Below, piece after piece: positions 1 through 64,000 of a DNA stretch of 64,000 bases; the first letter of the stretch is position 1; each line of letters opens with the position of its first letter. The notes beneath the pieces were generated by a model that saw only the letters and a program-made list of their open reading frames with translations, made no database searches and was not told where the DNA came from. A program made the position numbers and the translations under genes. This DNA comes from Mobula hypostoma (lineage: Eukaryota): the NCBI RefSeq assembly GCF_963921235.1, contig NC_086097.1, forward strand, positions 28,088,001 through 28,152,000, given 5' to 3'.

Positions 1-172
1 TGTTATTTTGAAACTGTAAAAGATGGAAATAAAAAAGTAATCTTGCTTAAAATATTAAAGTATGTCATCTTTAACTTTATGCCTTTTGGAAATCAGATCA
101 TCTTTTACTCACTTAGCTATTCACAGTAACAGATTTTTTGACCGGGGGTACCCAAACTTTTGCATGCCACTG
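1..172 (+). mobile_element. Terminal segment of a Tc1-like DNA transposon (cut by window start)
   Basis: Ends ...CCCAAACTTTTGCATGCCACTG followed by TA, the typical Tc1 terminus and target dinucleotide. Confidence 0.65.
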
Positions 173-174
173 TA

Positions 175-1228
175 GGAGCAGAAGTAGGCCATTCGGCCCA
201 TCGAGTCTGCACCCCCATTCAATCATGGGCTGATCCAATTCTTCCAGTCATCCCCATTCCACTGCCTTCTCTCCATACCCTCTGATGCACTAACTAACCA
301 AGAACCTATCTCAATGACTATCTTAAATGCACCCAATGACTTGGCCTCCAGAGTCGCTTGTGGCAACAAATTCCACAGATTTCCCACCCTCTGACAAAAG
401 TAATTTCTCTGTACCTCTGTTCAAAATGGATGTCCTTCAATCCTGAAGTCACATCCTCTTGTCCTAGACTCCCCTACCATGGGAAATAACTTTGCCATAT
501 CTAATCCATTCAGGCCTTTTAACATTCTATGAGATCCCCCCATCATTCTCCTGAACTCCAGGGAATACAGCCCAAGAGCTGCCAGATGTTCCACATATGG
601 TAATCCTTTCATTCCTGGAATAATTCTTGTGAATCTTCTCTGAACCTCCTCCAATGTCAAAAATAAAATTCTAAAATAAAAAGCCCAAAACTGCAAACAA
701 TACTCCAAGTGTGGTCTCATGAGTGCCTTACAAAGCCTCAACATCACATCCCTGCTCTTATATACTATACCTCTAGAAATGAAACGCAACTTTGCATTCG
801 CCTTCTTCACCACTGACTCAACCTAGAGGTGAACCTTTTGGGTATCCTGCACAAGGACTCCCATCTCTGCATTTTGAATTCTCTCTCCGTCTAAATAATA
901 GTCTGCCTATTTATTTCTTCCAAAGTGCATGACCATACACTTTCCAAATTTGTATTTCATTTGCCGCTTCTTTGCCCATTCCCCTAAACTATCTAAGTCT
1001 CTCTGCAGGCTCTGTTTCCTCAACACTAACTGCTCCTCTACCCATCTTTGTAACATCAGCAAATTTAACCACAAATTCATTAATCCCATAGACAAATCAT
1101 TGACATACATTGTAAAAAAACAGCAGTCCCAACACTGACCCCTGTGGAACTCCACTAGTAACCAGCAGCCAGCTAGAATAGGATTCCTTTATTCCCACTC
1201 TGTTTTCTGCCAATCAGACAATGCTCCA
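175..1228 (-). mobile_element. CR1-clade LINE 3' fragment (degenerate RT C-terminus and 3' UTR)
   Basis: ORFs 421-813 and 907-1155 carry CR1 ORF2 motifs (RPHLEYC..FW, LEEVQRRFTR, KCMVMHFGR). Confidence 0.85.
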
Positions 1229-1229
1229 G

Positions 1230-2180
1230 CCTCTCTGCACCCTCTTAAAAGTCTCAACATCCCTTTCCATAATAGGGTGACCAGATCTTATGCAATACTT
1301 CAGATGTGGCCTAACTAGAATTTTATAAAGCTGCAACATAACTTCCTGACTTTTGAACTCAATGACTCGACTACATAGGCCTACTTAACCACCCTATCAC
1401 CCTATGTAGAACTTGGACCCCAAGATCCCTCTGCTCGTCAACACTGTTAAGGGTCTTGCCCATGTGTACTGAATCTTTACATTTGACCTACCAAGATGCA
1501 AAACTTCACATTTGGATGTGTTAATCTTTCTACCATTTCTCCACCCATATCTGCAACTGATCTATATTCTGTTGTATTCTTTGCCAGTCCTCAATGGTAT
1601 CCACACCACCACCAATCTGTGTATCATCTGCAAACTTACTAACCTACCCATCTACATTTTCATCCATATAAAACAGGGGTCCCCAACCCTTTTTGCACTG
1701 CGGACCAGTTTAATATTGATAATATTCTTGCGGACCAGCCAGTGGGGGGGGGGGGGGTCGTTCAAGTTCAACAGTGTGTGACAGGGAATGAGGAAAGGTG
1801 CAGCTGACTCATATCGTTTCCTTGCAGCCTGGTACTGGTCCGCAGCCCAGTGGTTGGGGACCACTGAAAGACAAACAGGGGTCAAAGTACAGATCTGTGT
1901 GGAACACCACTAATCACAGACCTCCAGCTGGAATAAGTCCCTTCGACCACTACCCTCCGTTGCCTATGGGCAAGCCAGTTCTGAATCCAAACAGCCAATG
2001 CAAACTGGATCCTCTGCATCTTAATCTTCTGGATGTGCCTCACATAGGTGACCTCGGGAAACACCTTGCTAAAATACATGTAAGCAACATCCAAAGCTCT
2101 ACCTTAGGTCAACCTCATCATCTCATCAAAAAACTCAAATCAAGTTAGTAAACCCTGCACAAATTAGGTTCTCCCTAATT
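1230..2180 (-). mobile_element. Older CR1-like LINE fragment (RT region), interrupted by a MITE
   Basis: ORF 1882-2094 (DVAYM.FSKVF, WIQNWL..R.RRVVVEG, SGVP) is CR1 RT-like. Confidence 0.7.
1674..1866. mobile_element. hAT/Charlie-type MITE
   Basis: Terminal inverted repeats CAGGGGTCCCCAACC / GGTTGGGGACCACTG; no clean 8-bp TSD. Confidence 0.7.
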
Positions 2181-3386
2181 AGGCCATTGTTTTCCAAATG
2201 CTCAAATGCAGAAGGTTCAAATGAGACTTCAGGTTGGTAGCTAACAAGGAAAACAGCTAAATACTTTGTTAGCCACATTTTTTCTGGCAGGACCATAAGA
2301 CATAGGAGCAGAATTAGGCCAACTGGCCCATCGAGTCTGCTCCAACATTCAATCATAGCTGATCCTTTTTCCTTTCCCCCTCCTCTTCAACCCCAGTTCC
2401 CGGCCTTCTCCTCGTAACCTTTAATGCAGGTCCAATCAAGAACCTATCAATCTCTGCCTTAAATACATCCAACGACCCGGCCTCCACAGCTGCATGTGGC
2501 AACAAATTCCGCAAATTCACCACATTTTGACTCAAGAAATGTCTCAACATCTCTATTTCGAAAGGGCACCCCTCTATCCTGAGGCTGTGCCCTCATATCC
2601 TAGACTCTCCCACCATGGGAAACATCTTTTCCACATCTACTCTGTCTAGGCTTTTCAATATTCAAAAGGTTTCATCCCTCACTTTCTGAATTCCAGTGAG
2701 TACAGACTCATCAAAAGTTCCTCGTATGATAACCTTTTTATTCCTGGAATCATCCTTGTGAACCTCCTCTGGACCCTCTCCAATGCCAGCACATCTTTTC
2801 TAAGATGAGGGGCCCAAAACTGTTCACAATAGTTAAGGTGAGGCCTCACCAGTGCCTTATAAAGCCTCAGCATTACATCCTTGTTCTTGTATTCTAGACC
2901 TCTTGAAATGAATACTAACATGACATTTTCCTTCCTCTCCGCTGACTCAACCTGCAAGTTAACCTTCAGGGTGTTCTGCACAAGGACTCCCAAGTCCCTT
3001 TGCATCTCAGATTCTTGGATTTTCTCCCTGTTTACAAAATAGTCTGCACATTTATTTCTACTACCAAAGTGCATGACCATGCATTTTCCAGCATTATATT
3101 TCATTTGCCACTTTCTTGCCCATTCTCCTGATCTGTCCAACAGGTAAGATTTTGCAACCTACCTGTTTCCTCAATACTACCTGCCCCTCCACCAATCTTT
3201 GTATCATCTGCAAACTTGGCAACAAACCCATCTATTCCATCATCTAAATACAGCATAAAAAGTGGTCCCAACACAGACCCCTGCAGAACATCACTAGTCA
3301 CTGGCAGCCAACCAGAAAAGGATCCGGTTATTCCCACTCGCTGCCTCCTACCTATCAGCCAATGCTCTAACCATGTTAGTAACCTT

Positions 3387-4246
3387 TGTTACGTACCCCG
3401 TAACTGGGTTGCCAAACCAGCAGAAATGGATCACTCAGTTGGAGTCTGGAGTACTAGAACTAAGAAAGTTTTATTAAAGAAACAAGCAACACATTAATTG
3501 AAAGGATAATAAATGCAACAGTTCAGCGATGATAAACGCACATGAGCACAGAATTAAGATAACAGCATCAGTCAAGCTCTATCGTTGTCTAGGGGTAAAT
3601 GACCAATTTCAAAATGACTCAAAGTTCAGTCCAGTTTAGTAGTTCAGTTCGCAGTAATCGTTGCCATGGCGGTGGACAACGTGGGGGAAGAGAGACAGAA
3701 TAGGAACAACTGATCATTCAGAACACTGCTTCACTCACAGACCAGCGGGATGGCTCACAAACAGCATTTGGGCGGGTCCTTGGTGATGTCACCTGAGGTC
3801 ACCGACTGTGACCCCTCCTCCAGATGCGGTCGATCCTCTGCAGTGAACCCGGCACCCAGGCAAGGGCGGACACACACCGGGTTCCCGCTGATCGTACCTT
3901 TCCACCCTGGTCGTTGTCTGGTACTTCTCACCCACTCGTGAGAAGCGTACCGCTTCCAGGGTCTCGTTACCTCGGGTGGCGTGTGTGCTCGTCTTAGCGA
4001 ACCTGTCCCTTTTTATCCCCCTGCTGGGGTATCGCCTGTCCATCACTTCAAACAGTTCAGGGTTCAAAGGGGGGAGCCGCTCCGGACAGCTCTCCCTCCC
4101 ACATCCCTTCATTACACATCTCCAGACGCTGCTCCATTGTTCCTTATCTCTCCTTCCCCTGAGGGCAGGTGGCAGACCAACTGCTGATGCCACTGATGCT
4201 AGCCCAGGCCAGCAAACATCTTAATTTTATGTGTATTCTCGTAACA
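3387..4246 (-). repeat. 3' LTR (860 bp)
   Basis: Direct repeat of 7298-8157; TG...CA ends; minus-strand AATAAA near 3471-3476. Confidence 0.95.
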
Positions 4247-4258
4247 CTTCCCCCCTTT
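4247..4258 (-). other. Polypurine tract
   Basis: AAAGGGGGGAAG on the minus strand directly abutting the 3' LTR. Confidence 0.85.
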
Positions 4259-4446
4259 AAGGATTTTTACCGGGAGGTAAAAATTACAAACATGACTACA
4301 TTATCTGATACATACACAATATACATCGTTAACAGTTATTTAGCTAATACAGAGAATTTGAAGCTGTCAACACCTTGACAGACAGTCATCACATTTTCTG
4401 TTCCTTTTACACGTGTTATTAATAATCCCTTAGACCAGGCTCCAAC

Positions 4447-5736
4447 TCAGCAAACTTCATAGTGGCCAAAAACACTGATGAATTGCGACCAATGTAACCT
4501 CTCATTTGGTTTTTGTCCCGGACCACAATAACAAGGGTCGTCCCATTCCGACTCAATTTTCTCTCGCAAGGGCTTAGTAGGAGGGGGACGGGTATTGACC
4601 GCAGAGTTATTGCAAAACTTCCTGCAGTACCCCACCATCTCCAAAAGCCTTCTGAGGGCCCTCTTGTCTGTCGGGGTTGGGAGGTCAGCGATAGCCTGCA
4701 CTGTAGCTTGCATCACTGCCAGCTGCCCCTGTGTCACCACAATTCCCAGGTAAGTGACTCTCGTGTGGCCGAATTCATTTTTTTCAAGGTTCACTATCAA
4801 GCTGGCTTCAGACAGCCGTATTAAATTGCCAATACACACCTCTGTGTTCATCAGCCCTTTAGTCACTGAATTACTCAAAAAATATGGGTGTTGTTTACTT
4901 GGCTGCCCTATTGTAACAGACATAACCCAACGTCCCAGTTCTTTGCATTTCCTCGGGACAATCAAACACATGGGTGCGAGTCGTTTAATTACTCCTTCGG
5001 GGATTAAGGGAGAGACCTTATCAGTAGACCTGGCCAAAACAATAGCCTTCTCCCATCTGACCGATCCCATCCTAATCTTTTCAAAATGGTTCTTTTCTCT
5101 TAACAGGGGGCCCCTAGCTTCATTGATTTCCACGCTAACACCGACCAGGTTTGTTAGCATATCAAAAACCGGTGACCGTCTCAGTTCGCGTCGGTCATGA
5201 TCAATAACATTTTTCCCCCTGGGCAGCCGGTAAATCTCTTTCATGATTCCACCAACTGTTTCCTCCAGCACCGCAAAATGTCCACCGGGGGGTACCTCGT
5301 GGGCCATGTTAAAAACCTCATCCCCATAACTCTTTTGCACCACCCCCCACTCCTCATCTGCGGATACTGTCCTTGATTTCCCTTTCTTCCTTAGCACTTC
5401 CTCATCCGCACAATAGCCTACTAGTTCCCTTGTCAAGGCTGTGTCAGAGAGAGCTGTCTCTGCAAAACCCATCAGCCCCTCGCCTCGCTCCTGCGTCTGC
5501 ACAAATTCTTTCCTGGCTACTGCTACGTCCGTCCCAGCTCCCTCACTACCTCTTATCTCACTACACCCTGTCTCATACAAGGTTGGCAGAAATGTTTCAG
5601 CCAAATTCACCATCGCGGGCGGGGCCTCCATGCTGGCAGGCTGACCCGTCAATCTCACGACTGGGAACACGATTCCTCCGGCGATGTCATTACCGAGCAA
5701 GACTTCCACGTCTTTCATCGGTAATTCGGACCTCAC
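4447..5736 (-). CDS. Condensed pol remnant ORF (protease C-terminus, integrase N-terminal piece, RT/connection pieces), 429 aa
   Basis: LLGNDIAGG (protease end), AHEVPPGGH (integrase HH), KQHPY (RT start), RL..ASL.VNLEK..F....VTYLG and P.PT.K..LRRLL.MVGYCRKF (RT thumb/connection). No integrase DDE core and no YxDD. Confidence 0.75.
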   Translation of the reverse strand: MRSELPMKDVEVLLGNDIAGGIVFPVVRLTGQPASMEAPPAMVNLAETFLPTLYETGCSEIRGSEGAGTDVAVARKEFVQTQERGEGLMGFAETALSDTALTRELVGYCADEEVLRKKGKSRTVSADEEWGVVQKSYGDEVFNMAHEVPPGGHFAVLEETVGGIMKEIYRLPRGKNVIDHDRRELRRSPVFDMLTNLVGVSVEINEARGPLLREKNHFEKIRMGSVRWEKAIVLARSTDKVSPLIPEGVIKRLAPMCLIVPRKCKELGRWVMSVTIGQPSKQHPYFLSNSVTKGLMNTEVCIGNLIRLSEASLIVNLEKNEFGHTRVTYLGIVVTQGQLAVMQATVQAIADLPTPTDKRALRRLLEMVGYCRKFCNNSAVNTRPPPTKPLREKIESEWDDPCYCGPGQKPNERLHWSQFISVFGHYEVC

Positions 5737-7198
5737 CCCCGATCGTGACTAGTCCAGAGACCAGGTTGCTCTGTAAGTGTATCTGGTGCAAAGGGACTGA
5801 CTCTGTCCCTTCCCCAACACCTTTGACCTCTACCTCCCCAGTCTGGGTCTCTGAGCTAAACTCTAATACACTCTTCAGTATTAGTGACTGACACGCTCCC
5901 GTGTCTCTCCAGATCCGCACTGGAACTGGTTTTAACCTCTTTTTCACTGACACCAATCCGGCCGAGATAAACCTCTCGCGCCCTTCCTGGACTTTTTCAG
6001 ACCTGTCCTTCCCTAGCGGTTCGCTTAACAGCTCAATACAGCCATTCAAAATTTCCGCTTTTCCTTTCCCCGTCTCCTTCCTTGGGGCAAAGCACCTGGA
6101 CGCAAAGTGTCCGACTTTCCCACAATTATAACAGACGACCCCAGGAGACTTCCTACCAGGCTGCTCCCGGTCTACCTTATCCTTTTCACTAGTCCCCGGC
6201 TTACTTTCTGACTTTTCCGGTGGACTCTCCCCGCCGTCCTGACTACCCTTCTGGTAGCCTTTACTCGGGGCAAACTTCATTTTATGCGTCAACGCATACT
6301 CATCCGCTAACTTAGCAGTTGCGGCTAACGTGGCTGCCTCTTTCTCATCGAGGTAGGGTCTCATACCCTCAGGGACACAACCTTTAAACTGCTCAATCAG
6401 AATCAGTTGCAGCAGTCTGTCATAATCCCCCTCTACCCCTTTCGAGGCGCACCAACGCTCACAATATGTTTGCATCTCGCGAGCAAACTCCAAATACGTG
6501 CGGTCCCACCGCTTCCTCGCATTCCGGAACCTCTGCCGGTATGCCTCCGGGACCAACTCATAAATCCTGAGGATGGCCTCCTTCACCACCTCATACTTCT
6601 GGGCATCTTCCGCGGATAAAGCTGAGTAAGCTTGTTGGGCTTTCCCTTTCAGTACACTCTGAAGTAAAACAACCCACTTATCCCTCGGCCAGTCCTGACT
6701 TATAGCTACTTTTTCGAAGTGGAGAAAGTACCGATCCACATCGGTATCGTCAAATGGGGGAACCAGCCTAACCTCCTGGGTCGCCCGGAACCCTCCACCT
6801 TGGTTCGGCACGAGCCCCTGCTCGGCCCTTATCTTTAACTTCTCCAGCTCAAATTCCCTTTCCCTCTGTTTCTCCTCTCTCTCCAACTGTCTGTCCCTCT
6901 CTCTCTCTTCGTGTTCTAACTGCCGTACCCGGAACTCGTGCTCGAGTCTCAGTTTTTCAAGCTGTACCTGTACTGCGTCTCCAGCAGGTTTTTCAACAGA
7001 CACCTCCCCCAGCTCACCTTGGGGAAACACACCTTTAGATACATAGTGCTCTACAATAGCTCTGTGTATCTCCTCTCTCCTCATTGTCGACTTCACCTTA
7101 GCAAGATTCACCCGTTTGGCCACAGCTATCAATTCCGATTTCCTGGCATCCTCTAATGCCTCCAAGGTCGGCGCCTTTATAAATTCCTCAACCTCCAT
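5690..7198 (-). CDS. Gmr1-like Gag (SCAN-like capsid, CCHC knuckle) fused to aspartic protease, 502 aa
   Basis: ELVPEAYRQRFR...LILIEQF (SCAN-like), CYNCGKVGHFASRC zinc knuckle, RDTGA protease motif. Confidence 0.88.
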   Translation of the reverse strand: MEVEEFIKAPTLEALEDARKSELIAVAKRVNLAKVKSTMRREEIHRAIVEHYVSKGVFPQGELGEVSVEKPAGDAVQVQLEKLRLEHEFRVRQLEHEERERDRQLEREEKQREREFELEKLKIRAEQGLVPNQGGGFRATQEVRLVPPFDDTDVDRYFLHFEKVAISQDWPRDKWVVLLQSVLKGKAQQAYSALSAEDAQKYEVVKEAILRIYELVPEAYRQRFRNARKRWDRTYLEFAREMQTYCERWCASKGVEGDYDRLLQLILIEQFKGCVPEGMRPYLDEKEAATLAATAKLADEYALTHKMKFAPSKGYQKGSQDGGESPPEKSESKPGTSEKDKVDREQPGRKSPGVVCYNCGKVGHFASRCFAPRKETGKGKAEILNGCIELLSEPLGKDRSEKVQEGRERFISAGLVSVKKRLKPVPVRIWRDTGACQSLILKSVLEFSSETQTGEVEVKGVGEGTESVPLHQIHLQSNLVSGLVTIGGEVRITDERRGSLAR

Positions 7199-7267
7199 TT
7201 CTGCTGTTTGTCTTTTCTTTCTTTCGGGAATTTTAACCCAATCAATTTACTCCGTCCCAAATTTAGC

Positions 7268-7293
7268 GTTCAAAATCCCGGACGAGAACCCCA
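7268..7293 (-). other. Primer-binding site complementary to tRNA-Pro
   Basis: TGGGGTTCTCGTCCGGGATTTTGAAC begins 4 nt after the 5' LTR; compare the tRNA-Pro complement TGGGGGCTCGTCCGGGATTTGAAC. Confidence 0.8.
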
Positions 7294-7297
7294 CTTA

Positions 7298-8157
7298 TGT
7301 TACGTACCCCGTAACTGGGTTGCCAAACCAGCAGAAATGGATCACTCAGTTGGAGTCTGGAGTACTAGAACTAAGAAAGTTTTATTAAAGAAACAAGCAA
7401 CACATTAATCGAAAGGATAATAAATGCAACAGTTCAGCGATGATAAACGCACATGAGCACAGAATTAAGATAACAGCATCAGTCAAGCTCTATCGTTGTC
7501 TAGGGGTAAATGACCAATTTCAAAATGACTCAAAGTTCAGTCCAGTTTAGTAGTTCAGTTCGCAGTAATCGTTGCCATGGCGGTGGACAACGTGGGGGAA
7601 GAGAGACAGAATAGGAACAACTGATCATTCAGAACACTGCTTCACTCACAGACCAGCGGGATGGCTCACAAACAGCATTTGGGCGGGTCCTCGGTGATGT
7701 CACCTGAGGTCACCGACTGTGACCCCTCCTCCAGATGCGGTCGATCCTCTGCAGTGAACCCGGCACCCAGGCAAGGGCGGACACACACCGGGTTCCCGCT
7801 GATCGTACCTTTCCACCCTGGTCGTTGTCTGGTACTTCTCACCCACTCGTGAGAAGCGTACCGCTTCCAGGGTCTCGTTACCTCGGGTGGCGTGTGTGCT
7901 CGTCTTAGCGAACCTGTCCCTTTTTATCCCCCTGCTGGGGTATCGCCTGTCCATCACTTCAAACAGTTCAGGGTTCAAAGGGGGGAGCCGCTCCGGACAG
8001 CTCTCCCTCCCACATCCCTTCATTACACATCTCCAGACGCTGCTCCATTGTTCCTTATCTCTCCTTCCCCTGAGGGCAGGTGGCAGACCAACTGCTGATG
8101 CCACTGATGCTAGCCCAGGCCAGCAAACATCTTAATTTTATGTGTATTCTCGTAACA
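7298..8157 (-). repeat. 5' LTR (860 bp)
   Basis: Direct repeat of 3387-4246; only 2 differences seen by eye. Confidence 0.95.
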
Positions 8158-8866
8158 CCTTCCTGTAACACCATAGGCTCTTAACTTGGTAAGCAGCCTC
8201 ATGTATGGCACCTTGGCAAAGGCCTTCTGAAAGTCCAGATATATAACATCCACTGTATCAACTTGTAATCTCCTCAAACAACTCCAACAGGTTCGTCAGG
8301 CAGGATTTTCCCTAAAGGAAACCATCCTGACTTCGTATCATCTTGTCCTGTCACCAAGCATTCCATGACTTCATCCTTAACAATTGACTGTAACATCTTT
8401 GCATCCACTGAGGTCAGGCTAACTGGTCTATAATTTCCTGTCTGCTGCCTTCTTCCTTTCTTAAAGAGTGGAGTGAAATTTGCAGTTTTCCAGTCCTCTG
8501 GCACCATGCCAGAGTCCAATGATTTTTGAAAGATCATTTCTAATGCCACCACAAGCTCCAACGCTACCCCTTTCAGAACCCTGCGATGCAGTTCCTCTGG
8601 CCCAGGTGACTTATGTACCTTAAGGTATTTTAGCTTTTTGAGCACCTTTTCTCTTGTAACAGTAACTGCACCAATTTCTCTTCCTTCACACACCACAACA
8701 TCAGGCATACTGCTAGTATCTTTCAGTGATGACTGATGCAAAATACTCATTCAGTTCATCAGACATCTCCTTGACCCCCATTATTATTTCTCCTGTCTCA
8801 TTTTCTAGCAGTCTTATATCCACTTTCATTTTTATTTTTAGCATACTTGGGGGGAAAAATCTTACT

Positions 8867-9106
8867 CAACCAACACACATCAAAGTTGCTGGTGTACGCA
8901 GCAGGCCAGGCAGCATCTCTAGGAAGAGGTACAGTAAACGTTTCAGGCCGAGACCTTTCGTCAGGACTCTGACGAAGGGTCTCGGCCTGAAACGTCGACT
9001 GTACCTCTTCCTAGAGATGCTGCCTGGCCTGCTGCGTACACCAGCAACTTTGATGTGTGTTGCTTGAATTTCCAGCATCTGCAGAATTCCTGTTGTTTGC
9101 GTTTTT
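8867..9106 (+). mobile_element. Short PLE terminal-repeat insertion in fold-back (inverted) arrangement
   Basis: 94-bp inverted arms 8871-8964 / 8969-9062; 3' end matches the PLE at 37520-37650; flanking duplication GGAAAAA(T/G)CTTACT at 8853-8866 / 9107-9120. Confidence 0.85.
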
Positions 9107-10459
9107 GGAAAAAGCTTACTATCCACTTTGTTATAATTTGCTAGTTTGCTTTCATATTTCATCTTTTCCCTTCAAATGATTTTTAGTTGCTTTCTGTAGG
9201 GTTTTTTTTAAAAGACTTCCCAATCCTCTATCTTCCCATTAATTTTTGCTTTGTTGTATGTCCTTTCTTTTGCTTTTACAATAGCTTTGACTTCCCTTGT
9301 TAGCCTTGTACTATTTTACCATTTGAGTATTTCCTCATTTTTGGAATACACACGTCCTGCACCTTCCTCATTTTCCCTCAGAAACGCATGCCATTGCTGC
9401 TCTGCTGACATCCCTACCAGCAGCTCCAAGCTACTTCGGCCAACTCCACTCTGATACCACTGTAATTTTCCTTATTCCACTGAAATAGGCCTACATCAGA
9501 CTTTACTTTCTCCCTATCAAATTTCAAGTTGAACTCAATCATATTGTGATCACTGGGCCCTAATTGCATCCGGTTCATTACATAATACCCAATCCAGTAC
9601 AGCTGATCCCATAGTAGGCTCAATGACAAACTGCTCTAGAAAGCTATCTCTTAGGCATTCAAACTCACTCTCTTAAGATCCATTACCAACCTGATTTTCC
9701 CAATCAACATGCATGTTAAAATCTCCCATGACTACCATAACATTGCCCTTTTGACTCGCTTCTTCTATTTCCTGTTATCGCCTGTGGTCTACCTCCCAGC
9801 CACTGTTGGGAGGCCTGTATATAACTGCCATCCATGTCCTTTCACCCTTGCAGTTTCTTAACTCAACCTACAAGGATTCAACATCTTCCAATCCTATGAC
9901 ACATCTTTCTACTGATTTAATGCCATTCTTTACCAATAGAACCACACCACCCCCTCTGCCTACCTTCCTATCCCTCCGATATAACATGCAACCTTGGACA
10001 TTCAGCTCCCAACTACAACCATCCTTCAGCCACGATTCAGTGACGGCCACAACATCATACCTGGCAATCTGTAATACTGCAACAAGATCATCCACCTTAT
10101 TTCTTATACTACACGTATTTAGATACAATACCTTGAGTACCGTATTTGCTATCCTTTCTGATTCTGCATCCCTGATATTTTGATACTCAGCCTGTTGGCT
10201 GCAACCAAGTCCCATTACCTGCCTGTCCTTCCTGACAGTCTGGCTGCACACGATCTTCACTTTTTTGCCATCTGTCCTATCCTGAGTCCCTTCACTCCAG
10301 TTCCCACATCCCGCCTAATTAGTTTAAACCCTCTCCAACAGCTCTAACAAACCTGCGAGCAACCCGTCACTTTTGCACAGGTCATACTTTCCCCAGAAGA
10401 GGTCCAATTATCCAAGAACCTGAAGTCCTGCCCAATGCACCAGCATCTCAGCCACGATC

Positions 10460-11450
10460 ATCGCAAGCAATAGTCTGTAACTTCCCTTTGGACTTGGAAG
10501 CAGTTTGATGTGGTAGAACCAAGGCAAGGCAATGCAGTGGGCCTGTCACTGAGTGAGGAAGGTTGAAGGTTAGACTGATTTAAGCACCATGCTAAATTGG
10601 AAAGGACAGCACAGAGGTGGCCAAACCCAATGTTGGGATGCAGAGTTAAGTACCGAGCTGAATTGGAAAGGTCAGGTACAGGCTGAATTGAGATGGCTGG
10701 GTCCAGGTCCAAGAACGTACGTACCAAGACAACTGAACATGATGTTTGGACATCAATTCAGGCACTGGGCCAGCTTGAGAAAAGGCCAGGTGTTGGGGCC
10801 CAAGGCGAGGAACAGGTCGGTTCAGCTCGCTGGTCTGTTACATTTACTCAGCTGTGCACTGAACTATGGGTCTCAGATGCTCTTTCTGGACTCTAGGTCA
10901 GAATTCTATTTGCTTGTGGTTATTATTTACATGACTTTTTTTTAAATCTCTGCACATTGGTTTAAGATGCTACTGGTGAACTTCAGCAACATCTGACTGG
11001 TGGCTAACGAAACAAGGAAAACAACTAAATATTTTGTCAATTGCAAAGGATCATCTCAAGAGTAGTCTGCAACTACTCTTTGGACTTGGAGACTATTTGA
11101 TGCGGCAGAACCAAGGCAAGGCACGGCAACAGGCCCATCACAGAGAGCAAAGACAACTCAATGGTCGATCATTTTAAGCACAGTACTGAACTGAGAAGTT
11201 GCTTACAGACCAAATCAAGACAGCAGCAGCATCCAAGCACCAGAGTGTACTGAGGCGAGTGAATCCGATGTTTGGATAGAGATTCAGGCACTGGGCCAGA
11301 TTGAAAAGCTCAGGGTGCTCAACAACTCCGCTCTGCAGTGAACTATGGGACTCTGGGTTTCCGTTCAGAACGCAATTTGCTTGCAATTGTTTTCCTCTGC
11401 ACATTAGGTGCTCAATGGTCTTTTTTAAAAAAATGGGTTCTTAATGAGAC
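10460..11450 (+). repeat. Two diverged tandem copies of an unclassified ~500-bp repeat
   Basis: TAGTCTG.AACT..CTTTGGACTTGGA...AGAACCAAGGCAAGGC occurs at about 10470 and 11062. The head of copy 1 appears at about 2230-2290, before the CR1 insertion. Confidence 0.6.
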
Positions 11451-12082
11451 CAACTCTATTTCTTCCTTTACCTCAAAGTGCCCTAGCATATCAATACACT
11501 CACCACTGATCTCCCCATCCTCCTTGTCCTTCCCCTTGGTAAATACTGATGTTAATTATTCATTAAGGGCTTCACCCACATTCTCCACATCCAAGGGGAT
11601 GCCCCCCACCATTACCCTTGAGTGGTCTTACACTCTCCTAGTTATCCTCCTACTCTTTCATTCAATTTAATTGTCATTTAACTGTCTGAATACTGATGAA
11701 TACAGCCAAATGAGACAGCATTACTACAGGGTCAAAGTGAAAGAACATTACCAGTAACACATGGTAAGCACACACAAGAACACATTCATGTAATAAGAGT
11801 TGAGGCCCAGTTCTCCTCCCCTACCCACAGCAACCCCCCACCCCCACCCCCCCGGCGACATCACAGCTTGATGCATACAAGTAAACGCACCCATATAGAA
11901 TACATTTGTAAAAATACAAACGCAGAATGAACACACACATGCCACCTCCCCCCAGCACACTGATAACATTTGTCAACGGGCCCCCAGCGCCCACTAGGTG
12001 ACACTGTGGCTTTAAGGCCCACACCTCGCATATACAAGCACACAGAATATTAATAAAAACACAACCACACAGAATATATGTA

Positions 12083-12712
12083 TGTAATGCCCTGGCTCAC
12101 ATCTTTAATGTTATGCTGTAGGTATTTCATTTAGCAACTTTAAGAGCTGCAGTTCTGCTTTCAAATTGTTTGGGTTATTGTTGAAGATAAAGGATGATGT
12201 TGAATGTGTGCCAGCCAATTAGCAGAAGGCTTTCTTGGTGAAGGACATAAGGTTGGGCTAGGGGCTTTTGCTCAAGAGGTTGATGAAGAGAGAAGACACT
12301 GGGGAGAACCGGTCTTAACATACGATCCGGTGGGAGATCCGTTTGTTCGAGATGGATTGCGAGCGACGCTCGGAAGGTAGTGTGTACTTTCACGTTGACC
12401 GAGGGCCCAGCGTGCAAGTGACAGAGAAGTTCAAGATAAGCTCCAATTTGTGCACGTGACTGTTTAATTAGAACGGGCCTTTTCTCTTTGTTATTCTTTA
12501 CTAACCATTCTGTTAAGATTCATAGATATAATTCCTTTAATCGTATGCAGAGTACTGTTTGTTATTTCGTGGCATTAATTTGTAACAGGGTAGCAAATGA
12601 TACAGCATGCTCAAACAGGGGCTTGGGGTCTGCGCCTCGATCTCATGAGTTTGGCAGGGCTGGAGGTAGTCTTCAATAGACTTCCTCAGCCAAGGAAACC
12701 AAGGTTGTCTCA
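12083..12712. mobile_element. Probable solo LTR (630 bp)
   Basis: Starts TGTAA, ends CA, flanked by a 4-bp TGTA duplication (12079-12082 / 12713-12716); elevated CpG internally. Confidence 0.55.
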
Positions 12713-12859
12713 TGTATATAGACCAGTGCCCTCAGTCCATTTTAAATCTTCAGTCGCCACAAATGTGCTATGCCACCCCTGGTAGAGCATGATGGCTTGG
12801 ACACCTCACCTCCAGTGGCTGAAAAAGCAAGCGATGCCACAGCCTGAGGCCCTAGTCCA

Positions 12860-13320
12860 CTGAGTGCTGCTAAAAAGAAATCTGTAGGTAAGGGACTTCA
12901 TTACCAGTGATATTAGAACTACAGGACAGTAGTCTTATTGCAGGTGAGATTGCTGTTCTTGAGAATTAGGCATATGATGGCAGTTTTCCAAATGGTTGGT
13001 ATGGAATGTTCAGACGGAGAGCAGTCGGAGAGATGATAGAAAACCTCTGATGATTTCTGGATCTGGTGCCTTACTACGGATTGTTCTCAAGCACTCCCTC
13101 CACTTCCCTTGGATGAAACTCTATATTGCTGCTGCTTAGTGCACCTGATAAAAGAATGGTGGTCAACTCCTTCACACCCAGTGTGAATTTGTACTGATCA
13201 AACCTGCAGTAAAAGCTGTTCAGTCCTTCTGCAAACTCTACACATTCCTCCCGACTTAGGTAGGATGGAGACTGGTGATTACAGAGGCTGGTCATTGTTC
13301 TGACACCTTTCCAGGCATAT
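12860..13320 (-). mobile_element. Rex1/Babar-like LINE fragment
   Basis: FAEGLNSFYCRFD in ORF 13074-13295 and a degenerate RPVALTSLVMK-like motif near 12900-12930. Confidence 0.55.
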
Positions 13321-16214
13321 GTATATTTCTAAAATTCTGCTGGATTTCTATTTCTCTGTAAGTGCCTGTAAGGAAAAAAATCTCCAGGTAGTATATGGTG
13401 ATTATATATATACTTTGATAATAAATTTACTTGAAACCCTTAGCACAGCAGAAAACCAGGGATGATGGTCCCAGGTATAGCTTGTGGACTTATTTGGTTC
13501 TGAAAGAGACTTAACAAATTGCTTTGGTATATCTTTTTCTAGCTGACGGAGAAAGCAGTGGAACCTTACCAAATGGCAGCCATTGCACTATTCAAATATA
13601 TCAATGGAGAAGAGGATTAACAGTGGTATGTGAATTTCCCATTTATTAGACCATGAGTGCAGGTCCAGATTCCAAATAAGTTTTTGTTTAGATATACAAA
13701 CTTATTTTAACAAACTCACCAGTCTATTCTTCACTGGCACTCATGCAGCAATAAAACACAAGTCTTCACATAAAGCCATGCAAGAAGTGAATAAACTGAG
13801 GCAATCTACTGCCACCATTAAGCTCTCTGCCATTAAGCATTCTATGGGATCACAGAGGTGTGCAGATAAAGGAAATAGCAGTTTCCATCACATCCAGCAG
13901 GTGATGGAAGAGGGAAACCATAGGTAACATGGAACGGCCACTGTCAATCACTAGCAATAGCCTGTTTTCATCGTGTCAGTCAGGATGCAACCGTGAAGCG
14001 AGCATCTCTGTGCTAAACAGTCCTGTCGGTCATCCAGTCCGCCCAACAGTTGTAGATTGCCACTACACATTGTCTGGGTGGCTCTCTCATACCGAGCTAA
14101 TTATTTCATAATTAGACCATAAGACCATTAGGCCATTCGGCCCATTGAGTCTGCTCCGCCATAATCGAAGTTTTAATTTCTGCTTGCCTCTGTGTGGAGA
14201 GAGCACAATGCTATAAAAGGTTGACCCTCAAGCACAGTGCTGGCACAGCAGCAAATACGGTTGCAGTTTGTGCAAAGTTAAACAGAGCTATCAGTATTGC
14301 ACTTCACATAAAATTCTATAACGACTCCCTTTTAACACCAAAGCCATTCAGCTCTCATTTTTAGACACCAAGTGCTAAGTATATAAAATTGTGAATTTCA
14401 ACTTGCACAAAAAATGTTTCCAATTTATTACAAGCCATAAATTTACAGTTCTATTTATTATAATTTTATTTCAGCTATACCATTTTCATGGTTCAACTAG
14501 ACAAAGGAATGCAGCTGACAAACAAACCTCATTCTACAAATTCAAATGACTACATCATTAAAATTGCATTGGTTTTGAACTTCATGTTTAGAAGATTATG
14601 ATTTATTTTAAATAACAATATTCAACATCTAGTTATAAGAATTAAATCATTGCTCTACCTTGCAATTGAATGGTAAGTGACCAGAAGGCCGTAATTTTAA
14701 CAAAGGTTTTTTCTTGAAGGAGGCAAGTTTACAACCAAGTTGAAACTTGGTAAGATTTATAAACAAAAATATAGGACACACAAGAGAAATTAATTGTCAC
14801 AATTGCAAAGCAAGCACAGCATCAAGAGAACAGAACAGTTAACCTCTAATGTGGGAAAGAGTTCAAATTCAAACTCAATCTAAAACATGCAAAAGAAGCC
14901 CAGTAGGAACTGGATCAGAAACTGGTAGTTATTGAAGGTATAACTCATTTTCCAAACCATTAATATGGTACAAATGCACATCATAACTATAGGAAAAGAT
15001 TTAATTATATAACTATTAGATGGACAAAAGATCTATATTTGTATCATTTTATATATAAACAATACTAAAGCATGGTCTATCACCACGCATTAACGTACAA
15101 GACTGAAAAGCAGAAAATGCTGCAAGTATTCAGCAAGTCAGGGAACATCCACGAAGAGGGAAATAGATTTCATATTTCATGCTATGGCAAGAAAGAAAAT
15201 TTTTAGAAACAACTTTTAAGAATTGGTGGGGAGCAACAGAGGATGAGAGGAGAGAGCAGAAGGGAAGGTGACCATCTCAATTTGATAAGTGTTAAACCAC
15301 AAAATGTATGTGCCAATGATGGTGTATGGATCACTTTGAGGCCAAAAATTGGTGCCAGTGCAAAGACCTCCACATTTGTCACTGACCACCCTTTTAAGCA
15401 TAAGCATACTTTGCAACACTAAATGGCGAGGCTCTGTACCAGGATATACATCTCATGGGAGACTCAAAGTGTACAAATAGCTGAAAAAAAAACAAGTTAT
15501 ATCATGCACTTCAGTTAAACATGCAGTTAAACACCCTTTCAATGCCTTTGACTTCCAGAGACAAAGCCTCTAAGAATATAAATTTAATTAAAACATTTAT
15601 CAAATTAATGTGACTAATGTAAACAATTGATCTTTTACCTTCACTGGTCTGACCTGGCAAACAGACTCCCCAGTAAAATTCATGTTCTGCTGTTGGAAGT
15701 CCAACATTAACACAAAGTTTTAAAACCATTATGCAAGAATGACAAGTTAAGGAGTTCCACATTGATACCATTGAGCACATTTTTGAGTCTTTACTTTTAT
15801 CAGCACGATCAGTTCTTCTCATAATCAAGGTTGAAACAGAGCATTTGTTTCATAATCAAGGTTGAAACAGAGCCATTTGTTTTGGTATTTGGTGTCATAC
15901 ATGTGAACAGCCCAGTCTGCTCTGTGTTGATGTATGTAAGTAGGGCCTCAGTTCTGGAGATGTTGGCCTGATTAAGGGCAATGGTTCACTTGCCCTGTTA
16001 GTAGTTAGTGGATAATAATTGGAAGTATATTTCGAAGTGCTTTCAAATGCTTGCACTAGATAACCCACATCTTAAAAAGCATGCAGGAGTACAAGAACTA
16101 ATATAACCCAGGTGGATTGGAAGTTCTGTGCCAGATCTGACGTTCTGGTCCTGAACTACCCTTTTCATTAACTGACCAACGGCTACATTGCTGTATCAAA
16201 GGCAGTGGTACTTT

Positions 16215-16427
16215 AAAAACGCAAACAGGAGGAATTCTGCAGATGTTGGAAATTCAAGCAACACGCATCAAAGTTGCTGGTGGACGCAGCAGGCCAGGCA
16301 GCATCTCTAGGAAGAAGTACAGTCGACGTTAGTCCTGACGAAGGGTCTCGGCCTGAAACGTCGACTGTACCTCTTCCTAGAGATGCTGCCTGGCCTGCTG
16401 CGTTCACCAGCAACCTTGGTGTGTGTT
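16215..16427 (-). mobile_element. Short PLE terminal-repeat insertion, fold-back
   Basis: Inverted copies of the PLE 3' repeat; perfect 13-bp TSD GCAGTGGTACTTT at 16202-16214 / 16428-16440. Confidence 0.85.
16330..16367 (+). ncRNA. Minimal hammerhead ribozyme motif (PLE type), intact core
   Basis: TAGTC-CTGACGA-AGGGTCTCGGCCT-GAAA-CG-TC-GACTG: stem I UAGUC/GACUG, CUGANGA and GAAA boxes, short stem II, palindromic ACGU stem III, GUC cleavage triplet (cut after 16362). Confidence 0.75.
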
Positions 16428-16629
16428 GCAGTGGTACTTTTATCACTGATGTCTGCCTCTTTGGTAAGAGGAAAAACCAAGGTATAGGAAATGGCCAATA
16501 TTTCCCAGGATCTCACCATGGAATGTTATTGTTGGAGAGCACTGTAATGCAGCGTGGGCAGCTTAGAAGATTAACTATTTGGTTAATGCTTTAGGGACCA
16601 AGATACAAAGAGTAATAAAAAAAAATCTA

Positions 16630-18597
16630 TTACTGGACACCAGTTCCCCTCCATAACTCTCATCCCTCTGGCGAAACTTGTCCTCACTCTCAACTTCTCC
16701 TTTGGCTCCCCCCACTTCCTTCAAACAAAAGGTGCAGCCATGGGTACTTGCATGGATCACAGCTATGCCTGCCTTTTTGTCGGCTATGTGGAATAGTCTA
16801 TGTTCCAAGCCTACACCGGTGTCACTCCCCAACTTTTCCTACGCTACATTGATGACTGCATTGGTGCTGCTTCCTGCACTCATGCGGAGCTCATCGACTT
16901 CATTAACTTTGCCTCCAACTTCCACCCTGTCCTCCAATTTACTTGGTCATTTCTGACACCTCCTTCCTCTTTCTCAATTTCAAAATCTCTATCTCTGAAG
17001 ACAACCTACCCACTGATGTCTATTATAAACCCATGGACTCTCACAGCTACATGGACTGCATCTCTTCCCACCCTGTTACTTGCAAAAACACCATCCTCTT
17101 CTCTCCATTCCTCCATCTCTGCCGCATCTGCTCTTAGGATGAGGTATTTCATTCCAGAACAAAGGAGACCTCCTCTTCCTTCAAAGAAAGGGTTTTCCCT
17201 TACTCCATTAACGCTCCACTCAGCTACATCTCTTCATTTCACGTGTGTCTGCCCTCACCCCATCCTCTCACCAGGGATAAGGTTCCTGTTGTCCTCACCT
17301 ACCAACCCACCAGCCTCTATGTCCAGCACACAATTCTCTGTAACTTTTGCCATCTCCACCACAAACACATCTTCACTCCCACCCCCACTTTCTGCAGGAA
17401 TCGCCCCCTACACGACTCCCTTGTCCATTCATCCCTCCCCACTGATCTCCATCCTAGCACTTATTCTTGAAAGCAGATCAACTACTACATCTGCCCCTAC
17501 ACCTCCTCCCTCACTACCATTCAGGGCCCCAAAAGGTGCTTCCGGGTGAGGTGACACTTCACCTGAGAGTCTGTTGGGGTCATCTGTTCTATCCAGTGCT
17601 CCAGGTGCAGCCTCCTGTATATTGGTGAGACCTGACGTAGATTGGGAGATTGCTTCAGTGAGCACCTACACTTCATCCGCCTGAAGAAGCAGGACCTCCC
17701 AGTGGCCACCCATTTTAGCTCCACTTTCCATTCAGATATGTCAATACATAGCCTCCTCTATTGTCACGAAGAAGCCACACTCAGGTTAGAAACACAGAAA
17801 ACCTACAGCACAATACAGGCCCTTTGGCCCACAAAGCTGTGCCAAACATGCCCTTACCCGAGAAATTACCTAGGGTTACCCATGGCCCTCAATTTTTCTG
17901 AGCTCCATATACCTGTCCAGGGGTCTTTTAAAAAAACCCTGTCGTATCCACCTCCACCACCATCACCGGCAGCCCATTCCACGCACTCACCACTCTCTGT
18001 GTAAAAAAAAAACTTACCCCGATATCTCCTCTGTACCTACTTCCAAGCACCTTAAAACAGTGCCCTCTCGTACTAGCTATTTCAGCCCTGGGAAAAAGCC
18101 TCTGACTATCCACACAATCAATGGCTCTCATCATCTTATACACCTATATCAGGTCACCTCTCATTCTCCGTTGCTCCAAGGAAAAAAGGCTGAGTTCACT
18201 CAACCTATTTTCATAAGGCATGCTCCCCAACTTCCAGTACCACCGCCCCCAACCATTCCCATTTCCCTCTCTCACCTTATCTCCTTACCTGCCCATCACC
18301 TCCCTCAGGTGCTCATCCCCCTTTTCTTTCATGGCCTGCTGTCCTCTCCTGTCAGATTCCCCCTTCTCCAGCCTGTATCTTTCACCAATCAACTTCCCAG
18401 CTCTTTACTTCACCCCATCCCTCATTTCACACATCACCTTGTGTTTCTCCCTTCCCTCCAACCGCCTTCTAACTCTGACTCCTCATCTATTTTTCCTCCA
18501 GTTCTGATGAAGGGCTTCAGCTCAAAACATCAACTGTACTCTTTTCCATAGATGCTGCTTGGCCTGCTGAATTCCTCCAGCATTTTGTGTGTGTTGC
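16630..18597 (+). mobile_element. Degenerate Penelope-like element (RT, GIY-YIG, terminal repeat) split by a LINE tail
   Basis: LRYIDD, YYKP.DSHSY and LYIGET motifs with frameshifts; decayed hammerhead motif at about 18501-18537. Confidence 0.85.
17788..18228 (-). mobile_element. CR1-like LINE 3' fragment inserted in the PLE
   Basis: YKMMRAID.VDSQRLFPR...TRGH.FKV...FTQRVV; same family as 52918-53248. Confidence 0.75.
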
Positions 18598-20164
18598 ATA
18601 GAAAAAAATATACATTGTTGAAATAGAGATTTAAAAAAGTTCTTCAACAACTCTAGGAAATAACTAACAGAATCACAATAAGACTGAAAACATTTAAAAC
18701 TATGGTCCAGAAAGGAAACAGAATTCAGTTTTTTAATATCTGAAATTCAGTCATAGGTTGAAGCACTAGCAAGGACTGTGTGTAGCAGTTACAGTATGTG
18801 GAGGCGGTCAGCTGGTGCAAGAACATGTGAAGTAGGAGAGTGGTGGTAGTGGTGAGAGAAAATTATGTTGCCTCAGGGATTAGTAATTTTAGAGATAAAA
18901 CTGACAGGTACCAAGTCATTAACATTTGTATGGAAACAAATAGGGAATTGACTCATACATTAGAAGATATCTGTACATTGTCCCAAATTTGCAATGGTTC
19001 AGGTTCAGAGATAAACACAAATTATCTGAGTTTTTAAATATACAGTAGTTTACTAATGATTACACTGGGAAATTGTTTTTAAATATTCATTTGTAGGAAG
19101 TGAGCAGTGCTGCAAACCCCCACCTCAATTGTTTTTCAGGAGATGGCAGCAAGCAGTCATTGTGAACCTCTGCAGCCTTTTTGATGAGGGTTCTTTCCCC
19201 CCCCCCCCACCCCCACCCCCACAGCTTCTGGGTGCTGTTAGGTAGGGTTTGGGCATAGCTTTCAACTTCCCTTGGTAACTATAATACCATAAGACTGTTA
19301 GATAAAGAAGCAGAAGGAGGCTATTCAGCCCATCACATCTACTCTGGCATTTCATCATGGCTGATTTATTCTCTCTCGCAACCCCATTCTATTGCCTTCT
19401 CCCTGAAACTCTGATGCCCTTACAAATCATTTTAAGTATATCCAATGACTCAGCCACCACAGCTATATGTGATGATGAATTCCACATATGCACCACCCTC
19501 TGGCTACAGAAATTCCTCTTCAACTCTGTTCTAAAGGGACATCCTTCTAATCTGAGGCAGTGCCCTCTGGTCTTAGACTTTCCCACCACAGGAAACATCA
19601 TCTCTATGTCCACTTTATCTAGGCCTTTGAATATTTGAAATGTTTCAACAAGATTTCCGTGCACACCCCCCACCCCAACTTTCTCCAAGGTGAAGCAGGG
19701 AAAACTCCAGCAAGTACCTGGCCAGAACCAAATGCTCCCCAGATGTTAATCCTTTCATTCCTCAAATCACTCTTATGAACCCCTGTGTGGCCCTCTTCAA
19801 TGCCAGCACATCTCACCTTAGATGCTCCCAATCTGCTCACAATCCTCCAATTGCAGTCTGACCAATGCTCGCTTTTATATTCTAGGCCTCTCAAAATTAA
19901 TCCTAACATCGCATTTGCCTTCCTTACCACTGACTCAACCTGCAAGCCAAACTTGTGGGGAATCCTGCACAAGGACTCCCACATCCCTTTGCAACTCTGA
20001 TTTCCAAATTTTCTCCTCATTTACAAAAGTCTATGCCTTTATTCCTTCTTCCAAAGTGCATGACCATATGCTTCCCTACACCATATTTCATCTGCCACTT
20101 CTTTGTCCACCTGGAGAATCCCCGCTTCCTCAACACTACCTGTCCTTCCACCTATCCTCATTTA

Positions 20165-22125
20165 GTAGTCTGGCGGACGGACCTCTACCTCACTGAGGCC
20201 AAACGGCAGCTCTCTGACACCTCCTCTTACTTACCCCTGGAACAGGACCCCACCAAAAAACAAACCATTGTCTCCCGTACCATCACCGCCCTCATCAACT
20301 CCGGAGACCTTCCATCCTCAGCCACTAAACTCATAATTCCCACACCCCGTACCACTCGGTTTTACCTCCTCCCCAAGATCCACAAGCCTGACTGTCCCAG
20401 CAGACCCATAGTTTCTGCCTGCTCCTGTCCCACCGAACTTGTATCTGCCTACCTGGACTCCATTTTGTCACCCATAGTTCAGTCTCTCCCCACCTACATC
20501 CAGGATACATCCCATGCTCTCCACCTCTTCAATAACTTCCAGTTCCCCGGTCCCAACCGCTTCATTTTCACTATGGATGTCCAATCCCTATACACCTCCA
20601 TTCCCCATGAAGAAGGCCTCAAAGCCCTCCACTACTTTCTGGATAATAGACCTCACCAGTTCCCCACCACCACTACCCTCCTCCGGTTGGCGGAACTGGT
20701 TCTCACACTCAATAACTTCTCTTTTGGCTCTTCCCACTTTCTTCAGACCAAGGGTGTAGCTATGGGAACTCACATGGGCCCTAGCTATGCCTGCCTCTTC
20801 ATTGGTTATGTGGAACAGTCTGTGCTCCAAACCTATTCTGGTACTACTCCCCAACTTTTCCTTCGGTATGTTGACGACTACATTGGTGCTGCTTCCTGCA
20901 CCCAATCTGAGCTAGTCAATTTCATCAACTTTACTTCTAACTTCCACCCAGCCCTCAAATTCACTTGGTCTATCTCGGACACTTCTCTCCCCTTTCTCGA
21001 TCTCTGGAGACAGACTGTCCACTGACATCTTCTACAAGCCCACTGACTCTCATAACTACCTCAACTATACCTCTTCCCACCCCGCCACATGCAAAAATGC
21101 CATTCCCTATTCCCAGTTCCTCCATCTCCACCACATCTGTTCCGAGGATGAGGTTTTCTATTCCAGGACATCTCAAATGTCCTCTTTCTTTAAGGATCGT
21201 GGTTTCCCTTCTGCTGTCATCAATGATGCCTTCACCTGCATCTCCTCCATTTCCCGCAGTTCCGCTCTCACCCCATCCTCCTGCCACCACAACTGAGACA
21301 GAGTTCCCCTTGTCCTCACCTACCACCCCACTAGCCTCCGGATCCAACACATTATCCTCCGCAAATTCCGCCACCTTCAACAGGACCCCACCACTAAGCA
21401 CGTCTTTCCCTCTCCAACCCTCTCCGCCTTCCACAGGGATTGGTCCCTCTGCGATTCCCTGGTCCACACGTCCCTCCCCACGGATCTCCCACCTGGCACT
21501 TATCCCTGTAAGCGCAAGTGCTACACCTGTCCCTACACCTCCTCTCTTGCCACCACTCAGGGCCCCAAACAGTACTTCCAAGTGAGGCAACACTTCACTT
21601 GTGAGTCTGTTGGGGTCATCTATTGCATCTGGTGCTCCCGGTGCGGCCTCCTCTACATTGGTGAAACCCGACGCAGATTGGGGGACCGCTTCGTCAAGCA
21701 CCTCCACCCCATCTGCCAAAACAGACAGTATCTCCCAGTAGCCACCCACTTCAACTCTGCTTCCCACTTCCATTCAGATATGTCCATACATGGCCTCCTC
21801 TACTACCATGATGAGGCTAAACTCAGGTTGGAGGATCAAAACCTCGTATACCGTCTAGGTAGTCTCCAGCCCCTTGGTATGAACGTAAAATTCTCCAACT
21901 TCCGGTAATTCCCTCCCCTTCCCTTCCCCTATCCCTATGTCACTCTGCTCCCTCCCCCAGCTGCCTACCACCTCCCTCCTTGGTTCCGCCTCCTTCTACT
22001 ACCAATTTTGTTTTTCCCTATTCTTTCTTCACCTTTCCTGCCTATCTCCTCCCTGCCTCCCTTCCCCCACCCCTTTATCTTTCCCCTTATTGGTTTTTCA
22101 CCTGGAACCCAACAGCTTTCCCCAG
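20165..22125 (+). mobile_element. 5'-truncated Penelope-like element (second subfamily), frameshifted
   Basis: FYLLPKIHK, TMDVQSLY, GVAMG, RYVDD; GIY-YIG VIYCI.C..C.LLYIGET at 21582-21908; frameshift near 21005. Confidence 0.9.
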
Positions 22126-24016
22126 ATGGCTTATCCATCTTCAGACTGCAACTTCCCAAGAACAACCTCCTAAGTAATAGCAACAACACTCACTTCTGCC
22201 CCCTGACTCTTGAATTTCTGGCATACTGCTGGGGTCTTCCAGAGTGAAAACTGATGCAAAATACTTATTCAGTTTGTCCGCCATTACTACTTCAAGCATC
22301 ATTTTCCAGCGGTCGCATATCTACTCTCAACTCTTACTTTTTGTATATCTGAAAAAAATTGGTATCCTCTTTGATATTATTGGCTAGCTTTTCTTCATCT
22401 TTTCTCTCCTCATTTCTCTTTTAGATGCCTCTGTTGGTTTTGAACAGCTTCACAATCCTTCAACTTCCCACAAATTTTTGCAATAATTAAATCCTTCTCT
22501 TTTTCTTTTAGGCTGTCTTTGTATTTGCTAGTCAACCACAGTTGCCTCATCCTCCATTTTGAATGCACCTATCACATGCCTTCTGATTTGCTCCCAGAAA
22601 ATTCAGCCATTGATGTTCTGCCATCATCCCTGATAGTGTCTCCTCCAATAGGTACATGGAGCTTAGAAAAATAGAGGGCTATGGGTAACCCTAGGTAATT
22701 TCTAATGTAATTAAATGTTCAGCACAGCATTGTGGGCCAAAGGGCCTGTATTGTGCTGTAGGCTTTCTATGTTTTCTAATCAATTTTGGCCAGCTCCTCT
22801 TTCATGCCTCTAACTCCTTTTACTCCACTGTAACACTGATACATCTCCCTCTCAATATGATAGAATTCACCCTACAGTTTATGATCACTACCTCCCCATG
22901 ATTCCTTTACCTTAAGCTCCCTAATCAAGTCCGGTTCATTACACAACACCCGATCCAGAATTGCCTTTTCTCTAGAAGGCTCAACCAAAAAAAAATTAAT
23001 GTAAATTTATTATCAAAGTACATATATGTCACTATATACAACCCTGAGATTCATTTTCTTGCAGGCATACTCAGCAAATCCAAACTAAAACATAATAGAA
23101 TCAATGAAAGACTGCACCAACACGATGGATATACATCACTGTGCAAATACAGAAGAAAAAATAAATAGGCAATAAATATCGAGAACAAGAGATGAAGAGT
23201 CCTTGAAAGTGAGTCCATAGGTTGTGGGAACAGTTCAATGATGGGGAAAGTGAAGTTGGATGAAGTTATCCCCATTGGTTCAAGGGCCTAATGGATGAGG
23301 GGTAATAACTCTTCCTGAACCTGGTAAAGCAATTTTCTCTAAAAAGCCATTTTGCAGACATTCTACGAATTGCATCTCTTAGGATCCAGTACCAACCCAA
23401 TTCTCTGAATACTGAAATCCCACATGGCTATTGTAACATTGCCCTTTTTTAATAAAAATGCCTTTCCATCTCCTATTGTAATTTATATCCCGCATCCTGG
23501 CTACTGTCCAGAGTCCTGTATATAACTCCCATCAGGGTTTTTTTTAATCCTTACAGTTCCTTAACTCTACACACTAGGATTCTACATCTTCCGACGTCAC
23601 CTCTTTCAAATGATTTGATTTCATTTTTCACCAAAAGAGCCACCCCAACCCATCCTGCCATCCTACCTGTCCTTTGGATTCAATGTGTGTCATTGGATGT
23701 TAAGATCCCAACTATGATCTTCTTTTAGCCACAAGTTTGTAATGCCCACGGCATCATACCTGCAAATCTCTAACTGCGCTACAAGATCATCCATCTTATT
23801 CTGCATTGTGTACATATTCAAATAAAACATCTTCAGTCCTGTATTCATCACCCTTTGTGATTTTGCTCCCATGTTACACTTCACCCCATGCAATTTTGGC
23901 CTCTAATCTGCCTGCCCTTCCTCAGTCTCACTACACACTACATCTACTTGCATACCAACTGTACCATACCTAGCCCTATCACTCTGGTTCCCATCCTCTG
24001 CCAAATTAGTTTAAAC

Positions 24017-24088
24017 CTGGGATTCCCAACCTTTGTTATGCCACAGACCAATACCATTAAGCAAAGGAGCCCAGGTTGGGAACCCTTG
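24017..24088. mobile_element. 72-bp hAT mini-MITE
   Basis: Imperfect TIRs CTGGGATTCCCAACCT / AGGTTGGGAACCCTTG; perfect 8-bp TSD GTTTAAAC at 24009-24016 / 24089-24096. Confidence 0.85.
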
Positions 24089-25429
24089 GTTTAAACCCTC
24101 CCCAACAGCTCTAGCAAACCTGACTCAAAGATTGTTGGCCCCCTCAAGATCAGGTGTGACACATTTTGTGTACAGGTTATACCTTTCCCAAAAGAGATCC
24201 CAATGATCCAGAAATCTGAAACCCTGCTCCCTGCACCAATTCTTAGCCAATCATTCATCTGCCAAATCATCCTATTCTTACCCTCACTTGTGTGTGGCAC
24301 GGGCAGCAATTGAGAGATTACTACTTTGAGGTTCTGCTTTTTACCCAACTCCCTATATTCTCTCTTCAGGATCTCATGTATATGTCCTATCTACGTATAT
24401 ACTATTTAGTAATCAATGTATATTCTAACCACAGTACATGTGCACATGGTTCAGTTAGTTTCATCAAAGATTTAAGTGAACCAGGTGAATTTTCTTTAAA
24501 GGTTATCCTGAAGGCAAACAACACCATTACTGATTTTAGTCAGTGACTCAACAAACTAATGTCTCCAGATTGTTGGCCTGGACTTCTGGGTTGTCTGACC
24601 AATAGCTTAACCACAATATTGCTCTTTAATACAATGCCCCACTTATACAAAATTCTAAAGCATGGAGAATTGGATTAATTTCTCTGTCCTAAATTATCAG
24701 CTCTATTTCCTACAACTGTGTTCATAGTTCTGGACTCTCTCATTTGTATGAACTCTCATAGGAAACAGAAGGAGGAGTACGACATCCAGCCTTTTCAACT
24801 GCTTTGCCAATCATTAAAACCAAGGCTGATCTTTTATATCAGCACATTTTTTTTCTGCACAAATGCCCTTGTATTCCTTGTAGTGAGGAGCCAACATAAT
24901 ACTTGGATCTATTGATCTCCATTTAAAATTAACTCAACAACTAAGCCTAACCAGAGCCCTCTGGAGAATTCCAAAGATTCAATTCCCAAAAGAAATTTCT
25001 TCTATCTCAGTACTCGGCAGTGTATCAGAGATTCTGTTCATAGACCATACTTAAAGAATATAGTGTTCAGTTCTTATTGTAGGAAGGTTGGGGAAGCTTT
25101 AGGGAAGATACAGAGAAGGTTTACCAGGGTGCTATCTGAATTTGATGACATATCCTTTGAGAAAAAGATGAGCGAGCTAAGGCTGTTCTCTTTGAAGGAA
25201 AAAAAAGGGGATGAGAGAGATGTATTAGATGATGACAGGCATAGATAGAGTGGACACCCATCACCGTTTACCCCCAGGGTGGCAATGGTCAATGCTAGAG
25301 GCAACCATTTAAGGTAAGTGGAGGAAAGTTTAGGAAAGATGTCAGAGGTACATTACACATAAGTCTTACACTTAACTCTTTCTTACTAATTCTTCAATCT
25401 ATAACTGAATTTCGAACATTAAAGTACAG

Positions 25430-25580
25430 TGTGGGCAACACAGTAATGTAGTGATTAGCATAAAGCTATCACAGCACCAGCATCCAGGTTCAACTTTGTC
25501 ACTGATATACAATTAGTAGGTTAATTGGTCACATGGGTGTAATTGGATGGTGCAGGCTTGTTGCCACGCTGTACCTCCAA
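25430..25580 (+). mobile_element. Degenerate tRNA-derived SINE fragment
   Basis: tRNA-like head with B-box-like GGTTCAA; resembles the head of 54832-55052. Confidence 0.45.
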
Positions 25581-25869
25581 GTAAAATTTTAAAAGATAAT
25601 CTTTTTTTAAAATCACAGGCAGTGATGGGTACTTGCAATGTACAGATGTGATGGGGTTGGTGGTGGTAGAGGCTGATAAAACAGAGACATTGAGAAAGCC
25701 ATTGTAAATAGTGGTGGTGGGGGGGGGTTCAACAGATTGGAGAAGTATGGAGAAAGGTAAAAAAAAGAAAACTGCGGATAAAGATAAAAAAACAAAAGAT
25801 AAAAGAGGGAAAAGTAAGAGTGGAGTGAAGAAAAGTCAAGTGGAAGAGAGTAAAAGATTACAAGATCTT

Positions 25870-26940
25870 AAAAGTATTCGAAACAAGGTCAGTGAACTTG
25901 TGGCTCAAATCAGTATAAAGAGGTATGATTCAATGACCATTACAGAGATTTGTTGCAGGATGGAGAGGATTAGGAATTAAATATCCAAAGATATCAGGTA
26001 ATACGGAAGGATAGACAGGAAGGTAAAGATGAGATCAGGGTGATAGTGAGAAACGATAAGAGATATAAGGAGCAGAATGTTAAATCTATCTGGGTAGAGA
26101 TTAGGAATACGGGGGGGGGGGAATCACTGGTGGGAGATGTCTAGTGGCCACCGAATAATAACATCACAGTGGCACAGGCAATAAACAGAAATATCTGAGG
26201 CATGCAAGAATGGAACAGCAGTTATCATGGAGGATTTTAATTTGCACATAGATTGGGTCAATCAAGTTGATCGAGGCAATCTTGAGGAGGACTTCATAGA
26301 ATGCATCTGTGATGGCTTTCTTGAATAGCATGTTACTGAACCCACACGGGAACATGCTATCTTAGAACTGGTCCTGTGCAATGAGATAGGTTAAAATAGT
26401 GATCTTGTAGTTAGGGTTCCACTTAGAAAGAGTGGTCACAGTATGAATGAATTTTTCATACAAATGGAGGGTGCAATAGCTCAAAACCAGTGTATTATGC
26501 CTAAATAATGGAGACTACAATTGGATGAGTCTACTAGTGTAGACTGGGAACAAAAACTACATGGTGGGACAGTTGAGGAACAGCGGAAGACTTTCAAAGA
26601 GATTTTTCACAGTGCTCGACAAAAGTATATTCCAGTTAAAAGCAAGGACAGCAAGGGTGGGCCAGCCTTGGATAACTAAGGAAATAAAGGAAGGCATCAA
26701 ACTAAAAGCCTGTGCATAGAGAGTCACCAAGAGTAGTGGGAAACATTAAAAAAGCAACAAAGTACCACTAAGCGAGCAATAAAGGGAAGCTAGATAATGA
26801 AAATAAACTAGCACAAAAGGGTTATGGGGAAAAGACAAGTAAGTGGAGGTAATGCTGGATTAGCTATGATCTGATTGAATGGCAGAGCAGGCTTGATGGG
26901 CCAGATGGTCTACTCCTGCTCATATTTTTTATGTTCTTAA
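25870..26940 (+). mobile_element. CR1 LINE fragment (endonuclease region joined to 3' tail)
   Basis: SIRNKVSELVAQI...YD...ITE and IM.DFN...IDW motifs; CR1 3' tail ...CTCCTGCTCATATTTTTTATGTTCTTA. Confidence 0.7.
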
Positions 26941-27429
26941 ATAACTGTTATGGATTGTGTAGGAGGGAAGGGATCAATTGATCTTGGAGTAGGTTTATAT
27001 TGGTCATCACAACATCGTGGACTGAAAACATTCTTCTTTCAGCTAGCTGATTGAATCCGGCAAGAATTTTTCAATGCTGCAAGTACTAATGGAATATTAA
27101 TACTCCCCACTTATTGTAGAGGCAACACAAACACACGTACTATGCAATATTCAATTCATTAACAATATCAGAAATCACCAATTCATTTTCCAGGTAATAT
27201 TTACAGTTAAAAAATTAACTTTAAGAGATCAGTGCAATAATTCAAATTCACCTTCAATTCTCAGTCTCACTCTTACATCTACAAAATTGCTGCAACCAAG
27301 CTAATCAACAGTTAAACATTAACACAAATGAAATGTTATTTCTGGATAATCAAATTGCGGTTTACCTCCATCCTTCCAAAACAGATTTTTAAGTTGGTAG
27401 GATTTTAGCAAAACAGAATCCTCAAGCAT

Positions 27430-28060
27430 GGAAAAAAAATCTGCAGATGCTAGAAGTCCAGAACAACAAACAACATTGGATGAACTCAGCAAGCCAGGCA
27501 GCATCTATGGAAAAAAGCATATAATTGACGTTTCAAGCCGAGACCTTTCTTCAGGACTGAGCAAAAGGGGGAGGGGTAGTTACGATACCCAAATAAAAAT
27601 GTGAGGAGAGTGGGAAGAGGCTAGTTGGAAGGTGATAGTTGAGCCAGGTGGGTGGGAAAGATCAAGGATTGGAGAAGAAAGGATCTGATAGGAGCGGACA
27701 ATAGGAGAAAGGGAAGGAGGAGACTCGGGGGGAAATAATAGGCAGGTGAGAAGTGAAAGGTCAGAGTGGGGAATGGGGGGGGAGGGGAATTTGTTCATCA
27801 GAAGGAGAAATAGATATTCATACCATCAGGTTGAAGGTTGGTCCTCCACCCTGAGGGTGGCCTCATCTTGGCACAAGAGGAGGCTGTGGATAGAAACGTC
27901 AGAACAGGAACTGGAATTAGAATTAGAATTAAAATGTTTGGTCACTGGGAAGTTCCACTTGCGGAAGATGGAGCAGAGGATTTCGACAAAGCAGTCCCCG
28001 AATTTACAACAGTTCTCACTAATGTAGAGGCCGCATCGGGAGCACCAGACACAAAACACA
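27430..28060 (-). mobile_element. PLE 3' fragment (GIY-YIG end plus terminal repeat with hammerhead core)
   Basis: CVWCSRCGLYISE...PVTKHFNS in ORF 27826-28134; CTGAAGA...GAAACGTC at 27522-27559 (minus). Confidence 0.8.
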
Positions 28061-29120
28061 ATTCCAGCAGATTCACATAAAACAGTGCAATCCATCCCAC
28101 CTCCAAATTCTTCTCTACTTTCAAGAACATGCACTGAAAAACTATACAGAATAATACAACTTCAGTCACTTGTCTTGTGTCATGCAGGATGATCTAACAA
28201 CGTTCAACATGTTCTCAGCCATCCAGCATCCACGGGTAATGCAGGGAGGGAAAGAGCACATTGCATAAACATGATGGTTTCATGAGAATTTCTCCAAAAA
28301 AAAATAAAAACTGTACATCACACACTAGTACTCCATGAATAAGCCTTCAAATAAAGTGCTCAACTACATGTTATCATTTTACTCTTTTAATTAATTGTTC
28401 TACACTGTAATTCTAATAGTGAAGCCTTAAGATTAAACCTAACATACTCCTATAACTCAACTTCAATAACTAGACTCACCAAAACAACTTGCCAAATATT
28501 CAAAGAGGATGTTGCTGCTAATCAGTCTTCAACTGCACTCTCCTTATGCGTAAAACACAACTAAAGATGTCTTTTCACGCTCATCTTGTATGACACTTGA
28601 AATAAAATTTACTGTCTTATGTTGGCTATGCATAGCCTGGGCTAGGGTATAACAAATTAAAAATCACTTAATTCCAAATTTCAAGAAGATCCATACCATT
28701 TACTTATTGTATTCTGCATACAATGTAAGGTATTTTATCAGGTTCAAAACTTTTAAGAGTTTAAGTAGAAGGCTGAGGAAGCTTTTACCAGTTATGAAAA
28801 TTCCACAAGTTTACTGCATTTAAAAAATAACATCAAATATGATTATAGACTCACTGAAGCTCACTGGCTACAAAGGTCCAAAATTCAAATAAAGTTAATC
28901 TTAACATAGTTATTCATTCCAAACTGATTTAAGTGATTTCATTGAAGTTGCTCCCTGAATATCTCCAAGATTGTCATTTCCTTATCAAAGCATCAAAACA
29001 AAAATAAATTGTATGAATCAAACCTAGACAAGAAATAACAGAGTCACTATGCATTAGAAAGATTCAGTAAAATTAGGAATACTACCAGTGAACTAGTGGA
29101 TAGCTAATAGAGTTCCTATA

Positions 29121-30693
29121 CAGGTTTCCCCCGCCATCCGAAGGTAGAGCATTCCTATGAAACGGTTCGTAAGCCAAAATGTCGTAAAGTGAAGAAGCAA
29201 TTACCATTTATATGGGAAAACTTTCTGAGTGTTCGCAGACCCAAAAATAACCTACCAAATCATGCCAAGTAACACATAAAACCTAACAGTAACATATAGT
29301 AAAAGCAGGAATAATATGATAAATACACAGCCTATATAAAGTAGAAATACTTCTCTACAATGATTGCCTGCACAGATCTCCGTAGCGAAAATCTCACTCA
29401 AGCGCTCTAGGCAGAAACTCTCATGCAAGCGCTGTTGGCATAAACGCGCTCTCCAATAACCTTTAAACTATGAAGCTGCCAAATCTACCAAATAACACAT
29501 AAAAATACACAGCCTATATAAAGTAGAAATGATGTATGTACAGTGTAGTATCACTTACAGGAATCGGGAAGACAGCACCGAGCACACTGATGATGGTGTG
29601 TTAGACTGAGTCGTTGCAGGCTGGGGTGGTGCAGTGGCCCCCACCCTCCAGGTCGCCGACTGATACATTGCCGCAAAGCACACAGGGGTAGCCGGGAGGC
29701 ACACAGCACATCTTTAAGAAAAAAGCCAAAATAAACATGCTAATTAATTAGGTGCTGCCTGGCACGTAAATGTCGGCGCAGATCAGAGGCGATTGCATCA
29801 GCACTGATCTGCGCCGACAGTTACGTGTTAGGCGGCACCTAATTAATTAGCATGTTTATTTCGGCTTTTTTCTTAAACATGTGCTGTGTGCCTCCCGGCT
29901 ACCGCTGCATTCTCCACGAATCAGTACAGTATCTGTCCGGGGCCCGGGGGTTGGGGTGGTGGGACACGAGGGTGTCATCTCATCATCGATCAGGGCAGGC
30001 AGCTCATCTTCTCCTATGACTGCCTGCCTCGATGTCGAAGGTCGAGGTTTGTCGTCTGCTGTGGCTGATGTGGAAGGCTTGCTTGACTGCTGAGCCTCAA
30101 GCATTTTTCTATCACACAGTTCTTTGTAAGGACTCAAAACATTCTGCAAATATGCCCTAAACCGACGTACCCTTTCGAAATTAAAGTCGTACTTTATCAT
30201 TGCAGCGAAAATCTCACGCAGTTGCTTCACGTTCAGTTCCTGGATGACTTCACTTTCGCTACTGCATTCGGTTTCGATTGTTATCCTTTCCTCTTCCAAT
30301 TGCATCAGCTCTTCATCTATCAGTTTTTGGTCATGGGATGCCAAAACCTCTTCAACATCATCTTCGTCAGCTTCCACAAGCCAAACTCACTTTGTCCTGG
30401 CTTCATTCACCACTATCGAAACGCTTAATTATGTCTAGTTTTACACTAAGTGTAACACCTTCACTCTTTCAGGTTTTTCCGACACCTTAGAACTCATCTT
30501 GCTAACGGCTGCTCAATGCAACGTGCTTAAGCAATGCCGTTCCGAATCTGGGGGAGAGCGGCTGCTAAGCTTGCGCGCTGCCTTTCTTCGTAACAGTGAA
30601 AACACCTTCTGAAAGCGAAAACAGTACTAATGTAGGTCTTTCGTAACAGTGAGGTTTCATAAAGCGAACGTTTGAAAAGCGGGGGGACACCTG
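29121..30693 (-). mobile_element. Internally deleted Tigger/pogo-like DNA transposon (1573 bp)
   Basis: TIRs CAGGTTTCCCCCG / CGGGGGGACACCTG flanked by TA on both sides; ORF 29856-30377 resembles the acidic Tigger transposase C-terminus (DDVEEVLASHDQKLIDEELMQLEEE); no DDE domain seen. Confidence 0.8.
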
Positions 30694-32409
30694 TATTTAA
30701 AAAAAGCTAGAACATATCCAGGGAAGTCTGAACTTATTTTTTTCCCCCCAGTAGTAGATGAGGTAAGAACATAATTACCTTAGGAAATTAAACTAGTCTG
30801 TGTTGAAGTATTGGCTGGTGAATACTTTTGGGAGCAGTAAACAAAATTCTTTAAGTTTCCAGGTACTTGCAGGAAAGGACAAAGTTGGTCCTCAATTTCA
30901 GTTTTGAAATTGAAGACAACAGATTTCAATCGTGTGGGAGGAGCTGGCAAAAATGGACTGGGAGCAGATAAATAGCAAACTTGTGTCTGAGAAGTGTTAA
31001 TGCCTTAAGGTAGCTAATAAGAGTTCAGAACTGGCCTGCTCCAGTAAGTATCAATGTCAAATATGACAAGATTTGGGTATCTTGGACAACAAAGCATATT
31101 GAAAGTTTGATACGCGAAAAATGCACATATAGACATAGCTAACTAGAATTGCATGCATCACTAATCGATGAAAAAAAGGTGTAGGTGAGAATTTAAGGAA
31201 TTGGGAGAGCAAAAAAAAAATGGGCCAATAAAATATCCTTTACAGATAAAATTTAAGGGATATTCCCATGATATTGTAAATATATTAAGCGCAAGAGGGC
31301 AGACAGGGAAAGAATGTGTCCCTGTAAAGACCAAATTCACATGTAGAGCCAGTGGATGCATGCAAGGTCCTAAATGAATACTTTATACGTATTCACCAAG
31401 GAAAGGAAAAGAGAAAAATTAATTACCACTCGGGGGGGGGGGGTGGAGAGGGGCAGTCAATTCTAGAGTGATAAAACTGAAAATATAAGAAAAACTTACA
31501 TTTACGTAGCAATTTTCAAGACCCCAGGATGTTACAAATCAATACAAAAAGGAGTTTTCATTTGCTGAATTCTTCTCATTTGTCTTTTTGTTATGCTGAA
31601 GGCCTGGAGTACTTTTATTGCAATATATTGAAACCAGTTCTGTAGTGCAGATCCCAGATTTACTTTTGGGACACAGTGACACTGTACATCAGGAACTTAC
31701 CACAGTCTTCAACAACATGAAAGGACCTATAATCTCCAAGTCATCTGGATTTCTCAATTCCAAGGGGGGGGGGGCGGAATCTCAAATTTTCTTCATGTAT
31801 ACCCACAGTGGACTCCAAACAAAAGATAGCATTCAAGCTATCAGGATACAACATAATTTATCTTGTATTAGCAAGATAATTGCACAAAACTGTTAAACTG
31901 AGTAATTAAACTAATATTTCCCATCTAGGGCTTAGTTGTGTTACAAGCCAAAAGAATAAGTACACAAAGGATATACAATGAACCAAATCATCAAATGATG
32001 CATAAAAGCTTTGCTGCACCTGGCAACCATCAACAGACCTCACAATGTGAGAAATTAATATCCAACAAGAATTAAAAGTGCCTTTTTGAAAAGAAAGTTA
32101 TGCTAGTGCAAAGGGGAGGGCAACCATTAAGCAACTATTACTTATAAACCATAATTACATCTATCTTCTATTAGATATGCCAAGGTCAGAATCACAGAAC
32201 ATGGATACAGGTCCTTTAGTTGTCAATATCCATGCTGACTATTAACACACCTATTTACACCAACTCTTTTTATTCTCTCCACATTCCCAGATTCTTCTAC
32301 TCACCTACACTACGTCATTTTCTTTAATCACTGGCAGTTATGGGGAGATGTTGAATAATGACTTGGGTGATATTTTTGTTAAAACATTCTTTTCAGAGTC
32401 TTAAGTGTG

Positions 32410-33800
32410 CAGAAGATTAGATAAACATTATTTCCTGCTGCAAAAAAAAAGGATTTATTGGCTGCATATAGTCATAGAACACAGAAACAAGGACTTTCAG
32501 CCTGACACATCCATGCCGAATGAGATGTTTACTTATGGGTCTCGGCCTGAAACGTCGACTGCGCCTCTTCCTATAGATGCTGCTTGGCCTGCTGCGTTCA
32601 CCAGCAACTTTGATGTATGTTGCTTGAATTTCCAGCATCTGCAGAATTCCTGTTGTTTACTTATGCTAATCCCATTTTCCTATATTTGGCTCAGATCCCT
32701 CTCATTTCCTATCCATGTGCCTGTCCACATGCTTTTTAAGTGTTCTGATTGTACCTGCCTCTACTATTTTCCCTGGCTGCTTGTTCCATAAACCAACAGC
32801 TTTGTATTTAATATTCTGTCCCTCTGATCTCACTTAAACATTTCCCCTCTCACTTCAAATCCATGTCCTTTAATTTTAGACTTCCCCATCCTGAGGGAAA
32901 ATAATTATAAACTACCACAAGGCCAGCCCTCAGTGTTCCACACTCTAGTGAGATCAAGCAGAACCTATCCAATCTCGCTTTGCAACTAAAACCCTTCATA
33001 CTAGGCAACATACTAGTGAATCTCTTCTGCACCATTTCAAGCATTACCATAATTTTCTTTAGTGTGGTGACCAGAAATGCACATAACATTCCAAATGGTG
33101 CCTAACAAATATCTTTTACAACCAAAACATAATCTCATACTCAATACCCCTACCTATGAAGCTAAACAAATTAAACACAACACCTTCTTCACTACCCCAT
33201 CAACTTGTGTTGCCATTTTTAGGGAAATGTGAAATTGCTCCCCAAGGTCCCTTTGTATATATAAAGGGACCCTGTCATTTCCTGTATATACCCTGCCAGT
33301 ATTAGACAACCGGAAATGCTCTACTTCAGTTGTTTGTTTGGATTAAATACTATCTGTTAAATTTCCAACTGACCCATGTCCCTCTGTATCCTTAAGCAAC
33401 AATCCTCACTCTCTGCAATTCCGTGAATCTTCATGTCCTCAACAAATATGTCATACCAGAAAGAGATTCTCATCCAAGTCATTTATATTACACACACATC
33501 CCCACAGTACACCACTGAAAAACAATCCTCCACCACTCTTCTGCCTCCCATCAAGTCAATTTTGGATTCAGTCTACCAAAATATTTTGGGATGCCATGTG
33601 CTTTAACTTCCTGGACCAACCTACCACACGGGACCTTGTCAAAGCCATGCTAATGTATTCCATATTTAATCATCTTGCTTTCATCGATCTTCATTGTAAT
33701 CTCAAAAAAAATTTGTGAACCAACATTTCCAAACACAAAACCAAGCTAATTTCGTTTTAATCAGTTTCTGCCTTTCCAAATAGTCACAAATCTGATCCCC
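32410..33800 (-). mobile_element. Old CR1-like LINE fragment containing a truncated PLE repeat (32538-32653)
   Basis: LEMVQKRFTSMLP motif (32850-33089); the PLE piece is bounded by a 12-bp TSD TGTTTACTTATG (32526-32537 / 32654-32665). Confidence 0.7.
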
Positions 33801-35030
33801 AAGAATTTTTTTCTCCAAATTTCCCTACTACTGACACAAAGGGAACAAAGTTTATTCCAAGGACATTTTGCCAATGAGAAAAAAAATGACGATCCTCAAC
33901 AAACTAAAGGCTAGTGTTAACTCTAAAGGTTAAGACTGCTCTTAATAGCAATAGATTTGGGTTCCTTGCAACTCAGTGTCACTGTATAGTCTGTACTTTG
34001 CTAATTATTGAAAACTTACACGAAGTACTAATAGAAAGTGATCCCTGAATTATGCTTTTGCATAATTCCCCAATTATTAATTTGCATGAAGAGCTTGTAA
34101 ATGATGCATTAAGTTTTGCTTCTTACAGTACACTGGTTCAAAAGATGGCTGTTACATGTAGAGTTTATCTCAATAGTAGGAGAGGGATCACTGCTGCCCA
34201 ATAGACTATATGCTTCATGCAAGATCCTGACTGGAGGCCTGTAACTAGTAGGGTGCTCCAGTAGTCAGCACTTGGACCTCTTATTCGTTACTAATGCATA
34301 ATTCCACAAGTTCCTGTAGTGCCTCTTGCAGCATTTGACAAAACATGATTGAGACATTCGAGTCTTAATGTAATCCCAATCCTCTCCAGCTAACCTTTAC
34401 GTTTAGCATAACCAGAGATAATCTCACTAAATCTTTGTTTTGTAATTTGCCACACCCACTACTGATTCAGATTAAATACATTTTAAAATGTCAAGTTACT
34501 TCAATTGTCATTTTTGGACTGAGATGTGCAACATAAATAACTTGTTCCATTAGCAAGGCTGATTTAAGCAATCATTTCATACTGATTAGTACAGAAATCA
34601 AGTTCTAAGAGGCAGGCTAGTTGCAGGAGAAAGCAGCAGCTTTACTTCCAACTAAAGGAAGCAACTTCTGTGTTGTCAGATTAAATTTCTTTTGTTTTTT
34701 TAAACAATCAGTATAAACTGAAGTGCATGACTCCATCCTTTATATGGCAAGGAATAATGGGTCAAACGGTTAACACACAGAGTGTTGGAGGAACTCAGCA
34801 GGTCAAGGAAGCATCTATGGAGAGGAATAAACAGTCAACATTTCGAGCTGAGAAACTTCAGGAAAGGAAGGGGGAAGAAGCCAGAATAAAGTGGTGGGGA
34901 AAGGGGGAAGTACAAACTGCAAGGTGATAGATGAAGCCAAGTAAGGGAAAAGGTATAGTACTGTGCAAAAGTCTTAGGCAACCTCGATTTTTTTTTTAAA
35001 TACACATTTTGTTTTAGATTAACTTCAGAT

Positions 35031-37226
35031 TGCCGGGTCTTTACCATCCCCTCCGATCTTCAACTGTCGGAGGCAGAACGCTCTGTTCTCAGTAAGGGCC
35101 TCACGTTTGTCCCCCTTCGCCCACACCTCAGCGAGTTCCGTGTTCGCCACGATGCGGAAGTTTTCTTCCGCCGTCTCCGTCTCCGAGCCTACTTCTTCGG
35201 CAAGGACTCTTCCACCCCCACCGATGACCCCTTCTCCCGTCTTCAACCCTCCTCTTCTTCATGGACACCCCGCTCTGGTCTTCTGCCTGCTCTGGATCTC
35301 TTTATTGCTAACTGCCAACAGGACATCAACCGTCTCGACTTCACCGCACCTTGGCCCCATTCCAACCTCACTCCTTCGGAACGCTCTGCTCTCCACTTCC
35401 TCCGCACTAATCCTAACCTTATTATTAAACCCGCCAATAAGGGGGGTGCTGTTGTAGTCTGGCGTACTGACCTCTACCTTGCCGAGGCACAGCGACAACT
35501 CGCAGATACCTCCTCTTATTTATCCCTCGATCGTGACCCCACTAAAGAGCACCAGGCCATTGTCTCCCACACCATCACCGACTTTATCCACTCAGGGGAT
35601 CTCCCATCCACTGCTACCAACCTTATAGTTCCCACACCCCGCACTTCCCGTTTCTACCTCCTACCCAAGATCCACAAACCTGCCTGTCCTGGCCGACCTA
35701 TTGTCTCAGCTTGCTCCTGCCCCACCGAACTCATTTCTGCATACCTCAACACTGTTTTATCACCCCTTGTTCAATCCCTTCCGACCTATGTTCCTGACAC
35801 TTCTCGCGCTCTTAAACTTTTCGATGATTTTAAGTTCCCTGGCCCCCACCGCTTTATTTTCACAGTGGATGTCCAGTCCTTATATACTTCCATCCCCCAT
35901 CAGGAAGGTCTCAAAGCTCTACTCTTCTTTTTGGATTCCAGACCTAATCAGTTCCCCTCTACCACCACTCTGCTCCGTCTAGCAGAATTAGTCCTTACTC
36001 TTAATAATTTCTCCTTTGGCTCCTCCCACTTCCTCCAAACTAAAGGTGTAGCTATGGGCACCTGTATGGGTCCTAGCTATGCCTGCCTTTTTGTTGGGTT
36101 TGTAGAACAATCTATGTTCCGTGCCTATTCTGGTATCTGTCCCCCACTTTTCCTTCGCTACATCGACGACTGCATTGGCGCTGCTTCCTGCACACATGCA
36201 GAACTTGTTGACTTTATTAACTTTGCCTCCAACTTTCACCCTGCCCTCAAATTTACCTGGTCCATTTCCGACACCTCCCTCCCCTTTCTAGATCTTTCTG
36301 TCTCTGTCTCTGGAGACAGCTTATCCACTGATGTCTACTATAAGCCTACTGACTCTCACAGCTATCTAGACTATTCCTCTTCTCACCCTGTCTCTTGCAA
36401 AAACGCCATCCCCTTCTCGCAATTCCTCCGTCTCCGCCGCATCTGCTCTCAGGATGAGGCTTTTCATTCTAGGACGAGGGAGATGTCTTCCTTTTTTAAA
36501 GAAAGGGGCTTCCCTTCCTCCACTATCAATTCTGCTCTTAAACGCATCTCCCCCAGTTCACGTACATCTGCTCTCACTCCATCCTCCCACCACTCCACTA
36601 GGAATAGAGTTCCCCTGGTCCTCACCTACCACCCCACCAGCCTCCGGGTCCAACATATTATTCTCCGTAACTTCCGCCACCTCCAATGGGATCCCACCAC
36701 TAAGCACATCTTTCCCTCCCCCCCTCTCTCTGCATTCCGCAGGGATCGCTCCCTACACAACTCCCTTGTCCATTCGTCCCCCCCATCCCTCCCCACTGAT
36801 CTCCCTCCGGGCACTTATCCGTGTAAGCAGAACAAGTGCTACACATGCCCTTACACTTCCTCCCTTACCACCATTCAGGGCCCCAAACAGTCCTTCCAGA
36901 TGAGGCATCACTTCACCTGTGACTCGACTGGGGTGATATACTGCGTCCGGTGCTCCCGATGTGGCCTTTTATATATTGGCGAGACCCGACGCAGACTGGG
37001 AGACCGCTTTGCTGAACATCTACGCTCTGTCCGCCAGAGGAAGCAGGATCTCCCAGTGGCCACACATTTTAATTCCACATCCCATTCCCATTCTGACATG
37101 TCTATCCACGGCCTCCTCTACTGTAAAGATGAAGCCACACTCAGGTTGGAGGAACAACACCTTATATTCCGTCTGGGTAGCCTCCAACCTGATGGCATGA
37201 ACATCGACTTCTCTAACTTCCGCTAA
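35031..37226 (+). CDS. PLE reverse transcriptase plus GIY-YIG endonuclease (stop-free frame of ~731 aa, N-terminus missing)
   Basis: The frame of ORF 35865-37226 reads upstream without stops: LSKGLTFVP, IIKPANKGGAVVV, FYLLPKIHK, GVAMG, RYIDD, Cys linker CKQNKCYTC, VIYC..C..C.LLYIGET.R.L..RF.EH. Confidence 0.88.
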   Translation, partial: CRVFTIPSDLQLSEAERSVLSKGLTFVPLRPHLSEFRVRHDAEVFFRRLRLRAYFFGKDSSTPTDDPFSRLQPSSSSWTPRSGLLPALDLFIANCQQDINRLDFTAPWPHSNLTPSERSALHFLRTNPNLIIKPANKGGAVVVWRTDLYLAEAQRQLADTSSYLSLDRDPTKEHQAIVSHTITDFIHSGDLPSTATNLIVPTPRTSRFYLLPKIHKPACPGRPIVSACSCPTELISAYLNTVLSPLVQSLPTYVPDTSRALKLFDDFKFPGPHRFIFTVDVQSLYTSIPHQEGLKALLFFLDSRPNQFPSTTTLLRLAELVLTLNNFSFGSSHFLQTKGVAMGTCMGPSYACLFVGFVEQSMFRAYSGICPPLFLRYIDDCIGAASCTHAELVDFINFASNFHPALKFTWSISDTSLPFLDLSVSVSGDSLSTDVYYKPTDSHSYLDYSSSHPVSCKNAIPFSQFLRLRRICSQDEAFHSRTREMSSFFKERGFPSSTINSALKRISPSSRTSALTPSSHHSTRNRVPLVLTYHPTSLRVQHIILRNFRHLQWDPTTKHIFPSPPLSAFRRDRSLHNSLVHSSPPSLPTDLPPGTYPCKQNKCYTCPYTSSLTTIQGPKQSFQMRHHFTCDSTGVIYCVRCSRCGLLYIGETRRRLGDRFAEHLRSVRQRKQDLPVATHFNSTSHSHSDMSIHGLLYCKDEATLRLEEQHLIFRLGSLQPDGMNIDFSNFR

Positions 37227-37519
37227 GGCCCCACCTCCCCCTCGTACCCCATCTGTTACTCATTTTTATGCACATTCTTTCTCTCACTCTCCTTTTTCTC
37301 CCTCTGTCCCTCTGAATATACCTCTTGCCCATCCTCTGGGTCACCCCCCCCCCTTGTCTTTCTTCCCGGACCTCCTGTCCCATGATCCTCTCGTATCCCC
37401 TTTTGCCTATCACCTGTCCAGCTCTCGGCTCTATCCCTCCCCCTCCTGTCTTCTCCTATCATTTTGGATCTCCCCCTCCTCCTGCAACTTTCAAATCCCT
37501 TACTCACTCTTCCTTCAGT

Positions 37520-37557
37520 TAGTCCTGACGAAGGGTCTCGGCCTGAAACGTTGACTG
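37520..37557 (+). ncRNA. Minimal hammerhead ribozyme motif in the PLE pseudo-LTR (GUU triplet)
   Basis: TAGTCCTGACGAAGGGTCTCGGCCTGAAACGTTGACTG; differs from the 16330 copy only at the cleavage nucleotide. Confidence 0.7.
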
Positions 37558-40224
37558 CACCTCTTCCTACAGATGCCGCTTGGCCTGCTGCGTTCACCAG
37601 CAACTTTGATGTATGTTGCTTGAATTTCCAGCATCTGCAGAATTCCTGTTGTTTTTGTTTTAGATGCTTATTTCTGTCTTCTACATTAGTGCATCAGTAG
37701 GAAAGAGCAAATTTTAGATTTCCAAACATTCATTTTCAAAAAAATTAAATGTTAGAGAAATGTTTGTATTTTGTAAAAGAAAATAACACATTAATAGATC
37801 ACTTTCAAATAAAAGCTTGATTACTTTGTCAGTATATAGTCCAGAGCGTAGTTAAACAAACAGGTGCTCATGATCAATGACATAATGAGATGAACAAACT
37901 AAACTTATTAACTGTAACAAACGAGTGTAGAAGGAATCAAACTGGGCAAAGGATAACCAAATTAAAAGGCAAGGGTGTGGCAGATGTGACAGTTAAGCCT
38001 TCAAATCATCAATTCTTACACCATGGCAAGAGTAGGCATAGAAGCAAGATACAACGTGGGTCATCCTATATCAGCAAGGTCTCTCCCAAGCAGAAATTTC
38101 ACAGACATGAGTTTCAAGATGTACTGTTCAAGCTCTTCTGAAGTACAAAGAAATGGGCAAGGTTGAGATCAGAAATGTAATGGTCAGCCACGAAAACTGA
38201 ATGCAGCAGACAAGAGATACATCAATCTGGCATTCCTTCCAAATTGGAAGTACAACATTGCTATCAGCTCTGAACTCACAAAAACCACTGGAACCCAAGT
38301 AACCCCTCTACAGTACAGAGAGGTCTTGTCAGAAAAGGTCTTCATGGAAGAATTGCTACCAAAATGCCATTCCTCCGATGTGGAAACAAAGCCAAGAGGC
38401 TCACCCAACCACAAACACATAAGGATTATGATCCTGAACAATGGCAGCAAGTGCTCTGGACTAAAGAGTCAAAATTTGGAAGTTTTTGGCCCAAATAGAA
38501 GGCAGTTTGTCTGTAGAGCTGTGGAGAGTGCCACATAGATAAGTGTCAGCAGCCAACAGTGAAGCACTGCAGAGATTTCCTGCAGATTGAGGCTACATTT
38601 CTGCAATGGAGTTGGTGATTTGGTCAGAATTAATTTTTAAATATAGCACCGTTGTAAACAACAAGATGGACTAGGATTCCACAAAATGTACAGTATACAA
38701 CTGACCAAATATCACATACTTCTACTTTCAAGTTGCTGTAGGTTTATAAAGATTAAAAACTACAAAAGCATAGAATTGTTTAAAAACAGTAGCACAGTTA
38801 TTAGGCTTACAGTATTAGAGAAATTGATGGAATACACAGGTGCAACATTACTTTTTCCAAAAATAAAATCTCAAATTGCTTCCAGCACTATCACTAGCAC
38901 ATTAATTTATAACCAGCATTTCATCCAAGTCTATTCCCAACTTAAAATATTCCTGCTAGACACAATTCAAGTCTGAAAAATATATCCAACACTACAATTA
39001 AAGTGAAATAACAATAAATTAAAATTCACACAACTTAATTTTCTGCTGATGCCTTTGTGACAACACTGAAGTTACTGGTCCAAATGTTCACATTTACAAA
39101 TTTGAAACTCCAACAATAAAGGTAACAAACCACTTCATCCCTGAAGTCTGATCTGCCATTCAATCAGACCACAGCTTAGCTGACCTCTGCATGACCAAAT
39201 TTAAAAAAAAAATACCCTGAAAGTCTCACCTTGCTTTGAGTGTATTCTGGGTTTTCAATGAATTATGTGGAAGTGCTTTCTAACTTCATCCTCAAATAGA
39301 TTAGCTCTATTATTAAGCACAATTTCTCAAAAAGTATTTCCGCATAAAACTTTTTCTACATCTGTTCAAATGAATCCAATTCTTTAATTTAAACACAACT
39401 TACCAAGCATTTCACAAATTCTGCCTAATTAAATATTTTTCACAGCTATCCATAACTTAAAAAGTAAAGAGTTTACAATTAAAAATAACAGAAATTGACC
39501 ACAATAATACTTCATTCTTGGAACTGCAGAAATGTTGATTGCAATCAAAATTTGTATAGAACATGATCAGACTAATAGAAGACTTCAAAGTGCAGCATCA
39601 GCCTATCAGTGTATTTATCATGATAGCTTTCTCTAAGAAAAAAGATTCTCCTCTAACATACTGAAGGCTCCCTGACAGCTTTACTTTGTCTTCTACGTGC
39701 TCTTTCTGAGATACTTAGTGTGAAATTTTGTTTGATAACACATAAAGATATTTTACTACAATCTTTTTTATAAAATAATATATAAAGAGCATACAAGGGC
39801 AGGAACTTGTCAAAGTCCTGGCTGATACTGTACTTCAATGCAAATTTCCTGCCCGGCTCTCCCTATTCTCCAATTTCCTCAAAACTACTAATTTCTCTAA
39901 AACCATTCTATTTTGAATGAAATTAATGACCTGGCTTTTAAGAGGCATCTGGTACAGACAATCAGAATCAGGTTTATTACCACCTGCATGTATCATGAAA
40001 TTTGTAAACTTAGCAGCAGCAGTTCAATGCAATCCATAATAAAGAAAAAAATAAATTAATTACAGTATATGTATATTGAATAGATTAAAAATGGTGCAAA
40101 AACAAAAATATATTAAAATAGTGAGTTAGTGTTCATGGGTCCAATGTCCATTTAGGAATCGGATGGCAGAGGGGAAGAAGCTGTTCCTGAATCACTGAGC
40201 ATGTGACTTCAGGCTTCTGTACCT

Positions 40225-41130
40225 GAAGGGCCCAGATGGTAAACTAATGCAGGTTAGATCATCTGGAATCCAGGGTGAGCTAGTCAACTGGATACAGAGT
40301 TGGCTTGGTGGTAGTGGAGGGTCATTTTCAGACTGGAGGACGGTGACCAGCGGTGTGCTGCAGGGATTAATTCTAAGTCCATTGTTTGTCATATCTGGCA
40401 AATATTAAAATTACACCAAAATTGATTGCAGAAGACAGTGAAGGAGATTGCCTAGGAATTTAAGTCAACCAAGAAAGTGAGAATAAGAATGGCAATGGAA
40501 CTTAGTTCAAACAAATGCAAAGTGATGAATTTTGGGAAGTTAAACCACAGCAATACAAACAGTGACGTAGTACAGAGAAACCTAGGGTGCAAGTACATAG
40601 TTCCCTGTAAATGGTGACAAATAACATAGCAAAGGTGGTGCCTTTATCATTCAGGGCACCAAGAACAAGAACTGGGACATCATGTTACGGCTGTACAAGG
40701 TACTATGAACAGTTCTGCTTGTCATGCTGTAGGAAAAATGCAATTAAATTGGAAAGGTTGCAGAAACATTCAAAGGGACGTGGAGTGCTTGAACTATAAG
40801 GAGAAACTGGATAGACCGACTTTTCCTTGGATCAAAAGGGGCATTCTAGGGGTTTATAAAACCCAAGGCGCATAAATAAGGAGGATGGTTACAGTCTTTA
40901 CACACACACTCTATCACCAAAGGACTTAAACTAAAGAGTATAAGTTTAAGGTGAGAAGGGAAAGATTTAAAGATGAATCAAGAGGCTGTTTGCCATAGGA
41001 AGAAATAAGCTATAATTACAACAATTAAGAGGGGTAGATAAATAGTGAAGGTTTAGAAGGATATGGGCCAAATGCAGGCAAATGGGATAAGGTCAGGTAT
41101 ACAGCCTTGTCAGCTGGACAAGTTAGGCTG
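40225..41130 (+). mobile_element. Old CR1-like LINE fragment
   Basis: Degenerate HGIQGELVNWIQSWL, VTSGVLQG.IL.PLF and KCKVMNFG motifs. Confidence 0.65.
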
Positions 41131-43849
41131 AGCTGTTGTGATTGTCATTCTATTACTGCACAATCCAACCATTTTTAAAACTATTAAATATTGTGAGCCA
41201 TGAATGACAGAGTCAATGCTCAGTTAAAATATGCATAATAAAACATTGTGCAACCACAAGTTTAGGAACATTGATCTGCTAGATATCAACATATTCTATA
41301 CAAACTACTTTCAGCAAGCCACTATTAAAACAGTGGACTAATGCTGCATGTTAAAAGTGGCTTATTTAATACAATAAGAGAATGCAGAAGAGTTCCTACT
41401 TCAATGTCCATCAACATATTTGCAATTCATACTTTCTGAAGATGACTGACCCCCAATCTTTTGCAAGCAGCTTTGACCGGATGAAAGAACGCAAGAAATA
41501 GCAGGAGTAGAGCACTTAGCCCTAGTGCTTGTTCTGCCATTTAATGAGACCTTTTTAATATCAATGCTAATTTCTTCCCAGAACTCAACTTCTCTCTTTC
41601 GAGCTGTCTCAGGTATACAGGAGACAATGGCATTGAGGGGTTGTGTTCATATCACAATTTTCTACAATGCAAAGCCATGTCGTCCGTGCAGGCATTAGGA
41701 AACACAAGCTGAAAAAAAAGCTTTTTTCTATCCAAACCCTGAAAAGGGAACTTTTATTTTGTATCTCAAATTTTGGGCATCAATCTGTGAATTCCACAAG
41801 GACATATTTCTGTTCCTCGAACGCCAGTAACATTAGGGGATGAGGGTCATCTGTATTCTGCAAGTGCTTGGACAGAGAATTCCAAAGACCCACTACCTTC
41901 TGGGTGAAGAAGTTTTTTCTCATGCCATTCATTGAATGAACATCTCAGGCAAAGGAAGCATCTCAGCTACACTATCCAATCAAGCTCAATAAGATTTTTT
42001 TCTATACAAAGTGCAGTGTTTAATCACTTCTTAAGGTAAATTGCATTCCCTCTCCATTCCAAAAATAACATTGGGTGAACCTTTAGGACACATACCCTGA
42101 CAATCATTTCCTTTGGTAGGGAGACCACACCTATACAAAATAGGATATCAGCTAACATTTACTCATCAATAAAAACTATACTTACTTTTAAATAAGTATC
42201 AGTGTCAAGTCACTATTTAGGCATTTGTAAAACAATGACATCCATTAAAAGGCATTATATCAAATGCTTTCTATTTCAAGCTCATCTGCAAACAATTTAA
42301 AACCAAAACAAGCAGGGTTTTTAGAAAACTGTAAGTGTCCCAATGTCACCCCAAATTTAAAAGCTACTTTGTCAATTATTCAGCTGTTTATTTTGCACCA
42401 TAACAGGATACAAGTACCTAGTAAACAACACTATCAAAATGTAGTCACTGGATTGATGCCATTGTCCACTTGAATTCAAGGACACCAACCTGGCTTTTCA
42501 GTTGTACCTGGTATAATATAGTTAAATGATCAAACCTGATGATCTTCAAGTCCCACTTTAAGTACCATGTCCTGTCTTTTACATTTGCACTTTTGGACCA
42601 AAAAGGTTAACAAAATAAAAATTTTACAAAATTAGTTTGAAGATGTAAAAAGGGAGCAAGAGTAAATGGATTACTTTTGTTTTAACACTATTATTTGCAC
42701 TCTATCTTAAGGTCCCTCAGGACAAGGGATTACTGGGAACAAAGAAAACACTTTGGGATGATTTCAAAACTTTTTTTAAAAATGTAATAAGCCCACAAAC
42801 TTGTGGGAATTTCTTGCCCATGACTAATCAAACTGTGGGAACGTTAAGAACCCCAAAGTATCTGTGGGAGTGCACAGAAACCAAGTGAGAATATTGAGTA
42901 CAGCACCTTCAAGCAGAGTCCATGGATGTCTCACGGGTGTCAATCAGCCATAGAACCAGAGTATTGTTATGAATACAGGAAATTCTCAACCTTCATGGCC
43001 CAAGAGATCGTTGGTTATAAGCAAGGTGCTACAAAAATACATAACAAATGGAATCATGTCAGTCAGTCCCTTGTGACTGGTCTGGTGATCTTTTGCCTTA
43101 ATGCCCTGTGTAATAATTTGATCTGCATGAACAGTATTTAAGACAAGCTTTTCACCGTATCTTGGTGCATGTGATAATAATAAATCAAAACCAAAGCACT
43201 CATAAATTATGATTGCCTAAACACCTGCACTGATCTCTACAGTGTGATCAAGTCATGGATTCCTAACAAAATAATGATTAGTTTATTCCTGTTTTCTTTT
43301 TTCTGCCCATGGTTAATCCTCAATCTATGATATTTCTATATTTTAAAAAAATCATGTAGTAACTTACTAAAAGGTTCCAATTGTCATATTACAGCATATC
43401 CATGATTGCTAAAAACTGTTAGAAGTTCCTAAAGAGGAGGAAGTGGTGGTATTATAACACAAAGATTAGCATATATCTTGAATACAATATCCAGAAAGTT
43501 AGTGAGAATAGAACCCGGGGGAGGGGGGGAGGGAGGAGAAATCAGGTTAGTTAAGCTAGGGTGGAGGGGTGGTGGTCAACGAGGTATGAAGTTTGGCAAG
43601 AAGGGCTTGCTACAATTGTATGGGGCTTCAAAGGGACTCCACCTGGAAGACAGAACTGGTCAGAATGAAATGGCACAGTAGACTCGATGGACTAACTGAC
43701 CTGATTCTGCTGTTTTATGGTCTTCTTATTATCACTGTTTTAAATAACATGAATTTTCTTGTTTTGACAGCACAATACAGTGCAAGCCAAATTGCTACAA
43801 ATGGCAAAATAAATAAATAATGCAAATGAGGAACAATAGGTAGTCTTCA

Positions 43850-44950
43850 TTTGTTCATGAACTGTTCAGAAATGTAGTGACTGAGCAGAAGCTGTTCCTG
43901 AACAGCTGAACATGGGTTTTCAAGCTCCTGTACCTCCTCCCCGACAGTGATAACGAGAAGAGATTATGTCCCTGATGGTGAGAGTCCCTTATTGATCAAT
44001 GACATCTTCTTAAGGCACCACCTCTTGAAAATGTCCTTACTAGTGGAGAGGATTTTGCCCATGATAGAGATGCCCGAGTCTACAACCCTGTACATTCTCT
44101 TGCAATCCTGTACACAAGATGCTCCACACCAGGATGTGACCATTGTAATCTATGGAAATTTTAAGTCTTTGGTGATATAACAAATCTCCTCAAACTCCTA
44201 ACCAAGAGGAACAGTTGGCATGCCTTCTTCAATGTGTTAGCCCAGGACAGATCCTCAGAAAACTTCCAGGAACTTGAAGATGTTCACCTTTTCCACTAAC
44301 GAGCACTGGTGTGTGTTCTTCCAATTTCCCATTCCTGAAGTCCATATTCAATTCCTTAGTTTTGCTGATACTGAATGCGAGGTTACTTTTGCAAGACCAC
44401 TCAACCAGCCAATCTACCTCACTCTTGTATGCTGTTTCACTAAGCATTGGTGTCAACTGAGAATGCATAGATGACATTTGAGCTGTGCATAGTCATAGGC
44501 GTAAGGAGTAGAGCAGTGAGCTAAGCACACACCCTTGAGATGCACTGTGTTGCCTGCCAGCAAGGAGAGGTTATTGCTCATCCATACTGACTGATCTCCC
44601 AATGAGGAAGTCAAGGTTCCAGCTGCAGGAGATAGAGGATCAGGTTTAGAAGCTTGTTGGTTATTACCGAAGAGATGATAACACTGAACACTGATCTGTA
44701 ATCAATAACAGCAGTCTGATATACATATTGCTGTTGTCTAGGTGCTCTAAGCAGAATGCAGAGGAATCAGTGAGATTGCATTCACGTGCACCTGTTAAAA
44801 AAACAAATGCACAAATTGCAGGGGTCTAGGTCCTTGATCAGGCAAGAATTAGTTCTAGTCATAATCAACCTTTAAGCACTTCATTACAGTAGATATGAAT
44901 GCTACCGGTTGATATTTGTTGAGGCAGCTCTTCTTGAGTGCTCATATGAT
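43850..44950 (-). mobile_element. Rex1/Babar-like LINE RT fragment
   Basis: AYKSEVDWLVEW..SNLAFSISKTKEL.MDFR in ORF 44229-44477. Confidence 0.65.
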
Positions 44951-47779
44951 TGTTGCCAATTTGAAGCAGGTACACAAGAACATTACTTATCATAAAGGGC
45001 CTAGTGATCAGCTGTTATGTTCACACTAAACATCCACCACTCATCCCATTGTCGTCTAACATAGACACAGAATACTGCTAGTCCTCTGACAAGATTACAT
45101 CTCAGTCTCTTTCCCTACCAATGTTCTCACATTTTCAGGTTTTAAACTTAAGCTATTACAAGTACTGTTCTTCTATATAGTTATATTTTCAGTTTCTTAT
45201 TCCATAAAACTGTATTTAAATTAATGCTGATTACAATGTGCCCCAAAACTCTTCATTACTGTATCTCTTCCCTTTGCCAACACAATCCCAAAACCATGAA
45301 CCCTTTCATCTCCTTTAAATCAATCCTCCTTTCTCAAATGCAATCCTTTTAAAAGCTCAACAACCTTGCAGTTGTTCTGAACATGAGATTAAATAAAGCT
45401 GCTTATAGACAAAGAACCAAGCAATTTTTTTTGAACAAAGAATTATTCTATATACCACCTGGACTGTAGATTAAATATTGAAGTTCTGTTCAATTGCCAT
45501 AATTACACGCAGTGCCCAAAATACTTTGGGAAAAGTGCACAATATCTGAGCAAATGGCCAAGTGTCTTCCTGAATCTACTTGATGCACAAGATGCGGCAA
45601 AACTAAAATTCCTTCTGGTACTGAATGAGATCATTTTAATTTTAATTCAAAAGCTTCCATTAACCTGCAGCATGGGTAGGAAAGCAAACAAAGGTTCAAA
45701 GGCTCATTTAATATCAGAAAATATATACAGTATACAACCTGAAATTTGTACTCTTCACAGACATCCACGAAAAATCAGCATGGGCTAATGAATTTGTTCT
45801 TAAATACAGAACAGTGCTGAAGTAATTTCTTTCCAAACTGAGACATCAAGTATAGTATGACTGTGTACTTAGAGATAAAACACACAGCCTCCAAGTTAGA
45901 TGACTCAAAACAAGCAGGCGTGCAAAATCTCACTGTTAAGATTGAGGAACTGCTGCTCTATCAAACACAGTCATTTAAAGCAGGCTGTAAACAACGTCTG
46001 GTGTCACTGCAAAGCAAAATTAAACTAAAGGACAGTTGCAGAGCTTCTCCAATGCCCTGGCTCAAAGAGCATCTGAAAAAAACATTTCCATCTACTGAGT
46101 CTGTTGTCCTTGTTGAACAAAGTATGATTGCTGTCTTTATCTTATAGCAATGCCAATAAAATATTGTTAACTATGAGAGACCTTTGGGACATCCTGAGGT
46201 CAAGAAAAACTTTCCCTTTCAGCACTTGTTCAATCCACAATCTCAAAGATTATTACATCTGTAGATCTGAAAACTGCTCACCACATCTGCCCAAGTTTGT
46301 CTGCTCACGTAGCAAAACGACTTACATATCCAAGTAGGCTGGGTTGTAAATTTTGGTTCACAACACCCTGTTGCTGCAAAGCTCCAGCATTTCCCACAAC
46401 GAAATGGGACACTGACAGAAGCAGATGTTTTCCCCAACTCACCGAGCCGCTTCTCAATGCACACAGCTTGCACCACTCAAAAAAAACGTCCAAATAAAGA
46501 CAGCCATCTGTACAATCGTGCATTCGTGTTGAGATAAAATGTGTCGCATTTTTCCAACAGCATGATTTCTCCGAAGGTGCTAACTGCTCCCACTACTGTA
46601 CATTAATGCACCCTCAGTTTAACTCCCGTCCCCGCCCATTGATTTCATAGCTTCGTATAGGTTAAGATTTCTTGCATGGCAACGAGCATCAATTGCGCTA
46701 AAAGGAAAATAAAACATACAAGGATTTTTAAGTAACATTATAAGATTCTCGATAGATTTCTTAAATAAAACAAATATTATACTCAATTTCTGTTCTAAAA
46801 ACTCGCTATGATGTCGTTCAGAACAGGTTTCAGCCTTGTTCTATCGGGTTTTTGTTGTCATGGTAAGAATACAAATCTGTCCGGACACAGCTCTCAAACC
46901 CCCAATTAAAACATAACTGACAGTTGTCAGAAATAATGCGTTTGCAGACAGAAAATGTTCCCACCTGAACTGCCAAACAACCTGCAAAATACCTTTGGAG
47001 TCCATCACTGTTAACCCCGGCAGCGGGAACAATTGTGGTTTTTACTTCCCTTCTCCACCCCCAGAAAGAATATAACAGAGACGAAAAAAAAACATCTTTA
47101 CGCGCAGAGTAGTTTCCTACTTTTATTTTAAACCGTACATTAGACCAAGCGTGCGGGTGCAACACATTCACCAATGCAGTGGACCATAAATAGAGATACA
47201 GCAAGCACAATCGTGTTATCCATGAAGACAACTGTGGGCATAATACACATCCCACTGTAAATTCGTGAATATTACCAAAATGCAGACTCATCAAGTACAG
47301 TACAATCATAAACAAGAGATTCTACAGCTGCTGGAAATCCAGAGCAACACACATAAAATGTTGGGGGAACTCAACAAGTCAGGCAGCATCTAGGGTGGGG
47401 AATAAACAGTCGACGTTTCAGTCCGAGAAGCTTCTCACTAATTAGTCCTCTCCATACCTGACCAACATTGTGCGCGTTCAAGTAAAGCAATTTTATTTAA
47501 TCTAAATCACAACGTCTCGAGGCTCACTGCCTCAAAGCGATGAGCACACAAAGAAAAGCCACCTTGAACAACAAATGCAAAATCCATTGCTAAGGACAGC
47601 TGCAAACATCCAGCTGTCACGATATTTTAAAAAGCGACAACATTTTTTTTAAGATTGCAAAGTTTCTGCAGCCGATCGGGGGGAAGAGCTTGCAGATGCA
47701 ACATCCCTGCAAAGGTACACTTGCCAACCCCCGCCCTCCCCGGTGCACGGTGTTTTGTCAACTTAAGGGGCACGTAGAT

Positions 47780-48350
47780 GCTTCTTTTAGGCTGACAGCC
47801 GCTGGCGGGCTGCATTAAAACGCCGCTAAGCGCGATTCCAGGCCGGGGCTCGCGCTCTTACCGTTCTTCAGCTCGTGCTCAACGGTAAACATGTCACCTT
47901 CACCGGACCCTTCCTCCATGTTCCGCAACCCCAGGGCTATGTTGTCTTTATCAAAACAAATATCCAAAGCCGCTTAGCTTTTTTTAAAAAATTAAAATAA
48001 ATACGCCTCACACGGAGGAGACACCTCCTCTCCCATTCACGGCTGCCGCTACTACTACGCTGCTCGTCAACCGAACTTGAGAGCGAGGAATCCGACCGCC
48101 CCCATTCCTCCACCGAGAGCGCGATTGGACAACTATCCGGCGGCACGGCGGGAGTCTCCGCCTTATCCAGCAGCCATTGGGAGAGGGGCCTGTCACTCAA
48201 GGCTAACCGTAGGCGGGGATTGGTCGCTAGTTCCGGTCATCAGGTTAGATTGGTAAATTTACTACGGCGCATCTCTTTCGCCCGGTGTTTGTTTGGGAAT
48301 TCGGCGCGACCAATCGATCTCCGATGCAGCGGCCATGCGCGGGCAACAGC
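47780..48350. promoter_or_regulatory. CpG-island promoter of RPS6KA5 with multiple CCAAT boxes and GC boxes
   Basis: Dense CpG. ATTGG at 48124, 48176, 48219 and 48249; CCAAT at 48310; GC boxes at 48096 and 48212; CTGTCACTCA (PBX/PREP-type decamer) at 48190-48199; TTCCGG (ETS core) at 48231. Confidence 0.8.
47862..47919 (-). CDS. RPS6KA5: Coding exon 1 of ribosomal protein S6 kinase alpha-5 (MSK1); MEEGSGEGDMFTVEHELKN plus 1 nt
   Basis: ATG in strong Kozak context (AACATGG), 58 coding nt, then a canonical G|GTAAGA donor (phase 1). The peptide resembles the vertebrate MSK1 N-terminus as I recall it (MEEEG...LLTVKHELRT|ANLTGH), and the split G fits the following Ala codon. Lies in a CpG island. 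Only 19 aa are available and it is missing from the ORF track. Confidence 0.82.
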
Positions 48351-48351
48351 C

Positions 48352-48612
48352 CCTTAAAAGGATAGTGTTTTAAGGCAAACAGTTATCGAGACCCATAAAC
48401 CTTGTCCTCTGGAATCAAATCATATCAACAAACCCAAGGGACAGAACCATGTCAACCAACCCAGGGGAAAGCTCCTTGAAGCCAAACAGTTGACGCAACC
48501 CATAAACCTCGTCCTCTGGAATCAAATCATATCAACAAACCCAAAGGACAGAACCTTAAAGGGACAGCGCCTTAAAGGAAACTGTCGATGTAACACATAA
48601 ACTTCGTCCTTC
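48352..48612. repeat. Degenerate tandem repeat of ~107-bp period just beyond the promoter
   Basis: 48376-48448 and 48483-48555 share ACCCATAAACCT.GTCCTCTGGAATCAAATCATATCAACAAACCCAA.GGACAGAACC; partial third unit at 48554-48612. Confidence 0.8.
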
Positions 48613-49409
48613 AGCCTGGTGGTTTGTGCTTTTCAAGTTCAAGTTTATTGTCATTTGATTACATATATACAACCAAATGAAACCACCTTCCCCCAATCCA
48701 CAGTGCACCCACACAACGTATATCACACACGGCACATAAACCACAATATTATTATTAATTAATTAATTAAATATAATTCAAAATACGTGTTGTAAAGCAC
48801 AGCACAGGTAAACAGTAAACTGCTCGCTGTCCTAGTGACAAGACCTAGGTGGTGGCAGGTTATTCATTAGTCTCACAGCCTAAGGGAAGAAGTTCTGATG
48901 TTTCTATACCTCCTTCCTGATGGTAATGGGTCAAAGAGATTGTGTCAGGAGTGGTAAGCATCCTCAGTAATGGTTTGACATGCCCCATCACCCAGGGCAT
49001 GCCCTCTTCTCATTGTTACCATCAGGAAGGAGGTACAGAAGCCTGAAGGCACACACTCAGTGATTCAAGAACAGCTTCTTCCCCTCTGCCATCTGATTCC
49101 TAAAAGGGCAATTGAATCTGTGAACACTGTCACTTCTTTAAAACTATATATTATTTCTTTTTGCACTACTTTTAATCTATTTCATATATAGAGATATATA
49201 TATAATGTAATTGATTTACTTATTTGTTATTTTCTTTCTATATTATCATGTATTGCACTGCACTCTTGCTGCTAAGTTAACAAATTTCACGACACAGGCC
49301 GGTGATAATAAACCTGATTCTGGTTTGGGCCTCCTGTCTGCAACACTCTCAATAAATGTCACAAATGGGGGAAGGGAGACCCTAATGATACTCTTGGCTG
49401 TTTTTACAA

Positions 49410-51180
49410 TTATATAAAGCTTTTATATAAAGTGGAAAAGGGTGGCTAAAATGATTGCAGGTCCCTTGGAGGACGAGAAAGGGGAATTGATATTGGGAAA
49501 TAACGAAATGGCTGAGGCTTTGAATGACTATTTTGTGTTGGTCTTCACGGTGGAGGACGCATCTAACATGCCAAAGAGAGATGTTATGGATGTGATGGGA
49601 GCTGAGGGCCTCGATACATTAGCTATCACTAAAGAGGTTGTGCTGAGCAAACTTGTGAGCCTAAAGATAGCCAAGTCCCCTGGTCCTGATGGAATGCATC
49701 CCAGGATACTGAAAGAAATGGCAGTAGTAGGGGCTTTGGTGATAATTTACCAAAATTCTCTGGACCCTGGAGAGGTCCCAGTGGATTAGAAGATGACAAA
49801 TGTCATGCCACTGTTCAAAAAAGGATGTACGCAAAAGGCAGGTAACTATAGGCCAGTTAGTTTAACATCTGTAGTTGGGAAAATGCTTGAAGCTATCATC
49901 AAAGAAATAGAGAAGCATCTGGAAAGAAATTGATCCATCAGGCAGACGCAACATGGAATTAGCAAAAGCAGGTCCTGTTTGACAAACTTACTGGAGTTCT
50001 TTAAGGATATAATGAGCACAGTGGATAGAGGGCAACAGATGGACATTAGTTACTTGGATTTCCAGAAGGCATTCGATAAGGTGCCACATAAAAGACATCC
50101 ATAAGATAAGGATGCGAAGTGTTGGGGGCGATGTATTAGCATGGATAGAGGATTAGTTAACAAATAGAAAACAGAGTTGGGATACATGGGTGTTACTCTG
50201 GTTGGCAATCAGTGGTGAGCAGTGTGCCACAGGGATCAGTGCTGGGACCGCAACTGTTCACGATATACATAACAATCTAGAAGAGGGGGCCAAGTGTAGT
50301 GTAACTAAGTTTGCTGATGATACCAAATTGAGTGGAAAAGCAAATCGTGCAGAAGATATGGAGTGTCTATAGAGATATATGTAGATAAGATAGATATATA
50401 GGTTAAGTGAGTGGGCAAGGGTCTGGGAGATGGAGTACAATATTGGTAAATACAAGGTCATCCACTTTGGAAGGGAAAATGAAAGAGCAGATTATTATTT
50501 AAATGCAAAAAAAACCTGCAGCATACTGCTGTGCAGAGGGACTTCGGAGCTCATTGCAAGGGGATTGAACTTAAGAGCAGGGAGGTTATGCTGCAACTGT
50601 ACAGGGTTGTGGTGAGGCCAAACATGGAGTACTGTGTACAGTTCTGGTCTCCTTACTTGAGGAAGGATATACTGGCTTTGGAGGCAGTGCAGAGGAGGTT
50701 CACCAGGTTGATTCCAGAGATGATGGGGTTAGACTATGAGGAGAAATTGAGTCACCTGGGACTGTACTTGCTGCAATTCAGAAGAATGGGAGATCTTATA
50801 GAAACATAAAATTATGAAAGGGATAGATAAGATAGAGGCAGGAAAGTTGTTTCCACTGGTAGGTGAGACTTGAACTAGGGGATATAGCCTCAAGATTCAG
50901 GGAGTAGATATAGGACAGAGACGAGGAAGAACTACTTTTCCCAGAGAATGGTGAATCTGAGGAATTCTCTGCCCAATGAAGCAGTGGAAGCTCCCTCAGT
51001 AAATATATTTAAGACAAGGTTGGATAGATTTTTGCATAGTAGGGGAATTAAGGATTATGGGGAAAAGGCAAGTAGATGGAGATGAGTCCATGGCCAGATC
51101 AGACATAATCTTATTGAATGGTGGGGCAGGCTCGAAGGGCCAGGTGGCCTACTCCTGCTCCTATTTCTTATGTTCTTATC
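49410..51180 (+). mobile_element. CR1 LINE, 5'-truncated, degenerate
   Basis: KSPGPDGMHPRILKE, NYRPVSLTS, FADDTKL, EYCVQFWSP motifs; CR1 3' tail at about 51150-51180. Confidence 0.88.
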
Positions 51181-52149
51181 ATTTATACCAGTTACCGCTC
51201 CTCTTGGGCACTCGAATATTGGAGGCTGCCTTGAAATGTGCAGGGACAGTGGACTGTTTCAGATATACAGTATTAAAAGGTGTCCTTTAGGATCTCTGTT
51301 AGCTGGGACACACAGTCCCTCAGCCCTTGATGAGGTGGGTTGTTCGGCCCTGCAGCTTTGCATAGGTTTACCCTGGCTAGGGTCCCACTCATCAGGCAGG
51401 GTGCCTGCTTCTCAGGAAGAGATGGACCATGGACCCTTCTTAACTTTGAACTGTTCTTGATGTCGCATGACTCAATTGGTCAAATCATGTATAGAAAGCA
51501 TTCAGCCTATCAGGAAGGGAGATGTCACTGTCATTGCCATGCAGGGTAGATGAGTAATTGGTTATAGTTTGCCAAATGCGCTGCATGATCCAAAGCTATC
51601 TGAGGATCTTCTATGCGTTCTCACGCTTTACCTTCCTGATGGCATGGGAAGCTCTTGTTGACCTTAAGAATCATCCTGTCCCACAATCCTACATCATACA
51701 AAAAGTATTGGATATGGCCCAGTCCATGAAGGGTAAAGCCCTTCCCACCACTGAGAACATCTACATGAAGCATTGTTGCAGGAAAGCAGCATCCATCATT
51801 GGGGACCCTCAGCATCCAAGTGATGCTCTCTTCTCACAACTGCAATCAGGAAGAAGGTTCAGGAGCCTCAGAACTCACACCACCAGGTTCAGGAACGGTT
51901 ATTACCCCTCAACCATCAGGCTCTTGAACCAAAGGGTATCATTGAAATGTTTCACAACCTATGGACTCACTTTCAAGGACTCTTCATCTCACATTCTCAA
52001 TATTTATTGCTTAATTTACTTACAACTATTATTTAATTTTGTATTTGCACAGTATGCCGTCTTTTTGCTGTCATTTTCCTATGTTGGCAGTCTCCAATCC
52101 CGTACATGCATCAAGGTTGACGTGATGATCATAGGCATCACCTCCCTGA

Positions 52150-52900
52150 ATATGTTCCAGTCCGTTCTTTAGAAACAGTCCTGATCTCCTCTGAAACTGG
52201 TTTGACTTGTCTAACTGGCGGTCTTTATGCCAGGACTAGAAAAATGTGTATGTGGCCTGGGTATCCAGAGTAGGGTAGGGTAGGGTAGGGTAGGGTAAGG
52301 TGGGGTGGGGCAGCCATGCAGGCTCCAGGAACGTTGACGTAAACCGGGACTAAAATATTCTCTCTTCTGGTTATGAAGTTGACATGTTGGTAGAACTTTG
52401 GCAGGACTGTTTTTAAATTGGCTTTATTGCAGTCACCGTGAACTTCGGCATGAGTGGCTTTGAGGTCGCAGATGGCGCCGTACAGCTCCCGCAGCGCTTC
52501 CCCGCCACTAGCACGGGGGGGGGGGGGTGGGGGGCGGATATGGATAGCAATAATTCCAATGGCATTGAACTCACTCGGGAAGAAGAGCCTGCATTTCACC
52601 ATTGAAAACTCTATATGCAGTGAAAGGCGTGTCATTGCCGCCTCAGGTCTTATTAATGTAGACACACAGAACTGTTCCACGAGTCTCGCCGGAGTTTCTA
52701 TCCACCTGGAAAGAGACTTCCTTCCAGCCGGATAGCCGAATCTGGAATGTCATCTTAAAGCCGCGTTTCTGTCAGGACAAGCGTACAATTTCCCTAATTT
52801 CCCGCTGGATTAGACGCAGCAGCAGGTAATCCAGTTTATTTTCCAGCGCTCCTTCGTTAGCGAGCCGAATTGATGGAAGCGCAGGCCTGCAGGGATCCAC
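52150..52900 (-). mobile_element. Rex1/Babar-like LINE 5' (endonuclease) fragment
   Basis: ALRELYGAI...GD.NKANLKTVLPKFYQHV...TR.ENIL in ORF 52225-52680. Confidence 0.65.
52271..52310 (+). repeat. (TAGGG)n G-rich microsatellite
   Basis: Five perfect TAGGG units followed by TAAGG TGGGG TGGGG. Confidence 0.9.
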
Positions 52901-52917
52901 TTTTAGTTTCGCTTTAA

Positions 52918-53248
52918 TCGTGTGGATAGTCAGAGGCTTTTTCCCAGGGCTGAAATGGCAGGCACGAAGAGGGCACAGTTTTAAGGTGCTTGGAAGTAGG
53001 TACAGAGGAGATGTCAGGGTTAAGTTTTTTACGCAGAGAGTGGTGAGTGTGTCGAATGTGCTGCCGGTGACAGTGGTGGAGGCGGATACGATAGGGTCTT
53101 TTAAGAGACTCCTGGATGGCTACATGGAGCTCAGAAAAATAGAGGGCTATGTATAAAGCCTAGGTAGTTCTAAGGTCGGGACATGTTCAGCACAGCTTTG
53201 TGGGCCGAAGTGCCTATATTGTGCTGTAGGTGTTCTATGTTTCTATGT
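52918..53248 (+). mobile_element. CR1-like LINE 3' end
   Basis: RGHSFKVLGSRYRGDVR.KFFTQRVV; TTCTATGT-type tail. Confidence 0.75.
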
Positions 53249-54831
53249 TAATAGCGTATCGCTTTCCCGAGTAGTTGTAAAATGCGGCGCGGAACGAGAA
53301 CCCACTCACTGCGTTAGTCTGTAACTGCGCAGCACCTCCGATTTTGTCTGTTGGGAGAGGGAAGAAGAGAGAATGTCTGATGTGGGTGGGCTGTTTGATT
53401 TTGCTGGCAGCGAGAAGTGTAGACGTGAGTCCGTGCAAGGGAGGCTGGGTTTCAAGCCCCTCAAAGTGAAAACGCCTTAAAGCAACACATAAAATGCTGG
53501 AGGAACGCAGTGGTCGGGCAGCTTCTATGGAGGGAAATAGGACAGGCAGTGTTTCGGGCCAAGAGCCTTCAACTGGACTCAAGTGGATCAGGTCTATTCC
53601 GGATGAAGCTATCACCCTTAAACGCCAACTTTCCATTTCCTTCCACAGATAATGCTCAACCCACTGAGTTCCTCCAGTGTTTTTGTGTGTTACTGCAGAT
53701 TCCAGCATCTGCAGGCTCTTGTACTGTGGCATGTGACAATACAGTGAAAAGATGCAAGATCATAAGGAGGTAGATAGTGAGGACAAGAATCCAGCTGTAG
53801 AAGCTCTCTTGGAGCCTGGTGATACAAACTTTGTGACTTTTGTATCTTCTACCCAATGGAAGAGGGGAGAAGAGAGAATATCTGGGGTGGGTGGTGTCAG
53901 AAACAGTGAGAAGTATAGATAGTGTCCATGGAGGGGAGGCTGGTTTCTGTGATGACCACAATTCTCTGAAGACGGGCAGAGCAGTAGTTGCCTTACCAGA
54001 CCTTGATGCATCAGGACATGCCAAGTTTCTTTAGCCTCTTGAGGAAGCAGAAGTGTTTTGATGAGCTTTCTTGGCCATGGAGTCTGTGTGGTTGGACTCC
54101 TATCGACTCCTATCAGTTCCAGGCAGGATGTTCACTCCCAGAGTAGGGTTAAACTCCCAATCTCTGAACTTCAGCACCATTGATATGTGTGCCTCCCACC
54201 TTCCTGAAGTTAATGACCAGTCCTGCCGAAGGGTTTCAGCCCGAAATGTTGACTGTACTTTTCTCTGTAGATGCTGCCTGGCCTGCTGAGTTCCTCCAGC
54301 ATTTCGTGTGTGTTGCTCGGATTTCCAGTATCCAGTATCTGCAGATTTTCTGTTGTTTGTCAATGATATTTGATCTAACAGTCCGTCTGCAAAATTATAG
54401 GTGGAGTTAGAGCAAAGCCTGGCCACATAGTCATGAGTGTATTGCGGGGGGAGGGGGAAAGAAGAGTAGAGATTTCAACCTTCTGGGTGAGAATAATCAA
54501 GGTAGAGGTGTTTCTGCCAATACTTACAGATTGTGGTCTGTTGGTCAGCAAGTCAAGGATGCAGCTGCGGAGGAAAGCATTGACTCCTAGGTCTCAGAAT
54601 TTGGTGATGAGCTTGCTTGGAATTCTCGTATTGAAGGTGGAACAATAGGTAATAAACGATAGTCTAATGTTGGTGTCTTTACAGTCCAGCTGCTCCAGAG
54701 GTGAAATTTGTCTGGGACAGGCAGACTTTTGGATAATAAAGAACAGGAGTTATGTGCACAGAGTGGAATTGTGGCCACATTGTAGATCAGCAATGAAAGG
54801 AGGAGCAGGTTCAAGGGCCATATAACCACAG

Positions 54832-55052
54832 GGCAGTACGATAGCATAGCAGTTAATGTAACACTTTGCAGTGCCAACAGTAAGATCAGGGTTCAATTCC
54901 CTTCACTATCCGAAAAGAATTTGTACATTCTCCGTGTGACCACGTGAGATTCTGTCAGGTGCGCTGGCTTCCTCCCACGTTCCAAAAGACATTCGGGTTA
55001 GGGTTAGTAAGTTGTGGGCATGCTACGTTGGTGCCAGAAGCATGGCAACACT
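54832..55052 (+). mobile_element. V-SINE/HE1-like tRNA-derived SINE
   Basis: B box GGTTCAATTCC followed by a V-domain-like core TTTGTACATTCTCCGTGTGACC...GGTGC.CTGG.TTCCTCCCAC. Confidence 0.65.
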
Positions 55053-58000
55053 GTATGACCTGCACAAAAGGGACAGATTACATCTGAATCAGAGGGGGGC
55101 TAATATCCTGTGGACAGGTTAGCTAGAGTTGTTCGGGTAGGGTTAAACTAATTTGGCAGCGGGATGGGAACCGGAGTGACAGTGCTGAGGATGAGGTAAT
55201 TGGTTTACAAACGGGGCAATTTGTAGTCAGACTCCTAGCAAGAAGAGGGTGATGATAAGGCAAAATTGCAGTCAGTGGGATGAGTTGCAACGTAAAAGGT
55301 GGACAAAATCAGAATACAGGACTGTAAGTGTTATATTTAAACGCATGTGGTAAACAGAATAAGGTAGATTAATTTGCAGCACAGTTACAGATTGGCATGT
55401 ATGATGTTGTAGGCATCAATGAATCATGGCTGAAAGAGGATTAAAGCTGGGAGCTTAATATCCAAGGATACATATTATATCAAAAGGACAAGTAGGATGG
55501 CAGAGGGGGCCACATTGCTCTGTTGGTAAAAAAAAAATGAGATTAAATCATTAGAAAGAGGTGAGACAGAGTCGGAAGGTGTTGAGTCATTGTGGCCAGA
55601 GCTAAGAAACTGCAAGGGTAAAAGGACACTAACGGGAGTTATATGCAGATCCCACAAACAGTAGTAAAGATGTGATCCACAAATTATAACAGGAGATAGA
55701 AAATGCATCCCAAAGGGACAATATGTTGTTGCTGCATTCCAAGAGGGGGAAATTCTAGAAAGCCTATGAGCTTAAGGTAAAAGAACCCTTAGGGGTAAGT
55801 GATCATAATATGATCGAATTCACCCTGAAATTTGAGAAGGAGAAGCTAAAGTCAGATGTATCAGTATTGCAGTAGAGTAAAGGGAATTACAGAGGTATGA
55901 GAAAGGAGTTGCCCAGAATTGATTGGAAAAGAACACTGGCAGGATTGATAGTAGATTAGCAATGGCTGGAATTTCTGGAAGCAATTTGGAAAGCACAGGA
56001 TATGTACATTCCAAAGAGGAAGTAGTATTCTAAAGGCAAGATGACACAACTATGGCTAACAAGAGAAATCGAAGCCCATAAGACAAAGGAGAAGAATTAG
56101 GCCAACTGGCCCATCAAATCTGCTCCACCATTCAATCATGGCTGATCCTTTTTTTCTCTCCTCCTCAACCCCATTTCCTGGCCTTCTCCCCTTATGCTTT
56201 GATGCCATGTCCAATCACAATCTCTGCCTTAAATACATCCAATGACCTGGCCTCCACAGCTGCATGTGGCAACGAATTCCACAAATTTACCACCCTGTGG
56301 CTAAAGAAATTTCTCCGCATCTCTGTTTTAAAAGGACGCCCCTCTATCCTGAGGATGTGCCCTCCTGTCCTAGACTGTCCCACCATGGGAAACATCCTTT
56401 CCACATCTACTCTGTCTAGGCTTTTCAACATTCGAAAGGTTTCAATAAGATTCCCCTCCCCTCCCATCATTCTGAATTCCAGCAAGTACACCAAACATTC
56501 CTCGTATGATAACTCTTTCATTCCTGGAGTAATCCTTGTGAATCTCCACTGGACCCTCTCCAATGCCAGCACATCTTTTTTAAGATGAGGGGCCCAAAAC
56601 TGTTCACAATATTCAAGTTGAGGCCTCACCAGTGCTTTATAAAGCCTCAGCATCACATCATTGCTCTTGTATTTTAGACCCCTTGAAATGAATGCTAACA
56701 TGGCATTTGCCTTCCTCACCACCGACTCAACCTGTAAGTTAACCTTCAAGGTGTTCTGTACTAGGACTCCCAAATCCCTATGCATCTCTGATTCCTGGAT
56801 TTTCTCCCCATTTAGAAAATAGTTCGCACATTTATTTCTACTAGCAAAGTGCATGACCATGCATCTTTCAACATTATATATCATTTGCCACTTTCTTGCC
56901 CATTCTCCTAATCTATCTCAGTCCTTCAGTGTCCTGTTTCCTCAACACTACCTGCCCCTCCACCAATCTTCATATCATCTGCAAACCTGGCAACAAAGCC
57001 ATCTATTCCATCATCTAAATCATTTATATGCAGCATAAAAAGAAGTGGTCCCAATACAGACCCCTGCAGATCACCACTAGTCACTGGCAGCCAACCAGGA
57101 AAGGATCCATTTAATCCCACTTGCTACCTCCTACTAATCAGCCAATGCTCTAACCACGTTAGTAACTTTCCTGTAATACCATAGGCTCTTAACTTGGTAA
57201 GTAGCGTCATGTGTGGCACCTTGGCAAAGGCTTTCTGAAAGTCCAAATATACAACATCCACTGCATCCCCTTTATCTATCCTACTTGTAATCTCCTCAAA
57301 GAATTCCAACAGGTTCATCAGGCAGGATTTTCACTGAAGGAAACCATCCTGACTTTGCACCATCTTGTCCTGTGTCACCAAGTATTCCATGACCTCATCC
57401 TTAACAATTGACTCTTCAGTTAACATCTTCACAACCACTGAGATCAGGCTAATTGGTCTATAATTTCCTTTCCTCTGCCTTCCTCCTTTCTTAAAGAGTG
57501 GAGTGACATCTTCAATTTTCCAGTCCTCTGGCACCATGCCAGGGTCCAATGAATTTTGAAATATCATTTCTAATGCCACCACAAGCTCTAATGCAACTTA
57601 TTTCAGAACCCTAGGGTGCAGTTCATCTGGTCCGGGTGACTTATGTACCCTTATGTCTTTCAGCTTTTTGAGCACCTTCTCCCTTGTAATAGTAACTGCA
57701 CCCACTTCTCTACCTTCACACACTACAACATCAGGCATACTGCTAGTGTCCTCCACAGCGAAGACTGATGCAAAATACTCATTTAGTTCATCAGCCATCT
57801 CCTTGTCCCCCATTATTATTTTTCCTGCCTCATTTTCTAGCAGTCCAGATCCACTCTCATTTCTATTTTCATTTCTCTTTTATTTTTTACAAACTTGAAA
57901 AACTTTTATTATTCACTTTGATATTATTTGCTAGCTTGCTTTCAAATTTCATCTTTTCCCTTCTAATGACTTTTTTAGTTGCTCTCTGTAGGTTTTTAAA

Positions 58001-59531
58001 AACTTCCCAATCCTCTATCTTCCCACTAATTTTTGCTTTGTTGTATGCCCTTTCTTTTGCTTTTACAATGGTTTTAACTTCCCTTATCAGCCATGGTTGT
58101 ACTATTTTACTATTTGAATATTTCTTCATTTTTGGAATACTTGTGTCCTGCACCTTCCTCATTTTTCCCAGAAATGCACCCCATTGCTGCTCTGTTGACA
58201 TCCCTGCCAGCAGCTCCTTCCAAGTCACTTCAACTCCTCTCTCATACCACTGTAATTTCCCTTCATCGTCATCAGGTGCCCTGCCCAGTTTGAGCTTTGA
58301 CTGCCATGGCCCACACACTGCTGTTTCGGGTCAAGTGGATCAATTCATTGGTATTCATTTCCAGTTCTCTGGCTGCTGTCTCCTTCATCTCTTTCCTAAT
58401 CACATGTCCAATGAAGTTACGTTGCTGTTTCATGATGTCATACATTATTTTTCTTTTTGTGTTTGCTCTGTTCATGACATCCTCATTAGATATTCATTTC
58501 ATCCATGATGTTCTTTGCATCCTCCTCAAAAACCACATCTCTGCTACTTCAATTCATTTCCTCATGTTACTAGATATTGTCCAACATTCTGAGCAATATA
58601 ACATAACTGGATAAACAGTACTCTGAGGCGGGTTGTCATGCCTAATTTAGTGTTGGTCAGTATACTCTTCATTCTCGTAAAGATATCTTTTGCCATCCCT
58701 ATTCTTCTTTTGATGTCCATGTCGCACCTGCCATCTGATGTCACCCAGCTTCCTAAGTAGCAAAAGTTCTGTTCTTGTTTTATGTCTTCCCCGTTTATTC
58801 TCAGCCTACAGATAGGATTCTCCTTCTTTTTGGATATCACCATACATTCTGTCTTTTAACAATTGATAGATAGACCCATTTTTGCACTTTCTTCAACAAC
58901 TATATCAATGAAGTTTTGTAGTTCTTCCTCCGTACTTGCAATTAACATAGTGTCATCCGCATATCTGAAATTATTGATGTTTTCACCACCAACTTTGATT
59001 CCCAAGACGTCTCTTATTTTTTGTAATATTGTTTCACTGTACACATTAAACAAATCAAGGGAGAAAACACACCCTTGTCTAACGCCTCTTGATTTTTGTT
59101 AACTGACTCACTTCTCCATCTATTCTTACAGCAGCAGTTTGTTCCCAGTACAGATTTCTGATTAGGCGGAGGTCTTTTGAATCTAGATCTAGAGATTCCT
59201 ATAATATTTCAAATAACTTATTGTGCTTCACTTTATCAAATGCTTTTGTGTGGTCGATAAAACAAATCTTTTTGCACCTGAATAGCTCGTTCTGATAGTA
59301 AACAGAGGAGCTTTTTACCAGTGATATTCTTGATTTGTTGATGTAACCTTTTTGGATCAGTAATAGGGATTCTTTCTATTTGCTCACAATCCTGGTTTAA
59401 CCATTCTTCTTTGGCTTTTTGACATAAGCTTTTAACCTTTTCATCTAAGGACTTATATTCTATAGGATTTTCTTTCTTCTGTCTCCTTTCTTCCATTAGA
59501 TCTTTGATTTCATCTGTCATCCTTTTATTCT

Positions 59532-60689
59532 TTATGTTTTTTTTTCTTTTTTGGGAATCACTGACTTTGCTGATTCTACCAAGGCATCCTTTAGAGAGTT
59601 AAACTTAATTTCTACATGATTGCTATCATCTTCAACAGATTCTATTTCTAGACTTTGAAATCTATTCCTTACTTCAATTGTAAATTTTTGTCTTAAGGTT
59701 TCTTCTTTAATTAATTGCAAGTAGTCAAGGGATTGTTCAGGTTTTTGCTTCTTTAGTTTTTTAAGTTTTACTTTTACATGACATATTACTGGGTTATGGT
59801 CACTATTACAGTCTGCACCTGGATATGTTTTGCATTGAGACACTGAGTTTCTAAATCTTTGGTTTATAGTAATAAAGTCAATTTGATTTCTGGTGTTATC
59901 ACCTGGACTTTTCCAGGTCCACAAGCATCTTGGATGGTTTTTAAAGTAGGTATTCATAATGACCTGATTATTCATCTTGCACCATTCTACCCATTTCTCT
60001 CCTCTTTCATTTCTTTCCCCTAGTCCAAATTTTCCTATGGTATTTCCATCAGCACCTTGTCCTACTTTAGCATTTACATATCCTATGACAATAACAATAT
60101 CTTGAGATTTGCATCCATTCTTTGCTTGTTCAAGCTCTTCATAGAATTTATCTATATCCTCATTTGTTCCATCTGTTGTTGGTGCATATACCTGTATAAT
60201 TGCTAAATCAAATGGTTGTCCTCTGAATCGAACAAGGAGCACTCTTTCTGATATTGCCCAATGTCCTAAAACACTTTTTGCCATGTTTTCATCCATAAGA
60301 ATTCCTACTCCATTAGTATGGGATGTTCCACAAGAATAAGTTAGTGTTTTATTTCTATTCTGACATGTTCCAGCACCTGTCCAACGAACTTCGCTAATTC
60401 CCATGATGTTAATCTTTAGTCTTTCCATTTCATTTATCACATTGTCTAATCTTCCTGCTTGATATGGGATTCTTACATTCCAAGTGGCAATAAATTTCCT
60501 TTGTGTTACTTGAATTTTATGAGCAGTAGCTTGATGACGGTCGGGGATCCCCTGCTGACCAGAATCAACCCTACCGAGCGAAGCATCTTCAGAATTGTCT
60601 TGAAGATCCTCTTGACGCTGTTGTTGTGTGATACATTTTGTGAGTTTGACAATGGTTTTCTTAGCAAATAATTCTAGGAAACCTAGTAT
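59532..60689 (-). CDS. RTE ORF2 N-terminal part (AP endonuclease), AUG-less start, broken by a frameshift
   Basis: The frame of ORF 59532-60440 stays open 83 more codons to 60689 (preceded by TAG) and includes FIATWNVR. Confidence 0.8.
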   Translation of the reverse strand: MLGFLELFAKKTIVKLTKCITQQQRQEDLQDNSEDASLGRVDSGQQGIPDRHQATAHKIQVTQRKFIATWNVRIPYQAGRLDNVINEMERLKINIMGISEVRWTGAGTCQNRNKTLTYSCGTSHTNGVGILMDENMAKSVLGHWAISERVLLVRFRGQPFDLAIIQVYAPTTDGTNEDIDKFYEELEQAKNGCKSQDIVIVIGYVNAKVGQGADGNTIGKFGLGERNERGEKWVEWCKMNNQVIMNTYFKNHPRCLWTWKSPGDNTRNQIDFITINQRFRNSVSQCKTYPGADCNSDHNPVICHVKVKLKKLKKQKPEQSLDYLQLIKEETLRQKFTIEVRNRFQSLEIESVEDDSNHVEIKFNSLKDALVESAKSVIPKKEKKT

Positions 60690-60822
60690 CTAGCAACGGT
60701 GGTTTGATATTGCCTACCGTTGGGTGAACTAAAGAAATCACCATTTCTCTTCCCAGATGTTCATCCGCCTGTACTATAGCCGTTGACATTTGAGGTCCTA
60801 GCTCATCTGCCTCCTTCGTCAT
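60661..60822 (-). CDS. Short RTE ORF1-like upstream ORF (53 aa) overlapping ORF2
   Basis: MTKEADELGPQMSTAIVQADEHLGREMVISLVHPTVGNIKPPLLDTRFPRIIC*; overlaps the ORF2 frame by 29 nt. RTE elements are known to carry such short overlapping first ORFs. Confidence 0.55.
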   Translation of the reverse strand: MTKEADELGPQMSTAIVQADEHLGREMVISLVHPTVGNIKPPLLDTRFPRIIC

Positions 60823-63391
60823 AAGTTCAGTTACTGAACCTGCCGGATCTACCGTGGGCCTTCGCTCGTATCCTGAGCAGGAACCCTTGCAGGTGCTACC
60901 GTTCCGGGTCAGAGTGGCCCTGGGAGTAATGAATGACTAAGGGGTAACTCCACTTTCCCCAAAGCTCTGAAAGTCCCCAATCAGAGCCTCATCACCACTT
61001 GCAGTTTAGAGTCATACCCAGGACTGATTTCACTTACTCCACTGAAATACTGCTACATCAGACTTTACTTTCTCTCTATCAAATTTCAAGTTGAACTCAA
61101 TCATATTAGGCATTAATAAAAGCCAAAGAGAGGGAATATAACTGAGCAAAAATTAGTAGGAGGTTAGATGCTTGGCAAACTTTCAAATACCAACAGAACA
61201 CAACCAAAAAAAAGTCATTAAGAAGGTAAAGATGGACTATGGAAGTAATCTTGACAATAATATTAAAGAGGATACCGAAAGTTTCTTCAGAAGCATGAAG
61301 TATAAAAGAGAGGCGAAAGTGGATATTGGACCGCCGGAAAATGATACCGGAGAGGTAGTAATGGGGGACAAGGAAATGTCTTATGAACTGAATAAGAATT
61401 TTGCATCAGTCTTCACTGTGGAAGGCACTAGCAGTATGGTGGAAAAGCCAGTTATCGGGATCATGAATTGTGTCAAGTGTGCCAGGGGAGAAGGTTCTAG
61501 GGAAACCGGAAGGTCTGAAGGTAGATAAGTCACTTGGACCAGATGGTGTGCACCCCAGAGTTCTGAAAGAGGTAGCTGAAGAGATTGTGGAGGCATTAAT
61601 AACGATCTTTCAAGAATCATTAGATTCTGGAATGGTTCCGGAAACCTGGAAAATTGCAAAAGTCACTCCAGTCGTCAAGAAGGGAGTGAGGCAGAAGAAA
61701 GGAAATTATAGGCCAGTTAGTCTGATGTTAGTGGCCGGGAAGATGTTGAAGTTGATTGTTAAGGATGTGGCTTCAGAGTACTTGGAGGCACATGATAAAA
61801 TAACCCGTAGTCAGTATGGTTTCCTGACAGATCTGTTGGAATTCTTTGAAGAAAATACAAGCAGGAAAGACAAAGGACAATCAGTTGATGTTGTGTACTT
61901 GAATTTTCAGAAGCCCTTTGACAAGGTGTCACGCATGAGGCTGCTTAGCAAGATACGAGGCCATGGTATTACAAGGAAGATTCTAGCATGGATAAAGCAG
62001 TGGCTAACTGTCAGGAGGAAAAGGGTGGGAATAATGTGAGCCTTTTCTGGTTGGCTGCCAGTGGCTAGTGGTGTTCCACAGTGGTCTGCGTTGGGACCAA
62101 TTCTTTTTATGTCATATGTTAATGATTTGGATGATGAAATTGAGGGCTTTGTTGCAAAGTTTACAGACAATACGAAGATAGGTGGATGGACAGGTAGTTT
62201 TGAGGAAGTAGAGAGACTACAGAAGTACTTATACAGATTAGGAGAGTGGGTAAAGAAATGCTAGATGGAAATACAGTGTCGGGAAGTATATGGTTATGCA
62301 TTTTGGTAGAAGAAGTGAAAGGGTTGTCTATTTTCTGAATGGAGAGAAAGTACAAAACTCTAAGGTGCAAAGGGGCCTTGTGCAGGATTCCCTAAAGGTT
62401 AATTTGCAGGTTGAGTCTGTGGTGAGGAAGGAAAATACAATGCTAGCATTCATTCCAAGAGGAGTAGAATATAAAAGCAAGAACGTAATGTTGAACCTTT
62501 TTAAAGCACTGGTGAAGCCTCACTTGTGTGCAGGTTTGAGCCCTTTATCTTAGAAAGGATGTGCTGAAACTGGAGAAGGTTTAGAGGAGGTTTTCTGAAA
62601 ATGTTTCCAGGATTGAACGACTTGTCATATGAAGAGCGTTTGATGGCTCTTGGGCCTGTGTTCACTAGAATTCAGAGGAATGAGGGGTGACCTCATTGAA
62701 AACTATCGCATGGTGAAAGGCCTTGACAGAGTGGATGTGAAGAGGATGTTTCCTTATGGTGGGAGAGTCTAAGACCAGAGGATACAGCTTCAGAATAGAG
62801 AACTGTTTTTTAGAACACAGATGAGGAGGAATTTCTTGAGCCAGGGAGAGGTGAATCTGTGGAATTTGTTGCCACAGGCCAAGTCTGTATGTAAATTTAA
62901 GGCACTGGTTGATAGATTCTTGATTGGTCAGGGCATGAAGGGATACAGGGAGAAGGCAGGATATTGGGGCTGAGAGGGAAATTGGATCAGCCATGATGAA
63001 ATGGCAGAGCAGACTCAATGGGCCAAATGGCCTAATTCTGCCCCTATATTTTATGGACACTTGTGGAATGTCCTAACAGATATTCAGACTGTGTTGGACG
63101 TTGACACAAATTACTCCCTTCACTGTATGCTTTGAAATACATGTGACAGATAAAGCTTATCTTTATCCTTCTATTTCATATGTAAAGGACTAGAAAGGTG
63201 GCCAAAACACAATAACCTGCATTTACAGCAAAACAAAAACAAACTGCTCAGTGGGTCACAAAGCAACTGTGGAGGCAGAGTCATGGTCGGTATTTTGGAC
63301 CAAGATCCTATAATGAGCATGAGTTGCCGTACCAGACCATGATGCAGTCAAGATACTTCAATCTGTAGAAATTCATTAGAGCATCTGATGC

Positions 63392-64000
63392 TGTCATGGT
63401 CCGGTCCGTGAAGTCCGCATTCCAATTCATGGTCCGGTCCATCGATCTGTATTCCAGGTTTTCTGGTTTTCCCTTGTCCTGTTGTATGCCTTAATTGAGG
63501 CACATGATTCTGATCTTGGGCTGGCTACATAAACAACTCCTGGGTTCAGCTTCAGTTGCTGGACTGTTCCCTTCCCTCCCCTTCACCTCACCTTCCTCAG
63601 CTCGCCTGGCCAGGCCGTAGGGCCTGGACTCGTACACAGAACACGGAGAGATGGTTCCCAACACAAGGTAGCGGCAAACTGCCGGACCTACCCGGCCCGG
63701 CCCCCTCGCACTGCTGTCAAGTTCAACTGCTGGAGCAAGATAAGGAACTGTCTATCATTGTTTTGAACTGTCTCTGTGTCCATGTCTTCACTAGGTAGGT
63801 CCAGCCGTTTGCTGCTACCTAGTATTGGGAACTGTCTCTCTGTGTCCATGCCTTCACTAGGTAGGTCCGGCCACTTGCCGCTACCTTGCGTTGGAAACTG
63901 TCTCTCTGTGTTCTGTGTACGAGTCCCGGCCCTATGTCCTGCTCCCTAGGAGGAGTCCTGACTCTGTGTAGAGCCCCGGCCCCAAGTCCTGTTCCCAAGG
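63392..64000. mobile_element. Probable LTR with internal tandem repeats (cut by window end)
   Basis: Starts TGTCATGG; contains two ~65-bp units (GAACTGTCTCT..GTGTCCATG.CTTCACTAGGTAGGTCC) at about 63766-63900 and ~35-bp units near 63915-64000. No far end visible. Confidence 0.45.

Follow-up and report, generated by a model that had tools for sequence, protein, structure and literature searches.

The element and its family

The element lies on the minus strand of the 64,000-nucleotide stretch of Mobula hypostoma DNA analysed in this study (the window), and its features are collected in Table 1. It is one of several hundred young copies of an RTE LINE, and the region singled out by the first-pass annotation forms the 5' end of a repeat for which a first look at the 3.48-Gb genome gave 1349 candidates. 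By its CR1-type repeats and CpG decay, the genome looks vertebrate-like. Full copies of the family are approximately 3.35 kb long, end in a GAT repeat, carry target-site duplications of mostly 11 bp and encode an APE-type endonuclease and a reverse transcriptase. The length of target duplications in RTE elements has been reported to peak at 10-12 bp (PMC4245944). Thus, the two enzymes, the short-repeat 3' tail and the duplication length fit the RTE clade, a placement judged from these three features. The copies differ by 3.3% from their majority sequence and form a star-like tree (49 copies, after removal of a truncated copy and a segmental duplicate). RTE elements are known for their wide spread between animals.

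Large internal deletions with both ends retained were seen in L046, L059, L060 and L067. The upstream open reading frame had been described as a 53-aa ORF; this length is peculiar to the window copy, and from the same start no stop is met within 100 codons in 21 of 36 copies. In some copies, the start codon of this frame is GUG or ACG. Throughout, nt 1 denotes the first G of the element (G1, window position 61024, minus strand; nt 3 of the earlier annotation), so that nt n equals 61025 - n.

Table 1. Features of the element and of related RNA structures (window positions unless a locus is named)
Feature	Position	Strand	Basis or remark
Whole element	58264-61024	minus	inserted in CR1-like repeat; carries two internal deletions
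3' GAT-repeat tail and downstream target-site duplication	58255..58273	minus	
Reverse transcriptase remnant	58856..59098	minus	PF00078 E 7.3e-13, above gathering
APE-type endonuclease region, main ORF	59793..60494	minus	PF14529 E 1.5e-5, PF03372 E 2.6e-4, both slightly below gathering
Upstream ORF	60661..60822	minus	53 codons here; overlaps main ORF start in another frame
Remaining 5' UTR with the further helices proposed in the first-pass annotation	60823..60882	minus	family-specific; no SINE counterpart
Two small conserved hairpins (nt 118-126; nt 131-142)	60883..60907	minus	SINE comparison
Second pseudoknot, revised: nt 73-78 with 110-115, 6 bp	60910..60952	minus	SINE comparison
Three-way junction domain (closing helix, GGCUCUGA hairpin, GGGG/CCCC hairpin)	60926..60997 (nt 28-99)	minus	SINE comparison
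Coremin-like H-type pseudoknot	60995..61024 (nt 1-30)	minus	family pairing, phage covariation
Two variable bases between target-site duplication and invariant G	61025..61026	minus	
Upstream target-site duplication	61027..61035	minus	9 bp, one mismatch to downstream copy, read directly
Pseudoknot of other RTE-like elements	L073:187-222, L075:31-67, L079:72-108, L074 about 146-185		

A sharp 5' end preceded by two variable bases

The position of the 5' end was examined in loci chosen with an internal-segment query that omitted the first 124 nt; the best 40 of 865 candidates were taken, and 39 loci were fetched after the window's own was set aside. Of these, 38 extend to nt 1-4 and one begins at nt 10. 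The uniform ends agree with the first-pass annotation, in which the RNA itself was suggested to define the 5' end. The first base is G in 44 of 51 distinct copies, and a contig of another organism likewise starts at G1. Genome-wide, 403 copies match a pattern of nt 1-27 with 16 fixed bases (control, 0) and 299 match the exact 23-mer at nt 81-103, which indicates no excess of copies broken within the first 100 nt.

In 16 of the 21 copies with both ends, 2 nt separate the target duplication from G1; the others have offsets of -1, -1, -6 and a weak +2, in addition to the truncated copy. In a stricter recount, the offset was -2 in 11 of 16 copies, and two of the others tie between -2 and 0; for the window copy, the best offset is also -2, at a low score. 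The first-pass annotation had thus rightly put the boundary some 2 nt ahead of the first helix, and the two bases in between vary among copies, with 11 different dinucleotides in 51 copies. Genome-wide, the base at -1 is A or G in 215 cases, T in 116 and C in 5 of 336. CpG decay was rejected as the sole cause of this scarcity of C, since approximately half of the internal CpGs survive. The types of extra bases showed no association with shared mutations (p = 0.34, at the low power of a star-like tree). Moreover, full-length copies have the regular spacer, and the sole 5'-truncated copy, L059, is without it. A structured RNA lies at the sharp 5' end and probably defines it.

The pseudoknot at nt 1-30

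All ten segments quoted in the first-pass annotation are present where it had placed them. The complementarity that it saw in the 204-nt region is real and not above chance (minimum free energy -70.8 kcal/mol, z = -0.83, equalled by 43 of 200 shuffles), and thermodynamic z-scores do not set the 5' region apart. A search of the window region against Rfam with E up to 10 gave no match, and a near-consensus copy gave five weak, unrelated matches far below gathering. Because the region folds no better than shuffles and has no Rfam match, a fold drawn by eye on one decayed copy could not settle the structure. The comparison of copies upheld a structured 5' end, and its main part, a knot at nt 1-30, was not in the fold as drawn.

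The knot consists of a stem of nt 1-3 with 12-14, a loop beginning at C4 and a second stem of nt 8-10 with 22-24, and the A-rich linker ends in AAAC. Past a 2-nt bulge, the second stem is extended by four more pairs (nt 4-7 with 27-30), so that it is either bulged by 2 nt or limited to three pairs. Pairs 1-14, 2-13 and 3-12 form in 44, 47 and 47 of 50 copies, respectively, and pairs 8-24, 9-23 and 10-22 are kept in 47-50 of 50. In the window copy, substitutions at both nt 27 and nt 28 make this extension weaker.

Self-cleaving ribozymes are known at the 5' ends of non-LTR elements, with HDV-like ribozymes in R2, L1Tc and some RTE elements and twister variants in Perere-3, and Ruminski 2011 reportedly lists RTE families with predicted ribozymes. 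They and the LINE knot share a place and a job, that of an RNA structure setting the 5' end beside the target-site duplication, but their catalytic motifs are absent here. Of the HDV consensus (L3, P1.1 and a catalytic C in J4/2), the L3 pattern occurs in 0 of 39 copies and no G follows the candidate P1; the hammerhead core (CUGANGA ... GAAA) occurs in 3 of 39 in mutated form, without an Rfam match. The twister L4-type pattern (UAA cleavage loop, L4 ending AAGC; consensus as given in Table 1 of PMC8501958) is found in 2 of 39, also mutated. The statement of the first-pass annotation that the sequence fits none of these three classes therefore holds. A hairpin-ribozyme reading of the starting GUC was rejected, the motif occurring in 0 of 39 copies. 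It is highly improbable that a distorted HDV-like ribozyme lies here, in which nt 1-7, with a G-U first pair, would pair with nt 149-155 after a 3-bp stem with an 8-base loop: a loose descriptor recovers this arrangement in more than 18 of 39 copies, but besides the missing L3 pattern and Rfam match there is no G after the helix for P1.1 and no A-containing J4/2, and the pairing competes with a hairpin conserved in the SINE described below.

A homologous SINE and the junction domain

Searches of prokaryote assemblies with the LINE 5' end gave 21 matches, of which 20 were chance and one (L103) was a homolog. From its repeat content, L103 is likely animal-like DNA binned into a bacterial MAG. 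The MAG contigs C16, C52 and C61 (L103, L106-L143) contain long animal-like stretches rich in a headed SINE, likely host contamination. The bin gave 53 matches, from which 47 pieces were recovered, 33 of them near full length. This invertebrate SINE has a 75-nt head, then the LINE 5' domain from the first G, then an AT-rich tail. The head looks tRNA-derived, yet ARAGORN found no tRNA in 11 loci; it is kept in 30 of the 33 copies. In the 5' domain, 106 of 134 aligned positions (79%) are identical between SINE and LINE, and the shared region ends at about nt 142-143. SINE bodies made from RTE 5' UTRs have been described (PMC5786205), and the homolog is likewise a headed SINE with this 5' UTR as its body; a 15-base stretch behind its domain is identical by eye to the RTE-like sequence printed there for Ceph-SINEs. 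The passages of that paper on RTE-derived SINE bodies give no structure or function for the 5'-terminal part. In the genome of the window, the SINE query returned 40 matches of similar score, and a two-arm variant pattern for diverged families gave no match.

In the SINE, the second stem of the knot is unbroken and shows the compensatory change of G8-C24 to A8-U24, and U22 is replaced by A in 24 of 27 copies. The full core is intact in only 1 of 33 SINE copies, as compared with 33 of 51 LINE copies at 3.3% decay. Several further arrangements were noted in the MAG contigs. Short inverted duplications of the 5' domain occur in SINE copies of L136 (about 965-1220), L127 and L133; L136 contains a SINE variant that is nearer to the LINE and retains U22; and L137 has two junctions, at about 1139 and 1810, where a LINE-like 3' end meets the SINE domain at approximately nt 40.

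The SINE also allowed the helices that the first-pass annotation had proposed to be compared between two families. Its junction held up: 4 of the 9 pairs of the closing helix are changed in the SINE and all still pair, the GGGG/CCCC hairpin is unchanged, and the GGCUCUGA hairpin has one one-sided change, to which an alignment with the gap in the loop adds three two-sided changes. A global alignment of the two sequences put gaps in the wrong places in hairpin B and in the knot, and the two-sided changes there rest on the gap-in-loop alignment. Overall, 5 of 5 alignable changed pairs in the junction helices are kept (p = 0.0014 against randomly placed substitutions, from one two-family comparison). 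The outer helix P1 and the AGUGG/CCACU pseudoknot did not survive the same comparison; in each, both pairs that are changed in the SINE are broken, and one C of the pseudoknot is also used by P1. The GGGUU/GGCCC helix requires a C that is absent from the family majority. A revised pseudoknot of 6 bp keeps 6 of 6 pairs in both families with two one-sided changes, having been derived with both families in view and not blind. Of the small hairpins, that at nt 131-142 has the stem ACCU/GGGU and a four-base loop that differs between LINE and SINE. Two other readings of this region were rejected, namely a C/D box or kink-turn, both boxes being altered in the SINE, and an HCV-type IRES, the likeness to which is limited to one hairpin with a four-base loop and has no Rfam match.

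Relation to the coremin motif

The 20-nt coremin motif is printed in PMC10520033. With four loop bases allowed, 15 of its 20 positions, AAACU included, are identical by eye in the LINE knot. With the coremin xrRNA-C of BNYVV RNA3 and cucumoviruses (PMC6546385, PMC10520033, PMC5869530), the LINE shares the GUC/GAC hairpin, the C-G closing pair, a C first in the loop, an A before the last loop base, the spacer end UAAACU, the optional fourth pair and a helix right after the spacer. Moreover, Xrn1 or XRN4 makes a viral RNA that carries coremin at its 5' end (PMC5869530), and the LINE knot likewise lies at the 5' end. The reported halting point of Xrn1 lies one base upstream of the coremin hairpin (PMC10520033); one base before a four-pair hairpin maps to -2, where the LINE copies begin. 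The product end predicted from coremin would thus match the duplication edge, provided that the two bases are copied from the donor; their types show no association with shared mutations (p = 0.34, low power).

According to PMC6546385, coremin needs A16, A17, C18, U19 and A20 as well as a second hairpin, and a fourth pair is optional. The U19A change, which is the change found in the SINE, abolishes resistance, and the mutants described in the passages on A20 include A20U, but not A20G. In the LINE, the 5' hairpin of 3-4 pairs with a pyrimidine-purine closing pair is present, as is the spacer A15-A17, C18, U19 (33 of 51 copies; 403 genome-wide). A second hairpin after the spacer is provided by the predicted closing helix of the junction, 3-5 nt past C24 and with 9 of 9 pairs in the SINE; in this model, the closing helix substitutes for the hairpin that coremin requires. 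Two coremin rules fail, and this speaks against a roadblock: nt 23, which corresponds to A20 and faces U9, is G in 50 of 50 copies, and of the loop consensus YG(N)nAD the first, second-last and last bases fit, whereas position 2 is U instead of G. The LINE knot also differs from coremin in its eight-base loop, in the ordinary base pairs that join this loop to the 3' strand over 3 to 7 positions, and in its place at the first base of a LINE and not in a viral UTR. A Watson-Crick form of coremin, xrRNA-WCC, for which the same H-type knot is proposed (PMC10321173), has the same hairpin and spacer and a canonical loop-spacer pseudoknot, but its loop has four bases opening with a required G and its second stem has 3 bp, whereas the LINE loop opens with C and the stem is longer. 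The alternative of a class 3 xrRNA (ST9a, luteovirus type) was rejected by eye, the stacked P1/P2 stem-loop of about 54 nt, the T-loop and the 3-9 bp pseudoknot described for it (PMC12397905) being absent at nt 1-54. With the loop G and A20 rules broken, the LINE knot is treated as a coremin variant and not filed as a member. By analogy, it most likely works like coremin.

A phage counterpart of the knot

A pattern of the bases common to LINE and SINE at nt 3-21 was run on viral contigs and matched 14, all of which had GT ahead, which was no part of the pattern, and the loop complement behind. LINE nt 1-24 are identical to one variant of this phage motif. Two further scans that left the loop free gave at least 243 loci, with 185 distinct 28-mers among the matches listed. 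Of these 185, 149 variants have every one of the four free loop positions paired with nt 23-26, as compared with a mean of 59 and a maximum of 73 in shuffled controls and 0-1 in slid registers, and the five pairs with the highest mutual information are the predicted pairs. When, conversely, the second stem, G1, G12 and A20 were held constant and the other positions left free (110 variants), C3 was recovered in 107, C4 in 105, C14 in 104, A18 in 102, A19 in 106 and C21 in 100, and pair 2-13 covaries. Furthermore, a fourth pair, -1/15, forms in 139 of 194 phage copies among the matches listed, against 64 expected. The recovered bases and the optional fourth pair correspond to those described for coremin (PMC6546385). 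Thus, the phage core is a genuine pseudoknot.

The phage copies are intergenic, with only 3 of 194 lying within a same-strand open frame, and a gene starts downstream of 115, against 30 on the opposite strand (both among the matches listed). This place and orientation are as expected of a decay shield. Annotated intergenic examples come from phages of Synechococcus, Corynebacterium, Mycobacterium, Bacillus, Nostoc, Arthrobacter and Staphylococcus; weak Vibrio matches sit in coding sequence. The knot was also seen directly 5' of a tRNA gene (L403) and of DUF2800 RNA (L406), which fits the marking of RNA 5' ends. Rfam has no family for the phage knot in scans of 10 and 20 phage loci. The phage form has an unbroken 6-bp second stem and usually no strong helix behind it (-2.2 kcal/mol against -1.6 when shuffled), whereas the RTE form is bulged and followed by a conserved domain of 115 nt. 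Searching viral contigs with the LINE protein found nothing, separate pattern scans gave no match in viruses or metagenomes, and two contig sets contained no usable covariation.

How the 5' end may be set

The explanation that we favour, at a probability of about 0.55, is that host 5'-3' exonucleases trim read-through transcripts to a roadblock at the knot and that the junction domain aids cap-independent translation or protein binding, as suggested by sequence comparison. Transcription would carry upstream host sequence or start upstream of G1. After decapping or an upstream cut, and by homology with coremin, XRN1 or XRN2 would eat the leader and halt at the knot, at -2. At the DNA level, the copies are inserted with a sharp 5' end at this position. 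The junction domain (nt 28-142) may then let translation start at the downstream AUGs without a cap, bind the RTE protein or do both; it would be needed for initiation, since an uncapped RNA presumably cannot be scanned through the knot. Coremin blocks scanning approximately five-fold, and xrRNAs in 5' UTRs go with IRESs (PMC10520033). An IRES-like role of the modelled domain is plausible. The agent proposed here is a host exonuclease and not the RNA itself, as it is in the 5' ribozymes of other non-LTR elements. A block of reverse transcriptase was rejected as the end-setter, as copying would halt at the 3' side of the knot.

Several observations speak against this explanation. The second stem of the RTE knot is bulged or limited to three pairs, the phage copies have little of a second hairpin, and the comparison covers two animal families. 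The two extra bases also bear on it. If they were an XRN overhang, they should be inherited from the donor, and their 11 types and, at low power, their lack of a link to shared mutations speak against this. Untemplated addition explains them without XRN. Untemplated bases also belong to the proposal of a new class of self-cleaving ribozyme, made up of the knot with or without the junction domain, whose cut would lie immediately 5' of G1, the two bases being added by reverse transcriptase. We consider this unlikely, although the sharp end at an invariant G and extra bases that are variable and apparently new would be explained, and precedents in RTE elements exist (twister in Perere-3, PMC8501958; HDV-like, cited in PMC5786205). 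The SINE, which must keep its head, has lost U22, and such a loss in a copy that keeps its promoter head fits a silenced ribozyme at least as well as a roadblock. However, no Rfam ribozyme matched, neither the HDV L3 nor the hairpin-ribozyme motif was found in 39 copies, and in the published assays of the motif that the core matches, from the text of PMC10520033 and PMC6546385, enzyme-free RNA serves as the undigested control. The 27-nt core is also below the size of natural ribozymes, all of which are, to our knowledge, larger.

Many LINEs transcribe from internal promoters, and such a promoter could fix the start near G1, the knot only protecting the RNA after decapping or being a leftover. 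A fixed start would need no upstream transcription, and the two bases could again be untemplated. This is quite unlikely: copying of the cap predicts an excess of G at -1, and among the first 100 cases with a purine there, about 18 are G, which is no excess; ribosomes scanning from a cap would be held up by a coremin knot at that end (five-fold, PMC10520033); and it is left unexplained why the first base opens a virus-type motif.

It is very unlikely that the main role of the knot and junction is to bind the RTE protein for finishing the 5' junction, nuclease resistance being incidental. A SINE dependent on the RTE machinery retains the entire 140-nt domain, the R2 protein binds a 5' pseudoknot (PMC6765202), and the 2-base spacer is regular in full-length copies and missing in 5'-truncated L059; nevertheless, the identity with a motif of phages and plant viruses, whose hosts are without RTE protein, would be unexplained. 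The RNA end would still need another mechanism, and protein binding is compatible with the exonuclease roadblock.

Four RTE-like elements from metagenomes share another compact H-type pseudoknot where their mutual similarity begins (Table 1), with a short C/G stem, a second stem of 7-9 bp and a GAGAAUA linker, followed by a conserved small hairpin motif. In shuffle tests, this knot was equalled in 0 of 20 for L073 and L079 and in 4 of 20 for L075, and the search missed L074. The coremin core was absent from ten RTE-like metagenome relatives with upstream DNA. A different pseudoknot at the apparent starts of other RTE families suggests that ends set by exonucleases may be general in the clade.

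Significance of the knot at a LINE 5' end

In the open-access full texts searched, no natural coremin or other xrRNA was placed in a retrotransposon and no coremin in phages. The structure described here is a coremin-like variant fold in a new setting, at the first base of an animal LINE. It bears on how RTE elements obtain a precise 5' end without a recognisable ribozyme. Tentatively, and at slightly less than even odds, host XRN stalling at a coremin-type knot common to plant viruses and phages, combined with an uncatalogued IRES-like junction domain, would be a third way to make the 5' end of a LINE, beside internal promoters and self-cleavage. The natural variants, through their ordinary base pairs, supply the covariation of the pseudoknot that is missing from the coremin papers. 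A 30-base XRN block, if it works in animal cells, could help to stabilise RNA templates. The xrRNA literature cited here contains viral examples only; an instance in an animal retrotransposon with hundreds of copies would bring chromosomal elements into the class and tie xrRNAs to the phage motif. If true, xrRNAs would not be confined to viruses.
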